This document shows positions 1 through 33,021 of a DNA stretch of 33,021 nt, in pieces. The stretch spans positions 1-33,021 of the forward strand of contig LJUA01000018.1 of NCBI GenBank assembly GCA_001303545.1. Direction: 5' to 3'. The position numbers and the translations under genes are program-made. The notes under the pieces are model-generated. The model did not search any database. It worked only from the letters and a program-made list of their open reading frames with translations, and was not told the origin of the DNA. This stretch comes from Dehalococcoidia bacterium SM23_28_2 (GTDB taxonomy: Bacteria > Chloroflexota > Dehalococcoidia > SM23-28-2). The stretch's first letter is position 1. Every line of letters begins with the position of its first letter.

Positions 1-963
1 GCCATCCGCGAACGAGCTCGTCAGAAGACGGGCCGGGAAGACCTAATGGTGGCCGTCGGCGCTACCCACAACCATTCCGCTCCGGACATGACTGGCGCCT
101 ACGGTGGCGTGTCCAGACGCTACAAGTGGCTGATCCACGAGCGGGCTTCGGACGCCGTGGCGGAGGCAGTGGCCGACATGGCGGCGGCCCACATCGGCTT
201 CGCCACGACCCGGCTGGAGGGCATCGTCAGGAACAGGCGCGATCCGGAAGGGGGGCCGGTGGACGAGGAGGTGGCGGTGATGGTGGTCGAGGGGAAGAAT
301 GACGACGCGCTTGCTGTGCTGGTCAACTTCGCCTGCCACGCCGACGTCCTGGGCCGACGCAATACGCTTATCACTGCCGACTTTCCAGCCTATCTCCGTC
401 GCGATCTGGAGAGAGAACGCGGCGGAACGGCCATTTTCTTCAACGGCGCTGAGGGAGACATCCATCCCTGCCAGAGCATCGAGGACCCCGACGATGAGAA
501 GGGGCTGCGCACGTTCGAGGAGGCGGAGGCGGTGGGCTCAGCCATCGCTAAGGCTGCCCTGGATGCTCTGGGGAAGGCGAAACTGACCTCCGATGTGGCC
601 ATCGACCTGCGGGTTGCCTATCCGGAGGTGCCGATGGACAACCGAAGGCTGAGGATCGCCAGCCTGCTGCGGATAATCCCCCGCAAGCTGCGCAAGGGTC
701 GCGTCCGCTCGGAGATGTGGGCGGTGAACATCAACGATGCCCAGATCGTGACCCTGCCCGGCCAGTTCTTCTGCAAGCTGGGGCTGGAGCTAAAGGAGCA
801 GATGAAGGGGCGCTACAAGTTCCTGTTTGGGCTCACCGCCGACGATCTGGTGCACGTGCTGCCGCCGGACGAGTGGGACCCCAAGCGGAAGGCGGTGGAG
901 GAAGCGCTCTCCCTGGGCGTGAACACCTGGGCGGCCATCAAGGAGCAACTGCCGCCGCTTTAA
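1..963 (+). CDS. Neutral/alkaline ceramidase-like amidohydrolase (5'-truncated by the window edge)
   Basis: Frame is open from base 1; motifs ATHNHSAP, LVNFACHADV, ITADFP, FFNGAEGDI are typical of the ceramidase N-terminal family. Confidence 0.7.
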   Translation, partial: AIRERARQKTGREDLMVAVGATHNHSAPDMTGAYGGVSRRYKWLIHERASDAVAEAVADMAAAHIGFATTRLEGIVRNRRDPEGGPVDEEVAVMVVEGKNDDALAVLVNFACHADVLGRRNTLITADFPAYLRRDLERERGGTAIFFNGAEGDIHPCQSIEDPDDEKGLRTFEEAEAVGSAIAKAALDALGKAKLTSDVAIDLRVAYPEVPMDNRRLRIASLLRIIPRKLRKGRVRSEMWAVNINDAQIVTLPGQFFCKLGLELKEQMKGRYKFLFGLTADDLVHVLPPDEWDPKRKAVEEALSLGVNTWAAIKEQLPPL

Positions 964-1101
964 CGGCTGCCGATGGCCAGGCTTGGAGGCGAAAGCCTGA
1001 TTCGTGGGAGGTTTGCCATGCGGTTTCCATGGCACTATCTGCTGGCCGTCGCAGGGCTGCTCGCCGCTCTCCTGCTACTGGCGGCCTGCGGCGGCGAGGG
1101 G

Positions 1102-1175
1102 GAAGAGGAGGCCACTACTCCGACGCCTAGTCCCATCCGAAGAGGAGGCCACTACTCCGACGCCCAGTCCCATCC
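1102..1175 (+). repeat. 37-bp tandem duplication (2 copies, 1 mismatch)
   Basis: gaagaggaggccactactccgacgcc(t/c)agtcccatcc at 1102-1138 and 1139-1175. Confidence 0.95.
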
Positions 1176-1344
1176 CTACGCCGACGGCGACGGCCACTCC
1201 CACGCCCAGCTCTATCCCATCGCCGACGACTGGGCAGGCCACGCCCACCGCGGCCCCAACCGGCGGGCGCGTGCCGATGTTCCGTGGCGACCCCGCTCGC
1301 AGCGGCGTGAACCCCGGTCCGGGGGTTGAGCGCTCGCCCACGCT

Positions 1345-2300
1345 GCTCTGGCGCTTCCAGACGGACGGCCTGGTCTTCTCCTCGCCGGCGGTGGTGGACG
1401 GTGTAGTCTACATCGGCAGCGACGACAAAAACGTCTACGCTCTGGACGCGGCTACGGGTGAGGAGCGCTGGCGCTTCGAGACGACCGGCTGGGTCGGCGG
1501 CTCGCCGGCGGTGGCGGAGGGCGCAGTCTACATCGGCAGCGCAGGCTTCCTTCGGGGTCTCTACAATGTCTATGGCCTGGATGCCGACACAGGAGAGCAG
1601 CGCTGGCGCTTCCACGCAGGCAACGAGATTTGGTCCTCGCCGGCGGTGGTGGACGGAGTGGTCTACATCGGCAGCGATGACAGCCACGTCTATGCCCTGG
1701 ACGGCGTCACAAGAGAAGAGATCTGGAGCTTCAAGGCGGACTATTGGTTTCGGTCCTCGCCGGCGGTGGTGGACGGAGTGGTCTACATCGGCAGCCTAGA
1801 CAGCCGCGTTTACGCCCTGGACGCGGCGACGGGGGAAGAGCGCTGGCGCTTCCAGACGGGCGACAGGGTTGGCTCCTCGCCGGCGGTGGTGGACGGTGTA
1901 GTCTACATCGGCAGCGACGACAGCCACGTCTATGCCCTGGAAGCGGCGACGGGAGAGGAGCGCTGGCGCTTCCAGACGAGTGGCGCCGTTGGCTCCTCGC
2001 CGGCGGTGACGGACGGTGTAGTCTACGTCGGCAGCGACGACAGCCACGTCTACGCCCTTGACGCGGCCACGGGAGAGGAGCGCTGGCGCTTCCAGACTGG
2101 CGACAGCGTCGGCTCCTCGCCAACGGTGGTCGATGGTGTAGTCTACATCGGCAGCCAAGACAGCTACGTTTACGCCCTGGACGCGGCGACGGGGGAAGAG
2201 CGCTGGCGCTTCCAGACGGGCGACAGGGTTCGCTCCTCGCCGGCGGTGGTCGATGGTGTAGTCTACATCGGCAGCTACGACGGCTACGTCTACGCCATCA
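1345..2300 (+). repeat. Intragenic ~120-bp (40-aa) tandem repeats encoding beta-propeller blades
   Basis: Recurrent ctcgccggcggtggtggacgg...gtctacatcggcagc...gagcgctggcgcttccagac units, eight copies. Confidence 0.9.
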
Positions 2301-2352
2301 CTGAGGAGTGATGGGCCCAAGGTGGGAGCCCGCGCGCTAGGTTCGTCGCTCG

Positions 2353-4080
2353 CTAGTATTCGGGGAACGTGACTCCTTCGAACCAGATAGCCACGGCGGT
2401 GGCTAAGTCGGGCGGTCCGAGGTTGGCCTGGCTGTCGACGATGACGTCGAGGAGGGCGGGCTTGCCCGAATCCACCGCTCGCTTCAGGGCGGGGGTGATC
2501 TCCTTGGGGTCCTCCACTCGCTCGCCGTACCAGCCGGCGGCCTCCGCCATTTTGTCGTAGCGCACGTCGGTGAAGTCCACGCCGATGTAGCGCTTGGCGA
2601 AGGAGCCATCCTGAGCGGCCTTGATCATGCCGAAGGCCCGGTCGTTGTTCACGATCATGACCAAGTTCGTCCCCAGGCGGGCGGCGGTCTCTAGCTCTTG
2701 GACGTTCATCATGAAGAAGCCGTCGCCGCAAATGGCATACACCGGACGGTCGGGGCAGATGAGCTTGGCAGCGATCGCCTTGGGAAGGCCGTCGCCGCCC
2801 TGGCCGGAGTCGCCGGCCCAAAGACAGGTGCCCGGCTCGTAGATGCGGGTCAGGTAGTTGGTCCAGACGGTCGTGTTGCCGCCGTCGGTGACGAATAGGG
2901 CATTTCGGGGGAAGAAAGTGCGGGCATCCTTCACCACGCGCAGGGGATGGATAGGGACCGCATCGGAGCTGCCCAGGTTCTCGAAGTTCTGTAACCAGGC
3001 GGCCTGAGTGGCTCGGTATTGGGTCAGTTGAGGGCTCTCCTCTCGCGGCTCAATTAGGGTGTCCAGAACGGCGTGGATGTCTCGCACAACCGCCTTGGCG
3101 TCGCCGAGGATGGCCAGATCGACCTGTCGATTCTCGCCCAGGCTCTCAGGGGCGGTATCGATCTGGATGATCGCCTGCTCGCTTGGCTTACCCCACATCG
3201 GCGACTTTCCCCAGAAGTCGAAACCCCCCAGGCGCGAGCCGATGACCAGCACTAGGTCGGCCTGGGAGCGGGCGAGGATGGATCCCAGTCCTGGAGGGAT
3301 GAGGTACAGAGGATGATCCTCGGGGATGGTGCCACGGGCAGTGACGCCGGTGGTCATGGGGCACCCCAGCAGTTCGGCCAGGGCGATGATCTCGTCGGAC
3401 GCGCCTGACCGCAGCGCCCCTCCGCCGGCGTGGATGACAGGGCTTCTGGCCTGGGCCAGCATCTCGGCCGCCTGCTTGATCAGTTGGGGGTCGCCGCTGG
3501 CGGCGACGGTGGCGCGATAACGAGCGGGCGGCAGGATCTCGATGTCTGCTTCTTCGCCCTCCTCGAAGAGGACGTCCACCGGCAGGTCGAGGTGAACGGG
3601 CCCCGGCCGACCGGTGGTCGCCTGGCGAAAGGCTTCCTGTACCATCTCTGGGATTCGCTTCCAGTGGGAAACGACAGCATTCCACTTGGTGATCGGCCTG
3701 AACAAACCGAGCTGGTCACATCCCTGAGTGGAGCCGTGGTCGGGGTAGGATTTCCAGGTCTGGTTCTGGGCGGTCAGCACCAGGATGGGTATGCTATTGA
3801 CATAGGCCTCGTAGACGCCGGGCACGAGGTCCACCGCTCCTGGGCCCACTGTGCCCACGCAGACGCCGACCTTTCCGGTGAGCCGCGAGTAGGTGTCGGC
3901 CATGTGGGCGGCTGCCTGCTCGTGGCGGGTCATGATGAACTCCAGCCCTTCTTCTCGGCCGAAGCGATGTATGGCATCCAGAAGGGTGGTTAGCTGACCG
4001 CCGGGGATGCCAAACACGAAGCGTGCGTCCTCCTGGATGAGACATTTGACCAGGACATCAGCTCCCAATATCTTGCTCAC
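2353..4080 (-). CDS. Thiamine-diphosphate-dependent enzyme (acetolactate synthase-like family)
   Basis: FGIPGG, RHEQAA (catalytic Glu), RPGPVHLDLP, GDG...NN ThDP motif; start placed at GTG 4080 behind AGGAAGGAGG. Confidence 0.85.
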   Translation of the reverse strand: MSKILGADVLVKCLIQEDARFVFGIPGGQLTTLLDAIHRFGREEGLEFIMTRHEQAAAHMADTYSRLTGKVGVCVGTVGPGAVDLVPGVYEAYVNSIPILVLTAQNQTWKSYPDHGSTQGCDQLGLFRPITKWNAVVSHWKRIPEMVQEAFRQATTGRPGPVHLDLPVDVLFEEGEEADIEILPPARYRATVAASGDPQLIKQAAEMLAQARSPVIHAGGGALRSGASDEIIALAELLGCPMTTGVTARGTIPEDHPLYLIPPGLGSILARSQADLVLVIGSRLGGFDFWGKSPMWGKPSEQAIIQIDTAPESLGENRQVDLAILGDAKAVVRDIHAVLDTLIEPREESPQLTQYRATQAAWLQNFENLGSSDAVPIHPLRVVKDARTFFPRNALFVTDGGNTTVWTNYLTRIYEPGTCLWAGDSGQGGDGLPKAIAAKLICPDRPVYAICGDGFFMMNVQELETAARLGTNLVMIVNNDRAFGMIKAAQDGSFAKRYIGVDFTDVRYDKMAEAAGWYGERVEDPKEITPALKRAVDSGKPALLDVIVDSQANLGPPDLATAVAIWFEGVTFPEY

Positions 4081-4105
4081 AGCGTCCTCCTTCCTGCCCT
4101 CCCAG

Positions 4106-4134
4106 ATGATCGATGACTGAGCCGGGCTTGTCAA
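4106..4134 (-). promoter_or_regulatory. Putative sigma70-type promoter of the ThDP enzyme gene
   Basis: TTGACA-N17-GATCAT on the minus strand. Confidence 0.45.
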
Positions 4135-4178
4135 ATAGCGGCAATGGGGTTCTAGTGACTCGTCATACGGCAGGGGCT

Positions 4179-6245
4179 TCAGGGGCTGAACGACCAGATG
4201 ACTCCGTAGGGTTGGGTGACGAGGACAAGGAGGGAGTCGAACTGCTCCAGTTGGGCGAGTTCGCTTGACCCCTGCCTGTCGGGGATGAACCGGAGCCAGG
4301 ACTGGTCGGGCTTTAGAAGGTAGATTATTGCAAACTGGTCATTGATGGCTTCCGTGGCCGATTCTATGTCCTGCGGAGGGCCGCCGTAGCAGACGCTGTT
4401 CCATCCCGACCCCAGGCTGACGCTCGTGAGGGCTGTGCTGGAGGTTTCTTGCTCCCAAATAGCGTCGCTGCCCATGAGGATGAACAGGGAGTCGTAGGGG
4501 CTGAGGGTTTTGAGGTTGCTGGCTTCCGGTCGGCCGGCGAACCACCTGTCGAACTGCTGATCGGGCCTGAAACGGTAGATGGCCACGGCGCTGTTCAGCA
4601 CGTTAGCCAGAGCCGTTTCGGTGGGCCGCTGTGGGCCCCTGTAGCACACAGCGTTCCAGTTGCGCACGAGCGGAACGGTGGTGGTGTTCACCGGCGGAGG
4701 CGGGCCTGGGTACAACTCGGGGCCGAAGCCGGCGAAGAGGGCATCGGCATCGCCTTGGTAGGCGTCGGAGGTGATGCCTGCGACCACGGCGATGGGCTCA
4801 TCGGAGGTGATCACCGCCGCTCCCTCGAAGTCGTCCGGTAGCAGGGCGTCGGTATGCTGGTCGAAGATCTTGGAGCTTGCCACAGTGTCGCTGAAGGACA
4901 GGGAGCCGCCCTCCAGTTCGTTGCTGTGGTAGGTGACCTGAATGTTGGCTGTATCGCCATCGGCGACCTGAACTTGGAACCAGGAGTTCCAGCCAGCAGC
5001 AGCGTTGAGAGGACCCTTCCAGCCCGAATTCTTATAGACCACCGGTAGCCAGACCTTGGTCGAGGCCGTCGACTGGGGGATGCCCGCGAAGGCCCCGAAG
5101 GAGGCCTTGCCGGGGACGGCGGAGGCCATCGTCTGGACAACCGCCAGCAACTGCTCACCAGTGATGGTGGCCGAGCCCACGAAGCCGTCGGGTAGGTCGG
5201 CCTCCAGGGCCTGGTCGATGACGGTGGAGGCCTGCACCACGTAGGTCTTGCGAAGGGAGCCATCGGGATCGGGAAGGCGTTCATCGCAGCAGTACGTGAC
5301 GCTCACTTCGGTCGTCTGGGTGGGGTCAGCAGTGCTGATGGAGAGCTTGGTGTTCCAGCCCGTGGTTTCACCGAAGTTCTTGAACACGAGAGGCACGAGG
5401 ACAGCGGTGGACAGGTCGCCTGTCCCCGAGGGATCCCAGCCCAGGCCCTTGTAAGAGGCGAGGCTGGGCTGCTGGCTGTTGAAGATATCGGCGCCGGCCG
5501 CCAACAGGGGAGCGGGGGTTGCCTCCTCGGCGTTGCTTACCGTCTCTACGATGAGGGAGCCCTCGAACTGCTCCGGGAGTTCCTCGGTCATGTTGGCCTG
5601 GTTGCGCAGGATGGTGCCTCCTGCCGGCAGGACTCGGCCGCCATTGGGGCACTGGGGGTCGGCCACAGCATCGACCGCCGGCTCGCTGAAGGCCACCGTG
5701 CCGTCGTGGCTGAGATAGGTCATCTGCACACAGGCGATGGTGGATGTGCTCACGTTCTGGATGGCGAAGCGTGTGTTCCACGCACCGTCGGGTCCAAAGC
5801 GGCTGTAGATGAGCGGTAGGTAGACACGGCTGGAGCCGACCGAGAGGCCGTTGTCGGCACCCAGGGAGAGGGCGGGTCTCTCTCCGATAGACTTGAGGAC
5901 GACGGTCTTTATCGGCTGATCAGCGGTGACCACGGCAGAGCCCGCGAAGCCGGAGGGCAGTTCGGGCTGCTGGGCTTGCTCGAAGAGGGTGGAGGCGCCG
6001 GGAGAGAGATCGTCCACGCTGTCCTGGGCGACGCGGAGGCCGTCAGGGTCGTAGTAGTCGACAATGACCGAAGCGGGGAACAGGCCGGCGTTCTGCACCC
6101 AGAAGGAGCTGTTCTCCACCCCCAGGGTGTAGGGCTGGCCTACAGGCTGGGCTCTAAGGCCACGGGGAGGATTAATGATGACCAGGATCGCCAACAGCGA
6201 GAGGAAAGCACCAAGGCCTAGCGCTATCCAGAGTCGTCCCCTCAT
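4179..6245 (-). CDS. Large secreted/cell-surface protein of unknown function with repeated beta-sandwich-like modules
   Basis: N-terminal signal/TM segment; repeated LPxGFxGSAVxT..P and LPLxYK motifs; two C-terminal WNxVCYxGP repeats. Confidence 0.7.
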   Translation of the reverse strand: MRGRLWIALGLGAFLSLLAILVIINPPRGLRAQPVGQPYTLGVENSSFWVQNAGLFPASVIVDYYDPDGLRVAQDSVDDLSPGASTLFEQAQQPELPSGFAGSAVVTADQPIKTVVLKSIGERPALSLGADNGLSVGSSRVYLPLIYSRFGPDGAWNTRFAIQNVSTSTIACVQMTYLSHDGTVAFSEPAVDAVADPQCPNGGRVLPAGGTILRNQANMTEELPEQFEGSLIVETVSNAEEATPAPLLAAGADIFNSQQPSLASYKGLGWDPSGTGDLSTAVLVPLVFKNFGETTGWNTKLSISTADPTQTTEVSVTYCCDERLPDPDGSLRKTYVVQASTVIDQALEADLPDGFVGSATITGEQLLAVVQTMASAVPGKASFGAFAGIPQSTASTKVWLPVVYKNSGWKGPLNAAAGWNSWFQVQVADGDTANIQVTYHSNELEGGSLSFSDTVASSKIFDQHTDALLPDDFEGAAVITSDEPIAVVAGITSDAYQGDADALFAGFGPELYPGPPPPVNTTTVPLVRNWNAVCYRGPQRPTETALANVLNSAVAIYRFRPDQQFDRWFAGRPEASNLKTLSPYDSLFILMGSDAIWEQETSSTALTSVSLGSGWNSVCYGGPPQDIESATEAINDQFAIIYLLKPDQSWLRFIPDRQGSSELAQLEQFDSLLVLVTQPYGVIWSFSP

Positions 6246-6285
6246 GGTCTACTGCATCTTCTTCCACAGCGAGACTTGATGCCTT

Positions 6286-6314
6286 ATCGTATCCTGGCTA
6301 CGTTGGCAAGTCAA
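6286..6314 (-). promoter_or_regulatory. Putative sigma70-type promoter of the 688-aa secreted protein gene
   Basis: TTGACT-N17-TACGAT on the minus strand, ~40 nt upstream of ATG 6245. Confidence 0.55.
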
Positions 6315-6320
6315 TTCTGC

Positions 6321-6372
6321 AAAAAAGGGGGAGGGGTGCTCCCAGCGGCCGGTAAGTCTGGAGAGCACCCCT
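6321..6372 (-). terminator. Rho-independent terminator-like hairpin
   Basis: AGGGGTGCTC (6332-6341) / GAGCACCCCT (6363-6372) stem followed on the minus strand by CCCCCTTTTTT. Confidence 0.6.
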
Positions 6373-6398
6373 GCGGAAGGAACGGACATCGATGTGCA

Positions 6399-6485
6399 TC
6401 AAGGGGGTGACTTGCGCACAGGCGGTGAGCGCTCGGTTAAGGACAACACGTCTGTAACCACAGACAGGTTGACTACTCGTTTCAT
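6399..6485 (-). CDS. Candidate small ORF, 28 aa (MKRVVNLSVVTDVLSLTERSPPVRKSPP)
   Basis: ATG preceded by TAAGGAACGAAGGAG and followed by a terminator; no recognisable homology; too short for the ORF track. Confidence 0.25.
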   Translation of the reverse strand: MKRVVNLSVVTDVLSLTERSPPVRKSPP

Positions 6486-6651
6486 CTCCTTCGTTCCTTA
6501 TTTGGCTGACCGAACCGTTGCTCGGTCGGTCCGCTCACTATCGCTGCCCGCTGTTGGCGGTTGCCGTTGGTCAGACTAGGATAAGCCTGGGTCGTGCATT
6601 CTGTTCATTCCTTCGAGACGAAGGAATGTAAGATGGCTCAGGGGATATGGA

Positions 6652-6691
6652 GAAAAGGGAGTCGCTGCCTCTTGGGCTGACGTCCCTTTTC
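6652..6691. terminator. Possible bidirectional terminator hairpin
   Basis: GAAAAGGGA (6652-6660) ... TCCCTTTTC (6683-6691) with an imperfect inner stem. Confidence 0.5.
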
Positions 6692-6714
6692 GATCAGAAC
6701 CTGGTGCGACAGTG

Positions 6715-6948
6715 CTAGGCTATCACCTCCTCCCTGCTGCGCCGTGCAGGCCCGCGACGGTGGGGGTGCGGCAGTCCCTGAGCGGGTCGGCCGGGCACGG
6801 CAGTCCCTTGATGGGAGTGCCCCGATAAGGAGCCAGCAGGGAGGATGGAGACTACAAGAGGGAACGCCGGAACAGGTCCCCCCGGTCGTGCCGTGGCCGA
6901 GTAGACCCCTGGCCGGGTTCCGGCGTTCGCAGATGAGGCGTCGGTCAC
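6715..6948 (-). CDS. Candidate small ORF directly downstream of the c-di-GMP riboswitch (77 aa from GTG 6948)
   Basis: AAGGAGG 9 nt before GTG; the product is Pro/Gly/Arg-rich and not recognisable, so it may not be a real protein. Confidence 0.25.
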   Translation of the reverse strand: MTDASSANAGTRPGVYSATARPGGPVPAFPLVVSILPAGSLSGHSHQGTAVPGRPAQGLPHPHRRGPARRSREEVIA

Positions 6949-6957
6949 TTGTCCCAA

Positions 6958-7050
6958 CCTCCTTCGGCGGCTCGGCAGCCGTAGCCTTTCGGCTTTAGGC
7001 CCGAAGCTTTGCGCCTCGCCCTTTCGGGCGGTTTGCCTTTATCGGGAGTG
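6958..7050 (-). promoter_or_regulatory. Cyclic di-GMP-I (GEMM-I) riboswitch
   Basis: Minus strand reads CACTCCCGATAAAGGCAAACCGCCCGAAAGGGCGAGGCGCAAAGCTTCGGGCCTAAAGCCGAAAGGCTACGGCTGCCGAGCCGCCGAAGGAGG: GGCAAAC, GAAA tetraloop, CGCAAAGC, CCTAA receptor and GCCGAA all match the class-I consensus. Confidence 0.92.
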
Positions 7051-7103
7051 TGGGCACTCCGCTCGACGTTGCCTGGTTAACATAACCAGGGCTGCACAGA
7101 TAA

Positions 7104-7129
7104 GACATCGGAATCGCGCATCTGTTACA
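7104..7129 (-). promoter_or_regulatory. Putative ECF sigma promoter upstream of the riboswitch
   Basis: TGTAAC-N16-TGTC on the minus strand; same pattern at three other sites in the window. Confidence 0.45.
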
Positions 7130-7286
7130 GGGAATGCGTGTTAGGTTGGTAGAAAATCGTAGCTTCGGTGGCAGGAGATATGAAGTGAGCGCTGTTTTGG
7201 TGGGGATGCGGGGGCGGGTGGCGCGCTTAGTTAGCGCAATCAGTGAACGATTGAGCTTGCTGGCAGCGCTTCGGGGAGCCGACGGG

Positions 7287-7769
7287 CTATTTCTTTTCCC
7301 AGATGAACTCGCAGATGGGGTCGCCCTTGGGGATCGCCTTGGTCAGGACCCACCTGTATTGTGGATTGATGACCTCGGCGATGCCGTCGCATATGGGCTG
7401 GAAGGCGTAGCAAACATCAACGGGGAGGTTCTGGAACGGGCAGGCGGTAACCTGTTTCACCACTCTCTCCGAACTGGCGTCGGTGGGCTTGCCCACAACC
7501 CGCAGCACCTGCTCCTCCATCAGGTGGGTGATGGCGGAGAGGGCCAGGGCATCCTTGCCGGTGATGCCCAGCTCAGGTGCCAGGGAGGCGATCTCTTTTC
7601 CGAGCTGCTTGAGGGAGGGGTAGACGATCTTCTGGGCCTCCTCTGGACCAAATCTGTCCACCATGGCCTGCATCAGCGCGGCGGCGGCCTGACCCAGAAG
7701 GACCACCGCCTGCTGGTGGGCCACCTCTGGAGGCAGCCGTGGGACCTGTACTTCGGTCATAGCCTTCAC
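7287..7769 (-). CDS. Small V4R/ATC-hydrolase-like protein
   Basis: 160 aa; VTACPF...C...C...KGDPICEF pattern; GGAAGGG RBS and TATAAT upstream. Confidence 0.6.
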   Translation of the reverse strand: MKAMTEVQVPRLPPEVAHQQAVVLLGQAAAALMQAMVDRFGPEEAQKIVYPSLKQLGKEIASLAPELGITGKDALALSAITHLMEEQVLRVVGKPTDASSERVVKQVTACPFQNLPVDVCYAFQPICDGIAEVINPQYRWVLTKAIPKGDPICEFIWEKK

Positions 7770-7810
7770 ATCCCTTCCGTGTTCTTCTGCGGCATCATTA
7801 TACCCCAGGT

Positions 7811-8245
7811 CTATTCATACCCCACTTCCGGGGAGAGGGCGATGGTACTGGGCATGAAGGTTCCGCTGCCGCGGGCGATTTCCCGACCGTCGGAGTCAAC
7901 CAAGACGGACTCCGCTATAAACAGGCGTGCGGAACGGTAGACTACCCGGCCGGTCGCCTTCATCTCCCCTTCCGAAATGGGGCGGGTGAAGTACAGGTTG
8001 AAGGAGGCGGTCAGCACAAAGACGTCGTCAACCAGCGAGCTGACGGCGAAGAAAGCGGCGTCATCGAGCGCTTTGAAGTACACCAGGCCGTGGACGGCAC
8101 CGCCTGCGTGAAAGAACTCCGAGCGGACAGGGATGGTCACCTCCGCACGCCCTTCGCTCACTCGCATCGTCGGGGCGTAGTACTTGTTCACCGGCGCCGA
8201 GGCATACATCCGCTCCAGCTTTCGGTAATGCTCTTCCTTGGTCAA
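7811..8245 (-). CDS. PaaI-family hotdog-fold thioesterase
   Basis: HAGGAVHGLVYFKALDDA and TASFNLYFTRP motifs; start placed at TTG 8245 behind AGAAGGAGG. Confidence 0.85.
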   Translation of the reverse strand: MTKEEHYRKLERMYASAPVNKYYAPTMRVSEGRAEVTIPVRSEFFHAGGAVHGLVYFKALDDAAFFAVSSLVDDVFVLTASFNLYFTRPISEGEMKATGRVVYRSARLFIAESVLVDSDGREIARGSGTFMPSTIALSPEVGYE

Positions 8246-8378
8246 CTCGTACCTCCTTCTACGTGCGGCCAGTGCTGCGCGGACTGTGGACTCGATTGCG
8301 CCCCGGTGTGGGTTCATTGCCGGGGCCGTTCTCGACGCTCGCCGCTGGCAGCAAGCATAAGGCCGAGTGAACGATTCG

Positions 8379-11375
8379 CTACGGGTTCGGAAGTGGTGGT
8401 TTCTGGGTGGGGGCGAAGCCGTGGCGCATCGTGTTCTCGGTTACGGTGCGGGGCTCCATGAACTGCCGGAGGTAGTCAGGCCCGCCGGCCTTGGAGCCGA
8501 TGCCGGACATGGCGAAACCGCCGAACGGCTGGCGGGCGACCATGGCACCCGTGCAGCCGCGGTTGATATACAGGTTGCCGACCCGGAACCGCTGGCGGGC
8601 CAGCTCGATGTGAGAGCCGCTGCGGCTGTAGAATGAGCCGGTCAGCGCATATGGCGTATCGACGGCGATCTCGATGGCTTCCTCCACGCTCGAGGCGCGC
8701 AGCACGGCCAGTACGGGGCCAAAGATCTCCTCCTGGGCGATGACGGCCTGCGGGTCCACCTCGCCGAAGATGGTCGGAGCGACGTAGTAGCCTCCGTCCT
8801 CGGGGGGCGTGCCCTCGAATAGGACGGACGCCTCGCCGCGGCCGATCTCGATGTAGCGTTCGATTCCGGCCTTGGCCTCGTCGGTGATCACCGGCGGCAC
8901 AAATACGGCGGGGTCTTCGGCCGGCCCGACACGCAGGCTGCGGGTGGCCTCGACAACCCTTGAGAGCAGGCGGTCGTATATGGCGTCCAGGGCGATGACG
9001 CGGCTGCAGGCGCTGCACTTCTGGCCGGCGTAGCCGAAAGCGCTCTTCACGATGCCAAGGACGGCCTGATCGAGGTCGGCGTCGTCATCGACGATGATGG
9101 CGTTCTTGCCGCCCATTTCGGCGATGATCTTCTTGATCCCTCTCTGGCCCTCTTTCGTCTGTCCGGCCTTCTCCACGATCCACAGGCCCACCTCGCGGCT
9201 GCCGGTGAAGGCGATCATGTCCACGTCGGGATGCTCCACGAGCGTCGCTCCCAGCGCGCCGCCAGGCCCGGGCAGGAACTGGACTACGCCAGGCGGCGCT
9301 CCCGCGCGGCAGAGGATCTCGATCAGGCGGGCGGCGATCCGCGGCGCCGGACTCGCCGGCTTGAGGATGACCGTGTTCCCGGTCACGAGCGCCGCCGTGA
9401 ACATCCCGCAGGGGATGGCCAGCGGGAAATTCCAGGGGGAGATGATCGCCGCTACGCCGCGGGGCTGATAGCGGTAGTCGTTATACTCTCCGGGCAGGGA
9501 GAGCAACTCCTGGGGATCGCCCAGGGCGACCGCTTCGCGGGCGTAGTACTCCAGATAGTCGATGGACTCGCTGACATCGGCGTCGGCCTCTCGCCAGGAC
9601 TTGGCCTCTTCCAGGACCTCGATGGCGGCCAGATCATGGCGCTCGCGGCGCATGATGGCCGCCGCGTCGAATAGCACCTGTGCGCGCTCTCTTGCCGATC
9701 GGTCTCGCCAGGCTGGGAAGGCCTGTCTGGCAGCCTCGATCGCCTGGCGGGTGAGATCGTCGTCCGCCTGTCCCACGTCGCAGATGACCTCGTCGGGGCA
9801 GGCCGGGTTCACGCTCGGCTGCCGATCGGAGCTTTTCACGTAGTCGCCAGCCACGAGCGGGTCGCAGGTCTCGGGAAGGCGGGCCCTGAGCTGTTCGATG
9901 GCAAAGGCGAAATCCTGGCGCTCGCGCGTCGTGTGGAAGGCGGTATCGGGCACGTTGCGGAACGGACCGGGGACGTCGGTCGGCCGGACACGGGGGATGG
10001 CCGCCGAGGGTGGTCCCGCGGCTGGCGTCACTGCTGGCGGGGCCAGCAACTCGGGGATGGGGGCTCTCTCCTCGAACAGCTCGAAGAGCCAGGACTGGCT
10101 GGAGGCGTTCTCCAGCAGCCGTCTCACAAGGTAGCCCATGCCGGGGATGAGCTCGCCCACCGGCGTGTAGATGCGCACTCGCTCGTAGGAGGCGATGGCC
10201 GCCTGCAGCGCCTCTGCCATTCCATACAGAAGCTGGAACTCGAGGGCACGAGGAGGCAGCCCTCGCTGCCGCGCGGACACCATGGCGTGCGCGACGGAGC
10301 GCGCATTGTGGGTGCCGAAGGCGGGAAGCAGGTGAGGGTAGGCGTCGAGGAGGGCCTCCGTGCAGCGCTCGAAGTTGGCATCCGTCTCCGCCTTGCTCTC
10401 GAATACAGGGACGGGCCAGCCGTGCTGCGAGTTGACTATCCGCTCCTCATCCCAGTAGGCCCCCTTGACCAGCCGGATCGTCAGTGGGGCGCCGCGGGCC
10501 TTGGCAAACTCCGCCAGTCCGCGAAGGTCATCGAGGGTCTCAAACAGGTAGGTCTGCAAAGCTACGCCCACGTGCGGGTAGCTGACCAACTCCTGCTCCG
10601 CTAGAAGGTCGCGGAGGATGCGCAGCGTCAGCTCCTTGTGCTCGTACTGCTCCATATCAACATTGACGAAGGCCCCGGCTTCCACGGCTCGGCGCATGAT
10701 CGGGCGAATGCGTTCGCGAACCCGCTCACCGGTGTCGTCCGGCGCGGCCGAGTTGAACTGGGAGTAGAGCGATGTCAGCTTGATGGACACGTTGAGGCGG
10801 GGGACGGTGCCCCACGGCGCCTCGTCGAGGGCGGGGTTGGCAGGCCAGGCGCGGACAACCCGGTCGAGCGTGTCGAGGAGCTCGAGGTAGCGGGCCTGGT
10901 ATTCGTCCGCCTCGGCCTCGCTCACCGTGGCCTCGCCCAGCAGGTCCAGCGAGAAGCCGAGGCCGTCTGCGTGCAGTTTCTCCAGGACGGGCACGGCTTC
11001 CTGGGCCGTGCGACCGGCTATGAAGCGCTGGCCGACCTCAAGGACACTGCGCTGGACGAGATGGGCGAGGACGGGCCGGGTCAGTGCGCTGGAGGCGAGG
11101 GCGGTGCCTATCCGGCGGGGGAGCAGGCTGAGCTCCTCGCCGCCGAAGTAGTCGCGGAAGTGGCTGACTATGGCATCTTCGTCCTGGAGCATGGGGAACA
11201 CGTCGACGAAGCGCAGCACCTGCGTCTTGAGCGCCTCCTCGGCCACCGCCCGACGAAGGAGTTGCTCGTACCACCACTCGCCCTCCCAGAGGTGGGGGCG
11301 ATGGCGGTCCATCACTTCGATCAGGTCGCGTCCCAGACGGTAGATCTCTTGCTCGGTCTCGTGGCTGGTCGTCAC
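8379..11375 (-). CDS. putA: Bifunctional proline dehydrogenase / glutamate-gamma-semialdehyde (P5C) dehydrogenase
   Basis: RFVDVFP, DLLGE, VDMEQ, RLVKGAYWD, YLVRRLLEN (PRODH) plus PWNFP, FTGS, EMGGKN, GQKCSA, EEIFGP (ALDH). Confidence 0.95.
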   Translation of the reverse strand: MTTSHETEQEIYRLGRDLIEVMDRHRPHLWEGEWWYEQLLRRAVAEEALKTQVLRFVDVFPMLQDEDAIVSHFRDYFGGEELSLLPRRIGTALASSALTRPVLAHLVQRSVLEVGQRFIAGRTAQEAVPVLEKLHADGLGFSLDLLGEATVSEAEADEYQARYLELLDTLDRVVRAWPANPALDEAPWGTVPRLNVSIKLTSLYSQFNSAAPDDTGERVRERIRPIMRRAVEAGAFVNVDMEQYEHKELTLRILRDLLAEQELVSYPHVGVALQTYLFETLDDLRGLAEFAKARGAPLTIRLVKGAYWDEERIVNSQHGWPVPVFESKAETDANFERCTEALLDAYPHLLPAFGTHNARSVAHAMVSARQRGLPPRALEFQLLYGMAEALQAAIASYERVRIYTPVGELIPGMGYLVRRLLENASSQSWLFELFEERAPIPELLAPPAVTPAAGPPSAAIPRVRPTDVPGPFRNVPDTAFHTTRERQDFAFAIEQLRARLPETCDPLVAGDYVKSSDRQPSVNPACPDEVICDVGQADDDLTRQAIEAARQAFPAWRDRSARERAQVLFDAAAIMRRERHDLAAIEVLEEAKSWREADADVSESIDYLEYYAREAVALGDPQELLSLPGEYNDYRYQPRGVAAIISPWNFPLAIPCGMFTAALVTGNTVILKPASPAPRIAARLIEILCRAGAPPGVVQFLPGPGGALGATLVEHPDVDMIAFTGSREVGLWIVEKAGQTKEGQRGIKKIIAEMGGKNAIIVDDDADLDQAVLGIVKSAFGYAGQKCSACSRVIALDAIYDRLLSRVVEATRSLRVGPAEDPAVFVPPVITDEAKAGIERYIEIGRGEASVLFEGTPPEDGGYYVAPTIFGEVDPQAVIAQEEIFGPVLAVLRASSVEEAIEIAVDTPYALTGSFYSRSGSHIELARQRFRVGNLYINRGCTGAMVARQPFGGFAMSGIGSKAGGPDYLRQFMEPRTVTENTMRHGFAPTQKPPLPNP

Positions 11376-11538
11376 TCTGTCTCACCCAAACAAAGGCGTG
11401 GAGCGCCTACTCTTTTGTTTTAGGCCGATTATACACCGGCTTCCTATTAGGCGCGATTGTGCCGGCTATCTGCAGTTCTGTGAGTAAGACGCTTCTGAAA
11501 CCCAGGTGTTTCGGCGGCTGGCCTGTGGAGACAAGATG

Positions 11539-11570
11539 AGGTGGTCGCCTACTTCGCGAGGCGACCACCT
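11539..11570 (-). terminator. Perfect 12-bp hairpin, likely terminator downstream of the repeat-protein gene
   Basis: AGGTGGTCGCCT-N8-AGGCGACCACCT; weak U tract on the minus strand. Confidence 0.45.
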
Positions 11571-11684
11571 GGCTGAGTGGCGCTATCGGTGTCTGGTCTC
11601 GATTCTTGCCGCAACGGCAGGATCGGCGCGGGCGATGAATGCGTCCGCCGAGAGGGGGGGACTAGCCGATGGGGCCGCGGGCTA

Positions 11685-12260
11685 TTACTTCTCTTTGTCG
11701 CCCTTGAAGGGCTCGCGGAGGACGACCTTGACGCCAGAGATCGTGCCGGTGACCACGTTGCGCACCTGCTCCACGGCGGTGCTGCTGACCTTGCCGGCGC
11801 CCTTGATGGCGCCGCTGGCCGCTGCCGAGGCAGCCTCTTCGGCACTCATGCCGACCTCTTTGGCGCCTTGGATGGCTCCTTCCACTGCGCCCTTGGCCGC
11901 CGATGCCATGTCGCCGCCCACGTCGCCGACGGCCTTCACCGCCGCCTCCGCGCTGGCGCTGATCGCCTCCACCGAGCCGGTGGCGATCTCCTTGGTTCCT
12001 CTGATCACGCCGAGAACCGCATTCTTGGAGGCAATGCCCACGTCGCCGCCGACCTCCGCCACGCCCTTCACCGCCGCGCTGACCGTGTCGAAGATGAGCC
12101 CTAGCGTCTCGTTGGTGATCGCCCGCACACCTTTGAGAGCGCTCACCAGAGTGCCGCTGACGGTATCGACCACCGCTTGGGCCACGTCTCCGACGCCGCG
12201 GATGGCGCTCACGACGCCGTCCTTCACCGAATCGAATATGCTCTTCTTCTCCTCAGCCAT
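11685..12260 (-). CDS. Ala/Gly/Val-rich protein with 11/22-residue amphipathic repeats
   Basis: GGAGGTG RBS then ATG 12260; units such as AVKGVAEVGGDVGIASKNAVLG and AVKAVGDVGGDMASAAKGAVEG. Confidence 0.75.
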   Translation of the reverse strand: MAEEKKSIFDSVKDGVVSAIRGVGDVAQAVVDTVSGTLVSALKGVRAITNETLGLIFDTVSAAVKGVAEVGGDVGIASKNAVLGVIRGTKEIATGSVEAISASAEAAVKAVGDVGGDMASAAKGAVEGAIQGAKEVGMSAEEAASAAASGAIKGAGKVSSTAVEQVRNVVTGTISGVKVVLREPFKGDKEK

Positions 12261-12315
12261 CACAAGCACCTCCACTTACTTGACCGATTACAGCCCATGC
12301 GAGATTTGCGAATCT

Positions 12316-12344
12316 AGCTTAACGAAGGGCACCGATCTTGTCAA
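12316..12344 (-). promoter_or_regulatory. Putative sigma70-type promoter
   Basis: TTGACA-N17-TAAGCT on the minus strand upstream of ATG 12260. Confidence 0.55.
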
Positions 12345-12361
12345 ACGCCACGCTGAGGCCA

Positions 12362-13178
12362 TCACAGGTGGGCCTTGTACCACTCGATGGCCTCGCCGCA
12401 GGTGCGCTCCATGCCCTCGCCTTCATAGCACTGGAAGTGGGTGACCCCCTCCACGAGCACGAACTTCTTCGGGTTGCCGGCGCGCTCGTACATGCGCTTG
12501 AGCTCGTCCGCCGGACAGATGACGTCGTGCTCAGCGGCGATGATCAGCAGGGCCCGGGGCGCAATACGGTCCACCACCGATATCGGGCTGAACTCGAGAT
12601 GCGCTTCCACGTACTGGAGGAGGATCTGGGTCTTGAGGTGGGGCATGGACGTACATCCCTCGTCCGGTCAGCACCCGCTGCCTGCGGTCTTGTTCGATCC
12701 CCCCCTTCAGCGCCTCCACCTGCTGGGGGTTCAGGGTGCGGGTAGCGGAGGTGAGGCCGTCGGCGATGCCGATCTGGGCCACCACCGCCTTCACCCGCTG
12801 GTCGAAGGCCGCGGCGTAGACCACCAGCCCACAACCGTAGGATGTCCCCCACAGGCCGATCCGCTGGGGGTCTACCTCCGACCGGCTGCGGACGTAGGTC
12901 ACGGCATTGCGGATGTCCTCCGCCTGCTCCAGGGCCAGCAACCTGCCCCGCTGGCCCTCGCTGGTGCCGAAGCCGCGGTAGTCGAAGGTGAGGGCAACCC
13001 ATCCCTGGTCGGCGAACCGCTCGGCGTACGCCGGGAGGATCTGCTCCTTGACGCCGGTGAAGCCGTGGGCCAGTACCACCGCCGGCCTTTGCTCCCCTTC
13101 CTTGCGGTCATCGGGAAGGTACAGGTGCGCGGACAGCCGGCACCCCTCTGAGTAGAAGGCGACATCTTCTCGCTTCAT
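12362..13178 (-). pseudogene. Alpha/beta hydrolase split by a frameshift near 12648
   Basis: N-terminal part (HGFTG, FDYRGFG, WGTSYG nucleophile elbow) in frame 12531..13178; acid and His region (AEHDVI...THFQCY) in frame 12362..12646. Confidence 0.8.
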
Positions 13179-13382
13179 GGTGTCTCCTCCGATTGAACGT
13201 CATCGACCCGATTTTGGGTTGGAGACCGGATAGGGCGGGCTCAACCCTAAACGATACTAGAGTGAGCGCCGTAGAAACAGGGGTGACACCTAGAAGCGTG
13301 GCGTCATGCGCACTACCGGAGTGCTGGCGCCTGGGCTGCTAATCGTCTGACAGGCTGGGGGCGCTACTTGTGATTCCGCCTA

Positions 13383-13661
13383 TCAGCGGCTCATAGGCAA
13401 AGCACACAGCTCGCCGGAAGGCTGCCATACCATCATCGTTCCGGCTGAGCCATTGTCCCGGTCTAGCCAGGAGCTGCCGGCGAAAACGGGCTGTCCTCGT
13501 GGCCGAAGGTGCTTCGGCTCCAGCTCAAGGGGGTCAAACTCGTAGCCACAGTTCTCGCAGGCGTAGAAGGGCCCCCACATATCGGATAGTTCGAATAGAG
13601 AACTAGCACAATGGGGACAAGTCCCGGCAGAAATCAGCGCTGAGTGACGCATCGAAACCAT
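13383..13661 (-). CDS. Small zinc-ribbon protein (CPHC...CENC)
   Basis: GGGAAGGGGAAGGA purine run before ATG 13661; two CxxC motifs with DMWGPFY spacer. Confidence 0.55.
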   Translation of the reverse strand: MVSMRHSALISAGTCPHCASSLFELSDMWGPFYACENCGYEFDPLELEPKHLRPRGQPVFAGSSWLDRDNGSAGTMMVWQPSGELCALPMSR

Positions 13662-13826
13662 TCCTTCCCCTTCCCGTGAACGACCGAATGATGGGCCGGT
13701 TTCAGGGCGGCAACCCCCGTCTGGACGCAAGCCAACATCAACCGCTGCATCCCCCCGGCCTTCCACCTCAGGTTACCGGCACGCATAGTTAAGCTTGTTG
13801 GGGCTTACATCGCGTGCACAACGAGA

Positions 13827-13852
13827 GACGCTAGAAGTCCTGTGGATGTTAC
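13827..13852 (-). promoter_or_regulatory. Putative ECF sigma promoter upstream of the Zn-ribbon gene
   Basis: GTAAC-N17-CGTC; a second TGAAAC-N16-CGTT lies at 13679-13704. Confidence 0.4.
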
Positions 13853-14004
13853 GAAGATCTGGCACTTAAGGGTTTCATAGTGGTGAAAATGGAGGTGGTC
13901 TACCATTCAGTGCCGGCCGCCGGCTGCGCCGCGCGTAGACGACGGTGGTAGTGATATACTGCTCTCCACAGCCCTCAAGCTGAATCGAGAGCAGGGAGGC
14001 CGCG

Positions 14005-14664
14005 ATGGGCGCCTTGTTCCTTCTTGTTCGCCTTCTGGTTGTCGCCTGGGCGGTGATATCCGCCCTGTGGCTGTACCTGCTCGCCCAGCGGTACAAGGGC
14101 ACTCGCGCCTGCCCCTACGCCGGGCGCTGGATCCTGGACAATCTGCCCCGGCGAGTGATCCAGCCGGTGCGCTCGACGGTCGACAGCTTTCACGTAGCCG
14201 AGGGTCAGACCGTCCTCGAGCTGGGCCCGGGCTCCGGCTATTTCAGCGTCGAGGTCGCCCGCAGGGTTGGCCAAGAGGGACGGCTGGTGTGCGTGGACAT
14301 CCAGCCGAAGATGATAGAAGCGCTTCGCCGCCGTCTGCTGCGAGAGGGGGTCGCCAACGTCATGCCGATGGTGGGGAATGCGTTGGCCTTGCCCCTGGCC
14401 GATCGCTCGGTTGACCGCGCCTTCCTGGTCACCGTCCTGGGAGAGGTTCCCGATCGGCCGAGGACGCTGGCCGAGCTTCGGCGCGTGCTCAAGCTGGGCG
14501 GCATCCTATCGGTCACTGAGACCCTGCCGGACCCCGACTATCAGTTCCCGGATGTCGTGCGCGATCTCTGCCTGGCGAGCGGCTTCAGGTTGGTGGAGCA
14601 CCGTCGGCACCTTCTGGGCTTCACGATGAACTTCGCCGCAGACGAAGGGGCTCCTGCTCCCTGA
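14005..14664 (+). CDS. Class I SAM-dependent methyltransferase with N-terminal TM anchor
   Basis: VLELGPGSG motif I, VDIQ, LPLADRSVD, RVLKLGG; GGGAGG RBS; TGATATACT extended -10 at 13952-13960. Confidence 0.88.
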   Translation: MGALFLLVRLLVVAWAVISALWLYLLAQRYKGTRACPYAGRWILDNLPRRVIQPVRSTVDSFHVAEGQTVLELGPGSGYFSVEVARRVGQEGRLVCVDIQPKMIEALRRRLLREGVANVMPMVGNALALPLADRSVDRAFLVTVLGEVPDRPRTLAELRRVLKLGGILSVTETLPDPDYQFPDVVRDLCLASGFRLVEHRRHLLGFTMNFAADEGAPAP

Positions 14665-14788
14665 CCCTGCGGGCGGTGAACGCTCCCAACCGACGCGACC
14701 CCTGGCCGCTTCTGTGCTAGATTGACATCCTGAGAGGGGCGGTGAGCGGCGTCTTCCCTGTCTTGGGTAGACAACAGGAGGTTGAAAG

Positions 14789-15970
14789 TTGAGCACGCAA
14801 GTGAACCATACAGCCAGGCTCAAGAAGATCCAGGCCAGGATGGATGAGCAAGATATCGATGTATTGATCGCCACCAGGCTAAGCACCGTGGGGTACGTCT
14901 TCGGCGCCTTCGTTCCCTGGCGGGGCGTCGCCGTCATCCCCCGCGAGGGCGAGCCGCAGCTATACGTGGTGGGCCTCGATGCCGAACGCGTGAGGGACGA
15001 CAGCTTCTTCAAGAACGTGGCCGCTGCCGCTCCCCTGCCGGGGATGGTTCTGTGGGACCAGATTGTCTCCTATCTCAGAGGCAGGGGGCTGGAGAAAGCG
15101 CGGATAGGGGTCGAGCTGGGCCACTCACCGATCAGGATAGAGACGTTTCTGCTGGCCAGCGAGTACGAGCTCCTGAGGGAGGCCTTCCCCCAGGCCACCT
15201 TCAAGAACGCCACCCACCTTTTGAACGAGATATTCATCATCAAGGATGAGGCCGAGGTCGAGTCCTTCAGGCGGGCGGCCGAGATCTGTGATTTGGGGCT
15301 GGGAGTAGTGCTCAAGGAGCTGAGGGTGGGCATGACGGAGACGGAGGTGGCGGGCATCGCCGAATACGCCATGCGGAAGGCCGGCAGCGAGCTCAACTGG
15401 ACGTTTACCGGCGGCCAGGAGATAGGCTCCGGCCATCGAGCGGCCTACTACTGGGGAGGCTGCACTCCGCCTACCAGGAAGCGGATCGAGCGCGGCGACC
15501 ACGTGATCCTCGATGTGCACGCCATGTACAACCTGTGCCTGGGAGACCTGGCTCGCAATGCCATAATGGGTCAGCCCACGGCCGAGCAGCAGGAGCTATC
15601 GGATGTCTTTGTCGCTGCCTGCAACCTGTTGCTGGAGAACCTGAAGCCGGGGGCAACATACGGCGAGGTGGCGGACAAGGTGGACGCCTTCTTGGATAGA
15701 ACGGGCTACAGGCAGTATGCTCTGCCGGGCTACGGCCATGGGATAGGCATACTGGGCAACGAATGGTTCCCGGTGGTGATGAATTCCGATGTGCCCTACG
15801 AGTCGAAGGGAGACCTGGTGCTCCAACCGAACATGATAGAGATCGCCGCCCTGGTGCTGAACAAGCCGGGGGTAGGAGGGCTCCGGATGGAGATGTCGGT
15901 GCTCATAACCAGGGACGGGAACGAGCCGTTGAACAAGGTGCCCTTCGAGCCGGCGGTCATCGAGCGGTAG
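14789..15970 (+). CDS. M24 family (Xaa-Pro peptidase / creatinase-like) protein
   Basis: Creatinase-like N-domain, IKDEAE, GMTETEVA, ILD...GDLAR, GHGIG, GGLRME; AGGAGG RBS. Confidence 0.85.
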   Translation: MSTQVNHTARLKKIQARMDEQDIDVLIATRLSTVGYVFGAFVPWRGVAVIPREGEPQLYVVGLDAERVRDDSFFKNVAAAAPLPGMVLWDQIVSYLRGRGLEKARIGVELGHSPIRIETFLLASEYELLREAFPQATFKNATHLLNEIFIIKDEAEVESFRRAAEICDLGLGVVLKELRVGMTETEVAGIAEYAMRKAGSELNWTFTGGQEIGSGHRAAYYWGGCTPPTRKRIERGDHVILDVHAMYNLCLGDLARNAIMGQPTAEQQELSDVFVAACNLLLENLKPGATYGEVADKVDAFLDRTGYRQYALPGYGHGIGILGNEWFPVVMNSDVPYESKGDLVLQPNMIEIAALVLNKPGVGGLRMEMSVLITRDGNEPLNKVPFEPAVIER

Positions 15971-16000
15971 CCGTTAGAGCGGGCAGGAAGGGAGCAAGCC

Positions 16001-17092
16001 ATGCGATTCGTCGTGCTGGGCGGCGCAGGAGACATGGGCAATGAGGCAGTGCGCACCCTCGCCAATCATCCAGATGTGAGCGAGGTGATGGTGGCCGAGC
16101 TCAACCTGGCAGCGGCAGAGCAACTGGCCGCCGAGCTTGGCGGCCCTGTGCGGGCCTGCCGAGTGGATGCCACTGACCACCAGGCGCTGGTGGAAACCAT
16201 TCGGGGTTATGACGTGGCCCTCGGTTTTGTTGGCCCCTTTGTCTACTTTGAGGGGCCCGTGGCCCGGGCGGCCATCGACGCTGGTGTGCACTACGTTAGC
16301 ATCGCCGACGACTACGAGGCAGCACGGGAGGCCCTGGCGCTGGACGAGGCGGCCAAGAAGGCAGGGGTGGCGGTGCTCACCGGCTTGGGCAACTGCCCCG
16401 GCCTGACCAACCTGGTGGCCAAGAAGGGGGCCCAGGCCATGAGTCAGCCTCGCCGCATCCACATCGCCTGGTTTGGCGGCGCTGACGATGCCGGCGGCTA
16501 TGCCAACTATCGCCATGCAGTGCACATCTTCTGCGGCAAGGTGCCCTCCTTCCAGGGCGGGCGAGAAGTGCTGGTTCGCTCCGGCAGTGGCAGGGAGATA
16601 GTGCAGTTTCCGCCGCCCTGTGGTCGCCTGCCGGTCTACCACACTGGGCACGCCGAGCCGGTTACGATCCCCAAGAATATCGCCGGCCTGGAGACGGTGA
16701 CCCTCAAGGGCGGCATCTGGCCGGGCTGGCTTGCCCGGGCGGGCATCCTGCTGGAGCGCGTGGGCCTGGTGCGCGGCGACCGAAGTCAGAAATTCTGGGC
16801 CGACTTCTTCTATCGCCTCCTGCCGCGGCTTCCGAGCGGGAAGTGCACGGTATCTGGCTTTCGGGTCGACGTATACGGGGAGGAGAACGGCCGCCAGGCG
16901 CACCGCTGGTACACCTGCGTGGGGCGGATGAAGTGCATCACCAGCATCCCGGCTGCCCTGGGAGCAGTGACACTGGCCAGAGGGGAGATCAGTGAGCGGG
17001 GCGTCTTTGCCCCGGAGGCGGTTATCGACCCTGCGCCTTTCCTGGCCGAGCTGGAGCCGCTCGGCGTGAAGATCGAGGAACACGAGGGGTAG
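16001..17092 (+). CDS. Saccharopine dehydrogenase-family oxidoreductase
   Basis: VLGGAGDMG Rossmann motif, VGPF, GLGNCPGLTN, HAEP, GVFAPE. Confidence 0.85.
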   Translation: MRFVVLGGAGDMGNEAVRTLANHPDVSEVMVAELNLAAAEQLAAELGGPVRACRVDATDHQALVETIRGYDVALGFVGPFVYFEGPVARAAIDAGVHYVSIADDYEAAREALALDEAAKKAGVAVLTGLGNCPGLTNLVAKKGAQAMSQPRRIHIAWFGGADDAGGYANYRHAVHIFCGKVPSFQGGREVLVRSGSGREIVQFPPPCGRLPVYHTGHAEPVTIPKNIAGLETVTLKGGIWPGWLARAGILLERVGLVRGDRSQKFWADFFYRLLPRLPSGKCTVSGFRVDVYGEENGRQAHRWYTCVGRMKCITSIPAALGAVTLARGEISERGVFAPEAVIDPAPFLAELEPLGVKIEEHEG

Positions 17093-17131
17093 ATAGCCAA
17101 GACGCTGTTTGATGGTCAAGGAGGCATTGCC

Positions 17132-18448
17132 ATGGGGACGGTGATGGATCTGGCGGAGAAGATGTGGAGCGGAGAGGTCACCACCGATGAGCATCACGCT
17201 TGGACCCCCGTCGGCGACATCGAGGAGATCGCGGAGGGGGCGATCTTCTACCGTTCCTTCGCCAATGTAACCGCCTTCGAGACAGAGGATGGCCTGGTGC
17301 TGGTAGACACTGGTGCTTACTTCAACCAGAGGCAGACCTTCCAGTCCATTCGGTCGTGGTCGAAGGCGAGGCTGAACACCGCCGTCTACACCCACGGCCA
17401 CGTGGACCACGTTTTCGGCGTGCCTCCGTTCGCTGAGGAGGCCGGCGAGCGCGGCTGGCCACGGCCGCGGGTGGTCGGCCACGAGGCGGTCGCCGCTCGC
17501 TTCCAGCGGTACATCCTGACGGCTGGCTACAACAGCATCATCAACACGCGCCAGTTTGGAGCCGATGCCTTGAGGTCAACCAGGGGCAGCGAAATGGCGC
17601 CGCCGCTCACCATCCAGTGGCCGACCGAATACACCTACCCCGACACCACCTACACGCGTTCCCTGGCGTTGACGGTGGGTGGAGAGCGGTTCGAGCTCTA
17701 TCATGACCGCGGAGAGACCGACGATCACACGTGGGTATGGGTACCTGACCGGAAGGTTCTCTGCCCGGGCGACCTCTTCATCTGGGTGGTGCCCAACGCC
17801 GGCAACCCCCAGAAGGTGCAGCGCTACCCTTTGGAGTGGGCGCGGGCCCTTCGCAAGATGGCGGCGCTGGAGGCAGAGGTGCTCTCGCCGGGGCACGGCG
17901 TGATCGTGGTCGGCAGGGAGCGGGTGCAGCAGGCCCTGACCGATACTGCGGAATTCCTGGAATCGCTGCACGATCAGACAGTGGCCTTAATGAACCAGGG
18001 CGCGACTCTGGATACCATCGTGCACACGGTTCGCCCACCGGCTCACCTCGAGGGGCGGCCCTACCTGCAGCCGGTCTACGACGAGCCGGAATTCATTGTG
18101 AGGAACATCTGGCGGCTATACGGCGGCTGGTACGATGGCACGCCCTCGCATCTGAAGCCGGCACCGGAGGGGCGGCAGGGAGCGGAGATCGCCAGTCTGG
18201 CCGGCGGGGTGCGGCCGCTTGTCGAGCGCGCTCGACAGCTGATGGCCGACGGGCAGCTAGCTATGGCCAGCCACCTTGTTGACTGGGCGATGGCGGCCGA
18301 GGCGGACAACGCCGAGGTGCACGAGGTGCGCGCTGAAGTCTACTCTCGTCGCGCCGACGAGTCGCGAGCGACTATGACCCGCGGCATCTTCCGAGCGGCG
18401 GCATGGGACTCGCGGACGGCGCTCGAAAGGCAAGAGGTACAAGACTAG
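17132..18448 (+). CDS. Metallo-beta-lactamase-fold alkyl sulfatase-like hydrolase
   Basis: LVDTG, THGHVDH, GETDDH, PNAGNPQKVQRYP, PGHG, YGGWYDG dimerisation region. Confidence 0.85.
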   Translation: MGTVMDLAEKMWSGEVTTDEHHAWTPVGDIEEIAEGAIFYRSFANVTAFETEDGLVLVDTGAYFNQRQTFQSIRSWSKARLNTAVYTHGHVDHVFGVPPFAEEAGERGWPRPRVVGHEAVAARFQRYILTAGYNSIINTRQFGADALRSTRGSEMAPPLTIQWPTEYTYPDTTYTRSLALTVGGERFELYHDRGETDDHTWVWVPDRKVLCPGDLFIWVVPNAGNPQKVQRYPLEWARALRKMAALEAEVLSPGHGVIVVGRERVQQALTDTAEFLESLHDQTVALMNQGATLDTIVHTVRPPAHLEGRPYLQPVYDEPEFIVRNIWRLYGGWYDGTPSHLKPAPEGRQGAEIASLAGGVRPLVERARQLMADGQLAMASHLVDWAMAAEADNAEVHEVRAEVYSRRADESRATMTRGIFRAAAWDSRTALERQEVQD

Positions 18449-18491
18449 AACAACTCTGAGCATGCCAGAGATTTCTGGTAACGATTTTCTA

Positions 18492-18519
18492 TTGACAATG
18501 GCTCGCCTGGCGATAAGAT
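18492..18519 (+). promoter_or_regulatory. Putative sigma70-type promoter of the hopanoid operon
   Basis: TTGACA-N16-TAAGAT in an AT-rich patch. Confidence 0.5.
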
Positions 18520-18808
18520 GTTGTCTAAGTAATGGGAGAGGAGGGATTTTACAGCTAACCTAGCATTTATCTGCTCGTCACAGGGATTGGGGCAGAGGTG
18601 GAGAGGGTTGGAATCGTCCTTGGGTGGTGCAGAGGCAACATCAGCGGCTATCGTCATTTTGTTCTTCATGTAATCCCCGAAGCAGCTCCTGAGGACGCTC
18701 CCCGTATCTCCCACCTGTTGCCCGAGCATCTGTGATGTTGACGCCCGCCATTTGGTGAGCGGGCGGTTGGGCTGTACTTTTGTGCGCTCGGCCAGAAGGA
18801 GGGGACCG

Positions 18809-19696
18809 CTGAAAGGGCAAGCGGCCAACGTGTGCACGCCTGCTGACGCGCTTGTCTACTGTCGGCAGCTCGCCGTGAGCCACTACGAGAACTTCACCGT
18901 GGCCTCCTGGCTGCTACCCAGCGCGCTTCGTCAGCATGTCTATGCCGTCTACGCCTTCTGCCGCCACGTGGACGACCTCGGCGACGAAGCGCCGGGCGAC
19001 CGGCTGAAGCTGCTGGACGACTGGCAGGCCGACCTGGAGCGCTGCTACGACTCGACGCCCAGTCATCCCATCCTCGTGGCCCTCCAGGAGACTATTCGCT
19101 GTTTCGCGATTCCGCCGCAGCCCTTCCTGAAGCTCATCGAGGCCAACCGCATGGACCAGCGGACAAGCCGCCATCGCACCTTCGAGGAGCTCCTCCACTA
19201 CTGCGATCACTCGGCCAACCCTGTCGGCCACCTGTTCCTGTACCTGTTCGGCTACAGAGACTCCGAGCGCCAGGGGTTCGCCGATGCTACCTGCACCGCT
19301 TTGCAGCTGACCAACTTCTGGCAGGACATCGCTGTCGATCTGGGCAAAGGCCGGGTGTACATACCGCAGGAGGACATGGCCCGCTTCGGCTACTCCGAGG
19401 AGGAGCTGAAGGGCGGCATCGTGAACGATAGCTTCCGCGTTCTCATGGCCTTCGAGGTCGACCGGACAAGGGAGTTGTTCGCCAAAGGGCTGGGCCTGCT
19501 GGACATGGTGGATGGCCGTCTGAGGGTCGACGTCAAGCTGTTCAGCCTGGGCGGCCTGGCTGTCCTGAAAGCGCTGGAGAGGAGCGGCTACGACGTCTTT
19601 CGGCGAAGGCCGCGGCTCTCCCGCTGGCAGAAGGCGGGCCTCTTTGTGCGCGGCCTTCTGCTTGGCCGGCCGAAAGTGAAAGCCGGGAGGGTGTGA
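18809..19696 (+). CDS. hpnC: Hydroxysqualene synthase HpnC
   Basis: HYENFTVASWLLP, YAFCRHVDDLGDE, SANPVG, LQLTNFWQD; start uncertain (CTG 18809, GTG 18830 or TTG 18752). Confidence 0.92.
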   Translation: MKGQAANVCTPADALVYCRQLAVSHYENFTVASWLLPSALRQHVYAVYAFCRHVDDLGDEAPGDRLKLLDDWQADLERCYDSTPSHPILVALQETIRCFAIPPQPFLKLIEANRMDQRTSRHRTFEELLHYCDHSANPVGHLFLYLFGYRDSERQGFADATCTALQLTNFWQDIAVDLGKGRVYIPQEDMARFGYSEEELKGGIVNDSFRVLMAFEVDRTRELFAKGLGLLDMVDGRLRVDVKLFSLGGLAVLKALERSGYDVFRRRPRLSRWQKAGLFVRGLLLGRPKVKAGRV

Positions 19697-20560
19697 GTGG
19701 TGGAGGGTTCATTGCAGGCGGCCTATCGATACTGCCAGGAGCTGGCCAGACGGGAAGCGAGAAACTTCTACTACGGCTTTGTTCTCCTGCCGCCAGAAAA
19801 GAGGCGCGCTATCTACGCCGTCTACGCTTTCGCCCGGCGCTGCGATGACATTACGGACGACAACCTGGAGCCTGAGGAGAAGGTCCGACGGCTGGCTGAA
19901 TATCGTCGCTCGTTGGGCCAGTGCCTGGGCGGGCATCCTTCTGGCCCTGTCTTCCTGGCCCTGCGGGATACCATTCTCCGATTCCGTATTCCGGCCGAGT
20001 ACTTCTGGCAGCTCATGGACGGCGTGGAGATGGACCTGACCGTGCGTCGCTATCCCAACTTCGCCGAACTGCGCCGCTACTGCTACGGCGTCGCCTCCAC
20101 TGTGGGGCTTATCTGCATCGAGGTCTTCGGCTACCGGGAAGGCGAGCAAGCCCGCCAGCACGCCGAAGACCTGGGCATTGCCTTGCAGCTTACAAACATC
20201 CTGCGGGATATCCGTGAGGACGCTGAGAGGGATCGCATCTACATACCTCAGGATGAGATGGAGCGCTTTGGCTGCTCGGAGACCGAGATCCTTGAAGGCA
20301 TCGCCAGTGAAGCGTCCGTGCGCCTCATGCGGTTCCAGGTTGAGCGAGCGCGCGAGTACTTCGAGCAGGGACGAAGGCTGTTGCCTCTCCTCCCTCGCCG
20401 CTCCCGCGCCTGCACGGCCGTCCTCCAGGGGATCTACAGCCGGATCCTGGAACGCATCGAGGCCCAGCCATCCACTGTGCTGCGAGAGCGGGTCAGCCTG
20501 AGCGGCGGCCAGAAGCTGGCCCTGGCCGGCCGGGAGCTTGTTCGGAGCCTGATGGCATGA
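19697..20560 (+). CDS. hpnD: Presqualene diphosphate synthase HpnD
   Basis: NFYYGF, YAFARRCDDITD, YCYGVASTVG, LQLTNILRDIRED; adjacent to hpnC. Confidence 0.92.
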   Translation: MVEGSLQAAYRYCQELARREARNFYYGFVLLPPEKRRAIYAVYAFARRCDDITDDNLEPEEKVRRLAEYRRSLGQCLGGHPSGPVFLALRDTILRFRIPAEYFWQLMDGVEMDLTVRRYPNFAELRRYCYGVASTVGLICIEVFGYREGEQARQHAEDLGIALQLTNILRDIREDAERDRIYIPQDEMERFGCSETEILEGIASEASVRLMRFQVERAREYFEQGRRLLPLLPRRSRACTAVLQGIYSRILERIEAQPSTVLRERVSLSGGQKLALAGRELVRSLMA

Positions 20561-22008
20561 GCGAGGGAGGGCCGCGGGTGGTCATCGTCGGTGGCGGTCT
20601 CGCTGGCCTGGCGGCGGCCTGCGGGGTGGCGGATCGGGGATACAGCGTCGCCCTCGTCGAGCGGCGGCCCTCGCTGGGTGGGCGTGCCTGGTCCTTTTCC
20701 CACCCCCAGGGGCAGGGAGAGGTGGACAACGGCCAGCACGTGTTCCTGAAGTGCTGCACCTACTACATCCGCTTCCTCCAGAAGCTGGACGTTTGGGACA
20801 AGACCCACATGCAGAAGCGGTTGCGGGTGCCCGTCGTCGATTCCCACAGAGGTGTCAGCAGCCTGGAGAGCTCTCCCCTGCCCGCTCCCTTCCATCTCCT
20901 GCCTTCCTTCCTGCGCTTCCGTCATCTCTCTCCTCTGGACAAGGCGCGGGCGGCCTACGCTATGCTCTCTATCCGCTTCACCGACCGGACGAAGAGCGAT
21001 GAGCTCGATTCGATCAGCTTCTATCGCTGGCTGCGAGAGCACGGCCAGAGCGAGGCGGCCATCGACCGCTTCTGGAACCTGATCGTTCTGGCTACGCTCA
21101 ACGATGATGTGCGAATGGTCAGCGCTGACCTGGCGCTGATGGTCTTTCAGGAGGGTTTCCTCAAACGCGCCGATGGGGCCAACGTTGGCTACGCGACGGT
21201 GGGGCTTACCAGCCTGATCGGCCGGGAGGCCCGCCGCTACATCGAGGAGCGGGGCGGCCGTGTCATTTTGGGCCAGGCGACGCAAGAGCTTCTTCTCGAG
21301 GGGGAGCGCATAGCGGGCGCCAGGCTGGCCGACGGCAGCATACTGCGAGGGCAGTGGTACGTCTGCGCGGTGCCTCACCAGGTGCTGCTCGCCGTCATTC
21401 CGCCCGGCCTTCGCGGCGATCCCTTTTTCCGGCGGGCGAGCGAGCTGGCCACAACCCCCATCATCAACATCCACCTGTGGTATGACCGGCCGGTCATGGC
21501 TCTCGACTTCGCCGCCTTCATCAACAGCGAGGCGCAATGGGTGTTCAACAAGAGCAAGATGTGGCATCTGGCCGGCGACGGTCAGTACCTGGACATTTCC
21601 CTCAGCGGCGCGCGGCAGTATATCGACCTACCCAAGGAAGAGCTGGTCGAGCGCTTTGCTCGCGAGCTTCGCAGGCTGTTCCCCAAGGCTCGCCAGGCGC
21701 GGTTAGAGCGCTGGCTGGTGATGAAGGAGCGGCAGGCCACGTTCGCTGCGGCGCCGGGCTCCGGCGGATACCGCCTGCCCTGTCGTACGCCCATCGATAA
21801 CCTTTTCCTGGCGGGCGATTGGACGGCTACGGGGTGGCCGGCGACCATGGAGAGCGCCGTCCGCAGCGGCGTTGCCTGCGCCGAGGGAATAGCGCGCCTG
21901 GCGTCTCGGCCTGAACAGAGAGGGGGTGATCAACAGCGCTTGGAAACGACTACCGAGGGCTCAGAGAGAAGCAATCTTCGTTTATCATCCATCGGGGGCA
22001 AGGCATGA
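20557..22008 (+). CDS. hpnE: Hydroxysqualene dehydroxylase HpnE (FAD-dependent)
   Basis: GGGLAGLAAA, LGGRA, DNGQH, LAGDWTATGWPATMESAVRSG; ATGA overlap with hpnD. Confidence 0.92.
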   Translation: MSEGGPRVVIVGGGLAGLAAACGVADRGYSVALVERRPSLGGRAWSFSHPQGQGEVDNGQHVFLKCCTYYIRFLQKLDVWDKTHMQKRLRVPVVDSHRGVSSLESSPLPAPFHLLPSFLRFRHLSPLDKARAAYAMLSIRFTDRTKSDELDSISFYRWLREHGQSEAAIDRFWNLIVLATLNDDVRMVSADLALMVFQEGFLKRADGANVGYATVGLTSLIGREARRYIEERGGRVILGQATQELLLEGERIAGARLADGSILRGQWYVCAVPHQVLLAVIPPGLRGDPFFRRASELATTPIINIHLWYDRPVMALDFAAFINSEAQWVFNKSKMWHLAGDGQYLDISLSGARQYIDLPKEELVERFARELRRLFPKARQARLERWLVMKERQATFAAAPGSGGYRLPCRTPIDNLFLAGDWTATGWPATMESAVRSGVACAEGIARLASRPEQRGGDQQRLETTTEGSERSNLRLSSIGGKA

Positions 22009-23348
22009 AGATCAAGAAAGCCAAAGCCCTAGGCTTTTGTTTTGGAGTGCGCCGAGCCATCGAGGTGGTGGAGCGAGGGGTGGAGGAGTACGGGCCTATC
22101 GACAGCCTGGGCTCAATAGTGCACAATCCGGAAGTGGTTAAACGCTTGGCTGCCAAGGGCGTTAACGTAGTGGACGGACTGGAGCGCATCCGGAAAGGCA
22201 CGGTTGCCATCACCGCCCATGGAGCGAGACCGGAGGTGATGCATGAGGCGGCGGCGCGAGGGCTGCGCCTGATCGATGCCACCTGCCCCATCGTGCGCAA
22301 GTTGCAGAAGATGGCCCAGCGTCTGCAGGGCGATGGCTTCCAGGTGTTGATCTACGGTGACGCAGATCATCCGGAGGTGCAGGCCGTCCTCGCCTGGACC
22401 AACGGCGATGGCTGTGCCTTGCAGAACCCGGAGGCGCCGCTGGCGCTTCACGGACGGAGGGTGGCCCTGCTCGCGCAGACTACCAAGAGCGAGGAATCCT
22501 TCACTGCTTTCGTGGCCAAGTTCATGACCAAAAACATCGGCTGCATAAACGAGCTGCGGGTCATAAACACCACCTGTCCGGAGACCGAGGAGCGTTACCA
22601 GGCGGCGCGTGGGTTGGCCAAGGAATGCGATCTCATTATCGTCGTAGGGGGCAGGAATAGCGCCAATACCCGCAAGCTGGCCGAGACCTGCATGGCTACC
22701 GGCGTGGAGACTCGGCAGGTGGAGACGGCGGCCGAGATCGATCCTGCCTGGCTGGCGGGCAAGGAGTCGGTGGGGGTGACCGCCGGCGCTTCTACCCCCG
22801 ACGAGTCCATCGAGCAGGTTGTGGAGCGCCTTCAGGGGCTGGCCGGTGAGAATCGGGTACCGGTGAGCGAGCAGAGCGAGGAACAACGGGAGGCCGTAAT
22901 GGGCGTGAAGTTCTCCTTTCGCAGCTTTACGATTCGCACGGACAAGGGGCCCCAGTTCATCGACGTCACCGATCGGGTCGCCGGTCTCGCTCAAGAGTCA
23001 GCCATCCATAACGGATTCGCCATCGTCTTCACTCGCCACACGACGGCGGCCATTCGCATCAACGAGAACGAACCCTTGCTCCTGCGTGACATGGAGGACT
23101 TCCTGAAGAAGGTCGCGCCTTCCCATGTGCACTACAACCACAACGACTTCAGCCGTCGTACAGTGAACATGAACGACGGCGAGGAACCGAACGGTCACTC
23201 CCACTGCCAGCAGTTGCTCCTGGGGGCGAGCGAAGCCGTTCCTATCGTCGATGGCCGGCTCCTACTGGGACAGTGGCAACGCCTCTTCCTAGTCGAACTC
23301 GACCGAGGCCGAGAGCGGGAGGTCGTGGTTCAGCTAGTGGGAGGCTAG
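22005..23348 (+). CDS. ispH: 4-hydroxy-3-methylbut-2-enyl diphosphate reductase IspH fused to a C-terminal YjbQ/UPF0047 domain
   Basis: GFCFGV, IVHN, DATCP, HPEV, QTT, NTTC, SANT, TAGASTP (IspH); then HTTAAIRINE, NGHSH, LGQWQ..LVELD (YjbQ) in the same frame. Confidence 0.88.
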   Translation: MKIKKAKALGFCFGVRRAIEVVERGVEEYGPIDSLGSIVHNPEVVKRLAAKGVNVVDGLERIRKGTVAITAHGARPEVMHEAAARGLRLIDATCPIVRKLQKMAQRLQGDGFQVLIYGDADHPEVQAVLAWTNGDGCALQNPEAPLALHGRRVALLAQTTKSEESFTAFVAKFMTKNIGCINELRVINTTCPETEERYQAARGLAKECDLIIVVGGRNSANTRKLAETCMATGVETRQVETAAEIDPAWLAGKESVGVTAGASTPDESIEQVVERLQGLAGENRVPVSEQSEEQREAVMGVKFSFRSFTIRTDKGPQFIDVTDRVAGLAQESAIHNGFAIVFTRHTTAAIRINENEPLLLRDMEDFLKKVAPSHVHYNHNDFSRRTVNMNDGEEPNGHSHCQQLLLGASEAVPIVDGRLLLGQWQRLFLVELDRGREREVVVQLVGG

Positions 23349-23349
23349 G

Positions 23350-24378
23350 GTGGCACTGCCCAGCCTTTTCGCCCGCTATCGCAGCGAGCTGGGGGAGTAT
23401 CTCCGTTCGGCTCTACCGGAGGGGAGCCCGGCGCTGCTCTATCGCATGATGCGCTACCACCTTGGCTGGGAGGACGAGCAGGGCCGTCCCCTGGCTGGAG
23501 AGGCGGGGAAGGCTCTCCGTCCCACTCTCTGCCTCTGGGCCTGTCAGGCAGTGGGCGGCGACTGGCGAACCGCTCTGCCGGCGGCGGCTGCCCTGGAGCT
23601 GGTGCACAATTTCTCTCTCGTGCATGACGACATCCAGGATGGGGACAGAGAGCGGCGCCATCGGCCGACGGCCTGGAGCGTGTGGGGCGAGCCCCAGGCG
23701 ATCAACGCCGGCGATAGCCTGCTGATCCTGGGCCGTCTTGTCACCTTGCGATTGGGGGAGAGAGGCGTGGCTCCGGCCAGGGTGATCGAGGCCTGCCGCG
23801 TGCTGGACAGGGCTTGCCTGACGATGATCGAGGGGCAGTGCCTGGATATCAGCTTCGAGGATCAGCGGGAGGTGAGCGTGGAGGCCTACCTTGACATGAT
23901 CGCCAGGAAGACGGGCGCTCTGCTGGGGGCCTCCCTTCATCTGGGCGCTCTGGTGGCCGTCGATGACGAGCCGCTGGTCGAACGGTTTGCCCGCTGTGGC
24001 CAACTCCTCGGCCTGGCCTTCCAGATCCGCGATGACATCCTGGGCGCGTGGGGCGCGGCCGATGTCACCGGCAAGCCGGTGGCGGCCGATATTCGCCGCC
24101 GCAAGAAGTCGCTGCCGGTGGTCTATGCCATGGCGGCGGCCGAGGCTGCTGAGCGCGAGCAGTTGCTTCGGCTCTACAGCCAGGGGGCGCCGAGCGAGGA
24201 GGAGGTGGGCATTGTGCTTGGGCTGCTGGACAGGCACGGGGCCTACGACTACTGTCAGCAGATGGCGCAGGAGCGTGTTGAGCAGGCCCTGGCGGAGCTG
24301 GCACCGATAGACATGGATCCGACAGCCCGACGCGAGCTGGAGGAAGTGGCCAGCTTCCTGCTGGAGCGAGACTTCTAG
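23350..24378 (+). CDS. Short-chain polyprenyl (FPP/GGPP) diphosphate synthase
   Basis: GKALRP, HNFSLVHDDIQD (FARM with Phe at -5), RRHR, GQCLD, KTG, FQIRDDILG. Confidence 0.9.
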   Translation: MALPSLFARYRSELGEYLRSALPEGSPALLYRMMRYHLGWEDEQGRPLAGEAGKALRPTLCLWACQAVGGDWRTALPAAAALELVHNFSLVHDDIQDGDRERRHRPTAWSVWGEPQAINAGDSLLILGRLVTLRLGERGVAPARVIEACRVLDRACLTMIEGQCLDISFEDQREVSVEAYLDMIARKTGALLGASLHLGALVAVDDEPLVERFARCGQLLGLAFQIRDDILGAWGAADVTGKPVAADIRRRKKSLPVVYAMAAAEAAEREQLLRLYSQGAPSEEEVGIVLGLLDRHGAYDYCQQMAQERVEQALAELAPIDMDPTARRELEEVASFLLERDF

Positions 24379-24414
24379 GCAGGCGGCGAGCGGACCGACA
24401 TCGAGGGGAGTTGC

Positions 24415-25431
24415 ATGGCCGGACAACCTGTGGAGCTGACTCTGAGGCTGGCCCGCTACCTTGTGGAGAGCAAGATCCGGCGGCGGCGCCGCTTTCCTCT
24501 GACGATGATCCTCGAGCCGCTGGAGAAGTGCAACCTGACCTGCGAGGGCTGCGGCCGCATCCGGGAGTACGCGCCGGTCATCGACCGGATGATGACGGTG
24601 GGGGAGTGCCTGACCGCTGTGGAGGAATGCGGCGCGCCGGTCGTCTCCATCGCTGGCGGCGAGCCCTTGATGCACCCCGACATCGACCGGATCGTGGAGG
24701 GCATCGTCCGCCAGAGGCGCTTCGTTTACCTGTGCACCAATGGCCTGCTCATGAAGGGGGCGCTGACAAGCTTGAGCCCCTCGCCTTATCTCGCCTTCGT
24801 CGTCCATCTGGATGGCCTGCGCGAGACCCATGACAAGTCAGTCGGCCGCCGGGGCGTCTACGACGTGGCGGTCGCTGCCATTCGGATGGCGCGACGGGCA
24901 GGCTTCCGAGTCTGCACCAACACCACCCTCTACAACGGCGTCCAGCCGGGGGAGTTCCAGGCACTGTTCGCCATGCTCACCAGGATGGGCGTCGAGGGGA
25001 TCATGGTCTCGCCGGCGTTCTGGTTTGAGGATGTCGGCGCGAAGGATATCTTCCTGGCCCGTCAGCAGGCCATCGAGTTCTTTCAAGCCATCCTTGAGGG
25101 ATGCCGAAACGGCACCCGCTTCTACAACAATCCGCTCTATCTGGATTTCCTCCAGGGCAAGCGCCGCTACCAGTGCACGCCGTGGTCGGTACCCACTCGG
25201 ACGCCCCTCGGCTGGCGGCAGCCCTGCTATTTGATCGCCGACCAGCACGCGGGTACCTTCGCTGAGCTCATGAGGGGCACCCCCTGGCGCAACTACGGCT
25301 TCGGTCGAGATCCTCGCTGCGCCAGTTGCATGATGCACTGCGGGTACGAGGGCTCGGCCATTCTGGAGGCTTTGGAGAAGCCGGCGGCGGCCTGGGAGAT
25401 GGCGAAGCGAGCGCTTTTCTCCTCCAAGTAG
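24415..25431 (+). CDS. hpnH: Adenosylhopane synthase HpnH (radical SAM)
   Basis: FPLTMILEPLEKCNLTCEGCGRI, AGGEPL, YLCTNG, CTPW, PCYL, CMMHCGYE. Confidence 0.92.
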   Translation: MAGQPVELTLRLARYLVESKIRRRRRFPLTMILEPLEKCNLTCEGCGRIREYAPVIDRMMTVGECLTAVEECGAPVVSIAGGEPLMHPDIDRIVEGIVRQRRFVYLCTNGLLMKGALTSLSPSPYLAFVVHLDGLRETHDKSVGRRGVYDVAVAAIRMARRAGFRVCTNTTLYNGVQPGEFQALFAMLTRMGVEGIMVSPAFWFEDVGAKDIFLARQQAIEFFQAILEGCRNGTRFYNNPLYLDFLQGKRRYQCTPWSVPTRTPLGWRQPCYLIADQHAGTFAELMRGTPWRNYGFGRDPRCASCMMHCGYEGSAILEALEKPAAAWEMAKRALFSSK

Positions 25432-25441
25432 GAGGGAAACG

Positions 25442-26230
25442 ATGATCGCCATCGTTGCCGCTCTGGATGCAGAGCTATCGGCCCTGGGGAGAAGGGCAAG
25501 GGTCAGGCGCGTCCCTTCGCCTTCCTGGCCGCTCATCGGCGAGGGAGCGCTCGCCGGCAGGCCGGTCTTGCTGGCGCGGACGGGGATGGGCGCCGCCTGC
25601 GCTCGGAACGCCACCGCCGTTCTGATGGAGCGCCACAAGCCGGAGGCTGTCCTGTCGATCGGTTTCGCTGGCTCCGTAACGGCCGAGCTTCGGGCGGGCC
25701 ATCTGGTCATCGCTCGTCAGGTATACGTTCTGGAGGAGCCAATTCATGAGGAGCCGCTGGCGATGTCCAACGGGCTGGTCTGCGACCCTGCGCTGGTGGA
25801 ACTGGCGGTAGCAGCGGCTCAGAGAAGGAAGCTGGCCTTCAGTCAGGGGGTCGCTCTCACCGTTCCCCAGGTGGTCGGCCAGCCGGAGGTCAAGTGGCGA
25901 ATCGGAGACAGCTTGCCGGTGGAAATGGTGGAGATGGAGAGCTATTGGGTAGGGCGCGTTGCCGCCGATCAGGACGTTCCATTTCTCGCCGTGCGAGCGG
26001 TGCTGGACGAGGTCGGTGACCGCCTGCCGGACTTGCCCAACCTGATCGACGAGACCGGAGGCGTCGCCAGGCGGCGGGCGTTGCGCCAGCTCCTCCGGCG
26101 ACCGCAGGAGGCGCCGGGCTTCATCCGCATGGCGGCCAGGGCCCGCCGGGCGAGCGGCAGGCTGGCCGTTTTCGCTGAAGGTCTCCTGGACGCGCTCGCC
26201 GCTTCGGATTACGTTGGGAGGCCACAATGA
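25442..26230 (+). CDS. hpnG: Hopanoid-associated nucleosidase/phosphorylase HpnG-like
   Basis: PNP/MTAN fold motifs TGMG, GFAG, VEMES, VRAVLD; located between hpnH and shc. Confidence 0.75.
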   Translation: MIAIVAALDAELSALGRRARVRRVPSPSWPLIGEGALAGRPVLLARTGMGAACARNATAVLMERHKPEAVLSIGFAGSVTAELRAGHLVIARQVYVLEEPIHEEPLAMSNGLVCDPALVELAVAAAQRRKLAFSQGVALTVPQVVGQPEVKWRIGDSLPVEMVEMESYWVGRVAADQDVPFLAVRAVLDEVGDRLPDLPNLIDETGGVARRRALRQLLRRPQEAPGFIRMAARARRASGRLAVFAEGLLDALAASDYVGRPQ

Positions 26231-28170
26231 GGGAGACTCAACGGGAGACCGCCTCTGGCAGGAGCGTTGCCGGTGTCTCTGAGGCCGTGGAGGTGGCCAT
26301 CCAGCGTGCCCAGGACTATCTGCTGAGCATCCAGTACCCCGAGGGCTATTGGTGGGGCGAGCTGGAGACCAATGTCTGCATGGCCGCCGAGTATCTGCTG
26401 CTGACTCACTTCCTGGGTGCGGCCGACCGTCGGCGCTGGGACAAGATCGTCGAGTACCTGCGGCGCCAGCAGCTCCCCGACGGCACCTGGAGCATCTACC
26501 ACGGCGGCCCCAGCGACCTCAACGCCACGGTAGAGGCCTACTTCGCCCTCAAGCTGGCTGGCGTCTCCCCAGACGAGCCGTCCATGGCCAAGGCACGCCA
26601 GTTCGTCCTCTCGCGGGGTGGTGTGCCTAAGGTTCGCATATTCACCAAGATCTGGCTGGCTCTCTTCGGCCAGTGGGACTGGCGGGGGGTGCCCGTCCTG
26701 CCGCCGGAGCTCATGCTCTTGCCCTCCTGGTTCCCGATCAATATCTATGAGTTCGCTTCCTGGGCGCGGGCGACTGTCGTCCCCATGCTCATCATCCTCA
26801 CCCGTCGGCCCGTTTGCCCGATCCCTGGCGAGGCCCACATCGACGAGCTGTATCCGGCCCCGCGCGAGCAGGTGGACTATTCGCTTCCCAAGAGCGACAG
26901 GCTGCTGAGCTGGAAGACCCTCTTCCTCACTACGGACAAGCTCCTCCGTCTTTACGAGCGCTGGGGCTGGAAGCCTTTCCGCCGACGGGCCGCCCGCGCT
27001 GCCGAGGAGTGGATCGTCGAGCACCAGGAGGCAGACGGGAGCTGGGGCGGCATCCAGCCGCCGTGGGTCTACTCCCTCATCGCCCTCAAGGTTCTGGGCT
27101 ACCCACTGGACCACCCGGTGATGGCCAAAGGCCTTGAGGGGTTCGAAGGGTTTGCCATCGAGGACGAGGAGACCTTCAATCCTCAGGCCTGCCTGTCCCC
27201 CGTGTGGGACACCTGCCTGGCGATGAACGCCCTGCTCGACTCGGGCCTGCCGGCGGATCATCCGGCGCTGGTGAAGGCCGGCCGCTGGATGCTGAAGGAG
27301 CAGATCCTCAGCGGCGGCGACTGGCAGGTGAAGAACCGCAAAGGCCCGCCCGGCGGCTGGGCCTTCGAGTTCGCCAACGACCTCTACCCGGATACGGACG
27401 ACGCCGCCGAGGTGATGATCGCCCTTCTGCGCACTCGCCTGCCCGAAGAGGACGAGAAGGCTCAGGCCCTGGAGCGAGGCCTTCGGTGGCTGCTGAGCAT
27501 GCAGAGCAAGAACGGCGGCTGGGGCTCGTTCGACGTCAACAACACCAGGCGGATCATGACGCAGATACCCTTCTGCGACTTCGGGGCGGTCATCGACCCG
27601 CCGAGCGAGGATGTCACCGCCCACATCGTGGAGCTTCTGGGCCAGATGGGCTACGACAAGACCTTCCGGCCTGTCCGGCGCGCTCTCGCCTATCTGCGAC
27701 GCGAGCAGGAGCCCGACGGCTGCTGGTTCGGCCGCTGGGGGGTGAACTACGTCTACGGCACGGGGGCGGTGCTTCCGGCCCTGGAGGCCGTCGGCGAGGA
27801 CATGGGACAGGAATCCGTTCGCCGGGCTGTGCGCTGGCTGATCGAGCACCAGAACGAGGACGGCGGCTGGGGCGAGACCTGCGCTTCCTATGCCGATCCG
27901 GGCCTGCGGGGCAAGGGCGCGAGCACGGCCTCCCAGACGGCGTGGGCCCTCCTGGGGCTGCTGGCCGGCGGTCAGGGAGCCAGCGAGGCCGCCTTGCGGG
28001 GCATCGGCTACCTGCTGGAGACCCAGGCGGAGGACGGCTCCTGGGACGAGCCCGAGTTCACGGGCACGGGCTTCCCGCGCGATTTCTTCATCAACTACCA
28101 CCTGTACCGCGACTACTTCCCCCTGATGGCCCTGGGGCGCTATTGCGAGCTTGCGGCCACCACCCGTTGA
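26227..28170 (+). CDS. shc: Squalene-hopene cyclase
   Basis: QW repeats, WARAT, GGIQPP, SPVWDT, GGWAFEF.N..YPDTDD catalytic motif, WFGRWG.NY.YGT, TGTGFP. Confidence 0.96.
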   Translation: MRETQRETASGRSVAGVSEAVEVAIQRAQDYLLSIQYPEGYWWGELETNVCMAAEYLLLTHFLGAADRRRWDKIVEYLRRQQLPDGTWSIYHGGPSDLNATVEAYFALKLAGVSPDEPSMAKARQFVLSRGGVPKVRIFTKIWLALFGQWDWRGVPVLPPELMLLPSWFPINIYEFASWARATVVPMLIILTRRPVCPIPGEAHIDELYPAPREQVDYSLPKSDRLLSWKTLFLTTDKLLRLYERWGWKPFRRRAARAAEEWIVEHQEADGSWGGIQPPWVYSLIALKVLGYPLDHPVMAKGLEGFEGFAIEDEETFNPQACLSPVWDTCLAMNALLDSGLPADHPALVKAGRWMLKEQILSGGDWQVKNRKGPPGGWAFEFANDLYPDTDDAAEVMIALLRTRLPEEDEKAQALERGLRWLLSMQSKNGGWGSFDVNNTRRIMTQIPFCDFGAVIDPPSEDVTAHIVELLGQMGYDKTFRPVRRALAYLRREQEPDGCWFGRWGVNYVYGTGAVLPALEAVGEDMGQESVRRAVRWLIEHQNEDGGWGETCASYADPGLRGKGASTASQTAWALLGLLAGGQGASEAALRGIGYLLETQAEDGSWDEPEFTGTGFPRDFFINYHLYRDYFPLMALGRYCELAATTR

Positions 28171-28195
28171 CAGATAGGCCACCGCCGGATATGAT
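28167..28195 (+). promoter_or_regulatory. Putative sigma70-type promoter of the CSLREA gene overlapping the shc stop codon
   Basis: TTGACA-N17-TATGAT. Confidence 0.6.
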
Positions 28196-28262
28196 GGCGC
28201 TGTCCTATGCTCTTTCGTAGGCTCTCTTCGCGATAGGCCGGCCTGGAGGAAGGTACGTTGTC

Positions 28263-29744
28263 ATGAGAAGGTCGGCCCTCGCTCTGCTTCTCCTGACCGC
28301 TGTTGCTGGTGCCCTCATCCTATGGGCGAGGCCCGCCGCTCAGGCCAACCCCGATACCACATTCACCGTCAACAGCACCGCCGACCCCGGCGACGGCACC
28401 TGCGACGCCACCGAATGCACGCTACGCGAGGCCATCGCCGCCGCCAATGCCAGCGCCGGCACCGACACGATTGAGTTCAACATCGCCGGCGCAGGCCCCC
28501 ATACGATCAGCCCCGGCAGCGCCCTGCCCACGATCACCGACCCGGTGATCATCGATGGGACGACCGAACCGGACTTCGCCGGCACGCCCGTCATCGAGCT
28601 GGACGGGAGCGGCGCGGGCGATGACGTGGACGGGCTGAAGATCACCGCCGGGAGCAGCACAGTACGGGCGCTGGTGATCAACGGCTTCGACGGTCAGGGG
28701 ATCGAGCTGTCTGGCAGCGGCGGCAACACCCTCCAGGGCAACTACATCGGCACGAACGTCGCGGGCACCGCTGATATGGCCAACGGCACAGGCGTTCGCA
28801 TTAGCTTCATCATGAACAACACCATCGGGGGAAGTGCAGTCGGCGAGGGAAACGTCATCTCGGGCAACGTGAGCGACGCCATGTGGATGAGCGGGGCTAG
28901 CAGCAACGTGGTGATAGGCAACTACATCGGCACCGATGCCACCGGTTCGTACGCTATCGGCAACGGGAACGGGGTGGACATCAATGAGACGGCTCAGAAT
29001 AACACAGTCGGCGGCGCTGGCGAAGGCGAGCGCAACGTGATCTCCGGCAATACCTTCAGCGGCGTGGCCATCGGTGATGGCACCAGCGGCAACGTTGTGA
29101 AAGGCAACTACATTGGAACCGATGCCACTGGCCACAATGGGATAGGAAACGGAATGGGCGTGTGTATCTGGGCTAACGCCGCGAACAGCACCATCGGCGG
29201 CACAGGAGCCGGAGAAGGCAACGTTATCGCCTACAACACCCTGGACGGCGTGCAGGTGCAACTATTCGCCATCGGCAACACCATCCGCGGCAACTCCATT
29301 CACTCCAACGGCGACAAGGGCATTGAGTTAGTAGACGGCGGCAACACGGAACTGGCGGCGCCGGTCATCGACGGCCTGGGCGGCTCCGTCCACGGCCACA
29401 CCAGCCCCAAGTGCTACCCCTGCACGGTGGAGGTCTTCTCCGACAATGAAGACGAGGGGCGCATCTACCACGGCTACACCACCACCAACAACGACGCCAC
29501 GGGCACCTGGACGTATCCCGGCACCGCCGGAGGCCGCAACGTCACGGCCACGATCACCGACAGCGCGGGCAACACGTCCGAGTTCTCGGATCCATTCCCC
29601 TTCCCTGTCGGCGGCATAGCGGAGCTGCCGGGCGCCTCGGATTCGGCGACCCGCAACTACATCGGCCTGGGCGCACTCGCCGCTGCGGCGCTGCTCGCTC
29701 TCGCCGCCGGCGGGTGGTACGCTGGGAGACGCTGGCTCAGGTAG
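28263..29744 (+). CDS. CSLREA-domain, beta-helix repeat cell-surface protein with C-terminal membrane anchor
   Basis: Signal peptide ending AQA; TVNSTAD..C...CTLREAI; GNYIGT / NVISGN repeats; GNTSEFS; terminal TM plus RRWLR. Confidence 0.85.
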   Translation: MRRSALALLLLTAVAGALILWARPAAQANPDTTFTVNSTADPGDGTCDATECTLREAIAAANASAGTDTIEFNIAGAGPHTISPGSALPTITDPVIIDGTTEPDFAGTPVIELDGSGAGDDVDGLKITAGSSTVRALVINGFDGQGIELSGSGGNTLQGNYIGTNVAGTADMANGTGVRISFIMNNTIGGSAVGEGNVISGNVSDAMWMSGASSNVVIGNYIGTDATGSYAIGNGNGVDINETAQNNTVGGAGEGERNVISGNTFSGVAIGDGTSGNVVKGNYIGTDATGHNGIGNGMGVCIWANAANSTIGGTGAGEGNVIAYNTLDGVQVQLFAIGNTIRGNSIHSNGDKGIELVDGGNTELAAPVIDGLGGSVHGHTSPKCYPCTVEVFSDNEDEGRIYHGYTTTNNDATGTWTYPGTAGGRNVTATITDSAGNTSEFSDPFPFPVGGIAELPGASDSATRNYIGLGALAAAALLALAAGGWYAGRRWLR

Positions 29745-29773
29745 ACGCTACGTGAAGCCGGCGAGGCTTGGAC

Positions 29774-30602
29774 ATGGGTCGCGAAGGCAAGGCCAGGCGG
29801 CGCTCCAAGAAGCCGGCGCCTCTCTCGGCGCGAGAGCGTGTGGCCGCTCGGCCGAAGGGCGGGGGCCGCCTGCGGCACTGGATCGCCGTACTTGTGGCGG
29901 TTGCCATCCTGATCTCCGTAGTCGTAGTCACTCTCCTCAGCTTCTACCGCTCGGACCAGCCAGATCAGCCGTCGGCAGTCCCAACCGTGGCCGGCCCTGA
30001 GGACGGGCCGCGAGCGGTGATAGTGGACGGCCACCGAGCTGCTGGTACAGGCCGGATATGGCGTGGACTACTACCCGGGCGAGCAGGTGACGGTGGAGTT
30101 CTACCGCCATCTTCCCAGCGAGGGCCATGAGCTGGTCATCCTTAGAGTGCACTCGGCGCTCGGTAGAGTTGGCGACCAGCCGGCGGACTGGGTGACCCTC
30201 TTCACGGCCGACTCGTACGACACGGCATACTACCGCAAGGAGCGGGAGGAGCAGCGGCTGAGCAGGGTCTCGTACTACGAAGACGGCCCGCCATACTTCG
30301 GCATAATGCCGGACTTCGTCAAGTCGAGCATGAAGGGCGACTTCCAGGACGCGACAGTGATAATCATGGGCTGCGACGGGCTGAAGTCCGACACCATGGC
30401 CGAGGCGTTCGTGCAGAAAGGCGCGGCGGCCGTTGTGGCCTGGGACGGGCTGGTGTCATCGGAGCATACGGATGCTGCAACGGAACGCCTGCTGGAGCGC
30501 CTGCTGATCGACGGGCTGACGATAGAAGAGGCAGTGACACAGACTATGACCGAGCTTGGGCCCGACCCATCGTACGGTAGTGCCCTGCAGGTCTACCGCT
30601 GA
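29774..30602 (+). pseudogene. Membrane-anchored hypothetical protein (possible His/Cys caspase-like fold) split by a frameshift near 30028
   Basis: Basic N-terminus and TM helix in frame 29768..30130 up to RAVIVD; continues as ATELLVQAGYGVDYYPGE...LRVHS...IMGC in the frame of 30063..30602. Confidence 0.6.
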
Positions 30603-30658
30603 GGCCAACCGGGGCAGCTCACGTCGGCGGCCTGCTGACCAAGGCCTCACATAGACAC

Positions 30659-30690
30659 GAAGGCCGTCCTTGGGGGCGGCCTTCTCCTTT
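30659..30690 (+). terminator. Rho-independent terminator-like hairpin
   Basis: GAAGGCCGTCC-TTG-GGGGCGGCCTTC followed by TCCTTT. Confidence 0.6.
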
Positions 30691-30692
30691 CC

Positions 30693-30756
30693 GCCGTAAC
30701 AAAGGCCCATCGAGCGCGTCAGAAAAATAAAAGGCAAGCAATAGCGATGTCGATAA
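30693..30756 (+). promoter_or_regulatory. Duplicated promoter block, copy 1 (ECF-like plus sigma28-like)
   Basis: GTAAC-N16-CGTC then TAAA-N17-GTCGATAA; aligns with 32851-32913. Confidence 0.55.
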
Positions 30757-32777
30757 CGGCAGACCAGAATGCGGACGGGCGTCCTGGCGGGCACCCTCCC
30801 ACGGCGGTTCAGTGCGCGCTGGCGGTGGTGACCGCTGGCCTGGCCGTGGCTGCGGCGATGCTGGCCCTAATCGGGACGGCCCAGGCCGGCAATGTGGACA
30901 CGTCGCTGGAGGAGGAGCCATACCTGCAGGACTCCGCCTCCGTAATCTCCGATGTCCACGGGGTGCCCAGTTGGCCCGGCCAGGCGGCGAGGGAGGCGTG
31001 TGCGCCTGTCTCCTCGGGCAGCTACAGCGGCAGCCTTCGGCTGGAGGGCGAGGCTGCTACCGACGGCCTAGCGCTCACCGCCAGCATCGATGGGCGGGCC
31101 TGGGGCACGGCGATCATCTCCGACGGCCGCTACGCCATGGACATACCGGGGGATGCACCGGCGAGGTCGCCGTGCTTCCCTGGCAGCGGGACGATCGTGT
31201 TCAGCCTGGACGGCTATAGCTGCATGCCGGCGGAGGAGGATGAGATGGGGAGAGTGGCATGCAGCTACCAATCCTTTACGCCGGGCGATCACGATGTGGA
31301 TCTGGTCTGTCTGGCTGCAACCACCTCGGCCCCCGAGCCCTCGCCAGAACAGGTCACCACGGCCGCTGCTGTGCGTATTGACGAGGCGAACGGCCTTCTG
31401 GAAGCGATCGCAAGGTATGGGCAGCTCTGGCAGGCTCACTCCGAGTCCACCGCCGCTGGGGCGCCTGCTCCACCGACTGACGAGGCGAGCGGCTTTGTGG
31501 ACGCGATCGCAAGGTATGGGCAGCTCTGGCAGGCCCAGCCCGAGTCCACCGCCGTCAGCACCCCTCTTCCGCGTATTGACGGGGCGAACGGGCTTCTGGA
31601 CGCGATCGTGATGTATCGACAGTTCTGGCAGGCTCAGTCCGAGTCCTCCGCTGCCATGGCCGCCTTCGTCAGCGGTCTGATCTCCTACCAGGCTGGCGAC
31701 GCGCAGGGGGCGAGGACAGCCTGGGAGGGGATGCTCGGCGCTTTCCCCAGCCCGGAGGAGCGCGCTCAGGCCCATCTCTGGCTGGCGAAGGCAGAGCTGG
31801 CTTTGACGGGCGACAGCGAGGCAGCCTCCGCTCACCTGCGGCAGGCGCAGGAGGCCGCCCCCAGGAGCTTCTATGCCCTGCGGGCCGAGGCCTGGCTCGT
31901 GGGTCAGGGTGCCGCTCCTTTCGCTGAGCGCGAGGGCGCAATACGGCCCCCCGCTGATCCTGACTGGGATGCAGTCGAAGAATGGATCACTTCCCTTGCA
32001 GGGCCGGAGGCGATGGTGGCTGGGCTCTCGCCCTTCGACCTGGAGGCCTGGCAGCGGGGCCAGCAGTTTCATTGGTTGGGCATGGAGCGTGAGGCCACCA
32101 GCGAGTTTCTCTCGCTCATCGACCAGAGCAGCGCGCACCCCTGGAGCCTCTACCGCCTGGCCCGGACCTTTGACAATCTGGACATGACCCATCTGGCCGC
32201 CCGTGCTGCCAGTCGTCTGCTGGCGAAGGCCAACGTTCCGCTCGAGCAGGTTCCTCGCGCCCTCGTGGAGCTGGTCTATCCCTTCGCTTACCCATCTCTC
32301 ATCGAGACGGTCGCCGCCGAAAACGAACTGTCGCCCCTTCTGCTCCTGGCCCTGATCCGCCAGGAGAGCTTCTTCGATCCTCTGGCTGGTTCCTACGCTG
32401 GCGCTCTTGGCCTCACCCAGGTGATGCCGTCCACAGGCCAAGGGATCGCGGCGGATCTGAACGTCGAGGGCTTCTCGGCTTCAGACCTGCTGCAGCCCGA
32501 GGTGAACATCCGATTCGGTGCCCACTACCTGCGCAGCCAGCTTGATACCTTCAACGGCAACATCTACTTCGCTCTGGCTGCCTACAATGCTGGCCCGGAC
32601 AGCGTCAGACGCTGGAGACAGGGCCTCCCGACCTCAGACATGGGCCTCTTCGTGGAGCTCATAGACTTCGCCGAGACCCGCAGCTACGTGAAACTGGTTC
32701 TGGAGAACTACGCCGTCTATCGCTTCCTCTACGGCGGCGCTGACCATCCCACCCTGGTGAGGATCCCCCGCTCGTAG
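30747..32777 (+). CDS. Soluble lytic transglycosylase (Slt-like) with TPR-like region and N-terminal accessory domain
   Basis: IRQES catalytic Glu, GALGLTQVMP, LAAYNAGP, ETRSYV; true start uncertain. Confidence 0.85.
   Translation: MSITADQNADGRPGGHPPTAVQCALAVVTAGLAVAAAMLALIGTAQAGNVDTSLEEEPYLQDSASVISDVHGVPSWPGQAAREACAPVSSGSYSGSLRLEGEAATDGLALTASIDGRAWGTAIISDGRYAMDIPGDAPARSPCFPGSGTIVFSLDGYSCMPAEEDEMGRVACSYQSFTPGDHDVDLVCLAATTSAPEPSPEQVTTAAAVRIDEANGLLEAIARYGQLWQAHSESTAAGAPAPPTDEASGFVDAIARYGQLWQAQPESTAVSTPLPRIDGANGLLDAIVMYRQFWQAQSESSAAMAAFVSGLISYQAGDAQGARTAWEGMLGAFPSPEERAQAHLWLAKAELALTGDSEAASAHLRQAQEAAPRSFYALRAEAWLVGQGAAPFAEREGAIRPPADPDWDAVEEWITSLAGPEAMVAGLSPFDLEAWQRGQQFHWLGMEREATSEFLSLIDQSSAHPWSLYRLARTFDNLDMTHLAARAASRLLAKANVPLEQVPRALVELVYPFAYPSLIETVAAENELSPLLLLALIRQESFFDPLAGSYAGALGLTQVMPSTGQGIAADLNVEGFSASDLLQPEVNIRFGAHYLRSQLDTFNGNIYFALAAYNAGPDSVRRWRQGLPTSDMGLFVELIDFAETRSYVKLVLENYAVYRFLYGGADHPTLVRIPRS
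31374..31655 (+). repeat. Three 99-bp (33-aa) intragenic tandem repeats
   Basis: RIDEANGLLEAIARYGQLWQAHSESTAA / PTDEASGFVDAIARYGQLWQAQPESTAV / RIDGANGLLDAIVMYRQFWQAQSESSAA starting at 31374, 31473, 31572. Confidence 0.9.
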
Positions 32778-32850
32778 ACGGGCCTGCCCCTGCCCGCGGG
32801 TTCATACCCTCGTCTGGCGCCTCGTCAAAAGCTGCGAAGCCATCGTAAAC

Positions 32851-32913
32851 GCCGTAACAAAGCCCTACCGGCCGCGTCGAAATAGTAAAGGCCAGCGATA
32901 GAGATGTCGATAG
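32851..32913 (+). promoter_or_regulatory. Duplicated promoter block, copy 2 (ECF-like plus sigma28-like)
   Basis: GTAAC-N16-CGTC then TAAA-N16-GTCGATAG. Confidence 0.55.
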
Positions 32914-32917
32914 GAAT

Positions 32918-33021
32918 ATGAATCGTCTCCGGGACGCCGATTTCCTCAAGTGGCTGTACCCCGGCATGCACATCAAGCGCTGGCTGGCGCTGCTGCTGCT
33001 GGGGGTGGCAATAATGGGATT
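32918..33021 (+). CDS. yvcK: YvcK/GlmR-family protein, N-terminus only (runs off the window)
   Basis: MNRLRDADFLKWLYPGMHIKRWLALLLLG; KWLYPGMxxKRW plus TM is the N-terminus I associate with membrane-anchored YvcK proteins; only 34 codons visible. Confidence 0.65.
   Translation, partial: MNRLRDADFLKWLYPGMHIKRWLALLLLGVAIMG

Follow-up and report, generated by a model that had tools for sequence, protein, structure and literature searches.

An apparently orphan c-di-GMP-I riboswitch in a Dehalococcoidia genome carries the decayed start of a protease gene and may head a long leader

Class-I c-di-GMP riboswitches, also called GEMM-I riboswitches, with Vc2 and Vc1 of Vibrio cholerae as their prototypes, are usually found in the 5′ leader directly before the controlled gene; this position is the usual riboswitch context and lies outside the definition of the RNA family. 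The window analysed here (positions 1 to 33,021 of contig LJUA01000018.1 from Dehalococcoidia bacterium SM23_28_2) raises the question of what such a switch controls when that context is absent. The next long ORF (688 aa) starts at ATG 6245, 717 nt from the 3′ end of the aptamer; in between lie a pair of terminator-like hairpins and the promoter of that ORF. An earlier note on this DNA, which was right about the distant gene, about both hairpins and about the gene's own sigma70-like promoter, had read the locus as an orphan switch heading a structured, apparently non-coding tract, either a regulatory RNA or a micropeptide gene, and as a candidate undescribed system. That last description is too strong: the locus is a familiar type of regulator in an unusual form, not a system of a new kind. 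Its features are collected in Table 1.

Table 1. Features of the riboswitch locus, in the order of transcription (window coordinates)
Feature	Position	Strand	Remarks
ECF-type promoter-like motif, TGTAAC (7129-7124), 17-nt spacer, GTCTTA (7106-7101)	7101..7129	-	conserved in genus alignment
Palindrome / 5′ hairpin CCTGGTTATGTTAACCAGG	7072..7090	-	one pair G-C (15) to A-U (12) among 28 sequences
Small leader hairpin GGAGTGCCCACACTCC	7045..7060	-	abuts aptamer; common to the C85 protease leader
c-di-GMP-I aptamer	6963-7047	-	RF01051, 77.7 bits, full-length
Shine-Dalgarno GGAGG (6962-6958) and GTG start (6948-6946)	6946..6962	-	inherited from protease gene
ORF1, 77 aa	6715..6948	-	vestigial S8 protease 5′ end in its first ~33 codons (to ~6851)
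Hairpin H1, arms 6928-6917 and 6873-6862	6862..6928	-	-37.1 kcal/mol
Domain II, multi-branch fold, CCUCCCUGCUG (6845-6834) pairing with CAGCAGGGAGG (6739-6728)	6722..6855	-	-71.9 kcal/mol, z -3.0
Hairpin T1, UUUUC on 3′ side, terminator-like	6652..6691	-	-20.2 kcal/mol; 0/200 shuffles as good
Hairpin CAUUCCUUCG/CGAAGGAAUG	6606..6628	-	-13.7 kcal/mol, z -4.7
Hairpin GGACCG..CGGUUC	6513..6531	-	compensatory changes at 6530/6514 and 6528/6516
ORF2, 28 codons, MKR...TERSPPVRKSPP	6399..6485	-	TERSPP encoded at 6437-6420
Invariant 14-mer GAGCGCUCACCGCC, complementary to T2 5′ arm, proposed antiterminator strand	6421..6434	-	single copy in this genome (G000)
Hairpin T2 (arms 6372-6363, 6341-6332) and U-run	6319..6372	-	6332-6372, -25.9 kcal/mol; 1/200 shuffles as good
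sigma70-type promoter of 688-aa gene, TTGACT-17-TACGAT	6286..6314	-	6/6 sequences (window and 5 related loci)
688-aa protein, N-terminal signal-like segment, no Pfam family	4179..6245	-	constant downstream neighbour of the cassette

Covariance-model search of Rfam bore out the proposed switch, with a match to RF01051 (E 7.8e-14) that spans model positions 1-87 of 87 and far exceeds the gathering score of 35. This is the sole match over threshold in the entire window; the scan discarded a lower-scoring match to a second family in the clan of RF01051. A ribozyme, a tandem aptamer and a known sRNA were dropped as candidates for 6100-7350, where a permissive scan (E up to 10) gave 7 matches, none over its own threshold except RF01051. 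Compared with four other species the aptamer is 0.83-0.93 identical, whereas four-fold degenerate sites in the neighbouring gene reach 0.70. The aptamer helices are kept across 28 sequences, with one pair changing from G-C (18) to A-U (4) and several from G-C to G-U, modest covariation support given the low diversity of the set. The unpaired base before GCAAAC, which we take to be a ligand contact, is G in the window and A in one relative (L039). The aptamer is a genuine class-I c-di-GMP riboswitch, predicted to bind its ligand.

The claimed ECF promoter also has the expected form. The motif upstream of the aptamer has AAC in its -35 element and (C)GTC in its -10 element. This genome of 1.46 Mb contains it 8 times, and 12 simulated genomes contain it 0 times. 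AAC and (C)GTC are the consensus of the respective ECF elements (PMC5758882).

Four distinct metagenome relatives show where this arrangement came from, and here the orphan reading fails: in them the same promoter, aptamer, Shine-Dalgarno sequence and GTG open an S8 protease gene directly. Their ORFs match Peptidase_S8 (3.4e-63) and the fervidolysin prodomain, and the protease so headed is a secreted S8 protease. The GGAGG is invariant (28/28 sequences), and the start codon is in the same frame in 27/27 of the distinct ORFs listed (GTG in 20, TTG in 1, ATG one codon upstream in 6). Nucleotide homology to the protease-headed loci stops after GCAGTGGT. When 11 module copies were compared by blastx with the four protease sequences, residues 1-38 alone matched, split over two frames, and nothing recognisably protease was found in the rest of the tract. 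This genome's own protease (G000:C85), 75% identical from residue 40, retains the promoter and 5′ hairpin without the aptamer. Judging from these comparisons, the ECF-type promoter, aptamer, ribosome-binding site and start codon form a portable cassette, and the window holds a copy still bearing the first ~33-38 protease codons, now decayed and often frameshifted. The possibility that the tract is a decayed known gene, foreseen in the earlier note, holds from 6948 to ~6851 (~100 nt after the GTG). Nor is the tract simply non-coding, since it holds two short ORFs (6948-6715 and 6485-6399), the first of which begins with the protease relic.

Promoter, aptamer, ribosome-binding site and first codons would then travel as one cassette to be grafted before other genes. 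Three contexts occur in the genus and the metagenome relatives: the S8 protease, the 688-aa secreted protein and a PD-(D/E)XK protein. A graft that leaves a decayed gene start as a scar would explain one class of apparently orphan riboswitches without a new system. Every genus locus that reaches far enough has the cassette between putA and the 688-aa gene, with an ATC-hydrolase-like gene on either side of the cassette or absent. Beyond its lack of a Pfam family, the 688-aa protein belongs in Atlas to Chloroflexota hypothetical clusters only, with a weak DUF5719 lead at 0.78. Because the cassette is always upstream of this gene in the genus, a long leader is at least as likely as the stand-alone regulatory RNA that had been proposed.

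The structured tract that had been claimed is real: it has stable hairpins and is conserved genus-wide (72-95% identity over about 800 nt). From ~6851 to ~6320 it is genus-specific and conserved in islands. When 6395-6856 was compared by BLAST with the order's full set of 65 genomes, real matches came from the genus only; hits beyond it (24-45 nt, E 0.003-0.01) were treated as noise. Mean identity to four other species is 0.72-0.78, against 0.70-0.72 at four-fold sites, and over much of its length the tract does not exceed those sites in conservation, with windows down to 0.39-0.6. Such values, several of them below the four-fold baseline, would suit a mostly vestigial tract, where the aptamer acts only on the leftover ORF1 start and read-through, the sequence from H1 to T2 is decaying rearrangement debris, and conservation reflects recent common descent; the frameshifts of ORF1 among relatives and the repeatedly rearranged neighbourhood point the same way. 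We consider this decidedly improbable: islands of 0.8-0.9 identity stand out from a background of 0.4-0.6, and all long forms of the module agree fully or almost fully in the 14-mer, in the ORF2 start and in both arms of domain II. Moreover, a copy of the whole long module was made at a second locus, and two species have retained it. The genomes are small (about 2 Mb), and small genomes usually lose dead DNA.

Short forms of the module are without domain II and T1 and keep the aptamer, TERSPP and T2, so that a whole 390-nt block is dispensable in them, a further point for the vestigial reading. In 6/6 distinct short forms its loss joins ORF1 in frame to ...TERSPP. The block is flanked by an 8-nt direct repeat, TGCTGGCT. 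An insertion element was considered and rejected, the block having no terminal inverted repeats (by eye) and occurring nowhere else in this genome. Because of this lack of element signs, and because the short forms have the derived H1 interior of one long-form lineage, we read them as products of deletion.

Two perfect 12-nt inverted repeats were found where they had been reported (6862-6873/6917-6928 and 6728-6739/6834-6845). Dinucleotide shuffles of 6640-7130 average 0.008 such repeats within 200 nt, and at least two were found in 0/1000. The reported direct repeat (6769-6779/6798-6808) is part of a 16-nt repeat, 88% identical, and in the alignment it is confined to this genome and G005, a sister with 95% identity. 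H1 is found in all three sequence classes, lying within the protease coding region in class P, and has compensatory changes at 3/20 pairs. The arms of domain II are among the conserved islands (identity 0.8-0.9; compensatory pairs 2/44), and the domain buries a perfect SD-like sequence, GGGAGGAGGUGAU (6734-6722). Covariation is scant throughout, with 0-5 compensatory pairs per element. In an 8-sequence alignment RNAalifold paired aptamer bases with the distant 14-mer; since this pairing would disrupt the aptamer and has no covariation behind it, we dismissed it as a folding artefact. T1 is conserved in all long forms and was missed by a consensus terminator scan.

T2 is predicted to be a canonical intrinsic terminator in this genome. 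Its hairpin is conserved in long and short forms, with the U-run only in this genome and G005; in other species the hairpin lacks a U-run and is followed at once by the next gene region. Here 8 nt separate the end of T2 from the -35 element of the promoter that belongs to the 688-aa gene, so the gene may be insulated from the cassette. This arrangement is what would be expected of a stand-alone c-di-GMP-gated RNA with its own transcription unit, running 450-775 nt from ~7095 to T1 (~6650) or T2 (~6322), for example a regulator or sponge acting through CU-rich or SD-like islands, with c-di-GMP controlling its length or stability. Such an RNA is possible, if on the unlikely side. Of the 21 sequencing runs listed, none is recorded as RNA, which has no bearing on expression. 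It would accord with the stability of domain II and T1, far above that of shuffles, and with islands that are unchanged whichever gene follows (688-aa, ATC-hydrolase-like or PD-(D/E)XK), and there is precedent for control of small RNA stability by a c-di-GMP-I aptamer (bioRxiv 10.1101/617340). It fits poorly with a T2 U-run confined to two genomes, with short forms that dispense with domain II and T1 yet keep aptamer, TERSPP and T2, and with the permissive scan of 6100-7350, which gave no Rfam sRNA match over threshold. The second copies of the module also speak against it: there ORF2 is fused in frame to the PD-(D/E)XK gene downstream, which implies read-through of T1. Since the native ATG of that gene (seen at C60 in this genome) reads CGG in these copies, and ORF2 is fused in frame to it, the ORF2 start is probably used.

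Both short ORFs were weighed as genes. A micropeptide under c-di-GMP control, the product being the small protein of ORF1 (77 aa) or ORF2 (28 aa), is very improbable. ORF1 keeps its Shine-Dalgarno sequence and start in all 27 distinct sequences listed, and two relatives (L086 and L077) have it unframeshifted with a signal-peptide-like start. Its frame and sequence, on the other hand, vary among close relatives, it is without a Pfam family, and no longer protein related to the L086 ORF1 was found at E<=0.01 among 450 candidates, which is weak evidence. ORF2 has its ATG and reading frame intact in 15/15 distinct long forms; no internal promoter for it was obvious by eye. Its coding signal is confined to six codons: TERSPP has pN=0 and pS=0.21 in frame, all changes being synonymous, against pN/pS of 0.8-2.6 in other frames, a result that comes from three variable sites. 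Codons 2-16 have pN/pS of 0.84, the same as other frames, and hence no coding signal; the length ranges from 23 to 66 codons, and the N-terminus is lost in short forms. The micropeptide idea is thus weak for ORF1 and for ORF2 narrows to these codons, of which RSPP (residues 19-22 of 28) is invariant save for RAPP in L038.

The same codons may serve an RNA fold. Together with the T2 5′ arm, the 14-mer/TERSPP codons form a duplex of -14.1 kcal/mol in this genome, the range over 15 sequences being -12.5 to -21.1 kcal/mol; 11/15 reach the 5% tail of shuffles or lie below it and 2/15 are unremarkable, counts that are not independent because these are close kin. When transcripts were cut before the T2 3′ arm, the antiterminator fold was full in 8/13, partial in 1/13 and absent in 4/13, again among close kin. 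The core of the helix is invariant, so no covariation is possible there.

The reading that we prefer, though tentatively, as it may well be wrong, is that of a leader with several steps, the last being a leader-peptide attenuator, which would feed the gene for the 688-aa secreted protein. From the arrangement of these elements we infer the regulatory steps, their sign and the read-through as follows. An alternative-sigma promoter would fire, and c-di-GMP at the aptamer would set access to the adjacent Shine-Dalgarno sequence and GTG, and this access in turn would govern how ribosomes and polymerase advance into the leader. The leader-peptide attenuator at the distal end would pick either T2 or the antiterminator helix of TERSPP codons and T2 5′ arm, with ribosome pausing on RSPP favouring T2. 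Read-through of T2 would give the 688-aa gene a c-di-GMP/ECF-dependent input besides its own sigma70-type promoter. ORF2 lies ~480 nt from the aptamer, beyond T1, and no tested feature explains how c-di-GMP would reach it.

A specific version of this leader, a riboswitch-gated arrest-peptide attenuator, is unlikely. Here c-di-GMP at the aptamer would decide translation of a leader ORF ending in a RAPP-like R-S-P-P, and the paused ribosome would mask the strand that otherwise prevents T2. If true, it would carry a second-messenger signal through programmed ribosome pausing to a terminator decision for secreted-protein genes, the attenuator being part of the ECF-sigma regulon to which the cell's diguanylate cyclases and Tad pilus genes also belong. 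The aptamer would be linked to the leader ORF directly in short forms, and via the leader in long forms.

Parts of this scheme have counterparts among known systems. In the Salmonella mgtA leader, a Mg2+ riboswitch is followed by the proline-rich leader ORF mgtL, and ribosome progress selects alternative hairpins. The likeness is in how it works, one long leader combining an RNA that senses a ligand with a short leader ORF that contains proline; ligand, lineage and sequence differ, and only in short forms is the aptamer directly linked to the leader ORF here. With the c-di-GMP-I riboswitches (RF01051) the locus shares a full-length aptamer and an association with secreted and surface proteins; it differs in the 717 nt to the next long gene, the decayed start of another gene, the mosaic leader of 0.7 kb and a downstream gene with its own promoter. 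The Bc1 c-di-GMP-I riboswitch of Bacillus thuringiensis is reported to have a long expression platform with two terminators 28 bp apart, combined transcription-translation control and a weak or masked ligand response (PMC11218506). A class-I aptamer and then an unusually long platform with two terminator hairpins are thus common to both, whereas ~320 nt separate T1 from T2, an interval that takes in a large domain and two ORFs, and the two loci are unrelated in sequence. The Vc2-containing small RNA of Vibrio cholerae has a c-di-GMP-I aptamer within a discrete sRNA; there the aptamer is at the 3′ end of an upstream sRNA, while that of the window locus is at the 5′ end of its unit (bioRxiv 10.1101/617340).

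RAPP-like arrest peptides include ApdA, ApdP, ApcA and the SecM-type RAGP, and RSPP is reported as partly arrest-permissive and under-represented in proteomes (PMC12992588). ORF2 resembles them as a small ORF with R-[S/A]-P-P near its C-terminus, upstream of other genes, and the locus is a candidate case of a riboswitch coupled to a leader peptide with RAPP-like stalling. ORF2 differs in having 22 residues up to PP, without a clear signal or transmembrane segment, and downstream genes that are not protein-localisation factors; arrest here is predicted.

A limited literature search found no paper combining Dehalococcoidia, c-di-GMP and riboswitch. The 5′ hairpin at 7072..7090 also precedes the aptamer-less protease gene at C85, and in this genome the same ECF-type motif precedes diguanylate cyclase genes and Tad pilus genes. 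These associations place the switch in a small c-di-GMP circuit of ECF-type promoter, cyclases, pilus and protease in uncultured marine-sediment Dehalococcoidia.

The c-di-GMP-I riboswitch proposed in the earlier note was recognized by Rfam as a member of RF01051, and it is the only Rfam match within the 33-kb window; a permissive scan of 6100-7350 gave seven matches up to E=10, with none but the aptamer above threshold. The aptamer is real and under constraint. The window is contig C82 of a metagenome-assembled genome (G000; 1.46 Mb, 74% complete), in which no second c-di-GMP-I aptamer was found; one or two are present in eight of nine further species of the genus, and a match was obtained in 30 of the 61 genomes searched, G000 included. 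c-di-GMP is plausibly made by the host, since the genome has nine GGDEF matches. Our literature search, limited in extent, found no paper joining Dehalococcoidia, c-di-GMP and riboswitch. A second, different c-di-GMP-I aptamer occurs in G007, of the same genus (L095, C1:349300-351600), and has a TadG-like pilus-assembly gene (family assigned by eye) ~300 nt downstream. In the short-form aptamer of G009 (L039), the unpaired G that precedes GCAAAC is replaced by A (alignment A2, columns ~58-66); this base is taken to be one that contacts the ligand, so that ligand preference might differ there.

Features of the cassette and its downstream tract, in window coordinates
Feature	Position	Strand	Remarks
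TGTAAC-N17-GTCTTA	7129-7101	minus	upstream of aptamer; conserved in genus
19-nt palindrome	7072-7090		5′ end of the unit
Class-I c-di-GMP aptamer	6963-7047	minus	77.7 bits (gathering score 35); whole model covered
ORF1	6948-6715	minus
Hairpin H1	6928-6862	minus	-37.1 kcal/mol, z -1.6
Domain II	closed by 6845-6834 with 6739-6728	minus	-71.9 kcal/mol, z -3.0
Hairpin T1	6691-6652	minus	-20.2 kcal/mol; equally good in 0/200 shuffles
ORF2	6485-6399	minus	28 codons, MKR...TERSPPVRKSPP; AAGGA upstream
TERSPP-codon 14-mer	6434-6421	minus	single copy in genome; complementary to T2 5′ arm
Hairpin T2	6372-6332	minus	-25.9 kcal/mol; equally good in 1/200 shuffles; then U-run
TTGACT-17-TACGAT	6314-6286	minus	promoter-like
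688-aa protein gene	ATG 6245	minus	next long ORF; N-terminal signal-like segment

The promoter motif upstream of the aptamer, in the form TGTAAC-N16-18-GTCT[TA]A, has eight sites in the 1.46-Mb genome versus none in 12 simulated genomes, and it is like the ECF hallmark, AAC in the -35 element and CGT or CGTC in the -10 element (PMC5758882). This enrichment and resemblance support the guess that the unit would be ECF-transcribed; six Sigma70_r4_2 matches above cut-off were found in G000. The remaining seven sites (contigs C36:5735, C47:1245, C49:2105, C65:16336, C76:8571, C85:10219 and C97:10676) lie upstream of two GGDEF cyclase genes, an operon of Flp pilin (30.1 bits, just under the Pfam cut-off of 32.2) and TadE genes, and genes for a 354-aa protein whose N-terminus has a hydrophobic signal-like segment (by eye), a PMT-like membrane protein (weak match), a 110-aa protein, and an aptamer-less S8 protease (C85:10219). 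Together the eight look like a small c-di-GMP/attachment regulon.

Comparison of copies indicates clearly that the cassette (ECF-type promoter, aptamer, SD and GTG) derives from the promoter, aptamer and start of a protease gene, with ORF1 as a vestige. Three classes of copies were found, protease-headed (P), long (L, including the window) and short (S), with promoter, 5′ hairpins, aptamer, SD, GTG and the first ~38 codons in common. In class P (loci L062=L084, L067, L073 and L080) a secreted S8 protease truly begins at the GTG that follows the GGAGG of the aptamer (in L080, with 3.4e-63 for Peptidase_S8 and 4.9e-11 for a fervidolysin-type prodomain), and H1 lies inside the region coding for the charged N-region of the signal peptide. 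Homology of the long and short forms to class P ends sharply after GCAGTGGT. Blastx of the module finds only protease residues 1-38, spread over two frames, and the ORF1 reading frame varies between close relatives; ORF1 thus represents a degenerate copy of the protease gene start, not a conserved protein, and part of the tract described as non-coding is a gene remnant. A start codon for ORF1 is nevertheless preserved in frame throughout the 27 distinct sequences listed (GTG in 20, TTG in one, ATG one codon upstream in six). From residue 40 on, G000's own S8 protease (C85:10219-12071, L051) shares 75% identity with that of class P; its gene retains promoter, palindrome and 5′ hairpins of the cassette, lacks the aptamer, and has a shorter N-terminus. 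The locus is of interest partly because it documents how a riboswitch cassette was relocated and left a gene-start scar.

The metagenomic long form L086 and class-P locus L062 are nearly identical by eye over promoter, aptamer and first 38 codons (alignment A2), suggesting that both copies are in one lineage and exchange sequence, by gene conversion or recent duplication. Directly after H1, class P and several long forms, the window not among them, carry GCUUUGCG (A2 columns ~243-252), a perfect complement of the conserved CGCAAAGC core of the aptamer and possibly an anti-aptamer strand in the ancestral protease leader.

Relatives were sought with an 831-nt query (7130-6300), which matched end to end in G005 (95% identity), G004 (two copies, 78% and 75%), G008 (76%), G006 (two copies, 75-76%) and G002 (72%). 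The match is split in G003, G007 and G009, which have short forms without window ~6829-6440; an 8-nt direct repeat flanks the missing block. Among 65 genomes of the order, 6395-6856 has matches only within the genus. A 22-letter pattern taken at the aptamer/SD junction was used to scan metagenomes and yielded 27 further loci, which with the 11 genome copies make a total of 38; over the stretch compared, 35 of these are distinct. Identity was measured in 30-column windows of the alignment, against a baseline of 0.70-0.72 at four-fold degenerate sites of the 688-aa gene (window's genome versus four other species). It is 0.83-0.93 in the 5′ leader, aptamer, SD and ORF1 start, about 0.5 in the H1 interior, 0.75-0.90 at 6856-6800, 0.4-0.6 at 6808-6750, about 0.8 at 6758-6709, and 0.55-0.87 in the remainder; against the baseline, the tract is a string of constrained islands on a near-neutral background. 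The leader is evidently genus-specific and conserved in islands, with hairpins predicted to be stable. That same background, together with the dispensability of the 390-nt block, keeps alive the reading that the tract is mostly vestigial.

The two 12-nt inverted repeats picked out earlier are both perfect and exactly placed; 6640-7130 holds two such repeats versus a mean of 0.008 in dinucleotide shuffles, a count that no shuffle out of 1000 reached. Also present is the 11-nt direct repeat, restricted to the window's genome and its 95%-identical sister G005. Across 16 long forms, compensatory changes were counted in 3 of 20 pairs of H1, 2 of 44 of domain II, 0 of 10 of T1, 1 of 10 of the hairpin at 6633-6600, 5 of 15 in region 6570-6513, and 2 of 10 of T2. 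The structures are plausible but, with few compensatory changes, owe their maintenance mainly to sequence identity.

The leader evidently contains a tiny predicted ORF with a constrained RAPP-like motif. ORF2 is intact in all 15 distinct long forms, at lengths from 23 to 66 codons. Its codons 2-16 evolve just like both other frames (pN/pS 0.84), and codons 17-22 (TERSPP) have pN=0 and pS=0.21, the other frames giving pN/pS of 0.8 and 2.6, on three variable sites only, one of them CGC to CGA in L072/L074. In all six distinct short forms the deletion fuses ORF1 in frame to ...TERSPP, so that the riboswitch's own SD heads an ORF of 50-57 codons ending in the motif; one short form has RAPP instead of RSPP. 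RSPP is a RAPP-like sequence according to PMC12992588. In L035, L066 and L069 ORF2 stops at codon 24 (TGA or TAG), and KSPP(L) follows in frame before a second stop, which could reflect recent nonsense mutation, read-through or nucleotide-level constraint.

The TERSPP codons can also pair with the T2 5′ arm, at -14.1 kcal/mol in the window and -12.5 to -21.1 kcal/mol across 15 of the 17 sequences tried, the other two carrying a variant motif. The duplex is at or below the 5% tail of shuffles in 11 of the 15 and at or below 5.7% in 13, and in transcripts ending before the T2 3′ arm the pairing is full in 8 of 13, partial in one and absent in four; these counts overstate the support because the sequences are close kin, and the core of the helix never varies, and so shows no covariation.

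Wherever a locus extends far enough, the cassette has putA on one side and the 688-aa gene on the other, in a constant position upstream of the latter. The interval is, from its gene content, a rearrangement hot spot: a thioesterase gene is sometimes present and sometimes absent, and an ATC-hydrolase-like gene is found upstream of the cassette in some species (as in the window, 7287-7769) and downstream in others, and a few lack it (L033-L039, L056-L060). The 688-aa protein matched no Pfam family. The sigma70-like promoter assigned to its gene in the earlier note is conserved in the window and in all five related loci examined, whatever lies upstream. The main evidence against a leader reading is that T2 in this genome is a canonical terminator right before that promoter, so a stand-alone RNA, separate from the 688-aa gene, stays a serious rival.

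In the reading we prefer, the whole tract would be a multi-step leader, in which c-di-GMP at the aptamer would set access to the SD and GTG, and an ORF2/T2 attenuator would set read-through into the 688-aa gene. mgtA/mgtL is a leader combining a riboswitch with a proline-containing leader ORF, which the locus may resemble in mechanism; its arrangement may likewise resemble that of RAPP-like arrest peptides. It is similar to that of Bc1, where a class-I aptamer heads a long platform containing two terminators (PMC11218506). The riboswitch-plus-stall-peptide hypothesis is of further interest as a testable one.

Second copies in G004, G006 and matching metagenome contigs (loci L055 [G004:C27, 450-2028], L075 and L054) lose homology at window ~6403 and lie ~45 nt upstream of a PD-(D/E)XK-family gene (PF12705, 1.5e-6). 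The native ATG of this gene, visible in the G000 orthologue (contig C60), reads CGG in the second copies, and ORF2 continues in frame into the gene, suggesting that the ORF2 start is used and T1 read through. The PD-(D/E)XK protein would then carry a 40-residue extension containing TERSPP.

Of 28 sequences, 15 have G-C and 12 have A-T at one pair of the palindrome that heads the unit, a double change that preserves its symmetry; the palindrome may act either as a hairpin in the RNA or as the operator of a dimeric DNA-binding protein.
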